Shown one piece after another: positions 1 to 64,000 of a stretch of 64,000 bases of DNA (within the stretch, counting starts at the first letter, position 1; the number at the start of each line of letters is the position of its first letter). The position numbers and the translations under genes were made by a program. Source of the stretch: Gemmatimonadales bacterium (GTDB lineage Bacteria > Gemmatimonadota > Gemmatimonadetes > Gemmatimonadales > Gemmatimonadaceae); assembly GCA_038208045.1 (NCBI GenBank), contig JBBQZD010000001.1, positions 4,526-68,525 of the forward strand. Reading direction: 5' to 3'. Below the pieces are notes generated by a model. That model did no database searches and was not told where the DNA came from. It saw only the letters and a list, made by a program, of their open reading frames with translations.

Positions 1-1
1 C

Positions 2-505
2 GTGTGCTGCCAACAGCGCCGCCGCGCTCGGGGTGATGCTTCCCTCGGCCGTCGGCAGGTGTTTCACGATCCACTTTCCCATTTGATCTTCACCCAACGG
101 GGCGAACGTCACCACGGTCGTGCGGGCGGGCCAGGTCTTCCCGGGCTCCTCGCCGGCCGGGAGAACAAGGACCAGCACGGTGTCGCGCGACGGGCGTTCG
201 AGATACGCGTCGAGCGCTGCCATCGCCGCCTTCTTCAGACCGTGCGCGTCCCGGATCACCGCCACGCGGCGTTCGGCCATCATGGGCAGCTGCTCCAGTA
301 CGCTGCGCAGTCCGGCGGGGTCGAGGTCCGTACCTCGCCGCACGTCGACATTGAAGTCGCGCATGGCCGGATCCGCCGCCGCGGCCAGCAACTGCCGCAA
401 CGCCTCTTCCTTCGTGTAGTCGTCGTCCCCGCACAGCACATACACCGGATCGAATGACCCGGTGTCTATGGCGGTTTTCAGCGTGCGTGGCGTCGCAGAC
501 GGCAT
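2..505 (-). CDS. holA: DNA polymerase III delta subunit (HolA), N-terminal part; 3' end lies outside the window
   Basis: Own translation of the minus strand from ATG at 505..503: MPSATPRTLKTAIDTGSFDPVYVLCGDDDYTKEEALRQLLAAAADPAMRDFNVDVRRG...RRVAVIRDAHGLKK. This fits the HolA N-terminal domain pattern. It is absent from the ORF track because it is open at the window edge; the 2..457 + ORF is its antisense shadow. Confidence 0.6.
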   Translation of the reverse strand, partial: MPSATPRTLKTAIDTGSFDPVYVLCGDDDYTKEEALRQLLAAAADPAMRDFNVDVRRGTDLDPAGLRSVLEQLPMMAERRVAVIRDAHGLKKAAMAALDAYLERPSRDTVLVLVLPAGEEPGKTWPARTTVVTFAPLGEDQMGKWIVKHLPTAEGSITPSAAALLAAH

Positions 506-544
506 CGGGGAGAATTATACCCCCACGGAGTCCGCCCTGCCGTC

Positions 545-1234
545 CTACTGCGCCAGGTAGCTCGCGAGTTGCAGTCGCGTCGGTGACGAGGAGAGTGCCG
601 ACGGACCGCGTCGCCCGGGTACGCGCCAGGCCGTGCGGACGGGAAGCGCCTCGAATCGCGGCAGCTCAGCGAGTGACTCGGCATGTGCTGTTGGCGCCAC
701 GGGTGCTCGCGGCGCCAGGTCGTCGCGCGGCGGCACCCTGGATCCGGTCGTCGAGAACACCGGCGCGGGCATGGATGCGGGCATGGATGCGGGCATGGAT
801 GCGGGCATCCGTTCGGGCAACCATCCCCGGGTCGTCACGAAGGTCGCCACGAGCATCGGCGTCGTTGCCAAGCCGGGTGCTCCCGGCCTCGCAACTCCCG
901 ATGCGCCTGCCAGAAGCAGGAAGGCCACCGATGCGGCGGTCATGACGGCGGCCACGCCCCATCGGACCCCAGGCCTCGGCGCTCGAAACACCACGCCATC
1001 ACCGGTCAGTCGCTCGTGCAGGCGCGCCCGGAAATCGGCCGACGGCTCGATCACGGGAAGCACCTGCAAGGCCAGCAGCGAGCGCCGCACTCTCACGTCG
1101 AGCGCCGAACAGGCCGGGCACGAATCCCCGTGTGCACGCATCGCCAGCGATTGCTCATCGCAGAGAAGGCCATCGACGAATTCCGCGTGCAGCCGACGGA
1201 ACTGGCGGCAGGAAAGCAAAGGGCGGCAAGGCAT
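545..1234 (-). CDS. anti-sigma factor (zf-HC2 type) with one TM segment
   Basis: Lies directly downstream of the ECF sigma gene. N-terminus MPCRPLLSCRQFRRLHAEFVDGLLCDEQSLAMRAHGDSCPACS has the H-x3-C-x2-C zinc-finger pattern. ATG at 1234 is preceded by GAGGG; the track ORF extends to a GTG at 1261. Confidence 0.65.
   Translation of the reverse strand: MPCRPLLSCRQFRRLHAEFVDGLLCDEQSLAMRAHGDSCPACSALDVRVRRSLLALQVLPVIEPSADFRARLHERLTGDGVVFRAPRPGVRWGVAAVMTAASVAFLLLAGASGVARPGAPGLATTPMLVATFVTTRGWLPERMPASMPASMPASMPAPVFSTTGSRVPPRDDLAPRAPVAPTAHAESLAELPRFEALPVRTAWRVPGRRGPSALSSSPTRLQLASYLAQ
765..808. repeat. 12-bp tandem repeat (gcgggcatggat, ~3.7 units) inside the anti-sigma CDS, encoding (MPAS)3-MPA
   Basis: Read directly from the sequence; in frame; the protein reads ...PERMPASMPASMPASMPAPVF... 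Confidence 0.9.
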
Positions 1235-1287
1235 CGACCCTCGATACCCGCCGCCCCCCACAGGGTTCCACCTCTACCGTCTATCGT

Positions 1288-1920
1288 CTATATCACCGCC
1301 GGCCGAACGATGTCGGCAAACGCCGACCGCGCCCGGTTCAGCCGCGACTTCACGGTCCCGAGGTTGCAGTGCGTGATCTCCGCGATCTCCTCGTACGAAC
1401 GTCCGTCCAGCTCCCGCAGCACGAAGACCTGCCGGTGATGCGCGGGCAGGCGGCGAACCGCCGCATCGACCAGCTCGCGCAAGTGCTTCCGGTCGAACGC
1501 GTCGTCGGGACGGGCATTCGCGTCTTCGAACTCGAGCGGTCGATCCTCGTCTTCCCAGCCCGACGTCATCGTCTGGAAATAGACCAGGGGATTTCGCGCC
1601 CGGTTGCGCAGCTCGTTCTTCGCCAGGTTCGACGCAATCGTGTAGATCCAGGTCGAGAACTTCTTCGACCGGTCGAAACGGCCAAGGTGCCGGTGCACGC
1701 GCACGAAGGCTTCCTGCACCAGATCCTCCGCCCGTTCACGGTCGCCAACGGTGCGGTACACGAAGTTCAGCAGCCGCGTCTGGTACCGTTCGACCAACAG
1801 GTCAAACGCCCGGCTGGCGCCGCCGAGATACGACGTTACCAGCGCATTGTCGTCCAACCCCTCCAACTCCGCGCGCCCAAGGGGCTTCGCGTATTCGACC
1901 TTCAGGGCAGCCTGCCGCAT
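1288..1920 (-). CDS. ECF (sigma-70 family, group 4) RNA polymerase sigma factor
   Basis: 210 aa with region 2 (DLVQEAFVRVHRHLGRFD...FSTWIYTIASNLAKNELR) and region 4 (VFVLRELDGRSYEEIAEITHCNLGTVKSRLNRAR). AGGAGG lies upstream of the ATG. Confidence 0.9.
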   Translation of the reverse strand: MRQAALKVEYAKPLGRAELEGLDDNALVTSYLGGASRAFDLLVERYQTRLLNFVYRTVGDRERAEDLVQEAFVRVHRHLGRFDRSKKFSTWIYTIASNLAKNELRNRARNPLVYFQTMTSGWEDEDRPLEFEDANARPDDAFDRKHLRELVDAAVRRLPAHHRQVFVLRELDGRSYEEIAEITHCNLGTVKSRLNRARSAFADIVRPAVI

Positions 1921-2002
1921 CTACTCCTCCTGTCGCCACGGGGCCAGCTTCTGATCGATAGTGAGTGCAGGGACCGTACCAGACCGGTCATTGGCAAATG
2001 AC

Positions 2003-2037
2003 AAAGGCAAGTCGTTTATTTTCAACGACTTGCCTTT
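2003..2037. terminator. perfect 14-bp stem-loop (AAAGGCAAGTCGTT-tattttc-AACGACTTGCCTTT)
   Basis: Seen directly, between the NUDIX/M16 operon end and the ECF sigma gene. The flanking T content is only modest, so terminator function is uncertain. Confidence 0.4.
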
Positions 2038-2094
2038 CTTGATTGTTCCGAAATATGTCCCGGACGCGAGAAGCTTGCGTCCACTTTTGTGGAC

Positions 2095-2282
2095 ACAAGC
2101 TTTGCAACTTCAATACGGTGGCACGGAGGAAAAGGGGAGGGTCATGGCGACTGCAAATACTCTGAAGGGGCTCGCGGTGAGATCTCACCACCAGGCCCCC
2201 CAAGAATCGCAATTGCATCCTCCGCGGCCCTCAGCCGTTCCTCCGCGCCTCCGTGTTGAAGCAGTTGAGGAAGGGCGCTCCA
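2095..2282 (+). repeat. nested-palindrome repeat (NPR) copy 1, degenerate, beta/beta' arms
   Basis: ttcaatacggtggcacggaggaaaaggggagggtcatggcgac ... ggggctcgcggtgagatctcaccaccaggcccccc ... cctccgcggccctcagccgttcctccgcgcctccgtgttgaag aligns with copy 2. Confidence 0.7.
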
Positions 2283-2286
2283 AACC

Positions 2287-2841
2287 TCAGACCCCGCAGT
2301 AGAACCCCGCCGCGTACAGAATGCCCAATGCCGTCTTCATATCCTCGATCTCACCGCGTTGAATCATCGCCAGGGCGCGGGACATCTTCATCGGCACCGA
2401 CTCGACGAACTCGTCGTCGTCGAACTCCGTGGCCTCCCGCGTGATGTCGTGCGCCGCGAAGAAGTGCAGCTTCTCGTCCGTGAACCCCGGCGTTGAATAG
2501 GCGTGGATCAGCGGATCAAGATGCGTCGCAACACACCCTGTTTCCTCGCGCAGTTCGCGCGCCGCGCATTCGGCCGGCGTTTCCCCGGGATTCGGCCGGC
2601 CAGCCGGGATCTCATATAGATGACCGTTGGCGGCGTAGCGATACTGGCGAATCAGCAGCAGTTGCGGGTCCTCGCCGTGCGGATCGCTCAGGAACGGCAC
2701 CACCACGCTCGCCCCCGTGTGCCGGATGATCTCCTGCTCACCCACGCGCCCGTCCGGGAAGCGCACCTGGTCCACGTTCAGCGTCACCACGCGCCCTTCA
2801 TAAATGCGGTGGCTCTGGATCGTCCCGGTCGGCTCGGTCAT
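2287..2841 (-). CDS. NUDIX hydrolase (ADP-ribose pyrophosphatase-like)
   Basis: Last 184 aa of the 2287..4281 track ORF, starting MTEPTGTIQSHRIYEGRVV. Nudix box GRPNPGETPAECAARELREETG. The ATG at 2841 overlaps the upstream stop (ATGA). Confidence 0.85.
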   Translation of the reverse strand: MTEPTGTIQSHRIYEGRVVTLNVDQVRFPDGRVGEQEIIRHTGASVVVPFLSDPHGEDPQLLLIRQYRYAANGHLYEIPAGRPNPGETPAECAARELREETGCVATHLDPLIHAYSTPGFTDEKLHFFAAHDITREATEFDDDEFVESVPMKMSRALAMIQRGEIEDMKTALGILYAAGFYCGV

Positions 2842-4205
2842 GCGTCGGCTCCGTCGTCGGCGTTCGTCACGGTCAGCGGGCCAAGCTCCAGGGCGGCGAG
2901 TGGTCCCTCGATGACACTCGCGTCGCCGACCGCCAGGATCTGCAGGCGCTCGGGGTGCAGGTGCGCTTGTGCGGCCGCCCGCACGTCCCCGGTCGTCACG
3001 GCCGACATCCGGTCGCGGTACGAGGTGAAGTAGTCGGGATCGAGACCATACACCGTCGCCATGGCCAACGCGGCCGCCACGGCGCCCGTCGTCTCGTACC
3101 GTATGGGAAAGACGCCGGCCAGATACTTCGTGGCCAGTTCCAGCTCGTCCGTGCTGATCTCCGCGTCGCGCATGCGGTCGATCTCCAGCAGGATCTCGCG
3201 CACGGCCGCATCCGTCGCCTCCGTCTTCACCGCCGTGTCCACCGAGAAGGGCCCGGCGTCGCGCCTCCAGTCGAACCCCGAGCGTGCGCCGTACGTCCAG
3301 GCGTGCGCCTCCCGCAGGTTCAGGTTGATGCGCGACGAGAACAGGCCGCCCAGTACCGCATTCATCACCACGATCGAAAAGTGATCGCGATGCGCCCGAG
3401 GCACCCCGACGCATCCCACCCGCAGCTCCGTCTGCTGCGCGTTCGCTTTCGCCACCACGTGCACCGCGCGCGTCGATCGGCGTGGCGTCACGTCCACCGC
3501 CGCAACGGGCAGCACGGGGCGTGCCCACGCACCCAGGTGCCGCGCCACGAGGGCCTGCACGCGCGCTGGCGTCACGTCGCCCGTCACCACGATCGTCGTC
3601 GTCGAGCTTGAGTAGCGCGCGTCGTGCCACGCGCGCACCGCCGCGTCGTCGAGCGCACGCACCGACCCCGGCGTGCCGCCCGCCGGCCGTGCGAACCGCG
3701 ATGACGACGCGTACGCCACGCCGGCAAAGCGTTCGTCCGCAAGTCCGCGAGGCTCCACGCGCTGCTGCAGCAGTTCGGCGAGGCGTTCCGCCTTCAGGCG
3801 CTCGACGTCCGCCGTCGCGAACCGCGGTGCCATCAGCACCTCCGCCAGCAGCGCCATGGCGTTGTCCAAGTGCCCAGGAGTCACGGTCAGACTGAGCGTC
3901 GCCTCGTCCCAGTCGGCGCCGGTTCCCAAGGATGTGCCCAGCCGCTCGAACGCGTCGGCGAGCGCCCCGGCGTCGCGCGTCGCGGTGCCCTCGGCCAGCG
4001 CCGACGCCGTGAGCGTGGCCAGTCCGTCCTGTCCAGGCGCATCCGCCGACGCCCCTGCGTCCACCACCGCCACCACGCTCACCAGCGGCAACCGTGGCAT
4101 CGGTGCAACGATGATGCGCAGGCCGGTGTCGAGCGTGAATCGCGTGGTCGCTGGAAACTCGTACGCGCGAGGCGCGCCGGGTTGCGGCCGTTCGCTCGCG
4201 GTCAC
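2838..4205 (-). CDS. M16 family peptidase, non-catalytic (no HxxEH) partner subunit
   Basis: 455 aa with insulinase-like layout and no HxxEH motif. 4-nt overlap with the upstream M16 gene. Confidence 0.8.
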   Translation of the reverse strand: MTASERPQPGAPRAYEFPATTRFTLDTGLRIIVAPMPRLPLVSVVAVVDAGASADAPGQDGLATLTASALAEGTATRDAGALADAFERLGTSLGTGADWDEATLSLTVTPGHLDNAMALLAEVLMAPRFATADVERLKAERLAELLQQRVEPRGLADERFAGVAYASSSRFARPAGGTPGSVRALDDAAVRAWHDARYSSSTTTIVVTGDVTPARVQALVARHLGAWARPVLPVAAVDVTPRRSTRAVHVVAKANAQQTELRVGCVGVPRAHRDHFSIVVMNAVLGGLFSSRINLNLREAHAWTYGARSGFDWRRDAGPFSVDTAVKTEATDAAVREILLEIDRMRDAEISTDELELATKYLAGVFPIRYETTGAVAAALAMATVYGLDPDYFTSYRDRMSAVTTGDVRAAAQAHLHPERLQILAVGDASVIEGPLAALELGPLTVTNADDGADA

Positions 4206-5485
4206 GCGGCCTCCGTGGCCGCACGGCGCGGCACGTACACCAGCGACGCGCGATTCTCCTCGCCCAGGAACTCGCGGGCAAACGCCGTCACCGCCTCGGC
4301 CGTCACCGCGCGGTAGCGTCCGAGCTGTCCGTTCACGAGAGCCGCGTCGCCAAAGATGGTCGCGAACTTCGACAGGGTGTCGGCGCGATCCCCCGCCGTC
4401 TGCAACGACGACACGTAGTCGGTCTCAATAAGGGCCAGGACACGCGCCACCTCGTCGTCCCGCACCCCCTCGGCGCGCAGTCGGTCGATCTCGGCGACCA
4501 CGGCGCGCTCGAGCGTGGCGGCATCGGTGCCCGGGCGGGCCGTCGCGTCCACGACGAACAGGTCGGCTCCCTTCGACAAGTCCCACGTGAACGCGCTCAC
4601 GTCGCTCGCCACCTCCTGCGCACGGATGAGCGAGCGGAACAGCCGGCTGCCGCGGCGCATGCCCAGCACCGCCGCACAGACGCTGCCCGCGAAGTACGCC
4701 TCGCTCCCGAACACCGGCACGCGAAACGCCAGGAAGAGTCGCGGCACCATCACGTCGTCCTCCACCTCGTCGCGCAACCAGCCCCCGAACGTCGCCGGAA
4801 GCTCCATCGGCGCCAGCGGCGGCCGGCCGCGGCCGCGCGCAATGCCGCCGAAGTGCCTCTCCACGAACCGGCGCGCCTCGGCCGCGTCAAAGTCGCCGGC
4901 AATCGAGAGCACGGCGTTGTCTGGCGTGTAGTACGTGCGGAAGAATTCCGCCACGTCGTCGAGGCTCGCGGCCGTCAGGTGATCCATCGAGCCGATGAGC
5001 GAATGATGGTACGGGTGCGCCGGCGGAAAGCACAGCGCGGGCAGTCGCTCCCACCAGGTGCCGTACGGCTGGTTGTCCACCGACCAGCGCCGTTCGTTTT
5101 TCACCACGTCGCGCTGTGTGTCGAGCTTCTCTTGCGTCATCGCCGGCAAAAGCGCCCCCATGCGGTCGGCCTCGAGCCAGAGCGCCAGTTCCAGGTGGTG
5201 CGACGGCACCGTCTCGAAGTAGTTCGTGCGCTCGAGCCACGTGGAACCGTTCAGCGTGCCCCCGGCTCGTTGGATCGACTCGAAGTGTTCGTTCGAACCG
5301 ACATGTTCCGACCCCTGAAAGAGCATGTGCTCGAACAGGTGCGCGAATCCCGTCCGGTCCTCGCGCTCGTTCGCCGATCCCACGTGGTACCACAGGTTCA
5401 CCGCCACGACTGGCGCAGAATGGTCCTCGGACAGCGTCACGAGGAGTCCGTTGGGCAGGCGGTACGAGTCGACGGGAATGTGCAT
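4202..5485 (-). CDS. M16 family zinc peptidase (pitrilysin-like), catalytic subunit
   Basis: 427 aa with the inverted zinc motif HLFEHMLFQGS near the N-terminus. Confidence 0.9.
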   Translation of the reverse strand: MHIPVDSYRLPNGLLVTLSEDHSAPVVAVNLWYHVGSANEREDRTGFAHLFEHMLFQGSEHVGSNEHFESIQRAGGTLNGSTWLERTNYFETVPSHHLELALWLEADRMGALLPAMTQEKLDTQRDVVKNERRWSVDNQPYGTWWERLPALCFPPAHPYHHSLIGSMDHLTAASLDDVAEFFRTYYTPDNAVLSIAGDFDAAEARRFVERHFGGIARGRGRPPLAPMELPATFGGWLRDEVEDDVMVPRLFLAFRVPVFGSEAYFAGSVCAAVLGMRRGSRLFRSLIRAQEVASDVSAFTWDLSKGADLFVVDATARPGTDAATLERAVVAEIDRLRAEGVRDDEVARVLALIETDYVSSLQTAGDRADTLSKFATIFGDAALVNGQLGRYRAVTAEAVTAFAREFLGEENRASLVYVPRRAATEAA

Positions 5486-5547
5486 CGGCCTAAAATGCCC
5501 GGTCGCGGGGGGTGGAGGTAGGGCTGTTGTGCACCATCCGGCTCAAA

Positions 5548-6180
5548 CTACCAGTCCGCGAGAACCGCCATCGGCACCTTGAACGACTCGGTTACCGCCT
5601 CCGGCCAGCGTCGCAGCATCCGGCCGCCACCGATGGGCGTCGGCGACGTGTGCACCTCCACGCCCATCCGGCGCGCCAGCACCTGCACGCGCAACAGGTG
5701 GTACGGGTCGCTCACGATCAGCGCCGAGTGCAGCCGCCGGCCGTCGAGCAGCGTCGCCACGCCATGCAGCGACTGGCTCGTGGACCGGCCTTCGGTTTCC
5801 ATCAGCAGCGCCGTGTCCGGCACGTCGTGCGCCAGCAGGTACACGCGCGCCACGGCGGCTTCGCTCGCGGTGTCGCCTTCGTTGGTACCGCCAGTGACGA
5901 TGAGGCGCGGTGACAGGCCGCGCTCCCAAAGCCGCAAGGCGTGGTCGAGTCGGGCCCGCAGGACCGGCGATGGGTGGCCGCGGTACTGGGCCGCCCCCAT
6001 CACGACGATCGCATCGCTTGGCTGCGCCCCGTCCCGCAACCCCGTGCCGACGACCGCCAGCAACACCACCATCCACAGCACCGCCAGCGCGCCCGCAGTG
6101 CGCGCCGCGTACCGGCCGAGCATCGGGGGACGTTGCGGCTCCATCAGGGCCAAGCTAGCGCGCCGGCGCGCGCCACGCAT
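5548..6180 (-). CDS. DUF218 / YdcF-ElyC family protein with N-terminal TM
   Basis: IVVMGAAQYRGHPSPVLRARLDHALRLWERGLSPRLIVTGG...LIVSDPYHLLR matches the DUF218 pattern. Confidence 0.7.
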   Translation of the reverse strand: MRGARRRASLALMEPQRPPMLGRYAARTAGALAVLWMVVLLAVVGTGLRDGAQPSDAIVVMGAAQYRGHPSPVLRARLDHALRLWERGLSPRLIVTGGTNEGDTASEAAVARVYLLAHDVPDTALLMETEGRSTSQSLHGVATLLDGRRLHSALIVSDPYHLLRVQVLARRMGVEVHTSPTPIGGGRMLRRWPEAVTESFKVPMAVLADW

Positions 6181-6181
6181 C

Positions 6182-7573
6182 TCACGACAGGGTGATCCGC
6201 GTCCCCGCGGCCGGTGCCTGCACCCGATAACCGCTCAACCGGAGACGCTCGGCGAATGCCTCCTGCGCCGGCACTTCGCCGTGCACGAGATAGACGTCCT
6301 TCAGGGCGGGCGATGACGCGCGCACCGCATCCAGCCATATCGCCAGCTCGGTGCGGTCGGCATGCGCGCTGTATCCGTTCAGCACTGCGACCTGCGCACG
6401 CAGCGGCACGTCGTCGCCGTACACCCGCAGCACCGCTTGCCGCTCCACGATGCGCCGTCCCAGCGTGTGCTCCGCCATGAACCCGACCACGAGGATCGTG
6501 TTGCGCGGGTCCGATGCGCCCTGTGCCAGGTGGTGCAGGATCCGGCCCGATTCCGCCATACCGGATGCAGCAATGATCACCATCGGCCCCGTCGCGCGCG
6601 CCAGCGCCTTCGAGTCTTCCACCTCGGGCGTGTACCGCAGCAGCGGAAACTGGAACAGCGACGTGCCGTGGTGCGACCGCACGAAGCCCTCGGTCTGGTC
6701 GAACACGTCGACGTTCTTCTCGAACGCTGCCGTCGCGCGTGTGGCGAGCGGGCTGTCGATGTAAATCGGCAGCTGCGGGATCTCCCCCGTCTCGGCCATC
6801 TGGTGCAGGTCGTACACGAGTTCCTGCGTCCGCCCCACCGCGAAGGCCGGCACCAAAATCCGGCCGCCGCGCGCCGCCGTCTCGCGCACCACGCGCGCCA
6901 GCGCGGCGCGCGCGCCGGCCACCGACTCGTGGTCCCGATTGCCGTACGTCGATTCCATCAGCACCCAGTCGGCCAGCGGCGGCGGATCCGGGTCGCGGAT
7001 GATCGGCAGGCCCGAACGTCCAATGTCGCCGCTGAACACCAGGCGCTTCGTCTCCGCGCCGTCCGTGACCTCGAGTGTCACCGACGCCGAGCCGAGAATG
7101 TGTCCCGCGTCTGAGAACGTCACGAACATCCCGGGTGCCACCGCAAATCGCTCGCCGTACGCGTGCGACTGCATCAGGTCGATCGTGCGCGCCACGTCGC
7201 GGGTGCCGTAGAGGGGTTCGAACACCTCCTTGCGGCGCTTCGCCAGGAACTCGGCGTCCTTTTCCTGAATGTGCGCCGAGTCGGCGAGCATCGGCATGCA
7301 CAGGTCGCGCGTGGCCGCCGTGCAGTGGATCGCCTTCGCGTAGCCCTCGCGCACCAGCAGCGGCAGGCGCCCCGAGTGATCGATGTGGGCGTGACTGAGC
7401 ACCACCGCGTCGAGCCGGTCGATCGGGACGGGCAGCTCCAGGTTCTTGCGCCGTACGTCACTGCGCTTTCCCTGGAACATCCCGCAGTCCAGCAGGATCG
7501 TTCGCCCGTGCGCCTGCACGATATGGCACGACCCGGTGACCTCGCGGGCCGCGCCGTGAAAGGTCAGTTGCAT
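6182..7573 (-). CDS. MBL-fold beta-CASP RNA-metabolising hydrolase
   Basis: 463 aa: [17 protein letters not shown]..., [11 protein letters not shown] motif, C-terminal beta-CASP motifs (YSAHAD). Confidence 0.85.
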
Positions 7574-7579
7574 CCGCGG

Positions 7580-7759
7580 TTACGAGGCGTCGGGCTTTGC
7601 GCGGCGCTCGAAGACCACAATGAGGCGCGCGTCGTCCTGCGTCATCATGGTCGGCTCCCAGCCCCCGCGGCTGCGTTCGTTCAGCAGATCCGTCAGGGCG
7701 TCCTCGTCTTCCCGGGCGTGGCGCGCCACGCGCAGGATCACCGCTTGGTATTCTTTCAT
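7580..7759 (-). CDS. small DUF4177-like protein (59 aa)
   Basis: [53 protein letters not shown]. The upstream part of the 174-aa track ORF overlaps upp in antisense and was discarded. Confidence 0.45.
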
Positions 7760-7787
7760 GTCCGCGAAGATACTAGCTTTGCCGTCT

Positions 7788-8435
7788 ATGGTCACCACCC
7801 CGACGCTGCCGGGCCTCACGGTCATCGAACACCCGCTCATCAGGCACAAGCTGTCGTTCCTGCGCGACCGCAACACGCCGACCAAGCTCTTCAAGGAACT
7901 GGTCGACGAGATTGCCATGCTCATGGCCTTCGAGGCGACGCGTGACTTGCCGCTCGAGCCGGTCACTATCGACACGCCGCTCGAGTCGATGCAGGCCCTG
8001 CGGCTCGCGGGCGCCGAACCCCTGCTCGTGCCCATCCTGCGCGCCGGACTCGGCATGGTCGACGGCATCCGCGCACTCATCCCGTCCGCGCGGGTCGGAC
8101 ACATCGGACTCTACCGCGACCACGACACGCTGCAGCCCGTGGAGTACTACTTCAAGGTGCCGCCAGACATCGCCAATCGTGATGTCTTCGTGCTCGACCC
8201 GATGCTCGCCACCGGTGGCTCCGCGGCCGACGCCATCACGCAGCTCAAGAAGGCCGGCGCGCGCCGCCTGCGCTTCATGTGCCTCGTCGCCGCCCCCGAG
8301 GGCGTCCAGCTCCTCCACACCACCCATCCCGACGTCCCCATCTTCGCCGCGTCGCTCGACCGCCAGCTCAATGACGTCGGCTACATCCTCCCCGGGCTCG
8401 GCGACGCCGGCGATCGGTTGTTCGGCACGAAGTGA
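7788..8435 (+). CDS. upp: uracil phosphoribosyltransferase
   Basis: [27 protein letters not shown]...[12 protein letters not shown]...[18 protein letters not shown], full-length Upp pattern. Confidence 0.95.
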
Positions 8436-8436
8436 T

Positions 8437-8637
8437 CGGTGAGGGATGCTCGGCTTTTTTCAACACGGAGACACTGAGGAAGAACTGAGGGCCACGGAGA
8501 CTGCTACTGCCAAATTCTTTGGGGCTCGGCGGTGAGATCTCCCCGCCGGGCCCCCGTTGAATTGTAGTTGTCGTCTCCGTGGCCCTCAGCTGTTCCTTCG
8601 TGTCTCCGTGTTGAAGCAGTAAAAGGAATCGCCACGC
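8437..8637 (+). repeat. NPR copy 2, beta/beta' arms (near-perfect long hairpin)
   Basis: TTCAACACGGAGACACTGAGGAAGAACTGAGGGCCACGGAGAC ... center ... GTCTCCGTGGCCCTCAGCTGTTCCTTCGTGTCTCCGTGTTGAA. It begins 1 nt after the upp stop. Confidence 0.9.
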
Positions 8638-8785
8638 AAAACCAACCAAGTGACCAACCGCACGCGTGGCGCGTCTTTTGCTCGGACTCCCGTGCTCTTG
8701 TTCGCACTCACGTGTGCCGGTATCTTCTCGCACGTCGCACTGCACTCCCCCGCCCGCTCGTCGCGACACGCCGCTACCCCATGCG

Positions 8786-9730
8786 ATGCTAATCAATCTC
8801 GTTCCGGACTTCTTCACGGTCCTGCAAAGCACCGATCCGGTTGCGGCTTACCAGCGCTACTTCGAGACGCATCGCCCGTTGCTCGAGGCGTACTGGCACA
8901 ACTACGTCCTCGACCCGAGCGGCCCGCATTTCATCGACGTCGTCCGCGAGGCCGTCTACGCCGACCGCGATGACCTGCGCGCAATGCTCGCGCGCGTGGA
9001 CGTCGTGGCCCTCGCCAAGTCTGCCGAAGCGCAGTGCGAGGCGTTGTTCCAGCTCGACTCGCCCGTCGACATCGTCCTCATGGTCGGCGTCGGCGGCGCC
9101 AACGCCGGCGAACTCGTCGTGGGCGGCAAAGGCATCGCCTTCGCCTGCCTCGAGCACTTCACCGGCGTTGCCAACACCTCCACGCGCGGCCTCGGCCTTG
9201 AGCCCGAACTGCTGCCCATGTGGCTGTCGCATGAAATCGCGCACGCCGTGCGCTATACCTCGCCGCAGAGCCGCAGCGCCATGCGCCGGTTCGTCGCCGA
9301 CCAGGGCGGGTATTACTCGTACTGGGAGACCGGGCGCCACGTCCCGCTTCGTGAGCACCTCGTCAACGAGGGCCTCGCCGTGCAGTCGGCGCGCCTGCTC
9401 AGCCCTGGGCATGCCCCGTGGGAGTACTTCGGCTTCCAGCGCCGGCAGTACGTCCGCACCCGCGAGATGGAACCGATTCTCTTCCGCTCCGTCGCCGAGG
9501 AGCTCGACAGCTCGGCGCTGGGCCTCCGCCTCCGCTGGCTCTCGGGCGGCATGAGCGATGACGCGCGTACCGTGGACCGCTACGTGATTCCGGAACGTGC
9601 CGGGTATTTCCTGGGCGCGCGTCTCGTCGAGGACGCCATCACCGAGCATGGCATCGCCAAGTGCCTGCGCATGTCGGCCGAGGAGATCCTCGGGATGGCG
9701 TCGGCAGACCTGGTGGCCCGCACCGCATAA
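8786..9730 (+). CDS. DUF2268-like putative Zn-dependent protease
   Basis: HEIAH motif (WLSHEIAHAVRY) followed by NEGLA. Start chosen at MLINLVPDFF; the upstream part of the track ORF overlaps the repeat flank. Confidence 0.55.
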   Translation: MLINLVPDFFTVLQSTDPVAAYQRYFETHRPLLEAYWHNYVLDPSGPHFIDVVREAVYADRDDLRAMLARVDVVALAKSAEAQCEALFQLDSPVDIVLMVGVGGANAGELVVGGKGIAFACLEHFTGVANTSTRGLGLEPELLPMWLSHEIAHAVRYTSPQSRSAMRRFVADQGGYYSYWETGRHVPLREHLVNEGLAVQSARLLSPGHAPWEYFGFQRRQYVRTREMEPILFRSVAEELDSSALGLRLRWLSGGMSDDARTVDRYVIPERAGYFLGARLVEDAITEHGIAKCLRMSAEEILGMASADLVARTA

Positions 9731-9768
9731 CCTGCGCGCCGGGCGTCGTGGCACGGCGCAGGACAGGG

Positions 9769-10659
9769 TCAGAAGATCAGCGGAGTGTGCGAGCCGGTTC
9801 CGGCCAGGCCGCGCGCGCGCGTTCGGTACGCCACGTCCGGCGGCGCGTCGCCGTTCGGCCAGTCGAGTGCTTTCCCCGCGTAGTCTGGGCGGGGTCGCGT
9901 CGCCAGAAACCCGGCGATGTCGAACGCCTGCTGTGGGGAGAGTATTCCAGGCGTGTCGCGCGGCATGTTGCGGCGAATGAACGCCGCGGCCACGCGGATG
10001 CGCGCCATGCCCGACCCGATATTGAACGCGCCGTCGCCCCACAGCGGCGTCCCCGACGTCAGGCTGTCGGCGGCAATCCGGCCTTCGCCGCTGGGGCCGT
10101 GGCATCGCGCGCAGTGCGCCGCGTACACCGCCAGGCCGCGCGCGGTGTCCGGAATCAGCGGCAGCAGCGAATCAATGCCACTCCCCCAGTTCCGGCGCCC
10201 CGACACGGTGCCGCGCGACAGCCACGAGATGTACGACACCAGGTCCCGCATGTCCGCGCCATCCGCCGGCAGCGGTGAGCCATCCATGCTCCGCTCGAAA
10301 CAGTCGTTGATGCGCTCCTCGATGTTCGCCACCTTCCCCGACCGCGAGCGGTACTGCGGGAACCGCCCGTAGGCACCGATCCACGGCATCGCGAAAGCGC
10401 GCGTGCCGTCGTCCAGATGGCACGACGCGCACCGCAGCCGGTTGCCGACGTGGTGCGGCAGTGAATCACGCGTGGCCCGCACCAGCGCCCGGCCGCGCCG
10501 GATGGACGCCGACAGCGGATCCTGCTTCAATGTCGATTCCGCCGGCGCGCGAAGGATCGTGTCCTGAGCGGCCGCCACACGCGAGGTGGCCACGTTCCCG
10601 CCGCCACCGCATGCCGACAGCAGCGCAATAACCAGGAGTCCTGTCGCCCTCGCTCTCAT
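9769..10659 (-). CDS. diheme c-type cytochrome (TsdA/thiosulfate dehydrogenase-like), lipoprotein signal
   Basis: Two CxxCH motifs (CASCH, CARCH). N-terminus MRARATGLLVIALLSACGG. Assignment to the TsdA-like family is by overall pattern only. Confidence 0.7.
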   Translation of the reverse strand: MRARATGLLVIALLSACGGGGNVATSRVAAAQDTILRAPAESTLKQDPLSASIRRGRALVRATRDSLPHHVGNRLRCASCHLDDGTRAFAMPWIGAYGRFPQYRSRSGKVANIEERINDCFERSMDGSPLPADGADMRDLVSYISWLSRGTVSGRRNWGSGIDSLLPLIPDTARGLAVYAAHCARCHGPSGEGRIAADSLTSGTPLWGDGAFNIGSGMARIRVAAAFIRRNMPRDTPGILSPQQAFDIAGFLATRPRPDYAGKALDWPNGDAPPDVAYRTRARGLAGTGSHTPLIF

Positions 10660-10701
10660 GCGGGGAAGATATGATCGCCGCGCCATCGCGTCACGCTGGC
10701 C

Positions 10702-12120
10702 TCACTTCCCCACACAGAACGTCCGGAACACGCGGTCCAGCACGTCCTCGACGTCCACGGCCCCGACCAATTCCTCCAGCGCCGTCACCGCCGCGCGCAG
10801 GTGCGTCGCCGCCACCGGAGCCGGGAGCGCCCGCTCCATCCACGCCGCGCGAAACGCCGCCAGTTCCTCGCGGGCACGCCGCAACGATGCCTCGTGCCGC
10901 GCCCGCGTCACCACCGGCGTCTCCTCATCCGGCGTCCCCACCCTCTCGAGCACTGCCCGCCGAATGGCCCCGCGCAACAACTGCAACCCCTCCCCACCAA
11001 CCGCACTAACGCAAACACCCCCCAAAGAAGCAGCCTCCGTGGCCCTCAGCCCTTCTCCGTGCCTCCGTGTTGAAGTTGCAGTAGCAGTTGCAGTAGCAGT
11101 TGCAGTAGCAGTTTCCCCCAAATCACACTTGGTCAGCACCGGCACCACCACCCCCGCAGTGAGCCCGCGCACCGCAACAACGGTGCGCTCCAGCACCTCG
11201 ACGCTGTCCGCGCAGGCAAGCACAACGTGCGCCTGCGCCACATACCGCTCGCTCACCTCGATGCCCAGCCGCTCCAGCGTGTCGCCGCTGTCGCGGAGCC
11301 CCGCCGTGTCGACCAGCCGTAGCGGGTACGGTGTGTCGTCTACCAGCACCTCCACCGCATCGCGTGTGGTCCCGGGGATCTCACTCACCAGCACGCGCGC
11401 CTCGCCCACCAGCGCGTTGAGCAGTGACGACTTGCCCGCATTCGGCGGTCCCGCCAGCACCACCAGCGCGCCATCCCGGCCGAGCGCCGCGGCCGGCAGC
11501 GTGGCGAGCAGCCGGTCTATCTGGGCCAGCGCCGCATCACACGCCGTCGCCACGCGCTCGCGCGACGGCGCCGCCTCGTCCTCCTCGGGGAAGTCGATCT
11601 CATAGGCAATCAGCGCATCCACCTGCAGCAGTGCCTCGCGCATCGCCAGCAGCCGCTGCGACAGCGCCCCGTCGAGTTGTCGCACCGCCGCGCGATGCGA
11701 CGCGCGCGACCGCGCATCAATCAGGTCGGCCACCGCCTCGGCGCGCACGAGGTCCAGCTTGCCGTGCAGCACCGCACGCTCGGTGAACTCCCCGGGCAGT
11801 GCCGGCCGCGCGCCCGCGGTCACGCACGCCGCCACCAGCAGCGTGCTCACCACCGAGCCGCCGTGCACCGCCAACTCCACCACGTCCTCGCCCGTGTACG
11901 AGTGCGGCGCGGCAAAGCGCGTCACGAGGCCGTGGTCAATCACCTGCGCCGGGTCGTCGGCGTCGTGCATCGTCACCAGCGTCGCCAGGCGCGCGCGCTC
12001 CGGAAACGGCGTCGTCACGCGTCGGGCGATGGCGAACGCCCGCGCGCCGCTCAGGCGCACGATTGCTATCGCCCCGCGTCCCGGGGCGGTGCTCACCGCG
12101 ACGATCGTGTCCGTGTTCAT
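10702..12120 (-). CDS. mnmE: tRNA modification GTPase MnmE (TrmE), carrying a repeat-derived insertion in the G domain
   Basis: 472 aa with GPPNAGKSSLLN (G1), DTAG (G3), TKCD (G4), SAVGGEG (G5) and C-terminal FCVGK. Confidence 0.95.
   Translation of the reverse strand: MNTDTIVAVSTAPGRGAIAIVRLSGARAFAIARRVTTPFPERARLATLVTMHDADDPAQVIDHGLVTRFAAPHSYTGEDVVELAVHGGSVVSTLLVAACVTAGARPALPGEFTERAVLHGKLDLVRAEAVADLIDARSRASHRAAVRQLDGALSQRLLAMREALLQVDALIAYEIDFPEEDEAAPSRERVATACDAALAQIDRLLATLPAAALGRDGALVVLAGPPNAGKSSLLNALVGEARVLVSEIPGTTRDAVEVLVDDTPYPLRLVDTAGLRDSGDTLERLGIEVSERYVAQAHVVLACADSVEVLERTVVAVRGLTAGVVVPVLTKCDLGETATATATATATATSTRRHGEGLRATEAASLGGVCVSAVGGEGLQLLRGAIRRAVLERVGTPDEETPVVTRARHEASLRRAREELAAFRAAWMERALPAPVAATHLRAAVTALEELVGAVDVEDVLDRVFRTFCVGK
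11018..11075 (+). repeat. NPR partial copy 3 (right half, beta'-type arm) embedded in frame in mnmE
   Basis: ccccccaaagaagcagcctccgtggccctcagcccttctccgtgcctccgtgttgaag matches the right halves of copies 1, 2, 5, 9 and 10. Confidence 0.8.
11075..11113. repeat. 12-bp tandem repeat (gttgcagtagca x3 + gtt) inside mnmE, encoding (TA)6-T
   Basis: Read directly; in frame; abuts the element half-copy. Confidence 0.9.
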
Positions 12121-12130
12121 CTCAGGTCTT

Positions 12131-12323
12131 GTGCGCCAGTCAGGGCGTGTTCAACACGGAGACACCGAGGAAGGCTGAGGGCCCCGGAGACCGCCTTGAA
12201 GGAAACAAGAAACAGGGGGCCGGCGGACGAATATGTCCCCCGAACCCCGATAATGAAGCAGCCTCCGTGGCCCTCGCCGTCAACTCCGTGGCTCCGTGTC
12301 GAAGAAAGGGCAGAATGGCGCAC
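12131..12323 (-). repeat. NPR copy 4, inverted orientation (beta left arm / alpha' right arm)
   Basis: ttcaacacggagacaccgaggaaggctgagggccccggag ... cctccgtggccctcgccgtcaactccgtggctccgtgtcgaa. It fills the yidC-stop to mnmE-start spacer. Confidence 0.85.
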
Positions 12324-12333
12324 CAAGACAGGC

Positions 12334-14040
12334 CTACGTCTTCACCCCGGTCGCACCCTTCGCCCGCTCATTGGCAATCAGCCATTGCTGCGGCAGCGCC
12401 GCCAGGTTCTGGATCGTGTAGTACAGGTTCAGCCCCGACGCAAAGTTGATCAGGAAGAACGTCATCATTGCCGGCATGATGTACGCCATCATCTTCGCCT
12501 GCGGGTTCGGCGGCGCGTTGCGCATGCCGATCCAGCTCAGCACGTACATCGACGCGCCCATCACGAGCGGCAGGATGTACAGCGGATCCTTCAGCGAGAT
12601 GTCGGGCAGCCACATGAACGACACGCCGCGGAACTCGATCGTGTTCTGGAACACGAAGAACAGCGCGAACAGGATTGGCATCGGCAGCAGCATCGGCAGG
12701 CAGCCCAGCAGCGGGCTCAGCGGGCTCATGCCGTGCTCGCTGTACAGCTTCATGATCTCGGCCTGCTGCTTCTGCGGGTCGCTCTTGTACTTGGCCTGCA
12801 GCGCCTGCATCTCGGGCTGAATGCGCTGCAGCTTCATGCTCGCGCGCATCGCCTTCTGGTTGAGCGGCCACATCATCAGGCGGATCACCACGCCGAAGAT
12901 CACCAGCACCCAGCCGTAGTTCAGGTGCGTGGTGGCCTTCATCCAGAGCAGCGAGCGCATCACGATGGTCGCGAACGGCTGCACCACGCCCTGCAGAAAG
13001 CCGCCGTAGGGGTTGGCATTTTCGAAGTCCCGCCCCAGGGCGCGCATGCGCTCCCATTCCTGCGGCCCGGTGTACAGGTCGAACGACACGGTGCCGTTGC
13101 CCAGTGGAAGCACCGCCGTCGCGATGCCGCGCGTGGCCATCTTCGACGTGCGCGCGCCGCCCTCGAAATGCACCTCGGCGATCGTGGGCGCCTTTTCCGA
13201 CGTCAGCAGCGCCACCACGAAGTACTTGTTCTTCGCCACCGCCCACAGCATCGGTCCCACCTCGAGCCGCTGTTCGCCCGGGTCGAGCTTGTGGAACGGA
13301 ATGCCCTTGGACCCGCCCTTCTGCGGCTTCACCGCATAGGCCAGCGCGTTCAGGTCCCCAAGCGTGTCGCCTTCCTGCGACACGAACCCCGTCGGCATGT
13401 CCACCAGCAGGAAGGCCGGGGTGGGAACGCCGGTCACGGTCGTCTTCACCGTGCTCAGATAGCTGTCGGGCGTCATCGTGTACTGCACGGTGATGTCGGC
13501 CGTGCCGTGCACGCCGTGGAACGTCACCGTCGGCGCGTCGCCAGCGCCGACCGCGCGCGTGCTGGTGAACTGCATCGTCGACAGGCGAATCGTGTCGTTG
13601 CCCGCCAGGATGCGATAGCGCAGCAGGGGCTCGCCCTTCTGGTGAATCGTCACGAGTCCCTTGTTCGGACCCAGGCCGTGATACCGCGGCACCTCCACGT
13701 CGAGCGGCGCGGCGCCGACACTGGAGAGACGCAGGTGGCTCAGCGCCGTGTTGACGGTCACCGTTTCCGGCACGACCATCGTCGGTGCGCCGGGGGCCGC
13801 CGCGCCGGCCGGTCCCTGGGTTGCGCCGACAGCGGCGCCGACGGCGGCGCCCATGGCCGGCACGGGCGCCGAGGGAGTCACGGCCGTCGGATTCGCCGCC
13901 GCTCCGGCGGCCGCATCCGACGACGCCACGACTTCCGTGGGCGCGGAAGATGGTGCGGGCTTGACGCGCGGAAACAGGAAGGGCGTGGCAACCACCACCA
14001 CCCCGGACAGCGCGAATGCTAGAAAGAGCTTTTTATCCAT
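12334..14040 (-). CDS. yidC: membrane protein insertase YidC
   Basis: 568 aa with a large periplasmic domain and a C-terminal 60-kDa IMP core (MKLQRIQPEMQALQAKYK...NLYYTIQNL). Conserved rpmH-rnpA-yidD-yidC-mnmE synteny. Confidence 0.95.
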   Translation of the reverse strand: MDKKLFLAFALSGVVVVATPFLFPRVKPAPSSAPTEVVASSDAAAGAAANPTAVTPSAPVPAMGAAVGAAVGATQGPAGAAAPGAPTMVVPETVTVNTALSHLRLSSVGAAPLDVEVPRYHGLGPNKGLVTIHQKGEPLLRYRILAGNDTIRLSTMQFTSTRAVGAGDAPTVTFHGVHGTADITVQYTMTPDSYLSTVKTTVTGVPTPAFLLVDMPTGFVSQEGDTLGDLNALAYAVKPQKGGSKGIPFHKLDPGEQRLEVGPMLWAVAKNKYFVVALLTSEKAPTIAEVHFEGGARTSKMATRGIATAVLPLGNGTVSFDLYTGPQEWERMRALGRDFENANPYGGFLQGVVQPFATIVMRSLLWMKATTHLNYGWVLVIFGVVIRLMMWPLNQKAMRASMKLQRIQPEMQALQAKYKSDPQKQQAEIMKLYSEHGMSPLSPLLGCLPMLLPMPILFALFFVFQNTIEFRGVSFMWLPDISLKDPLYILPLVMGASMYVLSWIGMRNAPPNPQAKMMAYIMPAMMTFFLINFASGLNLYYTIQNLAALPQQWLIANERAKGATGVKT

Positions 14041-14058
14041 CGGCGATTGGCGTGTTCG

Positions 14059-14268
14059 TCAGGGCACCGGGTCGTAACCGCCCGGCCGGAATGGATGGCA
14101 CCGCGCAATGCGCTTGACCGCGAGCCATCCACCACGCAAAGCGCCATGCTTCTCCAGCGCTTCGATGGCATAGTGGGAACAGGTTGGATAATAACGGCAC
14201 GACGACGGAAGATGCGGCGACAGCACCACCTGGTATCCGCGTACGAAGAGAACCAGCAGCTGTTTCAT
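14059..14268 (-). CDS. yidD: membrane protein insertion efficiency factor YidD
   Basis: 69 aa: [38 protein letters not shown]. Confidence 0.9.
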
Positions 14269-14693
14269 GGCGTCCGCTCCGGGTCCTGCGACGACGGTTG
14301 TACCGGCAGCGGCGGCACCAGCGGCGGCGCCAGCGCCACCGGTAGCTGCGCCCCCGCTTTCAGCAGCGACGCGCGCAACACGTCATAGCTCGCGCCATAC
14401 GCGCTCGGGGTCGCGCGAATCACCACGTCGAGGGCCGGTCGCGCCGCCAGCATCGGCAGTAGCTCCAGCCGCGTCAGCTCGCGCAACCTCCGCTTCACGG
14501 TGTTGCGCGACACCGCCGACTTGCCGTATCGCGGCACGATGATCCCGATGCGCGGACCTCCGGCCTCCGGAACACGAAGAGGGGAAGCGAGATATCGCAC
14601 CTCGAGCTGTCCGGTGCGCACTCGCTTCCCCTGAAGGCGAACCGCCTCGAGATCCCGCTCACGCGTCAGGCGCGACGCGCGCGGAAATCGCAA
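14265..14693 (-). CDS. rnpA: ribonuclease P protein component
   Basis: Position between rpmH and yidD; basic protein with the [24 protein letters not shown] motif. The apparent start is TTG, so the exact start is uncertain. Confidence 0.8.
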
Positions 14694-14697
14694 ACGA

Positions 14698-14862
14698 TTA
14701 GGCGCCGGCGTACTTCGACGGGAGCTTCACGGTGAGGCTCTTCCGCCCCTTCTTGCGGCGACGGCTCAACACCGCGCGCCCCCACTTCGTCTCCATGCGC
14801 GCACGAAAGCCGTGCGTGGCGATGCGGCGCTTGTTGCGGGGACGATACGTCGGCTTGCCCAT
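14698..14862 (-). CDS. rpmH: 50S ribosomal protein L34
   Basis: Own translation (below the 60-aa track cutoff): [54 protein letters not shown]. Confidence 0.9.
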
Positions 14863-14983
14863 ATGGACTCCAAAATGCGTGACTGCACTGCATGACTGCC
14901 ATTCGGAAACAGAACGCTAAACGTAGCCGGCAGGCGGAGATAGGTCAAGTCGCGTGAATTGGTTTGGACTCACGAGCGTTGAC

Positions 14984-14992
14984 TTTTCCACA
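14984..14992 (+). promoter_or_regulatory. DnaA-box-like 9-mer TTTTCCACA (1 mismatch to TTATCCACA)
   Basis: Seen directly in the rpmH-dnaA spacer. Confidence 0.5.
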
Positions 14993-15021
14993 TCGCTCCC
15001 GTAGTCTCGCCACCCCCGCAA

Positions 15022-15030
15022 TTGTCCACG
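15022..15030 (+). promoter_or_regulatory. DnaA-box-like 9-mer TTGTCCACG (2 mismatches)
   Basis: Seen directly in the rpmH-dnaA spacer. Confidence 0.35.
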
Positions 15031-15040
15031 CGTCGTACAG

Positions 15041-15100
15041 AACTGTCGTGCTCTGTCGTTCTCTGTCGTTCTCTGTCGTTCTCTGTCTTCCTCTGGTCCT
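15041..15100 (+). repeat. 10-bp phased tandem repeat (ctctgtcgtt x3, flanked by degenerate units) ending 2 nt before the dnaA ATG
   Basis: aactgtcgtg ctctgtcgtt ctctgtcgtt ctctgtcgtt ctctgtcttc ctctggtcct, read directly. Confidence 0.9.
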
Positions 15101-15102
15101 CC

Positions 15103-16494
15103 ATGTCCCTGTCCGCTGCCGACGCCTGGTCCCGTCTCCTCGACCGGGCGCGAGATCACCTTCCGGCACATACCACCGACCAGTGGCTCGCCCCGCTGGC
15201 AGCCGCCGAGTTCGACGGGCAGACGCTGACCCTCACCGCGCCAGACCAGTTTGCGGTGGACTGGGTCTCCACCAAGCACCTCGACCATCTCGAGAGCCTG
15301 GGCCCGGTCTGCCTGGGCCACCCGCTCAAGATCGTGCTCAAGGTCCAGGACGAGCGCCGAACGCGACCACAAATGGACCTCTTTGTGCCGCAGAATAACG
15401 CCACAATAGAGCCAGTAAAGGCAGACAATACCGTCATTTTGAGCCAGTTGAACGACCGCTACTCGTTCGATCACTTCGTCATCGGCAAGTCCAACGAGCT
15501 GGCCGCGGCCGCCGCCGCCGCCGTGTCCGAAGCCCCGGGCAAGTCCTACAACCCGCTCTTCATCTACGGCGCCACCGGGCTCGGCAAGACCCACCTGATG
15601 CAGGCCATCGCCCACCGCATCCTCAAGCGCGACCCGGCCGTCAGGGTCACATACATTACCGCCGAGCAGTTCCTCAACGACGTCATCAACTCCATCGAGA
15701 ACCGCTCGATGAATGACTTCAAGCGTCGGTACCGCCAGGCCGATCTCCTGCTCGTCGACGACGTCCACGTCCTCGCCGGCAAGCAGCAGACCCAGGAAGA
15801 GTTCTTCCACACCTTCAACGCGCTCTACGAAGCCGGTCGCCAGATCGTGCTCACCTCCGATCGTCCGCCCTCGGAGATTCCGCGCCTCGAGGACCGCCTG
15901 AAGAGCCGCTTCGAGTGGGGCATGGTCGCCGACGTCTCGGCGCCTGACCTCGAGCACCGCATCGCCATTCTCCGCCGCAAGGCGCAGATGGACCATCTCG
16001 AGCACACGATTCCCGATGAGGTCCTCCACTTCATCGCCGACCACGTGCAGGCCAACGTCCGCGAGCTCGAGGGGTCCATCATCAAGCTGCTCGCCTTCGC
16101 CTCGCTCAAGCACCGCGTGGTCACCGTCGACCTGGCGCGTGAGGCGTTACGCGACAAGCTGCGTGCGAACGATGCCGCCCCCGTGCGGTCGACACGCCAG
16201 GATAAGGTCCACCAGATCCAGCAGGCGGTCGCCGGCGAGTGGGGAGTCACGGTGGACGGATTGATCTCCAAGACGCGAACCAAGGTGCTCACCGTCCCGC
16301 GCCAGGTGGCCATGTACCTGACCCGGGAAATCCACGGGCTCCAGCTGGTCGAGATCGGCGCTGCCTTCGGAGGGCGCGACCACTCCACCGTCATTCACTC
16401 CCTGGAGCGGGTCACCGAGATGGTGCGGGAAGACACCGTGTTCCGAGGGCGTGTGGAAAAAGTGAGGGAAACATGTCGACACGTGCAGTGGTGA
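15103..16494 (+). CDS. dnaA: chromosomal replication initiator protein DnaA
   Basis: Start chosen at MSLSAADAWSRLLDRA. AAA+ core GATGLGKTHLMQAI, DDVHVLAGK, and C-terminal DNA-binding domain (VAMYLTREIHGLQLVEIGAAFGGRDHSTVIHS). Confidence 0.95.
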   Translation: MSLSAADAWSRLLDRARDHLPAHTTDQWLAPLAAAEFDGQTLTLTAPDQFAVDWVSTKHLDHLESLGPVCLGHPLKIVLKVQDERRTRPQMDLFVPQNNATIEPVKADNTVILSQLNDRYSFDHFVIGKSNELAAAAAAAVSEAPGKSYNPLFIYGATGLGKTHLMQAIAHRILKRDPAVRVTYITAEQFLNDVINSIENRSMNDFKRRYRQADLLLVDDVHVLAGKQQTQEEFFHTFNALYEAGRQIVLTSDRPPSEIPRLEDRLKSRFEWGMVADVSAPDLEHRIAILRRKAQMDHLEHTIPDEVLHFIADHVQANVRELEGSIIKLLAFASLKHRVVTVDLAREALRDKLRANDAAPVRSTRQDKVHQIQQAVAGEWGVTVDGLISKTRTKVLTVPRQVAMYLTREIHGLQLVEIGAAFGGRDHSTVIHSLERVTEMVREDTVFRGRVEKVRETCRHVQW

Positions 16495-16550
16495 ACATTG
16501 ACCGGTGGAGAACCAGCGGGTGACAAATGTTCATCCCACTGGTCCCGGTG

Positions 16551-16632
16551 TATTCCACAGGGGTTCCACGTGAGTTGAGGGCAGGAAAGTGCAAGCCGTT
16601 GAACCACTTGTATTGCTTTTCCACTTTCCACA
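16551..16632. promoter_or_regulatory. cluster of DnaA-box-like motifs in the dnaA-dnaN spacer (TATTCCACA, TTTTCCACT, CTTTCCACA)
   Basis: 9-mers with 2 mismatches each at 16551, 16617 and 16624, in a locally AT-enriched spacer. Confidence 0.4.
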
Positions 16633-16724
16633 CGCTACTACTACTACCGCCACGATATCCAATTCTCTTGGATTGGTTTAGAGATTCGCGCCAATCCCCA
16701 AAGGACCTAAACAAAAGGGTTGGA

Positions 16725-17834
16725 ATGCGCTTCACGATCTCTCGTGAGAAGCTGCAGGAAGGGCTCGCCGCTGTGGCATCTGCCGTGCCGTCAAAGACGA
16801 CCCTGCCGGTCCTCGCCAATCTCCTCGTCCAGACCACGGACAAGGGTATTCGCATTTCCGGCACGGATCTCGATATTGCCGTGTCCACGGAAGTCACGGC
16901 CGACGTCGAGGCGGCGGGCGCCATCACCATTCCCGCAAAGAAACTCTCGGAAATCGCCCGCGAGCTCCCCGCCGCGCCGGTCAAGATCTCGTCCTCCGGC
17001 GACCAGCGGATATCGCTCGAATGCGGGCGCTCGAAGTTCAAGTTGCTTGGCCTTCCAAAGTCCGAGTTTCCGAGCTTCCCGGCGGTGCAGTTCGAAAAAA
17101 GCATCCGCATTCCCTCCGGCGAGTTGCAGAAGCTCATCGCGCACACGGCCTTTGCCGCGTCCACCGAAGAAAGCCGCCCGATCCTGAATGGCGTGTTGTG
17201 GGAGATGCGTGCCGACCTCATGCGCATGGTGGCCACGAACGGACATCGCCTGGCCAAGATGGAAGTGCCGGTCCGCGGCAGTGGCGATCAGACCGACCTG
17301 ATCATTCCGCCGAAGGCGCTCGAGCAGATTCGCCGCCTGTTCCCGGCCGAGGAAGAGCTCGAAGTGGCCCAAGGCGAGAACCACCTCGGCTTCCGCTCAC
17401 CGTTCACCTCGGTCTTCACGCGCCTCATCGAAGGGCCGTACCCGAGCTACGATCAGGTCATTCCGAAGGACAACGACAAGATCGTCACGCTCGACAAGGC
17501 CGCGCTCATCGGGGCGCTCAAGCGCATGTCGGTCGTGGCGTCGGACCAGACGCACCGCATCCGCATGTCGTTCAACGCCGGCATGCTCAAGTTCAATGTC
17601 TCCACGCCGGATCTTGGCGAGGCGCAGGACGAGATGGCCATTCGCTATGATGGCGATCCGCTCGAGATCGGCTTCAACGCCGCCTATCTGCTCGAGATCC
17701 TGCGATTCATGCCGACCGACGAAGTGAAGATGAGCTTCAAGGCCCCGGAGCGTGCCGCAACCATCGAACCAGAGGGCTGGAGCGATCCGGCCAAGTATCT
17801 CTGCCTGCTGATGCCGCTGCGGCTGGTGGACTGA
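16725..17834 (+). CDS. dnaN: DNA polymerase III beta sliding clamp
   Basis: MRFTISREKLQEGLAAVASAVPSKTTLPVLANLLVQT..., ~370 aa, follows dnaA. Confidence 0.95.
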   Translation: MRFTISREKLQEGLAAVASAVPSKTTLPVLANLLVQTTDKGIRISGTDLDIAVSTEVTADVEAAGAITIPAKKLSEIARELPAAPVKISSSGDQRISLECGRSKFKLLGLPKSEFPSFPAVQFEKSIRIPSGELQKLIAHTAFAASTEESRPILNGVLWEMRADLMRMVATNGHRLAKMEVPVRGSGDQTDLIIPPKALEQIRRLFPAEEELEVAQGENHLGFRSPFTSVFTRLIEGPYPSYDQVIPKDNDKIVTLDKAALIGALKRMSVVASDQTHRIRMSFNAGMLKFNVSTPDLGEAQDEMAIRYDGDPLEIGFNAAYLLEILRFMPTDEVKMSFKAPERAATIEPEGWSDPAKYLCLLMPLRLVD

Positions 17835-17840
17835 GCCAGG

Positions 17841-18033
17841 GGCGCCATTCGGGGCTTTGTTCAACACGGAGCCACGGAGTTGACGGCAAGGGCCACGGAG
17901 ACTGCAACGGCAATTCAAGGGGGCCTGGGGGACAGCACGGTCCCCCGGGCCCCTGAGATTTTGTAATCGCAGCCTCCGTGGCCCTCAGCTTTTCCTCGGT
18001 GTCTCCGTGTTGAAAAAAGCCAAGAATGGCGCC
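17841..18033 (+). repeat. NPR copy 5 (alpha left arm / beta' right arm), full length with outer GGCGCCATTC...GAATGGCGCC palindrome
   Basis: Read directly. It fills the spacer between dnaN (stop 17834) and the convergent gene (stop 18045). Confidence 0.9.
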
Positions 18034-18044
18034 CCAGAACCCAG

Positions 18045-18899
18045 CTATGGCGTCCAGGAAACGGAAAGCCGGCTTTCCTGCTTCACGCGCTGGTTTCGGA
18101 TCTTGCTCTTGAATGACATCTCGAGGGTCGAGGTCCCGCTGGCCCGCAGCCAACGCGCCGCCGCGACATCAAGCGCGTAGCGAACCGTGCTCTCGCCCTG
18201 GGCCTCGATCGTCACGTGCTCCCCGAACTGTTCCCCGTCGCCGGTCATGCGGGATCGTGCGCGGCGCTCGATGGTCACGATGACGCGGTCGTTTTCGACA
18301 TCGGCGCGCGCCACGCGAAATTGCCGTGCGCTGGTGCCGTGCATCGGAATGCGATCACGGCAGGAGATCGTGTGAACGGTGTCCGTCCATTCAGTCCGCA
18401 GTCCGATCGTGTCCGGAAGGACCACCCATGCGTCGTACAGCCCCTGCATCACGCTGAGCGAGGGGTCGCTGCAGACATTCGACGCCGTCGGCAGCCGGAA
18501 GCCCGGCGTCGCGCCGCCGATGTCGGCACTGAACCGCGCGGGAAGCGCGAGCACGGCAATGGGCGTGGCGGCCCCCGCGCCGACCGCCACCTGGAAGGCG
18601 GTCAGGTGTCCGTCGAGGCGCCGAGGGTTGCCTGGCAGGCTCGCGTAGCTCGCGTCCAGCGTGGAGCGCAGGGTGTCCACACGCGCCGTGGTATCGCCCG
18701 TAATGGTCACCACGGCCTGTGTGCTGACCAGCACGTACTGTGAGGCGGTACTGGGCCGCAGGGCCCACGGGCCGGCCGTGGGGGGACCACTGGGCGCAGC
18801 GACGGGGCTGGCAGGGCGCGGCGCCGAGCGCACGGCCGGCGAGGTGACGCACGCGCCGGCCAGGAGCACCACGAAGAGCGATCGGGAGTGACGGAGCAT
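18045..18899 (-). CDS. hypothetical secreted protein or lipoprotein
   Basis: Start chosen at MLRHSRSLFVVLLAGACVTSP (signal/lipobox-like). No recognisable domain. The upstream part of the track ORF overlaps rnpB. Confidence 0.55.
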   Translation of the reverse strand: MLRHSRSLFVVLLAGACVTSPAVRSAPRPASPVAAPSGPPTAGPWALRPSTASQYVLVSTQAVVTITGDTTARVDTLRSTLDASYASLPGNPRRLDGHLTAFQVAVGAGAATPIAVLALPARFSADIGGATPGFRLPTASNVCSDPSLSVMQGLYDAWVVLPDTIGLRTEWTDTVHTISCRDRIPMHGTSARQFRVARADVENDRVIVTIERRARSRMTGDGEQFGEHVTIEAQGESTVRYALDVAAARWLRASGTSTLEMSFKSKIRNQRVKQESRLSVSWTP

Positions 18900-18965
18900 T
18901 GCCCTCAAGATGACGCCCGGCGCCCGGTGTCGAAAGCGGGGGCGGCGAGTTGTGCGCAACAAGAT

Positions 18966-18998
18966 CGCCCCGTTGCCGCACGAGGCGGCAACGGGGCG
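18966..18998 (-). terminator. perfect 14-bp GC-rich hairpin immediately 3' of rnpB
   Basis: CGCCCCGTTGCCGC-acgag-GCGGCAACGGGGCG, followed on the minus strand by ATCTTGTTG. Confidence 0.6.
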
Positions 18999-19002
18999 GG
19001 AC

Positions 19003-19367
19003 GACGGTGGGCCTGTAAGCCGGGTTCTGTCGGAACCGAAGTTCCGGACGGTCATTTCTCTCGGTGTACGGTCGCCCGCACACTCCAGCAACCAACCCGC
19101 GGCGTCTTGATCGCAGAGGACTGCTGCTCGCCGCCTATTTGGTCTTGCTCCCGCTGGGGTTTGCCGTGCCACACGTGTTGCCACGTGCGCGGTGGGCTCT
19201 TACCCCACCCTTTCACCCTTACCTCGGCTTTCGCCAAGGCGGTTTGCTTTCTGTTGCACTGTCCGTCACGCCTCACGGCGTGCCCAGGCGTTACCTGGCA
19301 GCGTGTCCATGGAGCCCGGACTTTCCTCGAAGCGGTTGCCCGCGTCGCGACCGTCCGGCCGCACCAA
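19003..19367 (-). ncRNA. rnpB: RNase P RNA, bacterial type A
   Basis: The minus strand contains CGAGGAAAGTCCGGGCTCCATGG (P4 5' strand), GCCAGGTAACGCCTGGG, AGTGCAACAGAAAGCAAACCGCC, GGTAAGGGTGAAAGGGTGGGGTAAGAGCCCACC and ACAGAACCCGGCTTACAGG (P4 3' strand). This is collinear with E. coli M1 RNA. The ends are estimated from P1 pairing (+/- 5 nt). Confidence 0.9.
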
Positions 19368-19430
19368 CGTCCACGGGAACAATAGCGTCGGACGGCCGCA
19401 GAAAGAAGCGCCGAACGGCGTCTGCCGCTG

Positions 19431-20408
19431 ATGACGTCGCGAGGTGGCGCCCATCACCCGGATGACAGCCGCGTGACGCCGCCGGCGAGCGTCTCCACGA
19501 ACCCCCCTCCGGAGGCACTCGTGACCGCTCGATTCGCGCCACCGCCCACCACCGCGGCCGTGCTCACCTGGCTCGAACCGACGGACCGTCCACGGGTGGA
19601 TGCCGCCGGCAGCGGGATCTATCGCGCCGTGCACCACGAAACCGTCGAGACCCTGCTGCGAGAGGTTCGTCGGTCACGGCCGGCGGCGGTCCTGATGTCC
19701 GTGGGGCGCACGCTCAGCGAGCAGGCACCGCGTGTGGCACGGCTGGTGCGCGAGTTTCCACGTGTTCCCATGGTGGCGCTCCTGTCGCGGGTCGATCAGG
19801 CCACGCCGCATGCCGTGCTCAACCTCGGAAACTGCGGCATCCGGAACCTGGTGGATGTTCGCGATGCCGCGGGCTGGCATCGCCTGCGCGAACTCGTCGC
19901 GCACGAGGCGGTCGGCGAGATCGACCGCCTGGCCCTCGGCATGCTGCGCGAGGAACTGGACGGCGCCAGTGATGATTGCTGGCGGTTCTTCGAGTCGCTC
20001 TTTCACGTCAGGACGCCGGCCGCGACGGTGCGCGAGTTGTCCAAGGCACTCGGGGTGCTTCCGAGCACGCTGATGAGCCGCTTCTTTCGCGCGCGGTTGC
20101 CGGCGCCGAAGCGCTACCTGGCGTGGGCGCGCCTGGTGCGGGCGGCCCGCGTGCTCGAGAATCCCGGCCTCAGCCTCGCCGACGCCGCGTACCAGCTCGA
20201 ATACTCGTCGGCGCAGAGCTTCGGGCGCCACATCAAGACGTTGCTGGGCCTCACGGCGGGCGAGTTCCGGCGGGCATACGACGGCCGGACGATGCTCCTG
20301 CGGTTTCGCGACGAACTGCTGCGTCCGCATCGCGAGGTGTTGATCGAACTGCGCCCCATTTCGGGGCGCCCGGCGGGCCATCGTCGCGGACAGCCGGTGT
20401 TCCACTAG
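19431..20408 (+). CDS. AraC-family transcriptional regulator with receiver-like N-terminal domain
   Basis: C-terminal HTH_AraC (LADAAYQLEYSSAQSFGRHIKTLLGLTAGEFR). The N-terminal half resembles a CheY-like fold with no obvious phospho-acceptor context. Start uncertain. Confidence 0.7.
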   Translation: MTSRGGAHHPDDSRVTPPASVSTNPPPEALVTARFAPPPTTAAVLTWLEPTDRPRVDAAGSGIYRAVHHETVETLLREVRRSRPAAVLMSVGRTLSEQAPRVARLVREFPRVPMVALLSRVDQATPHAVLNLGNCGIRNLVDVRDAAGWHRLRELVAHEAVGEIDRLALGMLREELDGASDDCWRFFESLFHVRTPAATVRELSKALGVLPSTLMSRFFRARLPAPKRYLAWARLVRAARVLENPGLSLADAAYQLEYSSAQSFGRHIKTLLGLTAGEFRRAYDGRTMLLRFRDELLRPHREVLIELRPISGRPAGHRRGQPVFH

Positions 20409-20420
20409 GCGCGCATGAGC

Positions 20421-20556
20421 AGGCAGCAGAGAAAGGCCGAGGGTCACGGAGCCGGCGACATACAGTCAAGCGAGGACATTATGAACCTCGAACCCGACAT
20501 TCCCAGCGTCGTCTCCGTGGCCCTCGGCCCTGCTCCGCGCCTTCGTGGTGAAGAAG
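20421..20556. repeat. NPR copy 6, degenerate (beta-type arms, replaced center) overlapping the 5' end of the GxxExxY gene
   Basis: The left arm gcagcagagaaaggccgagggtcacggagccggc matches ~24/34 to the copy 4 left arm. The right arm gtctccgtggccctcggccctgctccgcgccttcgtggtgaagaag aligns with the copy 1 right arm. Confidence 0.55.
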
Positions 20557-20969
20557 TTCACGCACCGAACGCGGCCAACACCGCCGTCGACCTCAAGCAC
20601 ACGCACGACCCGCTTACCGAACGCGTCATCGACGCCGCCATCGAGGTGCATCGGCAGCTTGGCCCGGGCCTGCTCGAGTCGGTGTACCAGCTCGCGCTCG
20701 AATACGAACTGCTCGCGCGGGGCATCTCGTTCGTCAGCGAGGTGCGGCTGCCGGTCCGCTACAAAGGGATGGAACTCGCCGGGCTGCTGCGGCTGGACCT
20801 CGTGGTCGAACGCGACCTCGTTGTGGAACTCAAGTCCGTGGACATCGTGCACGCCGTGAACCACGCGCAGGTGCTGACGTACCTCCGCCTTGGCGGCTTC
20901 CGCCGTGGGCTGCTGATCAACTTCAACGTCAGTCGGCTGGCCAACGGGGTGCGGCGGTTCGTGAGCTAG
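20481..20969 (+). CDS. GxxExxY protein (PD-(D/E)XK nuclease superfamily, TIGR04256-like)
   Basis: GLLESVYQLALEY (G-x-x-E-x-x-Y) and DLVVERDLVVELKS (D...ExK). ATG at 20481 with GAGGA 6 nt upstream. There is no alternative in-frame start downstream of the repeat arm. Confidence 0.8.
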   Translation: MNLEPDIPSVVSVALGPAPRLRGEEVHAPNAANTAVDLKHTHDPLTERVIDAAIEVHRQLGPGLLESVYQLALEYELLARGISFVSEVRLPVRYKGMELAGLLRLDLVVERDLVVELKSVDIVHAVNHAQVLTYLRLGGFRRGLLINFNVSRLANGVRRFVS

Positions 20970-20971
20970 GT

Positions 20972-21529
20972 TCAGGGCACCATTCGCGCGACGATCTCCC
21001 GGGCACCGGCCAGCGCTTCCACCGCAAGCCCCTCGGCCTCGAGCACTTCGCGCCCGCCCTCTTCGCGATCCACGACGGCGAGGACGCCGAGCACGTCGCC
21101 GCCGGCGGCGCGAATGGCGGCTACCGCTTTCAGCGCGGAGCCGCCGGTGGTGATGACGTCCTCAATCACCACGACCCGGTCGCCCGGCTGAAACGGACCC
21201 TCCACCAGCTTGCCTGTTCCGTGCGCTTTGACTTCCTTCCGCACCGTGAAGGCACGCACTGGGGTGTTGGCGAGCGCGCTGGCGTGCGCAATCGCATACG
21301 ATACGGGATCGGCGCCGAGCGTCAGCCCGCCAACCGAATCGGGCGACCATCCGCGCGCACGCATGCGCTCGAGGGCCAGCGGGCCGATCGTCGCGAGGCC
21401 GTCCGGGCTCATCGTCGTGAGGCGGGCATCGATGTACAGGTCGGACTGGCGTCCGGACGCCAGCGTGAAGCTGCCGCGCCGGGCGGAACGCGCGGCCAGC
21501 ATCTCGACCAACCGGGAATGGGGATCCAT
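20972..21529 (-). CDS. pyrE: orotate phosphoribosyltransferase
   Basis: 185 aa with PRPP-binding motif VVVIEDVITTGGSA. Confidence 0.95.
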   Translation of the reverse strand: MDPHSRLVEMLAARSARRGSFTLASGRQSDLYIDARLTTMSPDGLATIGPLALERMRARGWSPDSVGGLTLGADPVSYAIAHASALANTPVRAFTVRKEVKAHGTGKLVEGPFQPGDRVVVIEDVITTGGSALKAVAAIRAAGGDVLGVLAVVDREEGGREVLEAEGLAVEALAGAREIVARMVP

Positions 21530-21565
21530 GATGGCGGAGGTTATCGGCGCGTGAACGAGCGGTCA

Positions 21566-22657
21566 ATGCCGGAAGGCGGCACACGCCGATGGCAGTCGCG
21601 TCAGCGGCTCTCGTCGCTTGCGCTCGCGCTGGTGGTCGTCTTCGTCGTGGCGGGGCTGGTCGCTGGCGACCACCTCGCACGCCATGCCGCCGCGTTCGAT
21701 GCAGCCGCAAGCGTTGCGGCCTCGCTGCGTCGCGAGCGTGCCGTGCTCTGGGCCTGTGCCCTTGGCGCGCTGTCGGCGCTCATGCTCGCCCTGGTGCACG
21801 AACGGGCGCAGGCGCGGCGCATCGCCGAGCGCTCCGCCGACCTCGAACGGCTATCCATCGACCTGCTGCGCGCCAACCGCGCCAAGAGCGAGTTCCTGGC
21901 CAACGTGTCGCATGAACTGCGCACGCCGCTGGCGGCCGTCGTCGGGTTCATCGACCTGTTGCGCGATGGCGCGTACGGGGACCTGGCCCCGCGCCAGATC
22001 GCGCCGGTCGAGCGCATCGAGTCGTCGGCCAATCACCTCACGGAACTCGTCGACCAGATCCTCGACCTCTCGAAGCTTGCCGCAGGCCGGCTCGACGTCT
22101 CAGCGGAGAACCTGAGCCTGCGCGCCTTCGTCATCGACGTCGCGAGCGAGGTGGAGTCGCTGCTGAACGAAAAAGGGCTGTCCTTCAGCATCGCCGTGTC
22201 CGGGTCCCTGCCAAAGGTCGAGACAGACCCCACGCACTTGCGGCAGATCCTGATCAACCTGCTGGGAAACGCGATCAAGTTCACGGCACGCGGCACCATT
22301 GCGGTGCGTGCCACGCAGGTGCCCGACCACAGTGTCGCGCAGGTCGTCGCCAAGCTGCGCCGCCGGCCGATGCTTGCCGAGGGCGGGTCGTTCATCGCCC
22401 TGCAGGTGAGCGACACGGGACTGGGAATTCCAGAGAAGGATCAGGAGCGGATCTTCGAGGAGTTCGAGCAGGTCGATGCGGGGCCGCGGGGCGACTCAAT
22501 GCGGCGGGGGACCGGCCTGGGCCTCTCGATCTCGCGGCGTCTCGCGCGGCTGCTTGGCGGCGACATCACCGTGGAAAGCGAGTTGGGCGCCGGATCGACC
22601 TTCACGGTCTGGTTGCCGCTCGATGTCGTGGAACCGCGTCGTGCCACGAGGCTGTAG
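21566..22657 (+). CDS. sensor histidine kinase (two TM, HisKA + HATPase_c), no adjacent response regulator
   Basis: H-box FLANVSHELRTPL, N-box LINLLGNAIKFT, G-boxes DTGLGI and GTGLGLSI. A GTG at 21551 is an alternative start. Confidence 0.85.
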   Translation: MPEGGTRRWQSRQRLSSLALALVVVFVVAGLVAGDHLARHAAAFDAAASVAASLRRERAVLWACALGALSALMLALVHERAQARRIAERSADLERLSIDLLRANRAKSEFLANVSHELRTPLAAVVGFIDLLRDGAYGDLAPRQIAPVERIESSANHLTELVDQILDLSKLAAGRLDVSAENLSLRAFVIDVASEVESLLNEKGLSFSIAVSGSLPKVETDPTHLRQILINLLGNAIKFTARGTIAVRATQVPDHSVAQVVAKLRRRPMLAEGGSFIALQVSDTGLGIPEKDQERIFEEFEQVDAGPRGDSMRRGTGLGLSISRRLARLLGGDITVESELGAGSTFTVWLPLDVVEPRRATRL

Positions 22658-22697
22658 CGTCTGGTGGTTGAGGCGGGGCGGCAGCCTGGGCTTGTTC

Positions 22698-22735
22698 CAA
22701 CACGGAGACACGGCGTCCTCGGTGTCTCCGTGTTG
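22698..22735. repeat. NPR mini-copy 7: outermost stem only (CAACACGGAGACAC-loop-GTGTCTCCGTGTTG)
   Basis: Read directly. It lies between the convergent histidine kinase and Ser/Thr kinase genes. The GGGCTTGTTCC left flank resembles the full-length left flanks. Confidence 0.7.
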
Positions 22736-22762
22736 CAGCCGTTCCACCCCGCACGCAAAACA

Positions 22763-23677
22763 TCAGTCGCGCCGGAACAGCCCCTTCATCTTGCCGAAGA
22801 ACCCGTCGTCGGCGCTGCCGATCGCGTTCGGTGCCGCAAGCGCCTGGCCGAGCGCCTGTGAAAAGTCGAGCACGTCGGGATAGCGCGCCTTTGGCGTGCG
22901 CTCGAGGCCCTTCATCACCACCTGTTCGACGGCTGGCGAGTACTGCGGTCCCGGTCCGGACTTGTTGAGCGGCTGCGGCGGCTGCGACAGCAGCTGCGTG
23001 AACATCTCGCGGGGCGTCTTGGCCGCATACGGCAGCGTCCCCGCGAGCAGCAGGTACGCGATGGTGGCGAGACTGTACTGATCGGCCAGCGGCGTCACCA
23101 CTTCTCCGGAGAGCGCCTCGGGCGCCACGTACATCAGGGTCCCGACGAAGAATCCGGCGCGGGTAAGTCGCTCGTCCGGCGCCACGTCGGTGGATGTCGC
23201 GATCCCGAAATCGAGAAGCATGACGCCGCGGCTCACCGGGTCGTACATCAGGTTCTCGGGCTTCAGGTCGCGGTGCACGATACCCGCCGCGTGGGCGGCG
23301 TTGACGGCCTCGGCGATCTGCGTGATGATCGTGGCGACCTCGTCGGGCGGCAGCGGCGCATTGCGCTTCGCGTAGCCCTCGAGCAGTTCTCCCGGCGCCC
23401 ACTGGATGGCCAGGTAGTGCAACCCCTCGGGCGACTGGCCGGTCTCGAGCGTCTTCACCACCTTGGGGTGGATGACGCGCGTGCCGAACGTCGCCTCGCG
23501 GACGAACCGCGCAACCGCCGTCCGGTCCTGGCGCAGGCGTTCGCGCAGTACCTTTACCGCAACGGGTCCGTATGAAGCGTGCTCGGCCTTGTAGACGGTG
23601 GCGGTGCCACCTTCACCCACACGGTCGAGCAACAAATATCCGGCAACGGTCGTGCCGACGAGGGGGTCGCGAGCCAC
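22763..23677 (-). CDS. serine/threonine protein kinase (catalytic domain only, amphipathic C-terminal tail)
   Basis: GEGGTATVYKA (G-loop), VAVKVL, HRDLKPENL, DFGIA, APE. The tail is DDGFFGKMKGLFRRD. Confidence 0.9.
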   Translation of the reverse strand: MARDPLVGTTVAGYLLLDRVGEGGTATVYKAEHASYGPVAVKVLRERLRQDRTAVARFVREATFGTRVIHPKVVKTLETGQSPEGLHYLAIQWAPGELLEGYAKRNAPLPPDEVATIITQIAEAVNAAHAAGIVHRDLKPENLMYDPVSRGVMLLDFGIATSTDVAPDERLTRAGFFVGTLMYVAPEALSGEVVTPLADQYSLATIAYLLLAGTLPYAAKTPREMFTQLLSQPPQPLNKSGPGPQYSPAVEQVVMKGLERTPKARYPDVLDFSQALGQALAAPNAIGSADDGFFGKMKGLFRRD

Positions 23678-23757
23678 GCGGCAATCCTAACCGGCGTGAC
23701 CGGTGCTGGCAAGCAACCACGTGATCTTGTGCGCACCTTCGGGGTACCGAGAATTCG

Positions 23758-25185
23758 ATGACGATGCCCAATCCCACGATGATGACCGCCATGTCCCGCC
23801 CCTCGACCATCGTGCTCGCCGCCGCTGCTGCCATCGTGATGGCGTGTGGCGGACGCAGCCGGACTCCCGCCGACGGACCGGCACCACGCGGCGGTGCGAG
23901 CGCTGGCGCGAGCGCCGGTCGCGCGAGCGCCGCCGGACTCGAGTTCGATGCCTCGCGCCTCTATGCGCAGATGGGGCTGCTCGCGAGCGGTGCGCCGCTG
24001 CCGTTCGTCGGCGGGGTGTCCTACCTCGCCACGGCATCGCCCGACTCCACCAACCTCATCGTGGCGTTGTCGATGGCCAACTCCGCACTGGCCTTTTCGC
24101 GTGACAACGACCGGTTCCTGGCCGGGTACACCGTCAACCTCAGTCTGCGCCAGGGTGGAGTGACGATGCACGAACTCGAGGCGCACGAAACCGTGCGCGT
24201 GGCGGCGTACAAGGAAACCGGGCGCATCGACCAGAGCATCGTCTTTCAGCAGGGTCTGACCGCGGCGCCCGGCCAGTACGCCCTCGCCGTGTCGGTGCGC
24301 GACGACGGCAGCGGTCGCACGAGCCGGCAGGAACTGCTGCTCACCGTTCCCGCGTTGGGCGACGGCGCCCTCTCGACGCCGATCCCCTTTCTCCGCGTGG
24401 TGCCGCGCCGGTCGCGTGGTGTCCAGGCAGACCTCGTCAGTGATCCGCGGGCGACCGCGATTTTCGGGCGGGACACCGTCCTTTCCCTGTACCTCGAGGG
24501 CTATGGCGCCGGAGAGCGCCTGCCGGTCTCCGTCGAGGCGCGCAACGAAACGGGACAACTGCTCTGGCACGACACGGCCACGTTGCCACGGCACGGCGAC
24601 CTGTTCTCCGGCGTCGTTGCCGTGCCGGTGGCGAAGATCGGCATCGGCATTGCCGTCATCTCCATGTCGGCCTCCGGCATGAGCGACACGGCGCGCGCGC
24701 CGGTGTTCGTCGGGTTCGGGGAAGAACTGCCCGTCGCGAAATTCGAGGACATGCTCGTCTACCTGCGCTGGTTCGCCGCGCCGTTCCGGCTGAAGGTGCT
24801 TCGGGAGAGCGCGCCCGAGGCGCGGCCGGCCGCCTGGGCGCAGTTCGTCAAGGAGACCGACAGCACCCCGCTCACGGCCGTCAACGAGGACCTGCGCGAA
24901 TACTTCGCGCGCCTCCTGCTTGCCTCGGCGCGGTATCGCGAGGAAGGAACGCCGGGGTGGCTCACCGATCGCGGAAAGGTCTTCCTCGGACTCGGCGAAC
25001 CCGATCAGGTCTTCGATCAGGGTATGGCGGCCATGGGCGAGCGCGGGCGCGCCCAAGTATGGGAATACCGGCGCTTCAGCGTCCAACTCGTCTTCTATGA
25101 TCAGAGCGGATTCGGCCGTTGGCGCTTGACCAATGCGAGCGAAATTGAATTCCAGTCCCAGTGGCAGCGGCACGTGAACCGATGA
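23758..25185 (+). CDS. GWxTD domain-containing lipoprotein
   Basis: Lipobox ...IVMACGG. C-terminal PGWLTDRGKVFLGLGEPDQV...WEY matches the GWxTD motif. Confidence 0.8.
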   Translation: MTMPNPTMMTAMSRPSTIVLAAAAAIVMACGGRSRTPADGPAPRGGASAGASAGRASAAGLEFDASRLYAQMGLLASGAPLPFVGGVSYLATASPDSTNLIVALSMANSALAFSRDNDRFLAGYTVNLSLRQGGVTMHELEAHETVRVAAYKETGRIDQSIVFQQGLTAAPGQYALAVSVRDDGSGRTSRQELLLTVPALGDGALSTPIPFLRVVPRRSRGVQADLVSDPRATAIFGRDTVLSLYLEGYGAGERLPVSVEARNETGQLLWHDTATLPRHGDLFSGVVAVPVAKIGIGIAVISMSASGMSDTARAPVFVGFGEELPVAKFEDMLVYLRWFAAPFRLKVLRESAPEARPAAWAQFVKETDSTPLTAVNEDLREYFARLLLASARYREEGTPGWLTDRGKVFLGLGEPDQVFDQGMAAMGERGRAQVWEYRRFSVQLVFYDQSGFGRWRLTNASEIEFQSQWQRHVNR

Positions 25186-25246
25186 CGTGGTGCCAGCGGC
25201 GCCCTGCGCGAGACACGGAGTCAATGCGCGCGCCGCGGACCATGCC

Positions 25247-25275
25247 TTGACACCCCGTCCGGAAGACCGTAGAAC
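25247..25275 (+). promoter_or_regulatory. putative sigma-70 promoter of the cold-shock gene (TTGACA-17 nt-TAGAAC)
   Basis: Perfect -35, 17-nt spacer, 4/6 -10; ~65 nt 5' UTR. Confidence 0.35.
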
Positions 25276-25340
25276 AATTAGGCGGGCCGGCTGCCCTGCC
25301 GGCTGAGACGCGCACGGAACATTGGGCGCAGGAGGGTGCG

Positions 25341-25550
25341 ATGTTGAAGGGGAAGGTGAAGTGGTTCAATGACGCGAAAGGCTACGGGTTCATCGAACAG
25401 GATACGGGAGAGGACGTCTTCGTCCACTTCTCGGTCATCCAGATGGACGGGTTCAAGACCCTTGCCGAGGGCCAGACCGTCGAGTTCGAGGTGAAGGCCG
25501 GCGACAAGGGCCTTTCCGCCGCGAGCGTCATGCGATCTGACGGCGCGTAG
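25341..25550 (+). CDS. cold-shock protein (CspA family)
   Basis: [31 protein letters not shown] contains the RNP1/RNP2 motifs. GGAGGG SD. Confidence 0.95.
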
Positions 25551-25572
25551 CCGCAGGACCCACGCCCTGCGC

Positions 25573-25617
25573 CACGGCCGCCTGGCCCCGAAGGGGCAGG
25601 CGGCCGTGATCGTTTCC
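25573..25617 (+). terminator. intrinsic terminator after the csp gene
   Basis: CACGGCCGCCTGGCCCC-gaa-GGGGCAGGCGGCCGTG followed by ATCGTTTCC. Confidence 0.65.
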
Positions 25618-25656
25618 CGGCTGGTAATCCGCTGTCCCGACCGGCAGTTTTGCGTC

Positions 25657-28533
25657 ATGTCGCGTCCCCCGTCCCCTCGCCTCTTCCTCGTCGACGGCTA
25701 TGCGCTGATCTATCGCGCGTTCTTCGCCCTCGGTCAGCAGCCGCTGCGCAGCAGCCGCGGCGAAAACACGTCGATCGCGCGCGGCACCAACGACTTCATC
25801 ACGAAGCTCATCGAGAAGCACCAGCCCGAGTATCTCGGATGGGTGCATGACCTGGGGCTGTCGTTCCGCCACGAGTTGTACCCGGAGTACAAGGCCACGC
25901 GCGAACGGCTCGAGGCCGAACAGCAGGTCGACTTTGACGAGGGCGTGGCGCGCGTCGAGGAACTCCTCGGCGGGTACCGCATCCCGATTCTGTCGCTCGA
26001 GGGCTACGAGGCCGACGACGTCATCGGAACCGTCGCCCGGCTCGCGGTCGAGCGGCACGTGAACGTGGTGATCGTGTCGGGCGACAAGGATTTCGCGCAG
26101 CTCGTGCGGCCCGGAGTCTGGATCCTCAATCCGTGGCACGGACGTCCGGGTGCGACCACCGAGAAGTGGTACGACACGGACAACGTCATCGAGCGGCTGG
26201 GAGTCTCCGCCGACCGGGTCACGGATTTTCTGGCCCTGAAGGGGGATTCGTCCGACAACGTCCCCGGCGTGAAGGGCATCGGCGACAAGTCGGGGATCGC
26301 CCTGATCAACACATGGGGCTCACTCGAGAACATCCTCGCGCATGTCGACGAGACTGAGCCCACGCGCGCGCGGAATGCCCTCAAGGAGTACGGCGCCAAC
26401 GGCGTGCTCTCGAAAGAGCTGGTGACGATTCGCGAAGACCTGCCGGTCTCGCTCGACCTCGAGGCGCTGCAGCTCGAACCGCCGGACTGGGCGCGACTGC
26501 GCGACCTGTTTGTCCACCTCGAGTTCACGACCGCCGCGCGGAAGGCGGGTGCGGAGGCCGGCATGCAAGCCGACACCCCCGATGCCCCGGGCGCGACCCA
26601 GGGCGGGCTGGAGTCCGCGTCGGAGGTCGTGCACCCGGCGGCGCCCGAGGCGCACTATACGACGGTCGATACCGTCAAGGCGCTGCACGCGCTCGTGAAG
26701 CGCTGCCGCGCGGCAGGGAGCATTGCGGTCGACACCGAGACGGTCCTCGACGCCGATGCGCCGCCCATCGTGACGCCGATGCGCGCGAACCTCGTGTCCA
26801 TCTCCATCGCCGTCGCCCCGGGCGAGGCGTACTATCTGCCGTTCGCCCATCGTGGCAAGCGGGCCGACCAGGGTGCCCTGGACCTTGGCGAGGCACCGGC
26901 GCCAGTCACCCCAGGCATCAAGAATCTCCCACCACTCCTGAGCGCCGACGCCGAACCCCTGCGCGCGCTGCTCGAAGATTCCGCCGTCAAGAAGACGGCG
27001 CACAATGCCAAGTACGACCTGCTCGTGTTGCGTCGCGCCGGGGTCACGCTGCGTGGCCTCGACTTCGATTCCATGCTGGCTAGCTACGTGCTCGATCCGG
27101 GCCGGCGGTCGCATGCCATCGATGCGCTCGCCCTGGAATTTCTTGGCCGCACGATGACCGATTTCACCGACCTGTGCGGCAAAGGGAAGAACGCCATCGG
27201 CTTCGACGAGGTCGCCATCGACGTGGCGCGCGACTACTCGTGCGCCGACAGCGACATCGCGCTGCAGTTGCGCGCGCTCTTTGCCCCGCGCCTCGAGGAA
27301 CACGCGCTGACCTCCCTGCTGACGGACGTCGAACTGCCGCTCGTCGGGGTGCTGGCCGACATGGAATGGGCGGGCATCAGTATCGACGTGCCGTGGTTTG
27401 CATCGCTCAAGGCACGCTTTGCGCGCGAGCGCGGCGACGTGGAGCGCCAGATCTTCGCCGAGGCAGGCGAGGAGTTCAACATCCAGTCCAATCCGCAACT
27501 GCGGGAGATCCTGTTCGGCAAGCTCGGGCTTCCGGTCAAGAAGAAGACCGCCACCGGGCCCTCCACCGACGCATCGGTACTGCAGGAACTGGCCGACGAG
27601 GGCCACGCCTTGCCATCGTTGCTCATGGAGTATCGGGAACTCGCGAAGCTCGAGAACACGTACCTCGACACGCTGCCGGTCCTCGTGAACCCGCGGACCC
27701 ATCGGCTGCACACCTCGTTCAACCAGACGGTGGCGAGCACGGGGCGCCTGTCGTCGTCCGACCCGAACCTGCAGAACATCCCCATTCGCCGGGAACTCGG
27801 AAAAGCCATTCGTCAGGGCTTCATTCCGCGTCCGGGCTGGAAGCTGCTGGCGGCCGACTACTCGCAGGTGGAACTGCGGCTGCTCGCGCACCTCTCGCAT
27901 GACCCGGCCTTCGTCACGGCGTTCAAGGCAGGTGGCGACATTCATCGCCAGACCGCGTCGGTCATCTTCGGGGTCCCCATCGACGCCGTGACGGGCGAGA
28001 TGCGCGCCCGCGCCAAGACCATCAACTTCGCCACCATCTACGGGCAGGGGGCGCACTCGCTGTCGCGCGCCCTCAAGATCGAGCACGCCGAAGCCAAGGC
28101 GTTCATCGAGACGTACTTCGAGCGCTTCGCCGGCATTCGCACGTTTCTCGACAGCACGGTCGCGCAGGCCAAGCAGCGCGGGTACGTGGAGACCATCTTC
28201 AAGCGCCGCCGCTACATTCCCGAGTTGCAGGACCGCAATTTCAACGTCCGGGCGTTCGGCGAACGCACCGCGCAGAACTCGCCCATTCAGGGATCGGCCG
28301 CCGACCTCATCAAGGTCGCGATGCTCCGGATTCACGAATCACTGCGTCAGGAAGGGCTGCAGGCCACCATGCTGTTGCAGGTGCACGACGAATTGGTCTT
28401 CGAGGTGCCCCCCGAGGAGCTCGAACGGCTCCAGATCCTGGTCGATCGGGACATGACGACCGCCATTGCCCTGGACGTTCCGTTGGTGGTCGACATCGGC
28501 GTGGGAGACAACTGGCTCGCCTGCAAGTCGTGA
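25657..28533 (+). CDS. polA: DNA polymerase I
   Basis: 958 aa from MSRPPSPRLFLVDGYALIYRAFFAL (5' nuclease). Includes a 3'-5' exo domain and pol motifs (DYSQVELRLLAHLS, QVHDELVFE). Confidence 0.95.
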   Translation: MSRPPSPRLFLVDGYALIYRAFFALGQQPLRSSRGENTSIARGTNDFITKLIEKHQPEYLGWVHDLGLSFRHELYPEYKATRERLEAEQQVDFDEGVARVEELLGGYRIPILSLEGYEADDVIGTVARLAVERHVNVVIVSGDKDFAQLVRPGVWILNPWHGRPGATTEKWYDTDNVIERLGVSADRVTDFLALKGDSSDNVPGVKGIGDKSGIALINTWGSLENILAHVDETEPTRARNALKEYGANGVLSKELVTIREDLPVSLDLEALQLEPPDWARLRDLFVHLEFTTAARKAGAEAGMQADTPDAPGATQGGLESASEVVHPAAPEAHYTTVDTVKALHALVKRCRAAGSIAVDTETVLDADAPPIVTPMRANLVSISIAVAPGEAYYLPFAHRGKRADQGALDLGEAPAPVTPGIKNLPPLLSADAEPLRALLEDSAVKKTAHNAKYDLLVLRRAGVTLRGLDFDSMLASYVLDPGRRSHAIDALALEFLGRTMTDFTDLCGKGKNAIGFDEVAIDVARDYSCADSDIALQLRALFAPRLEEHALTSLLTDVELPLVGVLADMEWAGISIDVPWFASLKARFARERGDVERQIFAEAGEEFNIQSNPQLREILFGKLGLPVKKKTATGPSTDASVLQELADEGHALPSLLMEYRELAKLENTYLDTLPVLVNPRTHRLHTSFNQTVASTGRLSSSDPNLQNIPIRRELGKAIRQGFIPRPGWKLLAADYSQVELRLLAHLSHDPAFVTAFKAGGDIHRQTASVIFGVPIDAVTGEMRARAKTINFATIYGQGAHSLSRALKIEHAEAKAFIETYFERFAGIRTFLDSTVAQAKQRGYVETIFKRRRYIPELQDRNFNVRAFGERTAQNSPIQGSAADLIKVAMLRIHESLRQEGLQATMLLQVHDELVFEVPPEELERLQILVDRDMTTAIALDVPLVVDIGVGDNWLACKS

Positions 28534-28655
28534 GCCGTGGGCTCTTGCAGCTTGCGGCAATTTGCGCGAAACGTGGCCAGAAACGTGAGCTGATGTTCTG
28601 ATGCCTTGCCCGGCAACCCATTGTTTCGTATACATTTACGGAAATTCTGACGGCT

Positions 28656-28670
28656 TGGCCCCAGCGTTGC
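28656..28670 (+). promoter_or_regulatory. sigma-54-type -24/-12 promoter element TGGCCC-N5-TTGC
   Basis: TGGCCCCAGCGTTGC has correct GG-N10-GC spacing and lies ~98 nt upstream of the pilin ATG. Confidence 0.45.
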
Positions 28671-28768
28671 GACACTTGGGACATGTCCGTCTTGTGTAGG
28701 AAGCACTACGCTGGTGATCGTGCGTGATGAGTCGCGCACCGTGCCGGCCTTTCTGCAGCCCACCGACC

Positions 28769-29152
28769 ATGACAGCTCAGCGCCGCGGATTTACCCTGAT
28801 CGAACTGCTGATCGTCGTCGTGATCATCGGCATTCTTGCCGCCATCGCGATTCCGAAATTCCAGAATACGAAGGGCAAGGCGAATGCGGCGTCGCTGAAG
28901 TCGGACCTGCGCAACCTGGCCACGGCGCAGGAAGCGTATTTTTACGACAACACGGTCTACGCCTCGTCGACCACGCAGATGGCGTACGGACAGTCGCCGG
29001 GCGTCGTGCTGACGATCATCACTGCCACCGGCTCCGGTTGGTCGGCGCGCGCCACGCATCCGGCCTCGTACCCGCTGACGTGCGCGCTCTTCCAGGGAAA
29101 CGTGGCGGCCGCCACGCCGGCCACGGTCGAAGGACTGATCGGCTGTCAATAG
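28769..29152 (+). CDS. type IV pilin-like protein (prepilin N-terminal cleavage/methylation domain)
   Basis: MTAQRRGFTLIELLIVVVIIGILAAIAIPKF; two Cys near the C-terminus. Confidence 0.85.
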   Translation: MTAQRRGFTLIELLIVVVIIGILAAIAIPKFQNTKGKANAASLKSDLRNLATAQEAYFYDNTVYASSTTQMAYGQSPGVVLTIITATGSGWSARATHPASYPLTCALFQGNVAAATPATVEGLIGCQ

Positions 29153-29217
29153 CCTTCCCCGAGCCGAGATGGCCGTCGATTCCGCCATGGAAGGAGTTCG
29201 ACCATCGGCGCGACGGC

Positions 29218-29448
29218 ATGCTGCACGCGATGACCGGCGGCCTCTGGTTGCACCGCCACACTTGGATGGGGCGCGCCATGGCGCACCTCGTGTCCACCGA
29301 TCATGATCGCCTCGTCGCCGCCGCGCGCGACATCCGCTTTCCCGTGGAACGCCTGCAATTCAAACCGCTGAAGGATCCGCGCACCGGCCTGCGTCGCGAT
29401 GCCTGGCATTTCGACCTCGGCGGTCCGTTCCTGCCGCCGCACGCATGA
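29218..29448 (+). CDS. DUF4031-like small protein
   Basis: ...GRAMAHLVSTDHDRLVAAARDIRF...RDAWHFDLGGP resembles the DUF4031 pattern (H..SD...L..FA...G....HYDL). Start uncertain. Confidence 0.4.
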   Translation: MLHAMTGGLWLHRHTWMGRAMAHLVSTDHDRLVAAARDIRFPVERLQFKPLKDPRTGLRRDAWHFDLGGPFLPPHA

Positions 29449-30290
29449 AGCGCGGCATCGGTGCAGGCGTCCTCGCAGCGCTCATGGCGTGCGGCGCTCC
29501 CGTGCCGGATCGAGCGGCCACACCCGGCGTGGCTGCACCTGCTGGCGCGTCGCGCGATGCCGTGCGCACCACCACCGAGGCGTGGCCAGACGCCATCGGC
29601 GGCGTCCTCGCCCTCGCGAATCCCGTCACCGGCGAAGCGCTGCTCTTCCGCCGTGACACGCTCGTGCCGCCGCGCACCGTGGTGGTGGTGGGCTACGACT
29701 CCACGGTGCAGCCGGCTGCCATCCGCGACGTGCGTCCCCTGCCGTGCGCCGCGCGTGCCCTGCTGCGGGTGACAGGCGTCGCCGCCGGGTGGACGCTCGC
29801 GCTCGACGCCGAGAGCGCGGGTCGTGCGCGGCCACTGGCCATCGACGTGCTCGAGGATCTCACCACCGTCGATTCACAACGTGTCGTGGTGCGCATCCAG
29901 CGCGCGCTGAACACGCTTCCCGATACGGGCAGCGGCATGGAATTCCGCGGTCTTCCCGTTGTCGTGCGTGACGCGTGGCTGGTGTACGGACCGTCGGACA
30001 CCCTGGTCGTCGCGCGCGCGGCGCGCATGCGCAACCTCGAGGCCACCGCGCACGAGGAACTGCGTTTCGTCGTCCTCGAGGGCAACCAGCCCCGATTCGT
30101 GGCGCGCGTCGCGGGCGACGAGGAAGTCATCGAGTCGTGGGATCTGCTTGCCGCGCTCGACGTGCATGGCCAGCCCTGGCTTGCGATCGCGCGCGAAGGC
30201 GTCCGGTCGCTGCAACTCGAGGTCATCACGCGCGACGGTGCGGTGTGGCGATCGGCGTGGCGCAGTGATGCGCTCCGGTGTTCACGATAG
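29445..30290 (+). CDS. hypothetical lipoprotein
   Basis: MKRGIGAGVLAALMACGAP lipobox. ATGA overlap with the upstream ORF. No recognisable domain. Confidence 0.55.
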   Translation: MKRGIGAGVLAALMACGAPVPDRAATPGVAAPAGASRDAVRTTTEAWPDAIGGVLALANPVTGEALLFRRDTLVPPRTVVVVGYDSTVQPAAIRDVRPLPCAARALLRVTGVAAGWTLALDAESAGRARPLAIDVLEDLTTVDSQRVVVRIQRALNTLPDTGSGMEFRGLPVVVRDAWLVYGPSDTLVVARAARMRNLEATAHEELRFVVLEGNQPRFVARVAGDEEVIESWDLLAALDVHGQPWLAIAREGVRSLQLEVITRDGAVWRSAWRSDALRCSR

Positions 30291-30296
30291 TGTAGT

Positions 30297-30489
30297 CCGC
30301 CATACCGGGCTTGTTTCAACACGGAGCCACGGAGTCAACGGCGAGGGCCACGGAGGCAGCGACTACAAATTCCTTGGGGGTTTGGTGGACAGTCCCGTCC
30401 GCCGAGCCCCTTGGAATTGCGGGTGCAGTCCAGGTGGCCCTCGCCGTTGACTCCGTGGCTCCGTGTTGAAAGAAGCTTCAAATGGCGCC
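30297..30489 (-). repeat. NPR copy 8, alpha/alpha' arms (near-perfect hairpin), center inverted relative to copies 9 and 10
   Basis: The reverse complement of its center (ggggctcggcggacgggactgtccaccaaaccccc) matches the centers of copies 9 and 10. Confidence 0.9.
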
Positions 30490-30501
30490 CCACACTCGGC
30501 T

Positions 30502-31425
30502 TTACCGTGCGTCGTCATCCAGTGGTCGCCCAAGCCACGCCGGCGATTCCGCTCGCCGCTGCGTTCCCGCGAGCACGAGCAACGTGAGCACGTACGGCAG
30601 CGCCAGGAACAGCTGATACGGCACCGGCCAGCCCAGCGACTGGAACACGTACTGCAACTGGCTTGCCGCACCGAAGAGCAGCGCCGCCCCCGCCACACCG
30701 GGCGCCGACCAGCGGCCCAATACCACGATGGCAATCGCGATGAACCCGCGTCCGGCAGACAGGCCCTCGGCGAAGGTCCCTACCTGCGCGAGCACCAGCA
30801 CGCCGCCGGCAAGGCCGCCCATCGCGCCGCCGAACAGCAGTGCCATCGCCTGCACCTTCACGGGAGAAATGCCCGCGGCAAAAGCCGCCGCCGGTCGTTC
30901 GCCCGTGGCGCGGAGCGCCAGCCCGGCGTGCGTGCTCCGCATCCACCACCAGAGCGCGACGGCCAGCACGTACAGTAGATACGTCACGCTCGGTTGTTCG
31001 AAGAGCGCACGGCCGAACAGGGGAACGTCGGCGAGGGCCGCCACCCGAACGGGTGCGAGCGTCGGCACCGACAACGCGGCCCCCTGTGCGCCGTACCAGG
31101 CGCGGTACAGCGTCCCCGTGAGACCAAGCGCGAGCATGGTCACGGCAGTGCCCGCGATAATGGCGTCGGCGCGCAGCCAGAGCACCACGACCGCCATGAG
31201 CACCGAGACCGCGCAGCCCGCGGTGATCGCCAACGCAAAGCCCGCGCCGAGACTTCCGGCGCCGGCGCCGACGAGCGCCCCAAAGGCGCCGGCAATGATG
31301 GCGCCCTCGAGGCCGAGGTTGATCACGCCCGACCGCTCGACCACCAACTCGCCGTACGCCGCCAGCGCCAGCGGGGTCGCCGTGCGCACCGAAGCCTGCA
31401 GGAAGTCCGTATACTCGGCTGACAT
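30502..31425 (-). CDS. ABC transporter permease (BMP/nucleoside-type, YufQ-like)
   Basis: 307 aa polytopic membrane protein, last gene of the operon. Confidence 0.85.
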   Translation of the reverse strand: MSAEYTDFLQASVRTATPLALAAYGELVVERSGVINLGLEGAIIAGAFGALVGAGAGSLGAGFALAITAGCAVSVLMAVVVLWLRADAIIAGTAVTMLALGLTGTLYRAWYGAQGAALSVPTLAPVRVAALADVPLFGRALFEQPSVTYLLYVLAVALWWWMRSTHAGLALRATGERPAAAFAAGISPVKVQAMALLFGGAMGGLAGGVLVLAQVGTFAEGLSAGRGFIAIAIVVLGRWSAPGVAGAALLFGAASQLQYVFQSLGWPVPYQLFLALPYVLTLLVLAGTQRRAESPAWLGRPLDDDAR

Positions 31426-32450
31426 CAGTCAGTCCTGCCGCGTCGCGCATGATCCAGCGCCAGGACGCCGAGCACCACCAGCGCTTCCACCACGGCGGCG
31501 AGCACGGAGGGCACGTTGGCGTCACGCTGCATCGCCGCTGCCCCCGCTTCGAGCGCCCCGAACAGCAGCGAGGTGCCGATGATTGCCACGGGATGCAGTC
31601 GGCCGAGCAGCGCCACCGCAATGGCGCTGTAACCGTATCCGGGCGAGATCCCTTCGTACAGCGCGTACGTCACGCCGGTGACTTCACTGGCACCACCCAG
31701 GCCGGCCAGTGCGCCGCTCGCCACGAAGACCCAGGCAGCCGTGCGCGCGGCGTCGATGCCGCCCGCACTCCTCGCTGCGGACGCCCCGGCGCCGACGGCG
31801 CGCACGCGAAACCCGGCCGCGGTGCGCGTCAGGAACCACCAGAGGGCCACGGCGAGCAACACCGCCAGCACGTATCCCAGGTGCAACCGGTGTCCGTCGA
31901 ACAGCAGCGGCAGCCGAACGGCCGCTGACAACTCCGCCGTCTGGGGGTAGACATGCGTCGGTTCCTGCAGGGGTCCTCGCACGGCGAACGACACCCCGTA
32001 CGCCGCGATGAAATTGAGCATCAGGGTGCTGATCACCTCGAGCACGCCGAAGCGGCGGCGCAGCCACGCGGCGAGGCCGGCCCACCCGGCGCCGGCCGCC
32101 GCACCCGCCAACCGCGCCAGCGGCAGCGCGATCAGTCGTGGCCATCCGCCCACGGCGAACCCCGCGGCCACGGCCACCGTTGCGCCCGCCAGGAATTGTC
32201 CTTCGGCGCCGATGTTCAGCACGCCGGCGCGAAAGGCCAGCCCGACCGCGAGGCCGACGAACAGCAGCGGCGTTGCCCGCACCAGTGTAGCCGACACGAG
32301 GGAGTACGTGCTGCCAAAGGCGCCGTCCCAGAGCGCGTGCAGCGCACGCGCCGTGTCGTAGCCCCCCGCCTGCAGGATCCACAGTACGGAGCCAACGACG
32401 GCCAGGAGGGTCGCTCCCGGGATCACCCATCGGGCACCGGGGCGGTGCAT
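31425..32450 (-). CDS. ABC transporter permease (BMP/nucleoside-type, YufP-like)
   Basis: 341 aa polytopic membrane protein; 1-nt overlaps on both sides. Confidence 0.85.
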   Translation of the reverse strand: MHRPGARWVIPGATLLAVVGSVLWILQAGGYDTARALHALWDGAFGSTYSLVSATLVRATPLLFVGLAVGLAFRAGVLNIGAEGQFLAGATVAVAAGFAVGGWPRLIALPLARLAGAAAGAGWAGLAAWLRRRFGVLEVISTLMLNFIAAYGVSFAVRGPLQEPTHVYPQTAELSAAVRLPLLFDGHRLHLGYVLAVLLAVALWWFLTRTAAGFRVRAVGAGASAARSAGGIDAARTAAWVFVASGALAGLGGASEVTGVTYALYEGISPGYGYSAIAVALLGRLHPVAIIGTSLLFGALEAGAAAMQRDANVPSVLAAVVEALVVLGVLALDHARRGRTD

Positions 32451-33886
32451 CAGGCCGCGCCGATCATGGCGCGCGCCACGGCGTCGCGAGTGACCGCGAC
32501 TTCACTCAGCCGGCCAGCAAACATCACCAGCATCCGGTCGGCGAGCGGCAGCACGTCGTCGAGATCGCTCGAATGAATCACCACCGCGCTTCCTGCCGCG
32601 GCCGTCTCCCTGAGCTCTCGCAGGACGTGTGCCGACGCCCGGATGTCGAGTCCGCGCACCGGATTGTCGGCCACCACGAGCAGCGGCCGGTCGTCCAACT
32701 CGCGGCCCAGCACGAATTTCTGTTGATTGCCGCCAGACAGCGTGCTGGCCGCGACGTCCGGTGTCGGCGCGCGCACGTCGTGGGCGTGCATCACGCGCTC
32801 CGCCTGCGCGCGCAACGTCTTCCATGGCATCACACCCATGCGCTGGGACGCGTCGCGCAGCGCGAAATTCTCGGTGAGCGTGAATTCCTCGATGAGGGCG
32901 TCGCGGTGCCGGTCTTCGGGCGCAAATCCTACATGGCGTGGCAAGTGCGCGATGCCGTGCGAGGGCGCCAGCCGGCCGGCGAGCAGTCGCAGCAAGTCGC
33001 TGGCGCCCGATCCTTCCACCCCCGCCACGCCCACAATTTCTCCGGCGCGCAAGGCCACGGTGACCGGCTGCACGCGCACGACACCGCGGGCATCGCGCAC
33101 CTCGGCGGCCTCGAGCCGCGCTACGATCTGCCCCGGTGTTCGCGTCACGCGAAGCCCAGGGGTGTCCACGCCGTCGCTGTCTCCCGTCACGGCATCCACC
33201 AACCGGTTCACCGTCAGGCCGGCGGCGGGAGCCGACAGCACGTCGCGGCCGCGCCGGAGTACGGTGATGTCATCGGCCAGTGTCAGCGCTTCGGTGAGCT
33301 TGTGCGTGATCAGTACCGTGGTGCCGCCGCCTGCGACGAACCGGCGCAGCCAGGTGAACAACTCCTCGATCTCCGAGGGCGTCAGCACCGCCGTGGGTTC
33401 GTCGAGGATCAGGATCCGTGCGTTGCGAGCCAGGGCCTTCAGAATTTCCACGCGCTGTTGCGCGCCCACGCCGAGTGTGCTCACGCGAGCCGCCGGATCC
33501 ACGGGCAACCCGGCTCGTTCGGCGAGCGAGGCGACGCGGGCGTCGACGGTGCGCCTGCTGAACATCCCGCGTCCGCCCAGGGCGATGTTTTCGGCGGCGG
33601 TCATCGCCGGGACCAGCGTAAAGTGCTGGTGCACCATGCCAAGGCCACGCGCCATCGCGTCGGCGCTGGACGCAAGCCGCACCGCACGGCCGTCGAGGCG
33701 GATCACGCCGGCATCGGGACGCTGCATGCCGAAGGCGATGCGCATCAGTGTCGTCTTGCCGGCGCCGTTCTCCCCGAGCACGGCGTGCAGCGTGCCGCGG
33801 CGCACCGTCAGGGACGCCTTCGTCAGCGCAGTGGTGCCGCCGAATCGCTTGTCGACCGCCTCGAGCGCCAGGACGATGTCACTCAC
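32450..33886 (-). CDS. ABC transporter ATP-binding protein (duplicated ATPase)
   Basis: GENGAGKTT Walker A, LSGGNQQK signature, two NBDs. The GTG start at 33886 overlaps the NIF3 stop (GTGA); the track ORF extends to 33943. Confidence 0.9.
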   Translation of the reverse strand: MSDIVLALEAVDKRFGGTTALTKASLTVRRGTLHAVLGENGAGKTTLMRIAFGMQRPDAGVIRLDGRAVRLASSADAMARGLGMVHQHFTLVPAMTAAENIALGGRGMFSRRTVDARVASLAERAGLPVDPAARVSTLGVGAQQRVEILKALARNARILILDEPTAVLTPSEIEELFTWLRRFVAGGGTTVLITHKLTEALTLADDITVLRRGRDVLSAPAAGLTVNRLVDAVTGDSDGVDTPGLRVTRTPGQIVARLEAAEVRDARGVVRVQPVTVALRAGEIVGVAGVEGSGASDLLRLLAGRLAPSHGIAHLPRHVGFAPEDRHRDALIEEFTLTENFALRDASQRMGVMPWKTLRAQAERVMHAHDVRAPTPDVAASTLSGGNQQKFVLGRELDDRPLLVVADNPVRGLDIRASAHVLRELRETAAAGSAVVIHSSDLDDVLPLADRMLVMFAGRLSEVAVTRDAVARAMIGAA

Positions 33887-34656
33887 AAACCCGTCGGGGC
33901 CTCCACAAAGCTCCACGGCACGCCGGCCTCGTCCGCCATCCACGCCGCGAGCGCACGCACGCCGGGAGTCTCCGTGGCGTAGTGCCCGGCATAAATGATC
34001 ACGAGGCCCTTCTCCGCGGCGTCCACGGCGCTCCAGTGTGGTCCTTCGCCCGTGATGATCGTGTCCAGGCCCAGGTCCACGGCCTCACGTATCGTGTCCG
34101 CGGTGATACCGGCGCCAGTCACCACCGCCCACCGGCGGGTGCGACGACCCGGCGTGAACGCGGAGGCAATCGCCTGGCCACCGTGCGATCGCGCGAAGCC
34201 ATCACAGCTTGCCAGCAGGGCCGCCGTATTGACGTCGGCTTCGCCCTGCACGCCGCAGAAGATGCTCTGGTAGCGGCCGAATCCGCCGCTCGACGTGAGG
34301 CCCAGTTCCCCGGCGAGCAGAAACGAATTGCCCATCGTTTCGTGGGCATCGAGCGGGAGGTGCGCCGAATAGAGGGCCATGTCGTGCCCAAGCAGCAGCC
34401 GGATGCGCTCAAGATGCGCGCCGGTGAGCGGCTGCAATCCGCCCCAGAATAGGCCGTGGTGCACGATGAGCAGGTTGGCGCCGGCGTCAACCGCGCCACG
34501 GATGGTCCTCAGGGAGCAATCCACGGCGGCGGCGATCCGGCAGACCGGCGTGGCATTGTCCACCTGCAGTCCGTTGAGCGCCAGCGCATAGTCCGGTGTT
34601 TCGCGGCAGCGCAACAGGGCGTTGGCTCGTTGTGCGAGGTCGGTGGCGGAAATCAT
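33883..34656 (-). CDS. NIF3 family (GTP cyclohydrolase 1 type 2 homolog / YbgI-like) dinuclear-metal protein
   Basis: 257 aa from MISATDLAQRANALL. Contains LLIVHHGLFW, YSAHLPLDAH, ITGE..H motifs. It is the last part of the 33883..35520 composite track ORF. Confidence 0.85.
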   Translation of the reverse strand: MISATDLAQRANALLRCRETPDYALALNGLQVDNATPVCRIAAAVDCSLRTIRGAVDAGANLLIVHHGLFWGGLQPLTGAHLERIRLLLGHDMALYSAHLPLDAHETMGNSFLLAGELGLTSSGGFGRYQSIFCGVQGEADVNTAALLASCDGFARSHGGQAIASAFTPGRRTRRWAVVTGAGITADTIREAVDLGLDTIITGEGPHWSAVDAAEKGLVIIYAGHYATETPGVRALAAWMADEAGVPWSFVEAPTGL

Positions 34657-35687
34657 TGGTTCTCCGGCGGGCGTGCGAGGTATGGCGGCGTGAACGTGCC
34701 GTCGCGCATTGCCAGGCGCAGCGAGTCGACCAGGTGCGTGGTGCGTGCCGGGATCACCGAGACCAGGGCAGGATTTGCCACCCACCGCATGACGTCGCTC
34801 CGTGTGTCGAGCGTGATGACGCGCGGCCTGAACGTCCCGGCCTTCACGTCGCGGGCCACTGTGAGGAAGGCATGCGGCAGGTCGATCACCACGGAGCCGA
34901 GGGTCACGGTGGGCGCCACGGCGTTCTGGTCGGAATTGGAGCCGATGATGTAGACGCCCTTCGACTCCTTGGCGGCCTGGAAGATGCCGAGGCCGGCCGC
35001 ATCGGCGTTCTGGTAGATGACGTCCACTCCTCGCGCAATCTGTGCCAGCGCCTGTTCCTTGCCGGCGCTGGCGTCTTCCCAGTTGCCGAGGTAGGCCGTG
35101 ATGACCCTTGCACGCGGGTTCACGGCGTGCACCCCGGCGGTGAACGCCGCGAACCCCGACTTCACGGGCGGAAGCTCCGTCCCGCCGATGCAACCGATCA
35201 TTCCCGAGTGGCTGACGCTCGCGGCCACGAGGCCGGCGAGGTACGATGGCTCCTCGAAGGCAAAGGACATGGCCGCCACGTTGGCGCTGGTCCGCGTGCC
35301 GCCGGTCGTGATGTAGATCGTGCGTGGATACAGCGGTCCGACGCGGGCGGCGGCATCCTGAAACTCGAATCCGTGTCCGAAGACCAGTGCGTACCCCTGG
35401 GCGCCATACTGGCGGAAGTTCTCCTCGAACTCCGCGGGCGTCTTCGTCTGGATATGGCTGACCTGTGCGCCCAGCGAATCGCGAATTCGCATCAGACCGG
35501 CATAGGCGCCGCCGTTCCACGACTGATCCGAGATGGGGCCAGGCGTCAACAACGCCACGCCGAATGACAGTTTGGCGGTAGCGGCGGAGTCATTCTTCGA
35601 TGCCGAGCACGCACCGAGCATTCCCACAGCGATGTGGAAAAAACAGATAACCCGAATGACTGACCGGTTACGAATAATATATAACAT
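34653..35687 (-). CDS. BMP family (PnrA/Med-like) ABC transporter substrate-binding lipoprotein
   Basis: Signal MLYIIRNRSVIRVICFFHIAVGMLGAC, then the BMP-family pattern (GPISDQSWNGGAY...GHGFEF...). The stop overlaps the NIF3 ATG (ATGA). The 5' end is unusually AT-rich. Confidence 0.8.
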   Translation of the reverse strand: MLYIIRNRSVIRVICFFHIAVGMLGACSASKNDSAATAKLSFGVALLTPGPISDQSWNGGAYAGLMRIRDSLGAQVSHIQTKTPAEFEENFRQYGAQGYALVFGHGFEFQDAAARVGPLYPRTIYITTGGTRTSANVAAMSFAFEEPSYLAGLVAASVSHSGMIGCIGGTELPPVKSGFAAFTAGVHAVNPRARVITAYLGNWEDASAGKEQALAQIARGVDVIYQNADAAGLGIFQAAKESKGVYIIGSNSDQNAVAPTVTLGSVVIDLPHAFLTVARDVKAGTFRPRVITLDTRSDVMRWVANPALVSVIPARTTHLVDSLRLAMRDGTFTPPYLARPPENQ

Positions 35688-35791
35688 GTTTATTGGTAAT
35701 AACTTATAGAAATATAGCAAACAAATGAAGTGTGTTTTCCGCGCCTGTTGATAACACGAAAGTCTGTGCATTCATCGGCTGGTGCCACGAA

Positions 35792-36214
35792 TCAGATGAC
35801 GGTCTGTTCGTGACCACTCGTTGTCTGCTGGTCCCCCACGAGACGGATATCCGTCATCCGCACGCCGCCGTTGATGCGCGCGCCCTCGAGCACCACGATG
35901 GACTTGGTGTCAATGTCCCCGTTCACCATCGCCGAGCTCTGCAACTCCAGGCGTTCGTCGGCGACGATCGTGCCATCCACCACACCGCCGATCACCACTT
36001 CTCCTGCGTGCACGTTGCCGTGAATTGCCCCGCCACGACCCAGGAGCAACTGGCGTGCGCCGGTCACGGACCCATCGATGCGGCCATCGATCTTCAGGGT
36101 GCCCGTCGACTCCACGTCGCCCGTGACGTGCGTTCCCGCCGCGATGATCGACAGCGACGCTTCGGCCCCGGCGGCGCGTTCGCCCTTCTCGGTGTTCTTG
36201 CTCAGTAGTGCCAC
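35792..36214 (-). CDS. bactofilin family cytoskeletal protein
   Basis: 140 aa with repetitive beta-helix pattern: TGDVESTGTLKIDGRIDGSVTGARQLLLGRGGAIHGNVHAGEVVIGGVVDGTIVADERLELQSSAMVNGDIDTKSIVVLEGARINGGV. Confidence 0.85.
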   Translation of the reverse strand: MALLSKNTEKGERAAGAEASLSIIAAGTHVTGDVESTGTLKIDGRIDGSVTGARQLLLGRGGAIHGNVHAGEVVIGGVVDGTIVADERLELQSSAMVNGDIDTKSIVVLEGARINGGVRMTDIRLVGDQQTTSGHEQTVI

Positions 36215-36228
36215 GATGTCTTCCTCGG

Positions 36229-36780
36229 TTAGTGCGTGGTGTCGTTGGGTGCCTTCGCGGCCGCGGCCTTCTTCTTCGACGTGTCAGCGGCTGCGCTCGG
36301 CAGGACCTTGCCTGCCGGGGAAGTCTTTGCCGGTTTCTCGGGCGGTGGGGTGACAGGCGCCGGCACCTTGGTTGCGCCGGTCGTTTCCGACATGCCCTTG
36401 GCGGGCGCAGTGGTCCGGGTCGGCGCCGCGCTCAGCATCTGCTGGACCTGCTCATACCGTTTTTGCAGCTGCCCGAGCGTCGCCTGAAGCGTGTCGATCT
36501 TCGCGGCGTCACTCTCGAGGTGCGCGATGCGCTTGGTGAGGAACGGCACGCGCGCGGTCTGGATGGCAAAGTAACCCCAGCTCAGCGCAACCAGTGTCAG
36601 CACGAGCGCAAACCAGCGTGAGGTGACGAGGCGCAGGGCCTGCACCTGCCACGGACGCAACGTCAGTGTCCGATGTGCGAGGCCGTTCTCTCGTTGCACG
36701 TGAATGAACATGCTGCCCGAGCCACGGCCGAACACGTTGCCGTGCCGGTGATCCCTGGACTCGTGCGTGGTCCTGCTCAC
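36229..36780 (-). CDS. hypothetical bitopic membrane protein with coiled coil and Pro/Ala/Lys-rich tail
   Basis: TM segment WFALVLTLVALSWGYFAIQTA, coiled coil LTKRIAHLESDAAKIDTLQATLGQLQKRYEQVQQML, low-complexity tail. The GTG start overlaps the parB stop (GTGA). Confidence 0.6.
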   Translation of the reverse strand: MSRTTHESRDHRHGNVFGRGSGSMFIHVQRENGLAHRTLTLRPWQVQALRLVTSRWFALVLTLVALSWGYFAIQTARVPFLTKRIAHLESDAAKIDTLQATLGQLQKRYEQVQQMLSAAPTRTTAPAKGMSETTGATKVPAPVTPPPEKPAKTSPAGKVLPSAAADTSKKKAAAAKAPNDTTH

Positions 36781-37697
36781 GCCATCCCCCGCTCGGCTGT
36801 GCCGAGCAGAAGTTCGAGGAGACGCGAGAGGTCCTCGTTGTTGTAGAAGGAAAGTCGGATCTCGCCTTGGGCCTTGCCGCCAAGCGCGAGCTTGACATCC
36901 GTCTGGTACCGTCGCCGCAGCTGTTCTTCAATGAGGCGCGCTTCGGCCGGTCGTGAATCGCCGGCGACGGAACTGCCCTGCTTGGCCTTGCGTCCGCGGC
37001 CACCCGTGGTCTCGCGCACGCGCTGTTCCACCTCACGCACGCTCAGGCCATCGGTCACGACGATCCTGGCCAGATCGGCTATGCGAACGTCGTCGCCAAG
37101 CGCGAGCAGTGCGCGCGCATGTCCGAGCGACAGCGCGCCCTCGCGCACCTGTCGGCGCACGGAGGCTGGAAGTCCGAGCAGCCGCAACATGTTGGCAACG
37201 GTCGAGCGATCCTTGCCGACGATGTCCGAGGTCTCCTGCTGCGTGATCGAGAAGGTCGACATCAACTGCTGGTACCCCTCGGCCTCTTCGATCGGATTGA
37301 GGTCCGTGCGCTGCAGATTCTCGACGAGGGCGAGCGTGAGCAACTCCTTGTCACCGATTTCCTTGATGATCGCGGGAATGTCGGTCCATCCGAGTCGTTG
37401 GGCCGCGCGAAAGCGCCGCTCACCGGCGATGAGTTCATAGCCGCTGCCGGACGGTGCGGGCCGCACGGTGACGGGCTGCAGCAAACCGTTCACCCGCAGG
37501 CTCGACTCGAGGTCGGCAAGATCCGCTTCGCGAAATTCCTTGCGTGGCTGCATGGGATTCGGACGAATCTGCGCCATGGACAGGCGCCGCAACCCCTCGC
37601 GATCCGCGTGGGTGCGAGGCATTGATTCCGTTCGTGCGGTGGGCCTGCTTGAGAGCAGAGCCTCAAGGCCTCTACCGAGGCGCGGTTTGTCGGCCAT
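36777..37697 (-). CDS. parB: chromosome partitioning protein ParB
   Basis: 306 aa: MADKPRLGRGLEALL, GERRFRAA box, HTH. Confidence 0.95.
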   Translation of the reverse strand: MADKPRLGRGLEALLSSRPTARTESMPRTHADREGLRRLSMAQIRPNPMQPRKEFREADLADLESSLRVNGLLQPVTVRPAPSGSGYELIAGERRFRAAQRLGWTDIPAIIKEIGDKELLTLALVENLQRTDLNPIEEAEGYQQLMSTFSITQQETSDIVGKDRSTVANMLRLLGLPASVRRQVREGALSLGHARALLALGDDVRIADLARIVVTDGLSVREVEQRVRETTGGRGRKAKQGSSVAGDSRPAEARLIEEQLRRRYQTDVKLALGGKAQGEIRLSFYNNEDLSRLLELLLGTAERGMA

Positions 37698-37758
37698 ATG
37701 TCCCTATTATGTTGCTATGATGCTGCTATAATGGCGTGATTATCTGCCATTTTCGACA

Positions 37759-38562
37759 CTAAACGGCGATGTTTTCGCGATTATCGGCCTTTGTCTTCTC
37801 GATCAACTCCTTCGCGACGCCCATATAAGCTTGTGCGCCGACGGACGCGAGATCGTACAGGATGATCGGTTTGCCGAAGCTTGGGGCCTCCGCCAGGCGC
37901 ACGTTCCTCGGCACCACGCTATGAAAGACCTTGGCGCCGAAGTACTCGCGTGCGTCGGCTGCAACCTGCCGCGAGAGGTTGAGGCGCGCGTCGTACATGG
38001 TCAACAGCACCCCATCTATTCCAAGCGACGGATTCACGCCCTGCTGTACGAGGTTCACCGTGTTCAGTAACTGACTGAGCCCCTCGAGCGCGTAGTACTC
38101 GCACTGTAGTGGTATGAGCACGGCATCGGCCGCGGCCAGCATATTCAAGGTGATCAACCCCAGGGACGGCGGACAGTCAATCAGAATGAACTCATAGTCG
38201 CCGGTCACCATCTCCAGCGCCCGGCGCATCGAAAGCTCCCGGTCTTCCTTGTTCACCAGTTCCACCTCGGCGCCCGCCAGATCAGGCGTCGCCGGGAGCA
38301 CATCGAGAAAACGGAACTGCACCTCCTTCACGATGGCCGTGTCAATGGCGGACGGATCAAGGAGCACGTCGTATGTCGTGTCTCGCAGGTCTTCGCGCGA
38401 GAGACCTATGCCGCTCGTGGCGTTTCCCTGAGGATCCCCGTCGATCAAGAGCACGCGCTGCTCGGCGGCCGCAAGACAGGCGGCGAGGTTCACGGCGGTG
38501 GTGGTCTTGCCGACTCCACCCTTCTGGTTGGCAATCGCGATGATACGGGCCAAGGGGCGCAC
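37759..38562 (-). CDS. parA: chromosome partitioning ATPase ParA (Soj)
   Basis: IIAIANQKGGVGKTTTAVNLA deviant Walker A. GTG start at 38562 preferred; the track ORF extends to a TTG at 38586. Confidence 0.95.
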   Translation of the reverse strand: MRPLARIIAIANQKGGVGKTTTAVNLAACLAAAEQRVLLIDGDPQGNATSGIGLSREDLRDTTYDVLLDPSAIDTAIVKEVQFRFLDVLPATPDLAGAEVELVNKEDRELSMRRALEMVTGDYEFILIDCPPSLGLITLNMLAAADAVLIPLQCEYYALEGLSQLLNTVNLVQQGVNPSLGIDGVLLTMYDARLNLSRQVAADAREYFGAKVFHSVVPRNVRLAEAPSFGKPIILYDLASVGAQAYMGVAKELIEKTKADNRENIAV

Positions 38563-38642
38563 GACTCCAGCAAAGGTCCGGCACAAATAGAGAAGCGGGA
38601 GGCCGTATTATGGCCCCCCGCCCGGTCAATTGCTAGCCAAAA

Positions 38643-38658
38643 TGTTCCACGTGGAACA
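38643..38658. promoter_or_regulatory. parS centromere site TGTTCCACGTGGAACA (perfect 16-bp palindrome)
   Basis: Matches the parS consensus tGTTnCACGTGnAACa. It lies ~60-80 nt upstream of parA and is the only full site seen in the window. Confidence 0.85.
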
Positions 38659-38725
38659 ATGACATGGGTGCCGGAGCCGCTCTGTCAGCGGCCTTCGCAC
38701 CGAGGCCGACTCGCCGAGCTGAAGC

Positions 38726-39472
38726 CTACTCGCGTACCGCCCATCGTACGGTAACCGTTTCCGTCACCTTCAGTTCGCCAGGGTTCACTGGGGTTGGCCC
38801 CATTTCTGAGGATAGTTTCATTTGACGCGCGGGCGCATAGTCAACCATCGGAAAATCGTGGGAGGCGGACGCGATGATCTCGAGCAATCCGCCCAGCTGC
38901 AATCCGGCGGCCTTCACCATCGCCTCGGCATCCAGCTTTGCCGCCGACACCGCACGAGCCATCGCCTCACGGTGTGCCTCGACGGACTTGGAGGAGAAGA
39001 AGTTCAGCCCGCCAATCCCGCTGGCTCCTTTGGCCAGGCCAGCGTCAATGAGAATGCCCGTTTGGTCGAGTTTCAGCACCTCCACCCGCACCGAATTGCT
39101 GGCCACGTAGCCGGAGACCTTCGGCGGCAGCCCCTGCCCGGGATAGACCATCTCCGGGGCGACTTGCAGGTTGGACGTCTGCATCTTGTCGACGGCGACG
39201 CCAAGCCGCTGCAGCGTATCAATGACCGCCCGCTGCCGGCGGCTGTTCTCCGCCGCCGCCGCCGCCGCGGTGCTTGCCCTGGTCTCGACCGTGAACATCA
39301 CACTGGCGCGATCGGGCTTCAGTTCGACCTCGCCACGCGCGGTCGTGACAATCTGAGGCACTGGCGGCGAAGACGGCTGCTGTGCCCCGGCGACGATTGG
39401 ATGTAATGCGCCGAGGCCAAGCACCAAGGCAGACACAACGGAAAGCGACCGAATGATTGACGTACGACGCAT
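38726..39472 (-). CDS. SIMPL (DUF541) domain periplasmic protein
   Basis: Signal peptide, then ARGEVELKPDRASVMFTVETRASTAAAAAAENSRRQRAVIDTLQRLG..., the typical SIMPL pattern. Confidence 0.75.
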   Translation of the reverse strand: MRRTSIIRSLSVVSALVLGLGALHPIVAGAQQPSSPPVPQIVTTARGEVELKPDRASVMFTVETRASTAAAAAAENSRRQRAVIDTLQRLGVAVDKMQTSNLQVAPEMVYPGQGLPPKVSGYVASNSVRVEVLKLDQTGILIDAGLAKGASGIGGLNFFSSKSVEAHREAMARAVSAAKLDAEAMVKAAGLQLGGLLEIIASASHDFPMVDYAPARQMKLSSEMGPTPVNPGELKVTETVTVRWAVRE

Positions 39473-39579
39473 CGAAAGATCCTCGAAAAGCAGGGAAGAA
39501 GAAGCTCAACTAATAAGTAGCTAAATGATACTATTAAAACGGCACAGGGCGTTTAAACAGCGTTGCGTCCGTCCTGGAG

Positions 39580-41634
39580 TTATCGCGCTTCGCGCCAGGC
39601 CGCCATCAGCGAGTCGCGTTGCAGCGGCAAATACTGGAGTGGCGCATCAACCCGCGTGCCCGCGCGCTTCAATAGGTATACCGGGCGGCCGGCGAATTGT
39701 GCCAGCAACAGGGAATCACGACCCTGCAGATCCCGCGCGTAGACATTGTCGCCGGTCGTGATCAGGCGCAGCGGTGCGTAGTGCAAAAAGCCCGCGCGGT
39801 CATCCTCGATGTGCTGCAGGCAGGCGGGGGTGTAGCGCGCACCGGGACGCATGCGCTCCGTGGGATCGGGTGTGAGTGTGCTCTTCTGTACCACGGCCGA
39901 GTCACGCGCGAGCACGACGGCGAGCCGCTGCTCGGCCGCGAATCCGCGCACGCCTTCGCGCTCGAGGTCAGTGATCTCACGCTCGAGGTCACACGCGTCG
40001 GTGCCGCGATAGACCGACTCGGTCTTGGCGCGTGACACCCCGAGCCCCCAGAGCCGCGCCACGAGCTGTGCCCCCCAGCTTTCGCGCACGAAGACGAGCG
40101 CGCCGCGCACGCCGGCTTGCTCTGCGCGGCGGGCGTAGTCTACGCGCATCGACGTGAGTCCCGCGCGGTACGATGCCAGGCGTACCGGGAGATTGAAGAC
40201 CAACGCCCCCACGATGCCGAACGCGAGCGCGGCCGTGACGCCGCGGCGCAGGTGTGCCGACGTCAGGCGGTCAGCCACGACACGCGGCACGCGCGCTGCC
40301 CACAGGACGAGCACGGGCAGCAGTGGAAGAACGAAACGTGGACCGAGATAGAATCCGTCGTGCCAGTAGAGCAGGTAGAAGACGATGAGGAGCGCGCCGG
40401 AGCCGAGGAGATACTTGTCCAGGGCGCCGAGGCGTGCGCGCGTGAAGAACAGGGCGCCAACCGGCAGCAGGAGCGACGGAAACGGCGTCTCGAACAGGTA
40501 GGTCTGCAGCCGCCACTGGTAGAGCGAGGCGAGCGCGAGGCCGCGCAGCGGCGTATGCGGTGCCCCCCACGGCGCGGCATGGAAGCCCAACCCGTGCGTG
40601 GCGCCCCACAGCACTTCGTAGCCAAACAGGAGCGGTTGTCCCGTGGTCTGCAGGTTCACGTACATCATGGCGGCAAACGGAAGCGCGACGCCAAGACCGG
40701 CGATGACATTTTGAGTCCAGCGCCGCCAGTCGCTTCCCGCGCGCGCAACGAGCCACAGGGCTGCGGGGAGCGCGAACGCAAAGGCGTCAAGCGGCCGGAT
40801 GGTGGCGGCCGCACCGAGTCCGACGCCAACGGCCAGGCTGAGCGCTACGGTTCTCGGGCGCAGGGACGTGGCGTGGACGCGTCCTGCCGCCGCGGCATCG
40901 TCCGCGACGAGTGCGACGAGCGCGACGACCGCCACGAGGATAAAGAGCAGCGCGGTGACGTGGTTCATGTACGAGCCGAACATGAAGACGCCGAAGGGAG
41001 CGAGCGCAAACAGCAGCGTGGCGCCGACCACCCAGCCGTCCGACGCATCGGGTTCCGCGGCGCGAGCGATGCGTGAGAAGAGCCAGACGATGAGCGCGCC
41101 GCAGACCGGCCCCACCAGCCACGGTGCGCCAGCCATCACGCCGAGCCAGAGCATGAACGGTCCGCCGGAGGGAAACTGCGAGTACACCCGGTCTCCGGTG
41201 TCCACGAGGTGCAGGTACGAAAAGAACTCGCGATGCAACGGCGTCGGAATCCACAGGTGGCCTTCAGCGTATCGCTGTGCCTGCCAGAGCTGCGCCAGTT
41301 CGTCGATGAGCAATGGCCGGCGTGAGAAGACCACCGTCGCCACGAGCGCATAGAGCATCAAGGAGCCAAATGCGACCAATGCCACGCGCGCCGCGAGCCC
41401 CCACGGATGGGCCTGCCGCGGCGCGATGGACGGCCAGTGGCCGCGACGGGACGCCATCCACGCCAGCAGCGCGACGCCGAACGTCAGTGCGGTGCCCGTG
41501 CCCCAGTCCCGCAGCTGGGTGGAGAGTCCGGACATCTCGAGTCCGACGTCGAGCAATGCGGCGAACGGGATGAAGCCGAGCACGACGAGCACGAAGCCCG
41601 CCGCGCGCGCCGGCCAGACACCCCGGTCGTTCAC
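39580..41634 (-). CDS. GT-C fold (family 39 / ArnT-like) membrane glycosyltransferase with C-terminal soluble domain
   Basis: About 12 predicted TM helices; acidic first-loop motif LLIDELAQLWQAQRYAEG. The family call is from the pattern only. Confidence 0.5.
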   Translation of the reverse strand: MNDRGVWPARAAGFVLVVLGFIPFAALLDVGLEMSGLSTQLRDWGTGTALTFGVALLAWMASRRGHWPSIAPRQAHPWGLAARVALVAFGSLMLYALVATVVFSRRPLLIDELAQLWQAQRYAEGHLWIPTPLHREFFSYLHLVDTGDRVYSQFPSGGPFMLWLGVMAGAPWLVGPVCGALIVWLFSRIARAAEPDASDGWVVGATLLFALAPFGVFMFGSYMNHVTALLFILVAVVALVALVADDAAAAGRVHATSLRPRTVALSLAVGVGLGAAATIRPLDAFAFALPAALWLVARAGSDWRRWTQNVIAGLGVALPFAAMMYVNLQTTGQPLLFGYEVLWGATHGLGFHAAPWGAPHTPLRGLALASLYQWRLQTYLFETPFPSLLLPVGALFFTRARLGALDKYLLGSGALLIVFYLLYWHDGFYLGPRFVLPLLPVLVLWAARVPRVVADRLTSAHLRRGVTAALAFGIVGALVFNLPVRLASYRAGLTSMRVDYARRAEQAGVRGALVFVRESWGAQLVARLWGLGVSRAKTESVYRGTDACDLEREITDLEREGVRGFAAEQRLAVVLARDSAVVQKSTLTPDPTERMRPGARYTPACLQHIEDDRAGFLHYAPLRLITTGDNVYARDLQGRDSLLLAQFAGRPVYLLKRAGTRVDAPLQYLPLQRDSLMAAWREAR

Positions 41635-43598
41635 GCCACTCCAGCGGGAGAGGGGCCGCGCCGCCCGCGCCAGCGTTCCACCTCGAGCACGAGGTTCTGC
41701 AAGTCGGCCGGGCTCACGCCCGATAACCGGGCGGCCATCGCCAGCGACGTCGGCTGACGTGCGGAGAGCTTCTGGCGGGCCTCGATGGAAAGCGACTTCA
41801 GCGTCGCGTACGGCAGGTCGGACGGCAGCGCGAAATCGCCCATGCGCTGCAAGCGGTCGGCCGCTTCGCGCTCGCGCGCGAAGTACGTGACGTACTTGAT
41901 CTCGAGTTCGGCAGTCACCACGGCCTCGCCCGTCGGCGCATCGTCCACGCCGGCGGCGACGAACAGGTCGGCGAGGCCGATGTTCTGCCGGCGGGCGAGC
42001 TCGATGAGTTTCACCGACTGCGCCAGCGGTGCCGAACCCTGGCGCTCGAGCAGCGCGCGCGCCTGCTCGGGGCGCACGCTCGTCTCGGTGGCGATCCTGG
42101 CCGCGCGGTCTTCGTCGCGCAGGCGCGCGTCGATGGCACGCTGCTCGTCGTCGCCATAGAGGCCCAGCGACACGCCGACATGCGCGAGTCGCCGCAGCGC
42201 ATTGTCCTGCCGGACGGTCAAACGGAACTCGCTGCGCGACGTGAACAGTCGGTACGGTTCGTCCACGCCGCGCGAGACGATGTCATCCACGAGGACGCCG
42301 ATGTACGACGTGTCGCGGCCGAGGATGAGCGACTCGCGCTCCTGCACGGCGAGGCCGGCGTTGAGCCCCGCGACGAGTCCCTGCCCCGCGGCTTCCTCGT
42401 ACCCGGTGGTGCCGTTGACCTGTCCAGCCAGGTAGAGCCCCGGAATCTGCCGCACGGCGAGCGTCGGCTCGAGCTGCGTGGGCGGATAGTAGTCGTACTC
42501 GATGGCATAGCCCGCGCGCGTCATCTGCACCTGCCCGAGCCCGGGCACCGAGCGCAGCATCTCGAGCTGCACTTCGGCCGGGAGCGACGTGGAGAGGCCA
42601 TTCACATACAGTTCGTGCGTGTCCAGCCCCTCGGGCTCGAGAAAGACCTGATGCCGCTCCGCATCGGCGAAGCGGATGATCTTGTCCTCGATGCTCGGGC
42701 AGTAACGTGGACCGCGGCTGTCGATGGAGCCGCCGTACATGGCGCTGGCGCCGATGTTGTCGGAGACGATCTGCTTGAGATCGGAGCCGGTGTAGGTGAT
42801 CCAGCAGGGGAGCTGGGGTAACGAATCGCTACGCTCTACGCGGTCCGTCGTCCGCGGTACGGGCGCACGTGTTGGCGGGCGTCCCTCGTGTGGCGTCCCG
42901 AAGTGCGACCAGCGATAGTCGAAGTCGGCGAGTTCGCTGTGCTGGGCCGTGCACTTCGAGTAATCGACGCTCCGGCCATCGATGCGCGGTGGCGTGCCGG
43001 TCTTGAAGCGGCGCACCTCGAGGCCCACGTCGGCGAGCTGCTCGGCGAGGTGGGTGGTGGCGTTCTCGCCCGCCCGCCCGCCGGCCAGCTGCGTGGTGGT
43101 GCCGATATGGATCTTCCCGCGGCCAAACGTCCCCGTCGTGACCACCACGGCGCGCGCGCCGAAGCGGCGCTGCTCCAGCGTCTCGACGCCGACCACGCGG
43201 CCGTGCGCGATGAGCAGGCGGGCGACCGTGCCCTGAATGGCGGTGACGTTCGGGTGCGATTCGACGATGGATCGCACGGCGCGGCGGTACAGCCCGCGGT
43301 CGCACTGCGCGCGCGGCGCCCAGACGGCTGGACCCTTGCTCCGGTTGAGCATCCGGAACTGGATGGACGCGCGGTCGGTGGCGCGTCCCATGACGCCGCC
43401 CAGGGCATCCACTTCGCGAACGACGGTCCCCTTGGCGACGCCGCCGATGGCCGGGTTGCACGACATCTGCCCGATGGTCTCGAGCGCGCTCGTGATGAGC
43501 GCCACGCGGCAGCCCAGGCGCGCGGCGGCGACGGCGGCTTCGGTGCCGGCGTGCCCGCCGCCGATGACGACGACGTCGAAGGAGGATTCGGTGCGCAT
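41631..43598 (-). CDS. mnmG: tRNA uridine 5-carboxymethylaminomethyl modification enzyme MnmG (GidA)
   Basis: 655 aa: FDVVVIGGGHAGTEAA FAD motif. Internally longer than E. coli GidA around residues ~230-260. Confidence 0.95.
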   Translation of the reverse strand: MRTESSFDVVVIGGGHAGTEAAVAAARLGCRVALITSALETIGQMSCNPAIGGVAKGTVVREVDALGGVMGRATDRASIQFRMLNRSKGPAVWAPRAQCDRGLYRRAVRSIVESHPNVTAIQGTVARLLIAHGRVVGVETLEQRRFGARAVVVTTGTFGRGKIHIGTTTQLAGGRAGENATTHLAEQLADVGLEVRRFKTGTPPRIDGRSVDYSKCTAQHSELADFDYRWSHFGTPHEGRPPTRAPVPRTTDRVERSDSLPQLPCWITYTGSDLKQIVSDNIGASAMYGGSIDSRGPRYCPSIEDKIIRFADAERHQVFLEPEGLDTHELYVNGLSTSLPAEVQLEMLRSVPGLGQVQMTRAGYAIEYDYYPPTQLEPTLAVRQIPGLYLAGQVNGTTGYEEAAGQGLVAGLNAGLAVQERESLILGRDTSYIGVLVDDIVSRGVDEPYRLFTSRSEFRLTVRQDNALRRLAHVGVSLGLYGDDEQRAIDARLRDEDRAARIATETSVRPEQARALLERQGSAPLAQSVKLIELARRQNIGLADLFVAAGVDDAPTGEAVVTAELEIKYVTYFAREREAADRLQRMGDFALPSDLPYATLKSLSIEARQKLSARQPTSLAMAARLSGVSPADLQNLVLEVERWRGRRGPSPAGVA

Positions 43599-43693
43599 GG
43601 GGGGAGCCGAAATGTACGACCGCCGACGGTCGAACGGGATCGTGCGAGCGACCGAGGACGTTAGATTCCTGCATTCCCCAGCCGGACGTCCCG

Positions 43694-44011
43694 ATGCCTC
43701 TTCCGCTTTCCCACGGCGCCCCCACCCTGCTCATTCGCAAGCGTGCGTTTGAGGAGCATGCGCTGGCGCGCGCCGACTTCGACGTGGCCCTGCACCTGAC
43801 GGCCGATGAATTCCGGACCGAGGGCGACCTGATTGCCATCGGGCCCATCTACGACTCCGAGGGATTCACCGCGACGATCGCTGACCTGGAATCGAGAGGC
43901 CTGGTGTACTACGACGATTTCTTCGACTTCAGTGGCAACTGGCCGGAGTGGCTGTCGGTGCACGCGATGGCCAAGCGTGAAGGCTTCAGGGACTCGGCGA
44001 TCTCGCCGTGA
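43694..44011 (+). CDS. hypothetical protein (105 aa)
   Basis: Coding-like composition; its stop overlaps the rsmD GTG start (GTGA). No recognisable domain. Confidence 0.5.
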   Translation: MPLPLSHGAPTLLIRKRAFEEHALARADFDVALHLTADEFRTEGDLIAIGPIYDSEGFTATIADLESRGLVYYDDFFDFSGNWPEWLSVHAMAKREGFRDSAISP

Positions 44012-44520
44012 GGATCGTCGGCGGCAAGATCGCGGGGCGCGACCTCCTTTCGCCCAAGGACTTCCGGGTGCGGCCGACGGCGGAGCACGTGCGTGCGGCG
44101 GTGATGGACATGCTCGCGGCGGATCTCAAGGACGCCCGGGTGCTTGATTTGTTCGCTGGGACCGGAGCACTGGGCCTCGAAGCCATGTCACGCGGTGCCA
44201 AGTACTGCGACTTCGTGGAAGACCGGCCGTCGAGCCTGCATTCGTTGAAGGCGAACGTCGTGCGCTGCCAGGCGCAGAAGAAATCTCGCGTCTTCAAGAA
44301 GGACGCGCTTCCCTTCGCCCGCGACCTCAAGCCCGAGACGTACGACCTGGCGTTCTGCGACCCGCCGTACGAGTCGCGCATGCTGGATCGCGTCATTGAC
44401 CACTGGAAGGAAAATCGCTTCTCCAGAATTCTCGTCTGCCAGCACGCCACCGGGCACGAACTGCCGCGCGGCAAGGTGACGCGCAAATTCGACGATACCA
44501 CCATCACGATCTACCGCTGA
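44008..44520 (+). CDS. rsmD: 16S rRNA (guanine966-N2)-methyltransferase RsmD
   Basis: MRIVGGKIAGRDLLSPKDFRVRPT..., LDLFAGTGALGLEAMSRGA, CDPPY. Confidence 0.85.
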   Translation: MRIVGGKIAGRDLLSPKDFRVRPTAEHVRAAVMDMLAADLKDARVLDLFAGTGALGLEAMSRGAKYCDFVEDRPSSLHSLKANVVRCQAQKKSRVFKKDALPFARDLKPETYDLAFCDPPYESRMLDRVIDHWKENRFSRILVCQHATGHELPRGKVTRKFDDTTITIYR

Positions 44521-44534
44521 GCGCCGGAGGGACG

Positions 44535-44873
44535 ATGGCCTACGACGAGAAACTCGCGGAACGCATGCGCCGGGCGCTGGCCCCGCGGCGCAACGTCGTG
44601 GAGCGGAAGATGTTCGGCGGCGTCTGCTTCATGGTGGATGATCACATGGCGTGCGGCATCGTCATGGACATGCTGATGGTGCGCCTGTCGGCCGAGGCCG
44701 CAGCCGCGAGCCTGAAAGAGAAGCACGTGCGGCCGATGGACTTCACGGGCAAGCCGCTGAAGGGCTTCCTGTACATCGCGGCGGATGGCCTCAAGACGGC
44801 CGCGCAACTCAGGAAATGGGTGGAACGCGCCGTGGCGCACGCCGAGTCGCTGCCTGTAAAGAAGCGGCGCTAG
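44535..44873 (+). CDS. TfoX/Sxy N-terminal domain protein
   Basis: MAYDEKLAERMRRAL...ERKMFGGVCFMVDDHMACGI... Confidence 0.75.
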   Translation: MAYDEKLAERMRRALAPRRNVVERKMFGGVCFMVDDHMACGIVMDMLMVRLSAEAAAASLKEKHVRPMDFTGKPLKGFLYIAADGLKTAAQLRKWVERAVAHAESLPVKKRR

Positions 44874-44880
44874 CTTGGGT

Positions 44881-45082
44881 GGGCAATTCTGGGCTTCTTT
44901 CAACACGGAGCCACGGAGTTGAGGGCGAGGACCACGGAGACGGCAACGGCAATTCCAAGGGGGCTCGGCAAACGGGACTGTCCGCCGGGCCCCCCAAGTA
45001 TTTGTAGTTGCGGTCTCCGTGGCCCTCAGCCTTTCCTCTGTGGCTCCGTGTTCCGTGTTGAAAAAAGCTCAGAATGGCGCAC
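44881..45082 (+). repeat. NPR copy 9 (alpha / beta' arms; extra ccgtgtt duplication at the right end)
   Basis: Read directly. It fills the convergent spacer between stop 44873 and stop 45087. Confidence 0.9.
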
Positions 45083-45086
45083 CGAG

Positions 45087-46010
45087 CTACTTCAGGTTCC
45101 TGCGGAAGAACGCAACCGTCATCGGCCAGGCCTTCTTGGCCGCTTCGAGGTTGGCGGGCTGGTCCTGCGCGCGCAGGAATCCGTGTCCCGCCCCGTCGAA
45201 GATGTTGAAGGCATAGCGCTTCTTGAGTTCGCGCATGGTGGTGTCGGCCACGGGAATCGTGGCGTTCACACGCGCGTCGTTGCCGCCATAGAAGCCGATC
45301 ACCGGCACCTGGATCTTCGGCATGCTGTCCTTGGCCGGCGACGTGCCGTAGTAGACCGCGGCGGCGCCCAGACCCTTGTTGTTGAACACGGCGTGGTTGA
45401 ATGACGCCGAGCCGCCCCAGCAGTAGCCCACCACGCCGTACTTTTTGCTGGCGGCCGGCAGCGACATGCCGTAGGCGGCTGACGCGGCCACCCCCTTGTT
45501 CATCTCGCCGACGTTCACCATGCGGATGAGCTTGGTGGCGCTGTCGCTCTTGAGTTCGTCGGCGCTCGGGCCGCCGCGCACGCGCGACAGCAGATCAGGC
45601 GCCACGGCGATGAACCCGTCAGCGGCGAGCTGGTCGGCGACGCCGCGCACCCAGGTGGAGAGTCCGAAGATCTCGTGGATGACGACCACCACCGGCGCCT
45701 TCTTCTTCGATTCCGGGTAGACCACCCAGGCCATGAGCGAGTCGGCAGAGCCTGGTTCCCACGCGACCTTCACCCATTCACCGTGTCGCGTGCTGGCTGC
45801 GAGCCGCGCGGCGGCATCGGCGGCGCCGGCGGGAATGCCAGCCGTGCCTTGCGCCCTGGACATCGGGTCGGCGACTGCAGCCCCCGACATTTCGGTCATC
45901 ACGTGCCCGGTATGCGGATCCGTGTCGGAGGTGGCAATGGCCTGGCGTGCGGGCTCGTGCGAGCAGGCGCCGGCAAGGACGGCGAACGCAATGATGGAAC
46001 GGCGACGCAT
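45087..46010 (-). CDS. dienelactone hydrolase family protein (secreted or lipoprotein)
   Basis: MRRRSIIAFAVLAGACS signal; VVVIHEIFGLSTWVRGVADQLAADGFIAVAPDL; GYCWGG nucleophile elbow. Confidence 0.8.
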   Translation of the reverse strand: MRRRSIIAFAVLAGACSHEPARQAIATSDTDPHTGHVMTEMSGAAVADPMSRAQGTAGIPAGAADAAARLAASTRHGEWVKVAWEPGSADSLMAWVVYPESKKKAPVVVVIHEIFGLSTWVRGVADQLAADGFIAVAPDLLSRVRGGPSADELKSDSATKLIRMVNVGEMNKGVAASAAYGMSLPAASKKYGVVGYCWGGSASFNHAVFNNKGLGAAAVYYGTSPAKDSMPKIQVPVIGFYGGNDARVNATIPVADTTMRELKKRYAFNIFDGAGHGFLRAQDQPANLEAAKKAWPMTVAFFRRNLK

Positions 46011-46169
46011 GGGGGGCTCCGTGGATCGGGTACAGGCGATTGAACGTGGTGCGCCCCGGGAACGTTGCAGGGAGAGGGTTCGGCGCGCTACTTCGTGTTG
46101 ACGAAGCTCGGCATGGCGCACTACCAGGAATCTGGGATAATGTCAGGAAACCCCAGCCCGACCATCATT

Positions 46170-47231
46170 ATGAAGCGCATTTCCATCCTTGCCCTTGCGA
46201 TCGCCCTTCCCGTCGCGGTCTGCGCGCAATCACTGACGGTCGGCGGGACGTCGGCCGCCCCGGGAACGACGGCGTACGGCCGGCTCGACATACCGGCCGG
46301 TCCGGACTCGGCGACGTTCATTCCGTTCGCGCTCATCCAGGGCGCCAAGGCCGGAACGACCGTGGCAATTCTCAGCGGCGCGCACGGCACCGAGTACGCG
46401 AGCATCATTGCCGCACAGCGGGTGATTCCGCGCATCGATCCGGCCCAGCTCACCGGTGCCGTCATCGTGGTGCCGCTCATCAACCGGGCGAGCTTCGAGC
46501 GCATGCGGGTGCACATGAACCCCGTGGATGAGAAATCCATGAACGGCAACTATCCCGGGAGGGCGGACGGCACGCAGACCGAGCGAGCGCTCTTCGCCGT
46601 GGCGCGCGAGGTGATACAGAAGGCCGATGTGGTGATTGACCTGCACAACGGCGACATCGACGAGAACCTGCGGCCGTACTCGTACTGGTCGCGGTCGGGG
46701 AACGCGGCACGGGACAGTGCGGGGCTGGCGCTGGTGATGGCGATGGGGCTCGACCACGTGATCGTGCGCGACGTGGACCTGACCAACCCGGCGAGTACCC
46801 GGAGCGCCAGCGGTTACTCGGCGTCCCTCGGAAAAGTGGTGCTGGTGGCCGAGGCCGGCCGTTGGGCGCGCACCGACGAGTCCGACGTGAAGTCGCTCGA
46901 GGATGGGTTACTGGGCGTTCTGGGTCAGCTCGGCCTGTTGCAGCGCCCGAAGCCGGGTCCGATGAAGGTTACCTGGCTCGGCGATGACGCCCGGGTGCAG
47001 GCCGACAGCAATATGGTGTGGGTGGCGATCGTGGATCGCGACACCCGCGTGACGGCTGGGCAGGTGATCGGTTTCACGACGGACTACTGGGGCCGCAAGA
47101 TCGCCGACGTCCGGGCGCCGAAGGCGGGCCTGGTGACCTTCATCCGGAGCGTGCCGAGCGCGTGGCGTGGCGCGACGCTGGCGACGATCGCTGATGTGCT
47201 TGAGACACCGCCGCCCTGGCGAAAGCCGTAG
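46170..47231 (+). CDS. succinylglutamate desuccinylase/aspartoacylase (AstE/AspA, M14-like) family protein, secreted
   Basis: Signal MKRISILALAIALPVAVCAQ; SGAHGTEYAS...NP..EKSMNGNYPG...DLHNGD. Confidence 0.7.
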   Translation: MKRISILALAIALPVAVCAQSLTVGGTSAAPGTTAYGRLDIPAGPDSATFIPFALIQGAKAGTTVAILSGAHGTEYASIIAAQRVIPRIDPAQLTGAVIVVPLINRASFERMRVHMNPVDEKSMNGNYPGRADGTQTERALFAVAREVIQKADVVIDLHNGDIDENLRPYSYWSRSGNAARDSAGLALVMAMGLDHVIVRDVDLTNPASTRSASGYSASLGKVVLVAEAGRWARTDESDVKSLEDGLLGVLGQLGLLQRPKPGPMKVTWLGDDARVQADSNMVWVAIVDRDTRVTAGQVIGFTTDYWGRKIADVRAPKAGLVTFIRSVPSAWRGATLATIADVLETPPPWRKP

Positions 47232-47279
47232 TGTGCAGTAAATAAACTCAGAATCGAGTATTGCCAAAATAGTTGTTTA

Positions 47280-48269
47280 TTATGCTCTGTATTGAGTATT
47301 TGCCAGCCAGGCGATGACGCGCTCTTCCATGTAGTAGCGAGGTGCCCATGGCGGGCCTTCCGTCCAGCCAACGTGGCCGCCGCGCCTGGTGAACTCAACA
47401 TGAAGAAAGTCGTTGCTGCTGGCCACTTTGCGTGCGCTATCGAGAACATATGGAGGAACGAACGGATCGTCCGTTGCAGCCATCAATAGCGTCGGGCGGC
47501 GAATGTTGCCGATGAAGTGCATGGAAGACGAACGGTCGTAGTAGTCGTCGGCTCCGGCAAATCCGTGAACTGGGCCGGTGACCGCATCGTCGAAATCCCA
47601 GAATGTGCGGGCCTTCATCATGACGTCCCAGTCGCAGAGGTCAGGGAACTTGGCCCGTTTGGCCAGCGTCTTGGCTTTGAGCGACTTCATGAAGTGGTTC
47701 ACGTAGAGCTGGCCCATCGGGTTTTCGAGGTACCGACTACCGGCGCCGAGGTCGTAGGGGACTGAGACGCCGGCGGCGCAGGTGACATTGGGGGCGATAG
47801 AATGCCCCTGCTCACCGAGCCATTTCATCAGAACGTTGCCGCCGAGCGAGACGCCGACGGGGCGCAGGTCGAGCTGCGGGTGCTGGGCGATGAGGGTGCG
47901 GACCACGAAGTCCAGGTCGCCCGTTTCGCCAGAATGGTACAAGCGCCGCTGGTTGTTGATTTCGCCATCGCAGCCGCGGAACAGCAACAGGTCGGCCGAC
48001 CATCCTCGCCGGATCGCCTGGGCCATGAGGCCGTGCGTATAGTTGGAGCGGATGGTCCCCTCGAGTCCGTGCAGCACCAGCAGGTGCGGACGTCCCGGTG
48101 TGACCGTGCCGGCGCGCGCGATGGTGAGGTGATCGCCGTCGGGCGTGGCCCAACGCTCGAGCCGGTCGTGCGCAAACGGCTGCTGGCGGACCTTCTTTCC
48201 CCAGACGGAGGGAAGGTGGGGGCCAGGGAGCCACCACGCGTGCCGGTAATCTGACTTGAGTTCAGGCAT
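47280..48269 (-). CDS. alpha/beta hydrolase (YheT-like)
   Basis: LVLHGLEGTIRSNY..., GVSLGGN nucleophile motif. Start uncertain (48269, 48278 or 48350). Confidence 0.7.
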   Translation of the reverse strand: MPELKSDYRHAWWLPGPHLPSVWGKKVRQQPFAHDRLERWATPDGDHLTIARAGTVTPGRPHLLVLHGLEGTIRSNYTHGLMAQAIRRGWSADLLLFRGCDGEINNQRRLYHSGETGDLDFVVRTLIAQHPQLDLRPVGVSLGGNVLMKWLGEQGHSIAPNVTCAAGVSVPYDLGAGSRYLENPMGQLYVNHFMKSLKAKTLAKRAKFPDLCDWDVMMKARTFWDFDDAVTGPVHGFAGADDYYDRSSSMHFIGNIRRPTLLMAATDDPFVPPYVLDSARKVASSNDFLHVEFTRRGGHVGWTEGPPWAPRYYMEERVIAWLANTQYRA

Positions 48270-48400
48270 GCAGTTCATTCCGCGTCGGAACGGAGGAATT
48301 CGGTGGGAAAGCCAGCGCAAGCACGGCCGGGCAAGCGCCAGCGCTCCCAACTATTATAGTGGCGATCTACCGTCTACCATCCACCGTCTGCCGAACACTG

Positions 48401-48760
48401 ATGGAAGTCCAGATCTTCGGTATCGCCAAGAGCAAGGAAACACGTGCCGCCCAGCGGTTCTTCGCCGAGCGGCGAGTGACGGTGCATTTCGTGGACTTGA
48501 AGGAGCGCGGGATGGCCCGGGGCGAGTTGCAGCGCTGGGTGCAGAAGTTCGGCGTGACGCCGTTGATAGACAAAGCCAGTCGACGCTACGCCGAACTTGG
48601 CCTTGGCGTGGCCCGGCTGGGCGACGCGAGCTGGATGGAGAAGTTGATGGACGAGCCCCTGCTGCTGCAGATGCCGCTGGTGCGCTGGCAGCAGAAGGTG
48701 AGCATTGGCGAGGCGACCAAGGAGTGGGCGCAATGGATCGACGCGGCCAAGGGCGCCTGA
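48401..48760 (+). CDS. ArsC/Spx/YffB-fold protein lacking the N-terminal catalytic Cys
   Basis: MEVQIFGIAKSKETRAAQRFFAERRV aligns to the YGIKNCDTCKKA region of the family, with Ser/Lys where the Cys residues are expected. Confidence 0.6.
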   Translation: MEVQIFGIAKSKETRAAQRFFAERRVTVHFVDLKERGMARGELQRWVQKFGVTPLIDKASRRYAELGLGVARLGDASWMEKLMDEPLLLQMPLVRWQQKVSIGEATKEWAQWIDAAKGA

Positions 48761-48782
48761 TGTCAGCGCCCGTTCGCATGAC

Positions 48783-49796
48783 ATGGAGCCGGCGCCCGTG
48801 ATCTGGGCGTGGGTGGGATTCATCGTGTTCGTGGTGGCGCTGCTGGTGATCGACCTCGGCGTGCTGCACAAGGAAGTGCATGCGCCGAGCATGAAGGAAG
48901 CGCTCGGCTTCACGGCGGTGGTGATGGCGCTGGCGGTGGCGTTCACCGGGTTCGTGTGGGTGTCGCACCACAACGCGTGGTTCGGGTTGGGCACGTACGT
49001 GGACGCCGTGGACGGTCAGGTGAACGACGGCCGGCTGGCGGCGGTGAAATTCCTGACCGGGTACGTGATCGAGCTGTCACTGAGCATGGACAACGTGTTC
49101 GTGATCGCGCTGATCATGGCGCACCTGCGCGTGCCGCTGCCGTTGCAGCATCGGGTGCTGTTCTGGGGAATCCTGGGCGCGCTGGTGATGCGCGGCCTGA
49201 TGATTGGCGTGGGGGCGGCGCTAGTGGCGCGCTACCACTGGGTGCTGTACGTGTTCGGCGCGTTCCTGGTATATACCGGCGTGCGGATGCTGTTCACGAA
49301 GGATGAGGACGATGCGCCTGGTGAGAGCTGGGTGCTGGGGCAGCTGCGGAAGCGGTTCCCGATCACGGAGGAGTTCCACGGCGCGCACTTCGTGGTCTGG
49401 CTGAACGGGCGCCGGTGGCTCACGCCGTTGGCGGTGGCGCTGGTACTGGTGGAGACGACGGATTTGATCTTCGCGGTGGACAGCATTCCGGCGATCTTCG
49501 CGATCACGGCCGATCCATTTCTGGTCTTCACGTCGAACGTATTTGCGATTCTCTGTCTGCGGTCGTTGTACTTCGGGCTGGCGGGGTTGATCGAGCGGTT
49601 CCGGTACCTGAAGGTGTCGCTGTCGGTGATTCTCGCCCTGGTGGGCGTGAAGATGCTGGCGGCGAAGTGGCTCCTCCTCTGGGTGGGGGAGAGCCTGAAC
49701 TTCTGGATGTTGGGCCTCGTTGCGGGGATCCTGTTGCTGGGGGCGGTGGCGAGCGGTCGGCACGCACGAGGACCGGAGACGACCGAGGCACCGTAA
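48783..49796 (+). CDS. TerC family integral membrane protein
   Basis: YVIELSLSMDNVFVIALI and ETTDLIFAVDSIPAIFAIT motifs. Confidence 0.9.
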   Translation: MEPAPVIWAWVGFIVFVVALLVIDLGVLHKEVHAPSMKEALGFTAVVMALAVAFTGFVWVSHHNAWFGLGTYVDAVDGQVNDGRLAAVKFLTGYVIELSLSMDNVFVIALIMAHLRVPLPLQHRVLFWGILGALVMRGLMIGVGAALVARYHWVLYVFGAFLVYTGVRMLFTKDEDDAPGESWVLGQLRKRFPITEEFHGAHFVVWLNGRRWLTPLAVALVLVETTDLIFAVDSIPAIFAITADPFLVFTSNVFAILCLRSLYFGLAGLIERFRYLKVSLSVILALVGVKMLAAKWLLLWVGESLNFWMLGLVAGILLLGAVASGRHARGPETTEAP

Positions 49797-49860
49797 CGGA
49801 GATACCCGATCGGGCGGGAGCGAAGCGCTCCCGCCCGCGTTCGCCCCGTCGCTGAACCTC

Positions 49861-50814
49861 CTACTTGCCGATCGTGCCCCTGAGCGCGCCGCGGATGGCG
49901 TTCGGCGCCGACATGATGTTCATGAAGCTGTTCTTGCCCATCATGGACAACTCGGGGAAGCTGACGGCGATGCGGAACCGCGCGTACTGCGCATGAACCG
50001 TATTGCCCGACACCAGCATCTCGTACGGCAGGTGCGCCGAGGACTTGATGTCCTTGAAGTCGATCTCGCTCATGATGTAGGCATCGGCCTCGGACGCGCC
50101 GGTGGGAATGGCCCCGAAGAACTCGTTCGGCGGACCGTCCTTCTTGCCGACCTTGCCGGGCTTGCCGGCCATCGCCACACCGAAGACGGATTCCTGTTTG
50201 CCGGGAATATCGATGCGATAGACCTTGGTCACGCCTTCCCTGCCGGCCGCGAGCCCCGCCTCGACGGCCGCAATGGCCGCCTCGTGGTTCGGGAACGTGC
50301 CCAACTCGGTTTTGTCGTCGAACGACTCCATGCCGATCATGTAGTGGTACTTGCGCGCCTTTTTCTCCGTCATGGCCTTGTCCATGCCGAACTCTTCCAC
50401 GTTGCCGAGCGTGGCGGCGAGCTTGGCGTAGACGTCCTTCAGGTCGCCCTTCATCCGGTAGACATTGGCCATGTATGCCGGGTTGGTGTAGCTGACCTGG
50501 ATCTCCGATTTCACCTTGGTGATCGCCACGCGCTGGGCCGCACCGTACCCGCCGTGCTCCGAGGCGGCCGCGTTATCCTTGAGTTCGTCACTGGTGACGA
50601 TCAGGATCATCGCGCCGGGATAGGGCGAGTACGTGCCCACGATTGCAAATCCGCCGGCGGCAAGCGCGGCCTTTGTGCTCGCCACCTTCGCCTCCATGGC
50701 GCCGGGCCCGCGCGAAGCGAGGACGAACGGTTTCATCAAGTCATCATCGGCGGCCTTCGCCGCCGTGGCGCCCACCACCAGCAGCGCCGTCACGAACATC
50801 GATTTCACGGTCAT
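49861..50814 (-). CDS. hypothetical secreted protein (possibly DUF302-like N-terminal fold)
   Basis: Signal MTVKSMFVTALLVVGATAAKA; coding-like composition; the domain call is weak. Confidence 0.55.
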   Translation of the reverse strand: MTVKSMFVTALLVVGATAAKAADDDLMKPFVLASRGPGAMEAKVASTKAALAAGGFAIVGTYSPYPGAMILIVTSDELKDNAAASEHGGYGAAQRVAITKVKSEIQVSYTNPAYMANVYRMKGDLKDVYAKLAATLGNVEEFGMDKAMTEKKARKYHYMIGMESFDDKTELGTFPNHEAAIAAVEAGLAAGREGVTKVYRIDIPGKQESVFGVAMAGKPGKVGKKDGPPNEFFGAIPTGASEADAYIMSEIDFKDIKSSAHLPYEMLVSGNTVHAQYARFRIAVSFPELSMMGKNSFMNIMSAPNAIRGALRGTIGK

Positions 50815-50973
50815 GGTTCCTCCGGTGCCTTGAAATCAATGCCCGTAATCGCGTATGGCTATAAGCCAAACTCCCACATCCTGCCGGGTATTCGTCGTTG
50901 ACGGGACGGCCCCAGGCCGCATCCTGCGCGCGCCGCTGTGGTGGAGTGGCTACGCGGCGTATCTTAGCTCTCC

Positions 50974-51576
50974 ATGGCGACCCATGTTGGCACCGTCATC
51001 CGTACCACGGACGCGGAGAAGTTCCGCGCGATCTGCGCATCGGGACTGGACTGGCTGATGCTCGATGGCGAACACGTGAGTGTCGGGATGGCCGAAATCG
51101 AGTCGATGCTGCGCACGGTCGACGGACGGCTGCGCTGCTATGCGCGCGTGCGCACGCTCGAGGCCGTGCTGGTGAACAACGCGCTGGAGAACGGCGCCGA
51201 AGGGGTCGTGGTGCCCAATGTGGACACGGTGGCCCTTGCCGAGGCGTCGGTGCGTCTGGTGCGCGACTCGCGCTGGCCCAAAGCGCGCGTCGTGGTCCAG
51301 GCGGAGAGTGTGGACGCGGTGCGGAACATCCACCAGATCGTGCGCGTGTCCGGTATCGACTGGGTGTTGATCGGTCCCAACGACCTGACGGCGAGCCTGG
51401 GTGTTCCGGGACAGTTTGACGCGCCGGAATACCTCGAGGCAGTGGCTGCCATCGAGCGGGCGTGCCGGGCGGCCGATGTCCCGGTAGGGATCTTCGGCAT
51501 GACGCCCGAGTTGGTGGCGCCGTACGAGGCGCGCGGCTTTGCCTGGCTGCTGGTGGGGATCGATCGTCCGGCCTGA
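50974..51576 (+). CDS. HpcH/HpaI aldolase/citrate lyase family protein (short form)
   Basis: DWLMLDGEHV..., VVVPNVDT..., VQAESVDAV.NI..I..V.GIDWVLIGPNDLTASLG pattern. Confidence 0.75.
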   Translation: MATHVGTVIRTTDAEKFRAICASGLDWLMLDGEHVSVGMAEIESMLRTVDGRLRCYARVRTLEAVLVNNALENGAEGVVVPNVDTVALAEASVRLVRDSRWPKARVVVQAESVDAVRNIHQIVRVSGIDWVLIGPNDLTASLGVPGQFDAPEYLEAVAAIERACRAADVPVGIFGMTPELVAPYEARGFAWLLVGIDRPA

Positions 51577-51632
51577 GAGTTACCAATCCGGACGAACCGA
51601 CATCTCCGGGATATCCCCCGGTGGAAGACTCA

Positions 51633-51749
51633 ATGAATCGCTCTTCCAATAAGGGAGCCGTCGCGGACCTGATGACGCTTGCCGTGCCGGCCTGGGCACA
51701 GACGGGTTTCTTCGTCGGTGCGCAAGTCACCGGCGTCTCGCTCAAGTAA
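51633..51749 (+). pseudogene. possible remnant of an outer-membrane beta-barrel (porin-family) gene: 38-codon ORF with signal peptide only
   Basis: MNRSSNKGAVADLMTLAVPAWAQTGFFVGAQVTGVSLK* looks like a signal peptide plus the first beta-strand. The next frame continues SVGASWYVLGGK*. Confidence 0.3.
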
Positions 51750-51848
51750 TCGGTCGGTGCCAGCTGGTACGTGCTCGGCGGAAAGTAGACCGATAGCGAC
51801 CGGAAGGAGCGAAGGACGCGAAATGTCGGCCTCAGAGAAAAGTGGAAT

Positions 51849-51882
51849 GGGGGCCTGCCAAGTCGTTGCAGGTCCCCCTTTT
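51849..51882 (+). terminator. intrinsic terminator (GGGGGCCTGC-loop-GCAGGTCCCCC + TTTT)
   Basis: Read directly; lies upstream of the DEAD-box helicase 5' UTR. Confidence 0.6.
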
Positions 51883-51976
51883 GCATCCCTTCCGTGGTAT
51901 TTTCGATTGTTCGTCGTCCGAGGCCGCGACGCGGGGTCGAATTAGGTCTAAAGCCCTGAGGTGACTACGTTTATGA

Positions 51977-53659
51977 ATGACAAAACGTACGACGACTGAA
52001 GCTCCCGAAGCCGGCTTTTCCTCGCTCGGCCTCGATGATCGTTTGCTGGCGGCGCTGACCGCGCTGGGCTACGAAGAACCGACTCCCATTCAGCGGGCGG
52101 CCATTCCGCCGCTGCGCGAAGGGCGCGACGTGTTGGCGCAGGCCGCTACGGGCACGGGCAAGACGGCGGCCTTTGCGCTGCCGTTGCTGCACAACATCGA
52201 CCCGACGCTCCCGCCCAGGCAGCGCCTGCGCGCGCTGGTGCTGGTGCCGACGCGCGAACTCGCGATGCAGGTGGCCGAGGCGATCCACCGATACGGCAAG
52301 GTCTTCGGCGCCGTGGCGCTGCCGATCTACGGCGGCGCGTCCATGGAACAGCAGATCCGATCGCTCAAGCGCGGTGTGGACGTGGTGATCGCCACGCCCG
52401 GGCGCGCGCTCGACCACATCCGCCGCAAGACACTGTTCCTGAGCAGCGTGCAGGTGGTGGTGCTCGACGAAGCCGACGAGATGCTCGACATGGGATTCGC
52501 CGAGGACATCGAGGCCATCCTCAGCGAGGTACCGAACGAGCACCAGACCTGCCTGTTCAGCGCCACGCTGCCGCCGAAGATCACCAAGATCGCGAACTCG
52601 CACCTGAAGGACCCGTTCGTCGTGAAGATCGAGCGCCCGAAGATGGAAGCGGGCGAGACCGCGAAGGTGCGTCAGGTGGCCTATGTCGTGACGCGCGCGC
52701 ACAAGATGGCCGCGCTCGCGCGCATCCTCGACGTCGAGGCGCCGGAGAGCGCCATCGTCTTCTGTCGGACGCGCACCGAGGTGGACTCGCTCACGGAGAC
52801 GCTCATGGCGCGCGGCTATCGCGCCGAGGCACTGCACGGCGGGCTGAGCCAGGACCAGCGCGACCGCGTGATGAAGCGGTTCCGTGCCAAGGGAAGCGAC
52901 CTGCTGATCGCGACGGACGTGGCCGCCCGCGGTCTCGACGTGAAGCACGTGACGCACGTGGTGAACTACGACGTGCCGTGGGAAGCGGAGTCGTACGTGC
53001 ATCGCATCGGCCGCACGGGCCGCGCGGGGCGCGAGGGCGTGGCGATTACGCTCGCGGAGCCGCGCGAACATCGCCTGCTGCGCAACATCGAGGCGATGAC
53101 CAAGCAGAAGATCGACATCGGCGTGGTGCCGACGGCGGCCGACCTGCGCTCGCGTCAACTCGAGTTGTTGCGCGACCAGGTGGCGCAGTTGCTGGCGGAA
53201 GACGAACTGGACAAGTATCGCCCCATCGTCGAACAGCTTGCTGCAGAACATGACGTGATGGACATCGCCGCCGCCGCCATTCGGCTGGCGGCGAAGAAGA
53301 ATGACAGTGAGGCGGAAGTCGAGGATATCCCGAGTGTCACGCCACGCGGCGGCGAGCGCGTGGGATTCGCGCCCCGCCCGGCGCGACAGGGCCGGCGCGA
53401 ATTTGCCGGCAAGGTGGGCGGCAAGGTGGCGAAGATCTACGTCGGCGCGGGTCGCAAGCTGAAGATCCGTCCCGGCGACATCGTCGGTGCGATTGCCGGG
53501 GAGGCGGGGCTCAGCCTCGAACAGATCGGCTCCGTGACAATCGGCGACCGGCATTCGATTGTTGAGGTGCCGGAGGAAAAGGCCGATCTCGTCATCCGTG
53601 CGCTGAGCGCCAGCACCATCAAGGGCAAGCGGGTCCGGGTGCGGCGGGATCAATCCTGA
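51977..53659 (+). CDS. deaD: DEAD-box ATP-dependent RNA helicase with C-terminal DbpA-type RNA-binding domain
   Basis: AQAATGTGKTAAF, DEADEML, SAT, HRIGRTGRAG; C-terminal ...KIYVGAGRKLKIRPGDIVGAIAGEAGL... Confidence 0.9.
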   Translation: MTKRTTTEAPEAGFSSLGLDDRLLAALTALGYEEPTPIQRAAIPPLREGRDVLAQAATGTGKTAAFALPLLHNIDPTLPPRQRLRALVLVPTRELAMQVAEAIHRYGKVFGAVALPIYGGASMEQQIRSLKRGVDVVIATPGRALDHIRRKTLFLSSVQVVVLDEADEMLDMGFAEDIEAILSEVPNEHQTCLFSATLPPKITKIANSHLKDPFVVKIERPKMEAGETAKVRQVAYVVTRAHKMAALARILDVEAPESAIVFCRTRTEVDSLTETLMARGYRAEALHGGLSQDQRDRVMKRFRAKGSDLLIATDVAARGLDVKHVTHVVNYDVPWEAESYVHRIGRTGRAGREGVAITLAEPREHRLLRNIEAMTKQKIDIGVVPTAADLRSRQLELLRDQVAQLLAEDELDKYRPIVEQLAAEHDVMDIAAAAIRLAAKKNDSEAEVEDIPSVTPRGGERVGFAPRPARQGRREFAGKVGGKVAKIYVGAGRKLKIRPGDIVGAIAGEAGLSLEQIGSVTIGDRHSIVEVPEEKADLVIRALSASTIKGKRVRVRRDQS

Positions 53660-53663
53660 TTTG

Positions 53664-53863
53664 AACGCCATTCGGGGCTTTTTCAACACGGAGCCACGGA
53701 GTCAACGGCGAGGGCCACGGAGGCTGCAACGGCAATTCAAAGGGGGCTCGGCGAACGGGACTGTCCACCGGGCCCCCAAGTATTTGTAGTTGCCGTCTCC
53801 GTGGCCCTCAGCCTTTCCTCGGTGTCTCCGTGTTCCGTGTTGAAAAAGTCCGGAATGGCGCAC
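53664..53863 (+). repeat. NPR copy 10 (alpha / beta' arms), full length
   Basis: Read directly. It begins 4 nt after the helicase stop, and its last base overlaps the tag stop codon. Confidence 0.9.
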
Positions 53864-54471
53864 TACCGCCGGCCTTTCTCCGCGCGCGGCCGGATGTCAC
53901 ACCCATCGAGATGGTCGTTGACGAGCCCCATGGCCTGCATGAAGGCGTAGCAGGTGGTGGGGCCGACAAAGGTCCATCCGCGCTTCTTGAGGTCCTTCGA
54001 AAGCGCCGTGGATTCCGGGGTGGTGGCCATCTGCATCAGTGCGTTCCAGGTGATCTTCTTCGGACGAGTACGCGGGCCAGGTTCGAAGCGCCACACATAC
54101 CGGTCAAGCGATCCCTCGGCGTCGATGAGCTCGGCGCAGCGCCGAGCGTTGTTGATGGTGCTCTCGATCTTGCCGCGATGGCGCACGATGCCTGCGTTCC
54201 CCAGCAAGCGCTCGACCTTGCGGGGCGTGTAGCGTGCCACCTTCTCGAGGTCGAACGCGTCGAACGCGGCGCGAAAGTTCTCGCGCTTGCGCAGGATCGT
54301 GAGCCAACTGAGCCCGGCCTGGAAGCCCTCGAGGGAGAGCTTCTCGAACAGGCGCCGGTCATCGTGCACGGGAAAGCCCCACTCCGTGTCATGGTACGTG
54401 ACGTAGATGGGGTCGGCGGCGCACCACGCGCAGCGCGTCAGGCCGTCGGGCGATGCGAAGGAGCCGGACAT
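53863..54471 (-). CDS. tag: DNA-3-methyladenine glycosylase I
   Basis: RCAWCAADPIYVTYHDTEWGFPVHDDRRLFEKLSLEGFQAGLSWLTILRKRENFRAAF. Alternative start at 54492. Confidence 0.9.
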   Translation of the reverse strand: MSGSFASPDGLTRCAWCAADPIYVTYHDTEWGFPVHDDRRLFEKLSLEGFQAGLSWLTILRKRENFRAAFDAFDLEKVARYTPRKVERLLGNAGIVRHRGKIESTINNARRCAELIDAEGSLDRYVWRFEPGPRTRPKKITWNALMQMATTPESTALSKDLKKRGWTFVGPTTCYAFMQAMGLVNDHLDGCDIRPRAEKGRR

Positions 54472-54569
54472 TGGACGTTGGACCGTGGACATTGGTTGGC
54501 TGATGGGATGGAGCCGGGCGGTGTATCTTGCACGGTCAATCTCCACGCCCCGTCCCCATCCTCGCAATC

Positions 54570-55826
54570 ATGCGCCTGTTCCTCTTGGTCGTGCTGGCAG
54601 CGTCCGCGGGCTGTCGCGCGCCACGGCACGCCGAGCCGTCGCAGCACGCGCAGCACGCGCAGCACGCGCAGCACGCGCAGCACAAGGTGCTGCTGGTTTC
54701 GCTCGACGGATTCCGCGCCGACTACATCCAGCGGCCGGCCGCGGTGCGCCTGCGAGAGCTCGCAGCCCGCGGCGTGCGTGCCGAGCGGATGGTGCCCGCC
54801 TTTCCGTCGAAGACCTTTCCCAACCACTACACCATCGTCACCGGGCTCTATCCTGAGCACCACGGCATCGTGGCGAATGTGATCTGGGACGACGTCATCG
54901 GCAAGCGGTTCACGATTAGCGACACGCTCATCACGCACGATCCGCGCTGGTGGGGTGGCGAGCCGCTGTGGGCAACGGTCGAACGACAGGGCAAGCGCGC
55001 CGCGTCGTATTTCTGGGTTGGCTCCGACATCACCATCGCCGGCCGACGGCCGACGTGGTGGAAGGCCTATGACGGGCGTGTGCCGAACAGCGAGCGGGTC
55101 CGGCAGGTGCTCGAGTGGCTGTCGATGCCGGGTGACACCGCGCCGGTGTTCGTGTCGACGTATTTCAGCACCACCGACGACTCGGGCCACGCGCACGGCC
55201 CGGATGCGCCGCAGACCGACCTGGCGATCGCCGACGTGGACCGGCAGGTGGGTGCCCTCATGGATGGCATCGCCGCGCGTGGTTTGGCAGACCGTGTGGA
55301 CGTCGTCGTGGTCTCGGATCACGGCATGACAGCGCTGTCGGCCGAGCGGGTGATCTATCTCGACGACTTCATCGATCTCTCGAAGGTCGACATCGTGGAC
55401 ATGTCACCCGTGGGCGCGATTGCGCCGAAGGCCGGATACGAAGACGAGGCATACCGCCGGCTGAAGGACGCCCACCCGCACATGCAGGTCTACCGGAAAG
55501 GGGCGGTGCCGACTCGATTCCACTTCAACGCCCACCCGCGCATCACCCCGATCGTGACGATCGCCGATGAAGGATGGACCATGACGACGCACGCCAACGT
55601 GCGTCGCAATGGCCTGCCGAAGGGCGGAACCCACGGGTACGACAACCTGCTGCCGTCGATGGGTGCGCTGTTCGTGGCGGCAGGGCCCGACTTCAGGCAG
55701 GGGGTGGTGGTGCCCGCGTTCCAGAACATCCACGTCTACGAACTGCTGGCGGGCATCATTGGCGTGCGGCCGGCAGCGAACGATGGCTCGGCGGATTCGA
55801 CGCGGGGGATGCTCAGGAAGCGCTAG
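54570..55826 (+). CDS. ectonucleotide pyrophosphatase/phosphodiesterase (NPP, alkaline-phosphatase superfamily) lipoprotein
   Basis: Lipobox LAASAGC; VLLVSLDGFRADY, FPSKTFPNHYTIVTGLYPEHHGIV, SDHGM, GTHGYDN. Confidence 0.85.
   Translation: MRLFLLVVLAASAGCRAPRHAEPSQHAQHAQHAQHAQHKVLLVSLDGFRADYIQRPAAVRLRELAARGVRAERMVPAFPSKTFPNHYTIVTGLYPEHHGIVANVIWDDVIGKRFTISDTLITHDPRWWGGEPLWATVERQGKRAASYFWVGSDITIAGRRPTWWKAYDGRVPNSERVRQVLEWLSMPGDTAPVFVSTYFSTTDDSGHAHGPDAPQTDLAIADVDRQVGALMDGIAARGLADRVDVVVVSDHGMTALSAERVIYLDDFIDLSKVDIVDMSPVGAIAPKAGYEDEAYRRLKDAHPHMQVYRKGAVPTRFHFNAHPRITPIVTIADEGWTMTTHANVRRNGLPKGGTHGYDNLLPSMGALFVAAGPDFRQGVVVPAFQNIHVYELLAGIIGVRPAANDGSADSTRGMLRKR
54641..54683. repeat. 9-bp tandem repeat (gcagcacgc x4.8) in the NPP linker, encoding (QHA)4-QH
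   Basis: Read directly; in frame; lies between the lipobox Cys and the catalytic domain. Confidence 0.9.
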
Positions 55827-55857
55827 GAAGTGGAAGAGGCAGGGAACACGGGGGAAA

Positions 55858-55885
55858 GGGGCGCCGGTCAATCGACCGACGCCCC
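55858..55885. terminator. GC-rich hairpin between convergent genes (GGGGCGCCGGTC-aatc-GACCGACGCCCC)
   Basis: 11/12 bp stem, followed by TCTCGTATCG on the plus strand. Confidence 0.45.
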
Positions 55886-55916
55886 TCTCGTATCGTGCCA
55901 TGTTTCAATTGTGGGG

Positions 55917-56411
55917 TCAGTCGCGACTGACCAGTTCAGGAAGCCAGAGGTCTGCTTCGCGGGCCAATGCGGGGACCATTCCTGAAGCTGCCGCGAGGGC
56001 ATCGAGTACGTGCTCCAGAACCAGCGGAGCCGCGATTTCCTCGATGGCGTAACGGATCTCGTCATCCCTCCAGTACGCATAACCGATGCGCAGACGGTTC
56101 GCGTTGGCTTCGTTGAGCCACGCACAGAGATCCTCGCTAAACGGCACGTCGGTCCGCACAGTGCCCAGCACCCGCACCACCGGTGGTTCTTCCTGCACCT
56201 GGACTCCCAGGGGCACGTCATCCACGCCAACCACGATCAGACCCGTCTCGTCGATCTCGAGTGTGCCCTCCGGCACATAGGGAGCAAGCCCGGCAAGGAC
56301 TCGCTGTTTGAGACTGTGGTGATCGGAAGCGGGCCGTGATCGCGACCTGGACGACGTCGAAGACCGTGTGGTGCGAGCTGGCTTCCCGTGCAACTGCGGC
56401 ATCGGAAACAC
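55917..56411 (-). CDS. hypothetical protein, possibly YbjN/T3SS-chaperone-like fold, with Ser/Arg-rich N-terminus
   Basis: Coding-like composition; the weak pattern call rests on ...VVRVLGTVRTDVPFSEDLCAWLNEANANRLRIGYAYWRDDEIRYAIEE... Confidence 0.4.
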   Translation of the reverse strand: MFPMPQLHGKPARTTRSSTSSRSRSRPASDHHSLKQRVLAGLAPYVPEGTLEIDETGLIVVGVDDVPLGVQVQEEPPVVRVLGTVRTDVPFSEDLCAWLNEANANRLRIGYAYWRDDEIRYAIEEIAAPLVLEHVLDALAAASGMVPALAREADLWLPELVSRD

Positions 56412-56713
56412 CTCCCTGCGGTGAACGCATTGCTACCATGCCACGTCCATGCCGAAAAGGAAATAGGCAAGATGCCCACGCGTGCGTGGGGAGATTCTTT
56501 CCGATCAGGGTCTTCGCCGGTGCGGATGCATAAACCGCGCCATCAGGCAATCGCCACACCGCGCCGGCTATCTGGTTGCATCCGTTCGGCTTACCGCAGC
56601 GGCTTGCGTCGTTCCTGCGCGGAAGTCGGCCGGCCGCCATCAACGGCGGCACCCTACCGAAGGGATGTGACGGACGAGAGATTCTCGGCACCACTTCGCA
56701 CCAGAGAGCCGTC

Positions 56714-57994
56714 ATGACGAATCGCCGGGAGTTCCTGGGCCTCACCGCCACCGCCGCTGCCGCGACGGCGCTCTCGCCGCGCCATGCGTCGGCGAAGGCT
56801 CTCGAACATGCCGACGACCCGCCGGCGATCGCTGCGCTGACCTCCATGCGCGACCAGGCCACGCCAATCACGGTGGACGAACGGAAAGGGCGCCTGGAGC
56901 GTGCGCGCGCGCTGATGTCGGCCAATCATCTCGACGCCGTCATGCTCACCGGCGGCACGTCGCTCGACTACTTCACCGGCATGCATTGGGGGCTCAGCGA
57001 ACGCCTGCTGGCCGTGATCATTCCGGTGAAGGGCGAGGCCTTCCTGGTGACCCCGAAGTTCGAGGAGGAGCGCGCGCTGGAACAGGCACGCACCGGACCG
57101 CTGGGCAAGGGCGCCGAGGTGATGGCGTGGGAAGAAGACGAATCACCGTACGCGCTGGTCGCGAAGGGATTGCGTGCGCGCGGCATCGCCGCCGGCGCGA
57201 TGGGCATCGAGGAAACCGTCCGCTGGCAGTTCAGCGACGGCGCCGGACACCTCTTGCCGCAGATGCGACTGACGAGCGCGCTGCCGGTGAGCGCCGGCTG
57301 TCGCATGATCAAGGATGCGCACGAAATCGCGTTGATGCGCCTGGCCGCGCACGTGACGCTCAAGGCCTACGAAGCCGCGTGGAAGTCGCTGAAGGAAGGG
57401 ATGACACAGGGCGACTTTGGCACACTCGTTGGCCGCGCCCATGACAAGCTGGGTTTCAGCGGGGGCGGTGACGTGCAGGTGGGCAAATGGTCGGCGTTGC
57501 CGCATGGGTCGGTGACGCCGCAGGTGGTGCGCGAGGGGTCCATCGTGCTGCTGGACGGTGGCTGCAAGGTGCACGGCTACTCATCCGACATCAGCCGTAC
57601 GTTCGTGCTGGGCACGCCGACGCAGAAGATGAAGGACGTCTTCGACATCGTGCATCGGGCGCAAACGGCGGCCGTGAAGACAGCCCGTCCGGGACTCGCG
57701 TGCGAGGCAGTGGACGCGGCGGCTCGGCAGGTGATCACCGACGCCGGGTACGGGCCGGGCTACACGTACTTCCTGCATCGCGTGGGGCATGGCATGGGTA
57801 TGGACGGCCACGAATGGCCGTACCTCGTGAAGGGAAACACCCTGCCGCTCCAGCCGCACATGACCTTCAGTGACGAGCCCGGGATTTACATTCCGGAGGA
57901 GTTTGGCGTGCGACTGGAGGATGACATGCACATCACCGAGGACGGAGCGGAGTTGTTTACTCCGCAGTCGGAGAGTCTTGAGAAGCCATTTTAG
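56714..57994 (+). CDS. M24 family Xaa-Pro peptidase with Tat signal
   Basis: MTNRREFLGLTATAAAATALSPRHASA; metal ligands in the ...LLDGGCKVHGYSSDISRT..., HRVGHGMGMDGHE, EPG, LED context. Confidence 0.85.
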   Translation: MTNRREFLGLTATAAAATALSPRHASAKALEHADDPPAIAALTSMRDQATPITVDERKGRLERARALMSANHLDAVMLTGGTSLDYFTGMHWGLSERLLAVIIPVKGEAFLVTPKFEEERALEQARTGPLGKGAEVMAWEEDESPYALVAKGLRARGIAAGAMGIEETVRWQFSDGAGHLLPQMRLTSALPVSAGCRMIKDAHEIALMRLAAHVTLKAYEAAWKSLKEGMTQGDFGTLVGRAHDKLGFSGGGDVQVGKWSALPHGSVTPQVVREGSIVLLDGGCKVHGYSSDISRTFVLGTPTQKMKDVFDIVHRAQTAAVKTARPGLACEAVDAAARQVITDAGYGPGYTYFLHRVGHGMGMDGHEWPYLVKGNTLPLQPHMTFSDEPGIYIPEEFGVRLEDDMHITEDGAELFTPQSESLEKPF

Positions 57995-58045
57995 CGTGGG
58001 GAAGCTCTACGCCGTACGCCATGGGCCATACGACACGGCAATTTC

Positions 58046-58945
58046 ATGAGTAGTCCTGATTACGAATCACTGGCGCGGCAACTGGATGCCACCGGGGAGT
58101 TCAAGGTGCTCCGGCATTTCATGCCGCGAGCGTCGTACGGCGAACCCGACGCCGGCGAGGAGACGCGCTCGGCCTTGTTCGTGGATGTCGAGACGACCGG
58201 CATGCACTGGGCGTCGGATCGCATCATCGAGTTCGCTGGCGTACCGTTCAGTTTCGGCAAAGAGAGCGGCCGTATCGTGCAGGTGGGCATGCCGCTGGTC
58301 TCGCTGGAAGACCCGAAACGGCCGATTCCGCCGGAAATTACGCGATTGACACGCATCACTGACGAGATGGTGTCGGGACAGCGTATTGATGACGCCAAGG
58401 TCACGGCCATTGCGAACGAGGCACAGCTGATCATCGCGCATAACGCGCGGTTCGACCGACCGTTCGTAGAGGAACGCTTCCCCGTCTTCGCCGAGAAGCA
58501 CTGGGCCTGCTCCATCAACGACGTGCCGTGGGAAGCACATGGGTTGGGTTCCGTGAAGCTGGGCTGGCTGCTGATGGAGCATGCGGGCCTCTATTTTCGG
58601 GCGCATCGTGCGGAGGATGATTGCCTTGCCGCCATCCACATCCTGGCGACGCCGTTCGCCGACGATGACACGCTGCCGATGCGCCACCTGCTCGAGACGA
58701 GCCGTCAGCACACGGTCCAGCTGCGTGCCGTCAATGCGCCGTTCGACATGAAAGACCTGCTGAAAGCTCGCGGCTACCAGTGGGACAATGGTACCGCCGA
58801 TCGACCGAAGGCCTGGCAGAAGGAAGTGTTCGAGGATCTGCAGGCCGAGGAGACGGCCTGGCTGCGCGAGACGATCTACAAGGGGAGGGGCGCACCGGAG
58901 GCGAAGAAACTCACGGCGCGCACTCGCTACTCCGCGCGACGCTGA
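58046..58945 (+). CDS. DEDDh-type 3'-5' exonuclease (DnaQ-like) with C-terminal extension
   Basis: FVDVETTG (ExoI), IAHNARFDRPF (ExoII), HRAEDDCLA (ExoIII). Confidence 0.8.
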   Translation: MSSPDYESLARQLDATGEFKVLRHFMPRASYGEPDAGEETRSALFVDVETTGMHWASDRIIEFAGVPFSFGKESGRIVQVGMPLVSLEDPKRPIPPEITRLTRITDEMVSGQRIDDAKVTAIANEAQLIIAHNARFDRPFVEERFPVFAEKHWACSINDVPWEAHGLGSVKLGWLLMEHAGLYFRAHRAEDDCLAAIHILATPFADDDTLPMRHLLETSRQHTVQLRAVNAPFDMKDLLKARGYQWDNGTADRPKAWQKEVFEDLQAEETAWLRETIYKGRGAPEAKKLTARTRYSARR

Positions 58946-59011
58946 TTCGCGAGCGGCCGCTCGGAACTACTCGTCATCGCGCGACGTACGTGCCTCAGAG
59001 CCCCCGAAGTG

Positions 59012-61234
59012 ATGCCTCTTCACACCCTCCTCCTCCTGCTTGGGCAGGCCGTGTCCGTTTCGACGGCTCCGCCGCAGGTGCGCCGCGACACGGCGACGTA
59101 CGAGACCCCGGCCCTGCGTGCGCTCGTGACGGAAGCCGCGCGGCTGAACCGGCGGGTTCCTCCGGGGCTGGGCGCCTATCGCGCGCGCATGGAGAGCGAG
59201 ATCTCCATCGGGACACAGCGTCCCGACAGGGGCGAAGTGTCCGTATCCATCGAGCAGGTGGCGAGCGAACTGGCGTGGGACCGCACCGGGGCGTTCGAAC
59301 AGCACGTGACCGGCTATCGATCACAGGCCGTGGGCGTGCAGTTTGCGTCCCTCGGGTTCTTCCGCAACGCGTGGGCCGTGCCGTCGCTGTACGGCAACCG
59401 CCTTGCCCTGCTCTTCGGCCGCGACACCGTCCGGCGACGGACGCCGAGGCGAACCTCCCGAACGGACCGATCGACGGTCTACGCGGTGCATCCGCTGGCC
59501 GACGACCGCGAGCGGGTTTACCGCTTCCGCGGCGGCGACACGATACAGGTCCTGGGCGTGAGTGGCCGCGAGATTCCGATCATTCGGGTGGACGTCGAAC
59601 CGCGTCCCGACGTGCCCGACGCGACGGTGATTTTCACGGGCGAACTGGACCTGGACGCGACGCGCAAGCACATCGTGCGCATGCGCGGGTACTTTGCCCG
59701 CGTTGGCGGGCAAAAGCCGAAGTTCGACCTGCTCGCACAGGCGCGCCTGCAGGGCATTGCTTTCGTCGAACTGGTGAACAGCGAGGTTGACCAGTCGTAC
59801 TGGCTGCCGTCGTACCAGCGTTTCGAGGCGCAGGCCACGGCGCCGTTCATTGGCGATGCGCGGGCGGTGTTCCGCATCGTGTCGCGATTCCGCAGCTACG
59901 ACATCACCAGCCCAAGCGGCACGGTGACACGAGAAATTTCGCCCGCCGATACGCTGCAACTGCATGAGCACCAGCTGTCGTTTGCGCCGGCCGATTCAGT
60001 GCGTGCGTTCGGCGACTGGCGCACCGAGATGGGCACGCTGAGCTCGGTGGTTGCCGCCACCGACTTCGACGACGTCGCGCCCGACCTGTGGAAAGCCACG
60101 GGGCCGCCACGGACCTCCATGCGTCCGGAGCGGGTGAACGACGTCGTGCATCTCAACCGCGTTGAAGGGCTGTGGACGGGTCTCGGCGTGACGCACCAGT
60201 TTCGCGACGCACTTCCTGGGCTCACGGTGCGCGCGGTCGCGGGGTACGCCTGGAGCGAGCACGCGGCGCGCGGGCGGGCCATCGTCGAGTACCGGCGGGC
60301 CCGCACGCGGTGGTCGCTGCGCGCGGGCCGGTCACTCGACATCACGAATGACTTCCGCGTGGGGTTCGACTCGGGGAGTGCCACGAGCGCGCTGTTCGGC
60401 GTGGACGATTACGACTACGTGGACCGCTCCTCGGCGACGGTGTCGGCGGCCCGCTTGCTCCCCGACCGGTTCGGAAGCGCCCTGCGCCTCGACCTGGGCG
60501 TGGCCGACGACCGGGCAGCGCATGTCTCGATGCAGCGCTCTCCACTTGGACGGCGGCTCTTCCGGGACAATCGCGGCTCCCTCGATGGCCGCTATGCCCG
60601 CACCGGGGTGACGCTCGACTGGCGACCCGATGTCAGCGGCGATTTCATGCGCACGGGCGTCGGTGGGCGCGCCTACTACGAACGCGGCGACGGCGACATC
60701 GACTACCAGCGTGTGGAGTTGCGTCTCGCGACGCGGTGGAACCGTGGGCGGGTTACCGTGGCCGGACGGGCCGATGCCGGCGAGGTGTTCGGCTCGACGA
60801 TTCCTCCGCAGCAGCTGTTTGAGCTGGGCAGCACCGAGGCGTTGCCCGGCTACGACTACAAGGAGTTCGCCGGCGATCGCGCGGCGCTGGTGCGCGGCGT
60901 GGTCATGTACCGGCTGAACGTGCTGATGGCGCCGATTCGCCTGACGCGCCGCTGGTGGCTCCCGAGTCCCTCGCCGGCGCTGTCGGCGAGCATCCAGGCC
61001 GGATGGACGGACATCTCCAATGATGCAGCCCGAACGGCCGTGGCAGGTCTGGGTTTGGCGCAGGATCCCCGCACGCTGGCACTGTGGCGCCCCGTGAGCC
61101 GGTCCACCGACGGCGTGCGTGCCACGCTGTCGGGCGGCGTGCGGTTCTTCGGCGGCGCCGTGGGTTTGCTGCTCGCGCGACCGCTCGAAGCCGGGGGAAA
61201 ATGGCGGGTGCTGCTCTCGGTCGGACAGTACTGA
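59012..61234 (+). CDS. hypothetical outer-membrane protein (probable beta-barrel)
   Basis: Signal MPLHTLLLLLGQAVSVSTA; C-terminal alternating pattern ending ...WRVLLSVGQY (terminal aromatic). No recognisable domain. Confidence 0.5.
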   Translation: MPLHTLLLLLGQAVSVSTAPPQVRRDTATYETPALRALVTEAARLNRRVPPGLGAYRARMESEISIGTQRPDRGEVSVSIEQVASELAWDRTGAFEQHVTGYRSQAVGVQFASLGFFRNAWAVPSLYGNRLALLFGRDTVRRRTPRRTSRTDRSTVYAVHPLADDRERVYRFRGGDTIQVLGVSGREIPIIRVDVEPRPDVPDATVIFTGELDLDATRKHIVRMRGYFARVGGQKPKFDLLAQARLQGIAFVELVNSEVDQSYWLPSYQRFEAQATAPFIGDARAVFRIVSRFRSYDITSPSGTVTREISPADTLQLHEHQLSFAPADSVRAFGDWRTEMGTLSSVVAATDFDDVAPDLWKATGPPRTSMRPERVNDVVHLNRVEGLWTGLGVTHQFRDALPGLTVRAVAGYAWSEHAARGRAIVEYRRARTRWSLRAGRSLDITNDFRVGFDSGSATSALFGVDDYDYVDRSSATVSAARLLPDRFGSALRLDLGVADDRAAHVSMQRSPLGRRLFRDNRGSLDGRYARTGVTLDWRPDVSGDFMRTGVGGRAYYERGDGDIDYQRVELRLATRWNRGRVTVAGRADAGEVFGSTIPPQQLFELGSTEALPGYDYKEFAGDRAALVRGVVMYRLNVLMAPIRLTRRWWLPSPSPALSASIQAGWTDISNDAARTAVAGLGLAQDPRTLALWRPVSRSTDGVRATLSGGVRFFGGAVGLLLARPLEAGGKWRVLLSVGQY

Positions 61235-61249
61235 CGAGCGCCGGCGAAC

Positions 61250-62209
61250 TCAGAACTCGCCGACGAACCCGATCTCCGGTTCGAGCTGCTGACCGAACTG
61301 CCTGAACACGGCCTGCTGAGCGTGGGCAATCAACGCGCGCACATCGGCCGCCGTCGCGCCACCCAAGTTGACCATGATGTTGGCGTGGATGTGCGAAATA
61401 CCTGCGCCGCCGACCTGGAACCCCTTGAGACCGCACTGGTCGATGAGCCGTCCGGCGCCGACGCCCTCGATCTTCTTGAAGATCGACCCCGCGCTGGGGT
61501 GCACCTGGAGCCAGGGATGCCTCGACCCGCGCCACGACAGGTTTTCCTGCATCACCCGGTGCATCGTGCCGGGATCGCCGGGAGTCAACTGGAACGTGAC
61601 CGAAACGGCAACGTGACCTGGCTGGTGCAGCAGACTGGTGTCATAGCCGAATTGCATGCCGGCGCGGTCGACCGTACGGCGCGTCCCGCCGGCATCGAGC
61701 AGGTCCACGTCCTGCACCACCTCGGCGATGAACATCGTCCGGTCGCGATCGGGCGCAGGGGAGAGGAAGTGCAGGTTCTGCCAGACCGCGCCGCCCACGG
61801 TGCTCGGGATGCCGACGTAATGCTCGAGGCCAGTGAGGCCGTGCGCGACGGCCTGCGGGATGAGATCGGCGACGATGGTCCCCGATTCAGCCCAGAGCAC
61901 GCCGGCGTCACGGAACTCCACGTGCCGGGCCGTGTTACGAATAACGAGGCCACGGAACCCGCGGTCGCCGACGAGGATGTTGGCGCCAAGACCGAGGACG
62001 AAGTGCGGAGCGCCCAAGCGGCGGGCGGCGATGACGGCAGTAGCGAGTTCGGCGGCCGATGTGGCATCGTACAGGACGTCCGCCGGCCCGCCGATCTTGA
62101 ATGTCGTGTATGGGGCGAGCGGGACCGAAGTGCGCAGCCGGTCACGACCGAGCGCTGGGGAAAGCGCGTCGGCGAGGTCCGGCAATGAGGGCAGGCTCTT
62201 CTCTGACAT
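61250..62209 (-). CDS. murB: UDP-N-acetylenolpyruvoylglucosamine reductase
   Basis: Last 319 aa of the 61250..62620 track ORF from MSEKSLPSL...LAPYTTFKIGGPADVL...GLGANILVGD...AGSIFKK. Confidence 0.9.
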   Translation of the reverse strand: MSEKSLPSLPDLADALSPALGRDRLRTSVPLAPYTTFKIGGPADVLYDATSAAELATAVIAARRLGAPHFVLGLGANILVGDRGFRGLVIRNTARHVEFRDAGVLWAESGTIVADLIPQAVAHGLTGLEHYVGIPSTVGGAVWQNLHFLSPAPDRDRTMFIAEVVQDVDLLDAGGTRRTVDRAGMQFGYDTSLLHQPGHVAVSVTFQLTPGDPGTMHRVMQENLSWRGSRHPWLQVHPSAGSIFKKIEGVGAGRLIDQCGLKGFQVGGAGISHIHANIMVNLGGATAADVRALIAHAQQAVFRQFGQQLEPEIGFVGEF

Positions 62210-62213
62210 AATA

Positions 62214-63725
62214 ATGCGGTCACGAATCATACGACGCCTCACGCAGGCCGCCAACGGGCGCGGGTTTGCCGGCGGCACGGGAAGCAAGGGGATCTGGCTG
62301 TTCCTGGCGTTCTTGGCCGGGTTCGCGATGCCCCTGCAGGCCCAGCGTGCCGACCTCGAGAAGGTCATTCGGCAGCAGGTGCTTCCAAACGGACTCGAAG
62401 TGGTGGTGGCCGAAAACCACGGCGTGCCGCTGGTCACCCTCGAGGTGGTGGTGCGCAACGGGGCGTTCACGCAGACGCCGGAGTATGCCGGGCTGGCGCA
62501 CCTGTACGAGCACATGTTTTTCAAGGCCAACAACCGGTATCCCGCGCCCGAGCAGACCATCGAGCGCGCCTCGCAGCTGGGTGCCGTCTTCAACGCGTCA
62601 ACGCGCGAGGAGCTGGTCAACTACTACCTGACTCTTTCATCCGACTCGATTCTCGCCGGCATGGACTTCCTGGCCGCGGCGCTGCTGACGCCGAAGTTCC
62701 TGCCCGACGAGCTGTCGCGCGAACGCGAGGTGGTGATCGGCGAGTACGACCAGAACGAGTCGAGTCCATACTTTCGCTTCGACCAGGAGATGGGCAGGCG
62801 TCTGTGGGGCACGCAGTTCAGCCGCAAGAACACCATCGGCGACCGCGACGTGATCCGCGCCACGACGCCGGCAAAGATGCGGGCCATCAAGGACCTGTAT
62901 TACCTGCCGAACAACTCGCTGCTCATCGTTTCCGGCGACGTGGATCCGGAGGAGGTCTTCGCACAGGCGGCGCGTATCTTCGGTGGCTGGACGCGAGGCC
63001 CCGATCCCTTTGCCGCCGCTCCGGTGCCGCCGATGCCGCCGCTGACGAGGAACATCGGGTACATCCGCGACGAGGACGTGAACCTGGCCTCGGTGCAGAT
63101 CCAGTGGCATGGGCCGAGCGTGCGAAAGGACGAGACCGCGACGTTTGTGGCCGACGTCTTCAGCGACCTGCTCAATGCGCCCGGCTCGCGGTTCCAGCGA
63201 AAGCTGGTCGACAGCGGCCTCTGGGAGGGCGTGGTGGTGAACTACTACACGCTCAACAACGTCGGGCCCATCACCGTCAGCGGGCAGGCGAGCGCCGGCA
63301 AGCTGCGCGCCGCACTGAAAGCACTCGACACCGAACTGCGCGACGTGCTGAAGCCGGGATACTTCGGGGCCGAGGAGCTCGAGGCGGCCAAGTCGGAGCG
63401 CGCCGTTACGTCGGCCTTCGGGCTCGAGCGCAGTTCGGAGTTTGCGCACACCATCGGCTTCTGGTGGAGCGTGTCGGGCCTGGAGTACTACATGAAGTAC
63501 GTGGACGAGATGGCGCGTCAGACACCGACGCAGCTGCAGGACTACGCCCGCAAGTACATCATCGACCGGCCGCACGTCATCGGCGTGCTGCTCTCCCCCG
63601 AGGCGCACCAGGAGCTCACGCTGACCGAGGACGAACTGGCACGCTGGGGGGTGCGCGCGGAGCTCCCGGTGAAGCCGTCGGCGCCCACCGCAGGGCAGCG
63701 GCCCGCCGCGAGCGTGAAGCCATGA
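62214..63725 (+). CDS. M16 family zinc peptidase (HxxEH present), secreted
   Basis: Start MRSRIIRRL...IWLFLAFLAGFAMPLQAQ (signal); HLYEHMFFK motif. Confidence 0.85.
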   Translation: MRSRIIRRLTQAANGRGFAGGTGSKGIWLFLAFLAGFAMPLQAQRADLEKVIRQQVLPNGLEVVVAENHGVPLVTLEVVVRNGAFTQTPEYAGLAHLYEHMFFKANNRYPAPEQTIERASQLGAVFNASTREELVNYYLTLSSDSILAGMDFLAAALLTPKFLPDELSREREVVIGEYDQNESSPYFRFDQEMGRRLWGTQFSRKNTIGDRDVIRATTPAKMRAIKDLYYLPNNSLLIVSGDVDPEEVFAQAARIFGGWTRGPDPFAAAPVPPMPPLTRNIGYIRDEDVNLASVQIQWHGPSVRKDETATFVADVFSDLLNAPGSRFQRKLVDSGLWEGVVVNYYTLNNVGPITVSGQASAGKLRAALKALDTELRDVLKPGYFGAEELEAAKSERAVTSAFGLERSSEFAHTIGFWWSVSGLEYYMKYVDEMARQTPTQLQDYARKYIIDRPHVIGVLLSPEAHQELTLTEDELARWGVRAELPVKPSAPTAGQRPAASVKP

Positions 63726-64000
63726 CGAACCACGTCCGATTCCTTGCCACGCTCCTGCTGCCGATGATGCTGGGCGCACCGCGCGCCGGCGCTCAGCAGG
63801 TGAAGACCTCGCTCGTGCCGGGGCGGGTGCCGGTGCCGGCACGCTCGGCGACCGACACGACGATCACGAACAGCTACCTGGTCAACGGCGTGCGCGTGAT
63901 CCAGCGCAGCGGAGCTGCCAACCTCGTGGTCGTGAACCTCTACCTCCTGGGCGGCGTGCGCAACGCGACGCCCGAGACCGCGGGCGTGGAGCCGTTTTAC
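63722..64000 (+). CDS. M16 family peptidase partner subunit, 5' part (runs off the window)
   Basis: ATGA overlap with the upstream M16 gene. MTNHVRFLATLLLPMMLGAPRAGAQQ signal, then ...YLVNGVRVIQRSGAANLVVVNLYLLGG, typical of an M16 N-terminal domain. Confidence 0.6.
   Translation, partial: MTNHVRFLATLLLPMMLGAPRAGAQQVKTSLVPGRVPVPARSATDTTITNSYLVNGVRVIQRSGAANLVVVNLYLLGGVRNATPETAGVEPFY

Follow-up and report, generated by a model that had tools for sequence, protein, structure and literature searches.

Arm variants of a dispersed palindromic repeat in a Gemmatimonadales bacterium are probably inherited forms of a decayed heptamer unit, with exceptions arising by templated copying

Introduction

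When both arms of a palindromic repeat appear to have changed together, the change may reflect either selection for a paired hairpin or copying of one arm from a template. This question is raised by a repeat recurring in a 64,000-nucleotide stretch of DNA from a Gemmatimonadales bacterium (the window), in which an 18-nt segment of each arm was described, in an initial annotation of the sequence, as occurring in two versions, alpha and beta. The two versions were proposed to co-vary between the arms and so to preserve pairing, with their asymmetry defining the orientation of each copy; symmetrical copies were ascribed to selection on the hairpin or, alternatively, to hairpin-templated repair or gene conversion.

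Results

The Repeat Is a Gene-less Imperfect Palindrome

The window carries ten copies or fragments of one repeat (Table 1), and a profile search of the whole assembly (G000; 3.2 Mb in 408 contigs, 81% complete, 69% G+C) returned only ~24 loci, 13 of them full length. A full copy is a gene-less imperfect palindrome of 160–210 nt. From the outside inwards, each arm comprises an outer repeat (GCGCCATTC...), a terminal block (TTCAACACGGAG), the 18-mer, and an inner block (GGGCCACGGAG); inside the inner block lie a centre flank, a GC-rich apical stem-loop, and then the mirrored half. Single-strand folds of the copies are far better than those of shuffled sequences, e.g. −71.3 kcal/mol (z = −15.2) for copy 8 and −58.2 kcal/mol (z = −9.3) for copy 10, both as ssDNA. 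The repeat shares with MITEs its terminal inverted repeats, small size, lack of a gene, many copies, and presence or absence at orthologous sites. No target-site duplication was seen at copies 5, 8, 9, and 10, where the ends are blurred and an outer inverted repeat fades into the flanks.

Stop codons are found within a few to ~40 nt of the elements, most of which separate convergent genes; the elements are spaced 1–15 kb apart among housekeeping genes (dnaA, dnaN, RNase P RNA, and parAB) in both orientations. Identity with integron attC sites was rejected on the grounds of this spacing, the mixed orientations, and the lack of a same-orientation array of short cassettes. An Rfam search of the whole window identified RNase P RNA only, with just sub-threshold matches to generic hairpin families at the element. 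Element centres were not flagged by an intrinsic-terminator scanner, which disallows interrupted stems, and a promoter scan flagged no promoter arising from the TTGAC of alpha. Literature searches for the heptamer CACGGAG, around which the arms are built, gave chance matches only, while GxxExxY/PF13366 (see below) appeared just in catalogue papers, and no paper describing the system was found.

A 7-nt duplication inside the terminal block (CTCCGTGTTCCGTGTTGAA) is present at the right ends of copies 9 (45044–45062) and 10 (53826–53844), which are 9 kb apart; it is slippage in the heptamer array. Elements of a second genome of the genus, G003, form head-to-tail tandem arrays of two or three copies ~30 nt apart (L035:1704-2236; L036:5062-5401; L037:7067-7388 and 13655-14152), which include alternating P/Q arm combinations; there are no such arrays in the window.

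Table 1. Coordinates of the repeat copies and neighbouring features in the window
Feature	Position	Strand	Remarks
Copy 1, diverged, both arms non-alpha	2109..2260	.	Arms 13/18 alike
Copy 2, both arms non-alpha	8459..8615	.	GAAGAACTGA / GAACAGCTGA, 14/18 alike; apical loop of another type (GAGATCTC)
Copy 3, half element (one arm) within MnmE gene	11018..11074	-	
Copy 4, opposite orientation	12150..12303	-	Beta 12162-12178; alpha 12274-12291(-), 2 mismatches; centre diverged
Copy 5, downstream of dnaN	17860..18014	+	Alpha variant TTGACGGCAA 17872-17889; beta 17985-18002(-)
RNase P RNA, class A, 287 bits	19000-19367		Between dnaN and GxxExxY gene
GxxExxY (PDDEXK_3 / TIGR04256) nuclease-fold gene	20415..20969	+	Sole copy found in assembly
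Copy 6a, degenerate, 5' end of GxxExxY gene	20432..20562	.	Older terminal block TTCACCACGAAG
Copy 6b, mini-hairpin of terminal blocks only	22696..22737	.	
Copy 8, whole quasi-palindrome + outer inverted repeat	30289..30496	.	63-nt arms at 86%; ssDNA fold −71.3 kcal/mol; also placed at 30315
Copy 8 left arm, perfect 38-nt tract TTTCAAC...GGGCCAC	30314..30351	+	Exact reverse complement of 30434-30471
Alpha in copy 8 left arm	30327-30344	+	Exact 18-mer
Copy 8 apical GC-rich stem-loop	30376..30410	.	Helix 6 of alignment A1, 93.6% paired
Copy 8 right arm, perfect 38-nt tract	30434..30471	-	Alpha also in sister species
Alpha in copy 8 right arm	30441-30458	-	Exact 18-mer
Copy 9, canonical	44899..45062	+	Alpha variant TTGAGGGCGA 44911-44928; beta 45026-45043(-)
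Copy 10, canonical alpha-x...y-beta	53682..53844	+	Alpha 53694-53711(+), beta 53808-53825(-)

Alpha Is a Compact Class and Beta a Loose Set

Much of the initial description of the arms is borne out. Alpha and beta are identical at 11 of 18 positions when aligned without gaps, and both strings are found where they had been placed; copies 5, 9, and 10 are alpha-left/beta-right; and in copy 8 both halves of a perfect 38-nt inverted repeat carry alpha, the centre of this copy aligning as the reverse complement of the copy 9 and 10 centres (alignment score 45 versus 19). Copy 4, which had been called the exact inverse of the canonical arrangement, is so with respect to its arms, but its centre is too diverged to follow suit, scoring only 6–16 in either orientation. 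Similarly, copies 1, 2, and C62 are loosely beta on both arms, as described, but they are not symmetrised hairpins, their arms matching at 13–14 of 18 positions.

The division into two discrete classes applies to alpha only. In G000, the ten alpha arms form a compact class (mean edit distance 2.6), and the other 24 arms form a cloud (mean 5.6 edits apart) with bridging forms such as GAACGGCTGA and CAACGGCTGA; the intermediates that had been called for thus exist on the beta side, and relatives contribute many more arm versions. Beta is a loose set of older versions, not one class. The copies bearing alpha are also the most alike (82–90% identity to copy 10 versus 71–79% for the others). The alpha pattern is missing from 17 of the 18 other genomes of the genus and is found in syntenic contigs of a sister species (see below); it is restricted to this clade. 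A difference within alpha, TCAAC versus TTGAC, was considered as a mini-inversion, which was rejected on finding the one-step intermediate TTAAC in the sister.

A broader search located the exact 20-mer TTCAACACGGAGCCACGGAG at 34 loci, from Acidobacteriota to Planctomycetota, where it always heads three or four x-CACGGAG units that are mirrored on the other side; a GxxExxY gene is near just one of these 34 loci. An intact CACGGAG forms the third unit in some arms of G001, another genome of the genus (GAGCACGGAG), and in arms from other phyla, while other third units of G001 read GAAAGGCTGA (identical to beta), AACTGCCTGA, and many further forms; in G003, a separate pair of arm versions occurs, combined as P/P and P/Q. 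Given the intact third units and the many variant forms, the 18-mer appears to comprise unit 2 followed by a decayed unit 3, alpha and beta being two among the many products of this decay.

Covariation Is Confined to the Apical Hairpin

Pairing was analysed on an alignment (A1) of 12 full copies from the 81%-complete G000 assembly, oriented by their centres. RNAalifold left the 10-nt core of the alpha/beta segment unpaired. With the initially proposed pairing imposed on A1, 54.7% of cells in the core (columns 25–32 with 140–148) were paired, the values for the two flanking helices being 94.8% and 93.6%. Neither the pairing of the core (53.2 ± 2.9% in shuffles, 192 of 500 being as high) nor its covariation (0.172 versus 0.182, with 311 of 500 shuffles at least as high) rose above shuffle controls that ignore the relatedness of the copies. 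The apical hairpin (helix 6) was 93.6% paired and exhibited a covariation of 0.308 versus 0.180 in the same type of control, a value reached by none of the 500 shuffles, and five of its pairs have changed on both sides. Real covariation is confined to this hairpin.

Nor are partner arms more alike than randomly re-paired arms in permutation analyses of G000 (P = 0.36), G001 (28 pairs, P = 0.13), or G003 (24 pairs, P = 0.91). Among the 12 full G000 copies there are one alpha/alpha, seven mixed, and four non-alpha combinations, where random pairing expects 1.6, 5.9, and 4.6, respectively. The initial observation is largely real, whereas its headline claim, that the arms co-vary to preserve pairing, is refuted. 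As the alpha/beta combination is untuned for pairing, the segment forms an internal loop in most copies.

The Copy 8 Site in a Sister Species

Scanning metagenomes for the alpha pattern identified four true elements. Three contigs bearing alpha elements are syntenic with the contig of the window, at about 80–83% identity, and the dnaN sequence is 88.4% identical to that of G000, versus 80.7–84% for eleven genomes of the genus; on the basis of this identity and synteny, the contigs derive from the closest relative sampled (the sister). Alpha on the left of copy 10 is common to the sister and G000, and at the copy 6a site, where the G000 element is degenerate, that of the sister is intact and includes an alpha arm.

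At the copy 8 site, the sister has a beta-like segment (GAAGAGCTGA) window-left and alpha (TTAACGGCGA) window-right, compared with alpha/alpha in G000, which implies that only the left arm of copy 8 has changed. Contrary to the proposal that both arms changed together, it would appear that this arm alone was overwritten, from beta to alpha, as the exact complement of the right arm. The direction is read from one outgroup population and from the canonical arrangement (alpha beside centre flank x, beta beside y); an alpha-to-beta change in the sister might alternatively account for the difference. The exact mirror extends over 38 nt, and the flanks differ immediately outside it. An overwrite of a single arm argues for templated copying rather than compensatory selection, so that, of the two causes initially offered for the symmetrical copies, templated repair or gene conversion is supported and selection on the hairpin is not.

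As a canonical element in minus orientation, copy 8 has a centre that looks inverted relative to those of copies 9 and 10. Its derivation from a plus-oriented copy by spacer inversion and homogenisation is less parsimonious, alpha also being window-right in the sister; the sister centre at this site gives orientation scores of 26.5 versus 24. The right inner block of copy 8 (30423–30433) reads CCAGGTGGCCC, not CTCCGTGGCCC, a difference of three changes in five bases positioned just inside the perfect tract, exactly at its boundary. CCAGGTGGCCC could be what is left of the arm as it was before conversion, or else the product of a second small templated event.

Centre Orientation and Conserved Blocks across Loci

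At the copy 5 site, the centre of G000 is inverted with respect to that of the sister (37 versus 20.5; flanks, 22 versus 6.5), and in C122 of G000 alpha lies beside flank y instead of x. The alpha-x/beta-y arrangement is also observed in the sister and in contig L192, from a relative, and all four arm/centre combinations exist. The proposal that arm asymmetry defines orientation is thus valid for one subfamily, with alpha by x and beta by y, and is broken by C122 and by the centre inversion at the copy 5 site. With respect to replication, the G001 elements show no clear bias (left of dnaN, 6 PQ and 8 QP; right, 9 PQ and 4 QP), and no rule relates orientation to gene direction in G001 or G000, although alpha is upstream in both tandem cases (n = 2). 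Rather than a demonstrated signal of orientation, the asymmetry is a mark of subfamily descent, which can be scrambled by recombination.

The conserved blocks behave differently from the third unit. On both arms of copies 5 and 8, G000 has the terminal block TTCAACACGGAG (TTCAAC) where the sister, at the orthologous sites, has TTCACCACGGAG (TTCACC), while a decayed G000 copy, 6a, retains TTCACCACGAAG (TTCACC). The site downstream of dnaN, which is occupied in six of 11 genomes of the genus by elements with arms specific to each genome, has TTCACC in G001 and G008 and TTCATCACAGAG in G015. In L192:776-927 the four outer/inner blocks are all CACAGAG and unit 2 is still CACGGAG, so not all units of one arm follow the same "dialect." The conserved blocks therefore shift together across arms and loci, and unit 3 does not, a pattern of concerted evolution. 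This joint change of the blocks, the true paired change in the family, points to copying among the copies or to a co-evolving recognition factor, and not to selection for pairing in the alpha/beta segment.

Whole elements are present or absent between G006 and G008. The sister has extra elements at sites that are empty in G000 and otherwise collinear, including one downstream of the GxxExxY gene (presence/absence sites: window 20970-20975 versus L186:7728-7885; L186:5388-5544; L197:11587-11746; G000:C186:1161-1251 versus L192). In genomes without an element at the dnaN site (L056 = G009 and L060 = G004), a plain hairpin is present there; its stem in G009, GGGCCAC...GTGGCCC, has the letters of the inner block of the element, and this hairpin could be an element remnant or a precursor.

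The GxxExxY Gene and the Origin Region

The window encodes a GxxExxY protein (PF13366/TIGR04256), which is not a known transposase and has no PDB relative by sequence. In at least seven genomes of the genus, ~2.7 kb separate the gene from dnaN, and two complete elements flank it in G001 and in the sister. More globally, at ~60 of 80 GxxExxY loci from many phyla the gene is enclosed by inverted repeats built from the heptamer; around the genes in other phyla, the arms have no alpha/beta-like segment and are often perfect repeats. All 11 genomes of the genus with at least five element matches carry the gene, and the four without it have three matches or fewer, a co-occurrence that is only suggestive, the genomes being related.

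Elements are clustered in the origin region (dnaA-dnaN-rnpB-GxxExxY), with ten of the ~24 G000 loci on the 77-kb origin contig and, in G001 (99% complete), ~27 of 82 arm matches in the 50 kb around dnaN, or 1.4% of the genome. The clusters span the whole window, G001:C21:244000-293000, and, in G015, C1:1-37000 and C10. The G015 cluster is similarly dense, and none of the matches listed places an arm at the two other GxxExxY copies of that genome (contigs C3 and C12); the clustering looks tied to the origin rather than to the gene.

Discussion

The observations above suggest that the arm versions of this repeat are probably inherited variants of a decayed unit, untuned for pairing, and that the exceptions stem from templated copying. 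Each arm would comprise four CACGGAG-type heptamer units (TTCAA-CACGGAG, x-CACGGAG, the third unit, and GGGC-CACGGAG), seemingly the same design as that around GxxExxY (PD-(D/E)XK) genes in many phyla, with units 1, 2, and 4 held nearly invariant and unit 3 decayed and drifting. Alpha would normally occupy the half carrying centre flank x, and the combination of arms would be inherited at its chromosomal site, several such sites being apparently common to the sister. At copy 8, the beta arm would have been overwritten over the 38-nt tract by the complement of an alpha arm, through either a quasi-palindrome template switch or short-patch gene conversion, i.e. by polymerase switching or by recombination. 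Centres may likewise have been flipped between the inverted conserved blocks (C122, and copy 5 relative to the sister), and templated copying may also keep the conserved blocks alike genome-wide, which would produce the species-specific terminal block at orthologous sites.

The donor of the copy 8 tract might have been another copy, acting through ectopic gene conversion or recombination, a possibility that we regard as appreciable if doubtful. Copies 8 and 10 have the same alpha 18-mer, from which that of C4 differs only slightly, and the species-specific terminal blocks at orthologous sites require that loci exchange sequence. However, the tract mirrors the other arm of copy 8 itself exactly over 38 nt, including the TTT that precedes CAAC, and stops exactly where the inner blocks of the two arms differ; this mirror pattern fits an intramolecular template at least as well, and the present data are compatible with both donors.

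It is unlikely that the alpha copies represent a young transposition burst from one master copy, with the arm types reflecting recent copying only. The close similarity of the alpha copies and the clean presence or absence of elements in two comparisons, G000 with the sister and G006 with G008, are as such a burst would predict, but the sister shares, at a flanking identity of 80–88%, no fewer than three of the sites that bear alpha (copies 8, 10, and 6a), and these copies therefore predate the species split.

A functional role for the mismatch itself, in which the asymmetric internal loop marks the strands for a strand-specific hairpin-binding enzyme, is quite improbable. Such marking is provided by extrahelical bases in attC sites and by subterminal hairpins in IS200/IS605 elements. 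An unpaired third unit between paired blocks recurs in G000, G001, and G003 with differing sequences, and the alpha-x/beta-y arrangement is kept in the sister and L192, as might be expected if the loop mattered. Nevertheless, partner-arm identity is not below random, giving no sign of selection against symmetry; all four arm/centre combinations occur; orientation is unlinked to replication side or gene direction; and gene-bearing arms in other phyla are often perfect repeats. The more specific form of this idea, in which unit 3 is kept mismatched so that the candidate GxxExxY nuclease, the gene for which is 10 kb away, can tell the hairpin strands apart, is slightly less probable again; were it true, copies that have become symmetrical, copy 8 among them, would either lack activity or be cleaved in both strands.

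Selection to keep the alpha/beta segment paired in an RNA or DNA hairpin, with the symmetrical copies as compensatory double changes, has very little likelihood: although the ssDNA fold of copy 8 is better than that of copy 10 by 13 kcal/mol and five segment pairs have changes on both sides somewhere in A1, the segment is unpaired in ~45% of cells with covariation not above shuffles, mixed arms are the majority in three genomes, the outgroup reveals a change in one arm only at copy 8, and the arms around genes in other phyla lack such a segment. Weak selection on partial pairing may nonetheless act, as minimum-free-energy folds still pair part of the segment, with bulges.

Template switching in imperfect inverted repeats is known to cause arm homogenisation and spacer inversion, in yeast genomes (PMC8604942) and in E. 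coli assays (PMC7202029). In quasi-palindrome template switching (the Ripley model), an imperfect inverted repeat is made perfect in one step by a cluster of changes in one arm, and spacers flip between arms; copy 8, C122, and the copy 5 site display these outcomes. In contrast to that model, the present system involves a dispersed element of 160–210 nt with arms of ~40 nt and a 38-nt tract, its events are inferred from comparison with a sister species, and its species-specific blocks also need copying between loci.

Three families of dispersed repeats provide further comparisons. The Correia elements of Neisseria (CREE/NEMIS) have alternative terminal inverted repeats, several subtypes, inversion, and RNase III cleavage of their transcribed hairpins (PMC10969869). 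They resemble the present repeat as ~150-nt MITE-like hairpin repeats in which each end exists in two versions, in mixed and symmetrical combinations, and in which inversion occurs in place. The two are, however, unrelated in sequence. Promoters and an IHF site are features of the Correia ends, whereas the arms described here are heptamer arrays in which the variable part appears to be a decayed unit and no promoter was found. The naming of Correia ends as alpha and beta reportedly goes back to Siddique et al. in 2011.

REP/REPIN-RAYT systems are similar in being dispersed intergenic palindromic repeats, often at gene 3′ ends, and in the evolution of a family within a genome in association with a single-copy gene that is flanked by the repeats. 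They differ from the present system, where the associated gene has a PD-(D/E)XK fold and the arms are tandem heptamers rather than 20–40-nt REPs with a GTAG head. Identity with a RAYT system was rejected, no match to RAYT (Y1_Tnp, PF01797) being present in G000 (81% complete).

Among published systems, the closest parallel to a nuclease gene enclosed by copies of its own dispersed repeat is that of the Ssn nucleases with their NTS/SRM repeats (PMC11893778). In both cases, a hairpin repeat commonly lies on either side of a small nuclease gene, across phyla, and the hairpin repeat is present in many copies throughout the same genome. Ssn enzymes, however, are GIY-YIG nucleases, and their repeat is a short single hairpin cut as ssDNA, while the gene in the present system belongs to the GxxExxY/PDDEXK_3 family.

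Paired-looking changes in palindromic repeats are easily misread as compensatory evolution, and hence as proof of a functional hairpin. The informative signals in this family are the covariation of the apical hairpin and the near-invariant heptamer blocks that shift jointly between sister species. Such a joint change requires either an active process of homogenisation or a recognition protein that co-evolves with the blocks, and it provides a concrete handle on any role of the uncharacterised GxxExxY nuclease family in the biology of these repeats.

Follow-up and report, generated by a model that had tools for sequence, protein, structure and literature searches.

Organization of the locus

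In the window, i.e. the whole 64-kb stretch of DNA analysed, a parS site is followed by parA, parB, a gene here called X, and a bactofilin gene, all read from the minus strand (Table 1). Every element was found where the first-pass annotation had placed it, and the two junctions which it had described were confirmed in the sequence: the GTG start of X overlaps the TGA stop of parB (ggcGTGAgc), and the bactofilin gene, preceded by GAGGAAG, starts 14 nt past the stop of X. A simple scan of the operon interior, to which little weight is given, found no promoter or terminator.

Table 1. Features of the parAB-X-bactofilin locus; positions refer to the window.
Feature	Position	Strand	Description
parS	38643-38658		Perfect 16-nt palindrome TGTTCCACGTGGAACA
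parA	37759-38586	-	PF13614 (3e-65); Walker-type partition ATPase, KGGVGKTT
parB	36777-37697	-	ParB_N (8e-33), HTH_ParB (4e-35), weak ParB_C
X	36229-36780	-	183 aa; bitopic coiled-coil protein; probable peptidase-less LmdC derivative
bactofilin	35792-36214	-	140 aa; PF04519 (3e-25)

The first three elements have the composition of a chromosomal ParABS system, with a Walker-type ParA, a nearby parS palindrome and a ParB combining ParB_N, HTH and a GERRxRA motif, found in the translation as the CTP-binding GERRFRA. The parS palindrome has one mismatch to the TGTTNCACGTGAAACA pattern, for which 0.02 occurrences are expected by chance per window, and is the sole such site in the assembly (3.2 Mb, 81% complete). 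The longest parA reading frame opens with the TTG at 38586; since alignments with homologues begin only at residue 10-12, the GTG at 38562 is likelier, and is probably the true start. The bactofilin is the only one in the assembly, and its PF04519 match (3.1e-25) covers 97 of 98 profile positions. Its N-terminus, MALLSKNTEK (MA[IM]F[GST]K in relatives), bears no more than a resemblance to MFSKKKK, the membrane-targeting consensus of bactofilins (PMC12448750).

Architecture and constraint of X

X begins with a head, conserved over aa 13-55, which contains HGNVFGRG...MFIHVQRENGLAHRTLTL and would be cytoplasmic. One transmembrane helix (about 56-73) leads to a heptad coiled coil (about 77-117) in the periplasm; the tail (120-183) is variable, disordered and of low complexity, rich in Pro, Ala and Lys. 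In the sequence this is seen as a hydrophobic stretch at 56-73 and as L, I or V at 3/4 heptad spacing across 81-116; the topology would be N-in. AlphaFold2 predicts a single confident helix from 43 to 117 (pLDDT 85-98, above 90 in the coiled coil, aa 77-117), which spans the membrane segment and the coiled coil, and low confidence for the tail. These data agree with the head, membrane, coiled coil and tail proposed by the first-pass annotation. For the head (1-42), pLDDT was 46-63 and no strands were predicted in two AlphaFold2 runs, one on a shallow alignment and the other on an alignment widened with LmdC homologues, in which MAFFT misaligned the hairpin.

No Pfam or NCBIfam family matched X above cut-off. 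Sub-threshold matches to DUF641 and GspM were dismissed as coiled-coil noise, and GCN4, the sole PDB profile match (E 0.8), as a generic coiled coil. The two libraries revealed no ParB_N or related domain, as had been claimed at first reading and as distinguishes X from an adaptor of the PadC type, and Pfam no SH3 family match of the kind expected for a Csd5-like protein.

Clustered at 90% identity, the family comprises over 120 groups of proteins. In 62 species, representing the source genus and its relatives, the reading frame of X is intact and its overlap with the parB stop conserved. Across 12 congeneric species, in which synonymous sites are saturated, dN/dS amounted to about 0.08 for the X core and 0.53 for its tail, compared with 0.09 (parB) and 0.12 (bactofilin). 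Among 20 diverse X sequences 43 columns are invariant, and conservation of the coiled coil (aa 77-117) equals that of the head. The core of X is under purifying selection, and X is a maintained gene.

Relationship of X to LmdC-type M23 peptidases

The first-pass annotation regarded X as unrecognised; this did not hold, as X corresponds to the head, membrane and coiled-coil module of a phylum-wide LmdC-type M23 peptidase. In all 33 loci sampled from the other Gemmatimonadota families (f2-f12), parB is succeeded by a gene for an M23 peptidase of 231-311 aa, and this in turn by a bactofilin gene in all but one (L060, with no bactofilin match). An LmdC-like M23 peptidase occupies the same position in Latescibacteria and Zixibacteria contigs. 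When the X family was compared with the f2-f12 peptidases by hhalign, residues 24-119 of X aligned with peptidase residues 10-104 at a probability of 97.6% (E 4.5e-12), so that homology covers head, membrane helix and coiled coil, and cross-matches between the corresponding HMMs ranged from 1e-5 to 1e-17. In the profile comparison, the MFIHVQRENGLAHRTLTL segment of the X head is aligned with YTVIVHRNGALESRQFQV of the full-length orthologues. As in LmdC, a single transmembrane helix is followed by a coiled coil, and the gene adjoins a bactofilin gene.

The C-terminal M23 (LytM) domain, with its HxxxD, middle His and HxH residues, is missing from X according to Pfam, and X is therefore unable to cleave peptidoglycan. 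An origin of X by frameshift or pseudogenization was ruled out, as the M23 profile gave zero matches in six frames across the window and no frame holds remnants of the domain. A search of the genome for an LmdC moved to another place gave five other M23 matches, none of which has a head made of a hairpin plus a membrane helix. At least four other M23 proteins are encoded there, one of them EnvC-like with a coiled coil.

Taken together, sequence comparison and gene position indicate that X is probably the orthologue of an LmdC-type bitopic M23 endopeptidase, from which the M23 domain was lost in one clade of Gemmatimonadaceae. Four observations count against the explanation preferred below, X as an LmdC derivative that serves the bactofilin: identity to the full-length peptidases is just about 23-33%; the beta-hairpin that defines the LmdC head is absent from the AlphaFold2 prediction for X; the Gemmatimonadaceae forms carry an additional N-terminal motif, described below, which may point to a cytoplasmic interaction that was gained or altered; and the translational coupling of parB to X is of great age and conserved, more than would be explained by linkage that is purely accidental. 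The new element here is the peptidase-less variant of the parAB-M23-bactofilin operon; the supplementary text files of Pöhl et al. hold no entry from Gemmatimonadota.

Synteny and decay within Gemmatimonadaceae

The parAB-X-bactofilin order, to which the first-pass annotation had attached its interpretation, proved to be conserved. In 62 of 62 species loci parB lies immediately upstream of X, with a 4-nt overlap in 48, and in all 60 loci that are not truncated at the end of a contig X is followed by the bactofilin gene. X thus strictly co-occurs with a bactofilin, while bactofilin is also found without X, and parAB without both.

Within Gemmatimonadaceae the gene shows stepwise decay: loss of catalytic residues, loss of the M23 domain (X), loss of X with the bactofilin kept, and loss of both with parAB kept. 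In full-length forms from genera g29-g31 two His are missing, the first one, in HxxxD, and the catalytic one in the middle. The M23-less state is that of the 62 species above, and in at least 11 sampled genera of the family parAB is kept at the locus without X and bactofilin. Loss of X, and of X together with the bactofilin, appears to be repeated within the family, the ParA plus ParB tree behind this pattern being indicative only. Six congeneric genomes without X gave no ParB match either, and their lack of X is therefore uninformative.

The forms found in Gemmatimonadaceae share an extra, strongly conserved N-terminal motif, H/Y-G-N-[IV]-[FY]...G-[AS]-M, which other families do not have. This extension of the head co-occurs with the loss of catalytic residues.

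Discussion

LmdC is a known client of bactofilin, described with BacA as a module in Hyphomonas neptunium and Rhodospirillum rubrum; its cytoplasmic head binds the bactofilin, a peptide derived from it binding BacA with a KD of about 15 uM, and is required for normal BacA localisation (Pöhl et al. 2024, PMC10945521). X resembles LmdC in being bitopic, with a short cytoplasmic head, a membrane helix, a periplasmic coiled coil and a gene adjoining that of a bactofilin, and its full-length orthologues, found at this locus in sister families, have M23; it differs by the missing M23 domain, by the extra N-terminal motif and by a hairpin not recovered in the model.

As X descends from an LmdC-type bactofilin partner and is kept by selection, its most likely role is to serve the bactofilin, and not to act as a new chromosome-segregation adaptor. 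Loss of M23 would have left an N-terminal module made of the cytoplasmic head, the single membrane helix, the periplasmic coiled coil and a disordered, linker-like tail. The head, which shares homology with the part of LmdC that binds bactofilin, probably still docks on the membrane-associated bactofilin polymer, so that X would be a non-enzymatic transmembrane partner helping to organise or anchor it, and the periplasmic coiled coil may relay positional information from the polymer to another cell-wall factor. The place behind parAB and the 4-nt parB/X overlap would be inherited from an old parA-parB-lmdC-bactofilin operon; a position so inherited is no evidence for a new adaptor function.

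The first-pass annotation had taken X as the link between ParABS and the bactofilin. Layout, coupling and synteny bear out the genetic association; descent from LmdC and the retention of parAB without X or bactofilin speak against X as a new adaptor. That X is a membrane-anchored adaptor, functionally similar to PadC, tying ParA/ParB-parS to a bactofilin scaffold is unlikely, even if the order parA-parB-(lmdC/X)-bactofilin and the 4-nt overlap are conserved phylum-wide and in the Latescibacteria and Zixibacteria contigs, and a conserved head extension arising with catalytic loss would suit a new cytoplasmic partner. The ancestor of X was a cell-wall enzyme of a type known as a client of bactofilin (PMC10945521), X carries neither a ParB-like domain nor any other related to ParA or ParB, and many Gemmatimonadaceae retain parAB without X or bactofilin. 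The bacNOP and padC genes had been given as neighbours of parAB in Myxococcus, but it is bacM that sits downstream of parAB, the BacNOP/PadC scaffold being encoded elsewhere (PMC5703909); in M. xanthus parA-parB-bacM-MXAN_7474 are co-transcribed, yet segregation does not depend on BacM (PMC3899335). The likeness to M. xanthus is thus limited to a bactofilin gene downstream of parAB, co-transcribed there, and, separately, to the positioning of ParABS by BacNOP via an adaptor; PadC is a soluble protein that recruits ParA through a ParB-like domain of the ParB/Srx CTPase fold, which X lacks. It is very unlikely that, after loss of the peptidase, the LmdC head gained the conserved motif and a new job, by which X would couple ParB-parS or ParA to the membrane-bound bactofilin. 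If true, X would be a membrane-anchored, non-homologous counterpart of PadC, and the ancient translational coupling of parB and X would reflect chromosome segregation being physically tied to the cell envelope. The recurrent linkage of parAB and bactofilin is ancient and tight, yet not required by ParABS, which tempers its reading.

A possible but doubtful variant of the preferred explanation, compatible with it, places the main action of X in the periplasm, where the coiled coil would dock or regulate a separate peptidoglycan enzyme, e.g. another M23 protein; an enzyme in trans would replace the peptidase lost in cis, and the bactofilin would give its position. The coiled coil is conserved as much as the head and modelled with high confidence, candidate enzymes are encoded in the genome, the EnvC-like protein among them, and a coiled-coil pairing of Api with LmdC has been proposed in P. 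aeruginosa; no conserved gene besides the bactofilin travels with X, though, no partner was found, and the tail is variable and under relaxed constraint. The repeated losses of X, alone or with the bactofilin, indicate that the module is dispensable in some lineages, and X might be a functionless, decaying remnant, heading for the complete loss that sister genera have undergone. This is highly improbable in view of the low dN/dS of the core over the congeneric species, the invariant columns and the frame and parB overlap conserved throughout the 62 species.

Non-enzymatic bactofilin partners are described in other bacteria, and X is likened to them by description, not by sequence. Csd5 of Helicobacter pylori is bitopic; with its N-terminus, located in the cytoplasm, it binds the bactofilin CcmA and recruits it to the envelope (PMC9507126); the same way of working is proposed for X, which ends in a low-complexity tail where Csd5 has a peptidoglycan-binding SH3 domain. 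Api (PA0663) of P. aeruginosa is likewise bitopic and non-enzymatic, encoded with a bactofilin, with a short tail in the cytoplasm and a helix in the periplasm for which pairing with LmdC has been proposed; it differs by a C-terminal beta-sandwich domain and by acting beside a full-length LmdC (bioRxiv 10.64898/2026.10.09.758143). An N-terminal fragment of P. aeruginosa LmdC is produced by autoprocessing and then degraded (same reference), whereas in X the N-terminal module makes up the entire gene product and has been conserved.

In a whole clade the enzyme was discarded and strong selection has maintained the half of LmdC that faces the bactofilin, which suggests that the module of head, membrane helix and coiled coil has a function of its own, e.g. 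organising the bactofilin or relaying position. Pairs of bactofilin and LmdC are thought to place a peptidoglycan hydrolase at defined sites. Gemmatimonadaceae show every stage, from active enzyme through dead enzyme and truncated protein to no gene, and therefore lend themselves to the study of how a module of cytoskeleton and enzyme is taken apart. EnvC, NlpD and DipM are LytM factors which lost catalysis and gained roles in regulation or scaffolding. The full-length but degenerate forms of g29-g31 look like such a stage, while the M23 fold, kept and used in those factors, is wholly lost in X.

Organization of the locus

The features of the parS-parA-parB-X-bactofilin locus, X being the gene for a 183-aa bitopic coiled-coil protein, are reported in the table below, start codons being those of the longest ORFs. 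Coordinates, overlap, spacer and domain scans agree with the first-pass annotation, whose description of the locus was accurate.

Features of the locus in the window, and related genes in sampled loci (L-numbers, each with its own coordinates)
Feature	Position	Strand	Domain scans
mnmG	41631-43598	minus	
684-aa polytopic membrane protein gene	between mnmG and SIMPL-domain gene	minus	
SIMPL-domain protein gene	38726-39472	minus	
parS palindrome TGTTCCACGTGGAACA	38643-38658		
parA	37759-38586	minus	Pfam + NCBIfam
parB	36777-37697	minus	Pfam + NCBIfam
X, 183 aa	36229-36780	minus	no family above cut-off in Pfam or NCBIfam
Head region carrying the motif (X residues 13-55)	36616-36744; homologues in L027-L045		
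bactofilin, 140 aa	35792-36214	minus	Pfam + NCBIfam
Bmp/PnrA-type binding protein gene	34653-35771	minus	
Full-length LmdC-like genes lacking both His, sister genera	L033:1912-2775, L036:1882-2721, L039:2644-3495		

The parS palindrome, expected by chance 0.02 times per window, is the sole such site in the 3.2-Mb assembly (81% complete). The GTG start of X overlaps the parB stop TGA, and its own stop, TAA, is separated by 14 nt from the bactofilin GTG, preceded by GAGGAAG. On the minus strand, between parS and the parA start, a GC-rich hairpin with a 12-bp stem, followed by a T-rich tract (38593-38623), may terminate the SIMPL gene located upstream, in which case parS would fall within the 3' untranslated region of that gene. 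The 61-nt parA-parB spacer (37698-37758) is AT-rich, in contrast to the overlapping junctions further down, and may therefore host an internal promoter for parB-X-bactofilin.

Conservation of X

In the protein database, X-type proteins of 113-210 aa form more than 120 clusters, every one of them unnamed or labelled "hypothetical". One scan of species-representative genomes yielded 62 X loci: parB lies immediately upstream in every one, with an overlap of 4 nt in 48 loci and of 1 nt in 9 others, and a bactofilin gene follows in each of the 60 loci uncut by a contig end. Among 20 diverse X sequences, 43 columns between residues 24 and 116 are invariant, and the tail is variable, in length as in sequence. 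In a comparison of 12 congeneric species, dN/dS was 0.08 in the core of X and 0.53 in its tail, with values of 0.12 in the bactofilin gene and 0.09 in parB; these ratios are rough, since dS (about 1.4) is saturated. Cluster number, synteny, invariant columns and low core dN/dS identify X as a maintained gene, as opposed to a freely decaying relic.

Of 18 congeneric genomes, six (G002, G005, G010, G012, G013 and G014; 78-94% complete) yielded neither a ParB match at E <= 1e-40 nor an X match; assembly of these MAGs may have systematically failed in the origin-proximal region, or else the genomes lack parAB.

Origin from an LmdC-type peptidase

In a search of 40 related genomes, close homologues of X were confined to part of its own family, and two sister families gave weak matches (E 1e-10 to 3e-4) within longer open frames. 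In the sister-family genomes, the gene between parB and bactofilin encodes a protein of 266-275 aa whose M23 domain is canonical (HPGIDxAVP ... YGH ... HLHFEIR; Pfam 1e-30 to 2e-35). Profile-profile comparison of 20 X proteins with 7 of these peptidases gave 97.6% probability and E 4.5e-12, pairing X 24-119 with peptidase residues 10-104, i.e. cytoplasmic head, TM and coiled coil. Shared position and profile match make X an orthologue of an LmdC-type M23 endopeptidase, of which it represents the N-terminal half. No M23-like sequence was found in any frame of the 64-kb window; the domain was therefore deleted, and mere frameshifting is ruled out.

Two AlphaFold2 runs predicted a single long helix at X 43-117 (pLDDT 85-98), with low confidence for head and tail. 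The models support the TM and coiled coil and, the wide alignment being partly misaligned in the head, speak neither for nor against an LmdC-type beta-hairpin there. All Gemmatimonadaceae forms, degenerate full-length ones included, share an N-terminal extension, [HY]-G-N-[IV]-[FY]-x4-G-[AS]-M, strongly conserved immediately ahead of the hairpin-like segment, and absent from LmdC-like proteins in every other family sampled.

Distribution and decay

Going by the names that its homologues carry, the window belongs to Gemmatimonadaceae. The region 3' of parB was taken from 71 genomes of 12 families of the phylum, and its ORFs were scored with profiles built for this analysis. Outside Gemmatimonadaceae (families f2-f12), all 33 loci have the order parA-parB-M23 (LmdC-like), usually with a 4-nt parB/peptidase overlap; a bactofilin gene follows in 32, L060 giving no bactofilin match. 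The operon is older than the phylum, as it occurs on a Latescibacteria contig (parA-parB-M23-bactofilin, L134:2144-5270) and on a contig with a protein named Zixibacteria (parB-M23-bactofilin, L135:385-2451). Further distant relatives carry M23-bactofilin without parAB, or M23 by itself. On a 2.47-Mb metagenomic contig an LmdC-like M23 gene precedes three tandem bactofilin genes, with no parAB nearby (L136:4001-6273). A typical Gemmatimonadaceae parB-X-bactofilin locus on a contig of a MAG labelled Verrucomicrobia bacterium Opi-474 (L098, QQNC01000128.1) is probably a binning error.

Within Gemmatimonadaceae, four states were found. Full-length proteins with an M23 fold (genera g29-g31; Pfam 86-92 bits) miss two histidines, the first in HxxxD, absent from its canonical place, and the catalytic one in the middle (YAG, YGN or YAN instead of YGH); judged from these missing residues, those of L033, L036 and L039 are probably dead LytM-type factors, an intermediate stage ahead of domain loss. 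X-type proteins, truncated to about 130-250 aa and devoid of an M23 domain, occur in g1 (the window genome), g7, g18, g21, g23 and g27; bactofilin directly follows parB in g2, g19, g28 and g34; and in at least 11 genera the gene directly after parB is bmp or a different one, with bactofilins elsewhere in part of these genomes and none in the rest. In a tree of ParA and ParB, based on these two proteins and indicative only, the window genus falls in a clade with 7/7 sampled members X-type, and the scatter of the remaining states suggests several independent truncations and losses.

Proposed role of X

LmdC is a bitopic M23 DD-endopeptidase, encoded in 226 species beside a bactofilin. It binds BacA through an N-terminal peptide in the cytoplasm (KD about 15 uM); recruitment requires a beta-hairpin conserved in this region, and normal BacA localisation in turn requires LmdC binding (PMC10945521). 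The LmdC of P. aeruginosa cleaves itself into an N- and a C-terminal part, and acts with a bactofilin and with Api, which is likewise bitopic with a coiled coil (bioRxiv 10.64898/2026.10.09.758143). Csd5 of H. pylori, a bitopic protein that is not an enzyme, uses its cytoplasmic N-terminus to bind the bactofilin CcmA, which it recruits to the envelope (PMC9507126).

No X gene was found that lacked a bactofilin; some loci have a bactofilin and no X, and others have parAB and neither of the two. This asymmetry, together with the LmdC ancestry, points to X as an accessory of bactofilin. Its head would bind the bactofilin polymer at the membrane, and its periplasmic coiled coil might stabilise the assembly or contact another wall enzyme. 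The first-pass annotation had instead proposed an adaptor functionally connecting ParABS with the bactofilin. The coupling of parB to lmdC or X is indeed old and tight, so that some functional connection may exist, but an adaptor function appears improbable: many Gemmatimonadaceae retain parAB after loss of the X/bactofilin module, and the M. xanthus precedent invoked is inexact, bacM being there the gene after parAB (PMC5703909), in an operon which is co-transcribed, yet whose BacM is dispensable for segregation (PMC3899335).

At least 4 other M23 proteins are encoded in the window genome, none of them with an LmdC-type head. The N-terminus of the window bactofilin, MALLSKNTEK, resembles the membrane-targeting consensus MFSKKKK.
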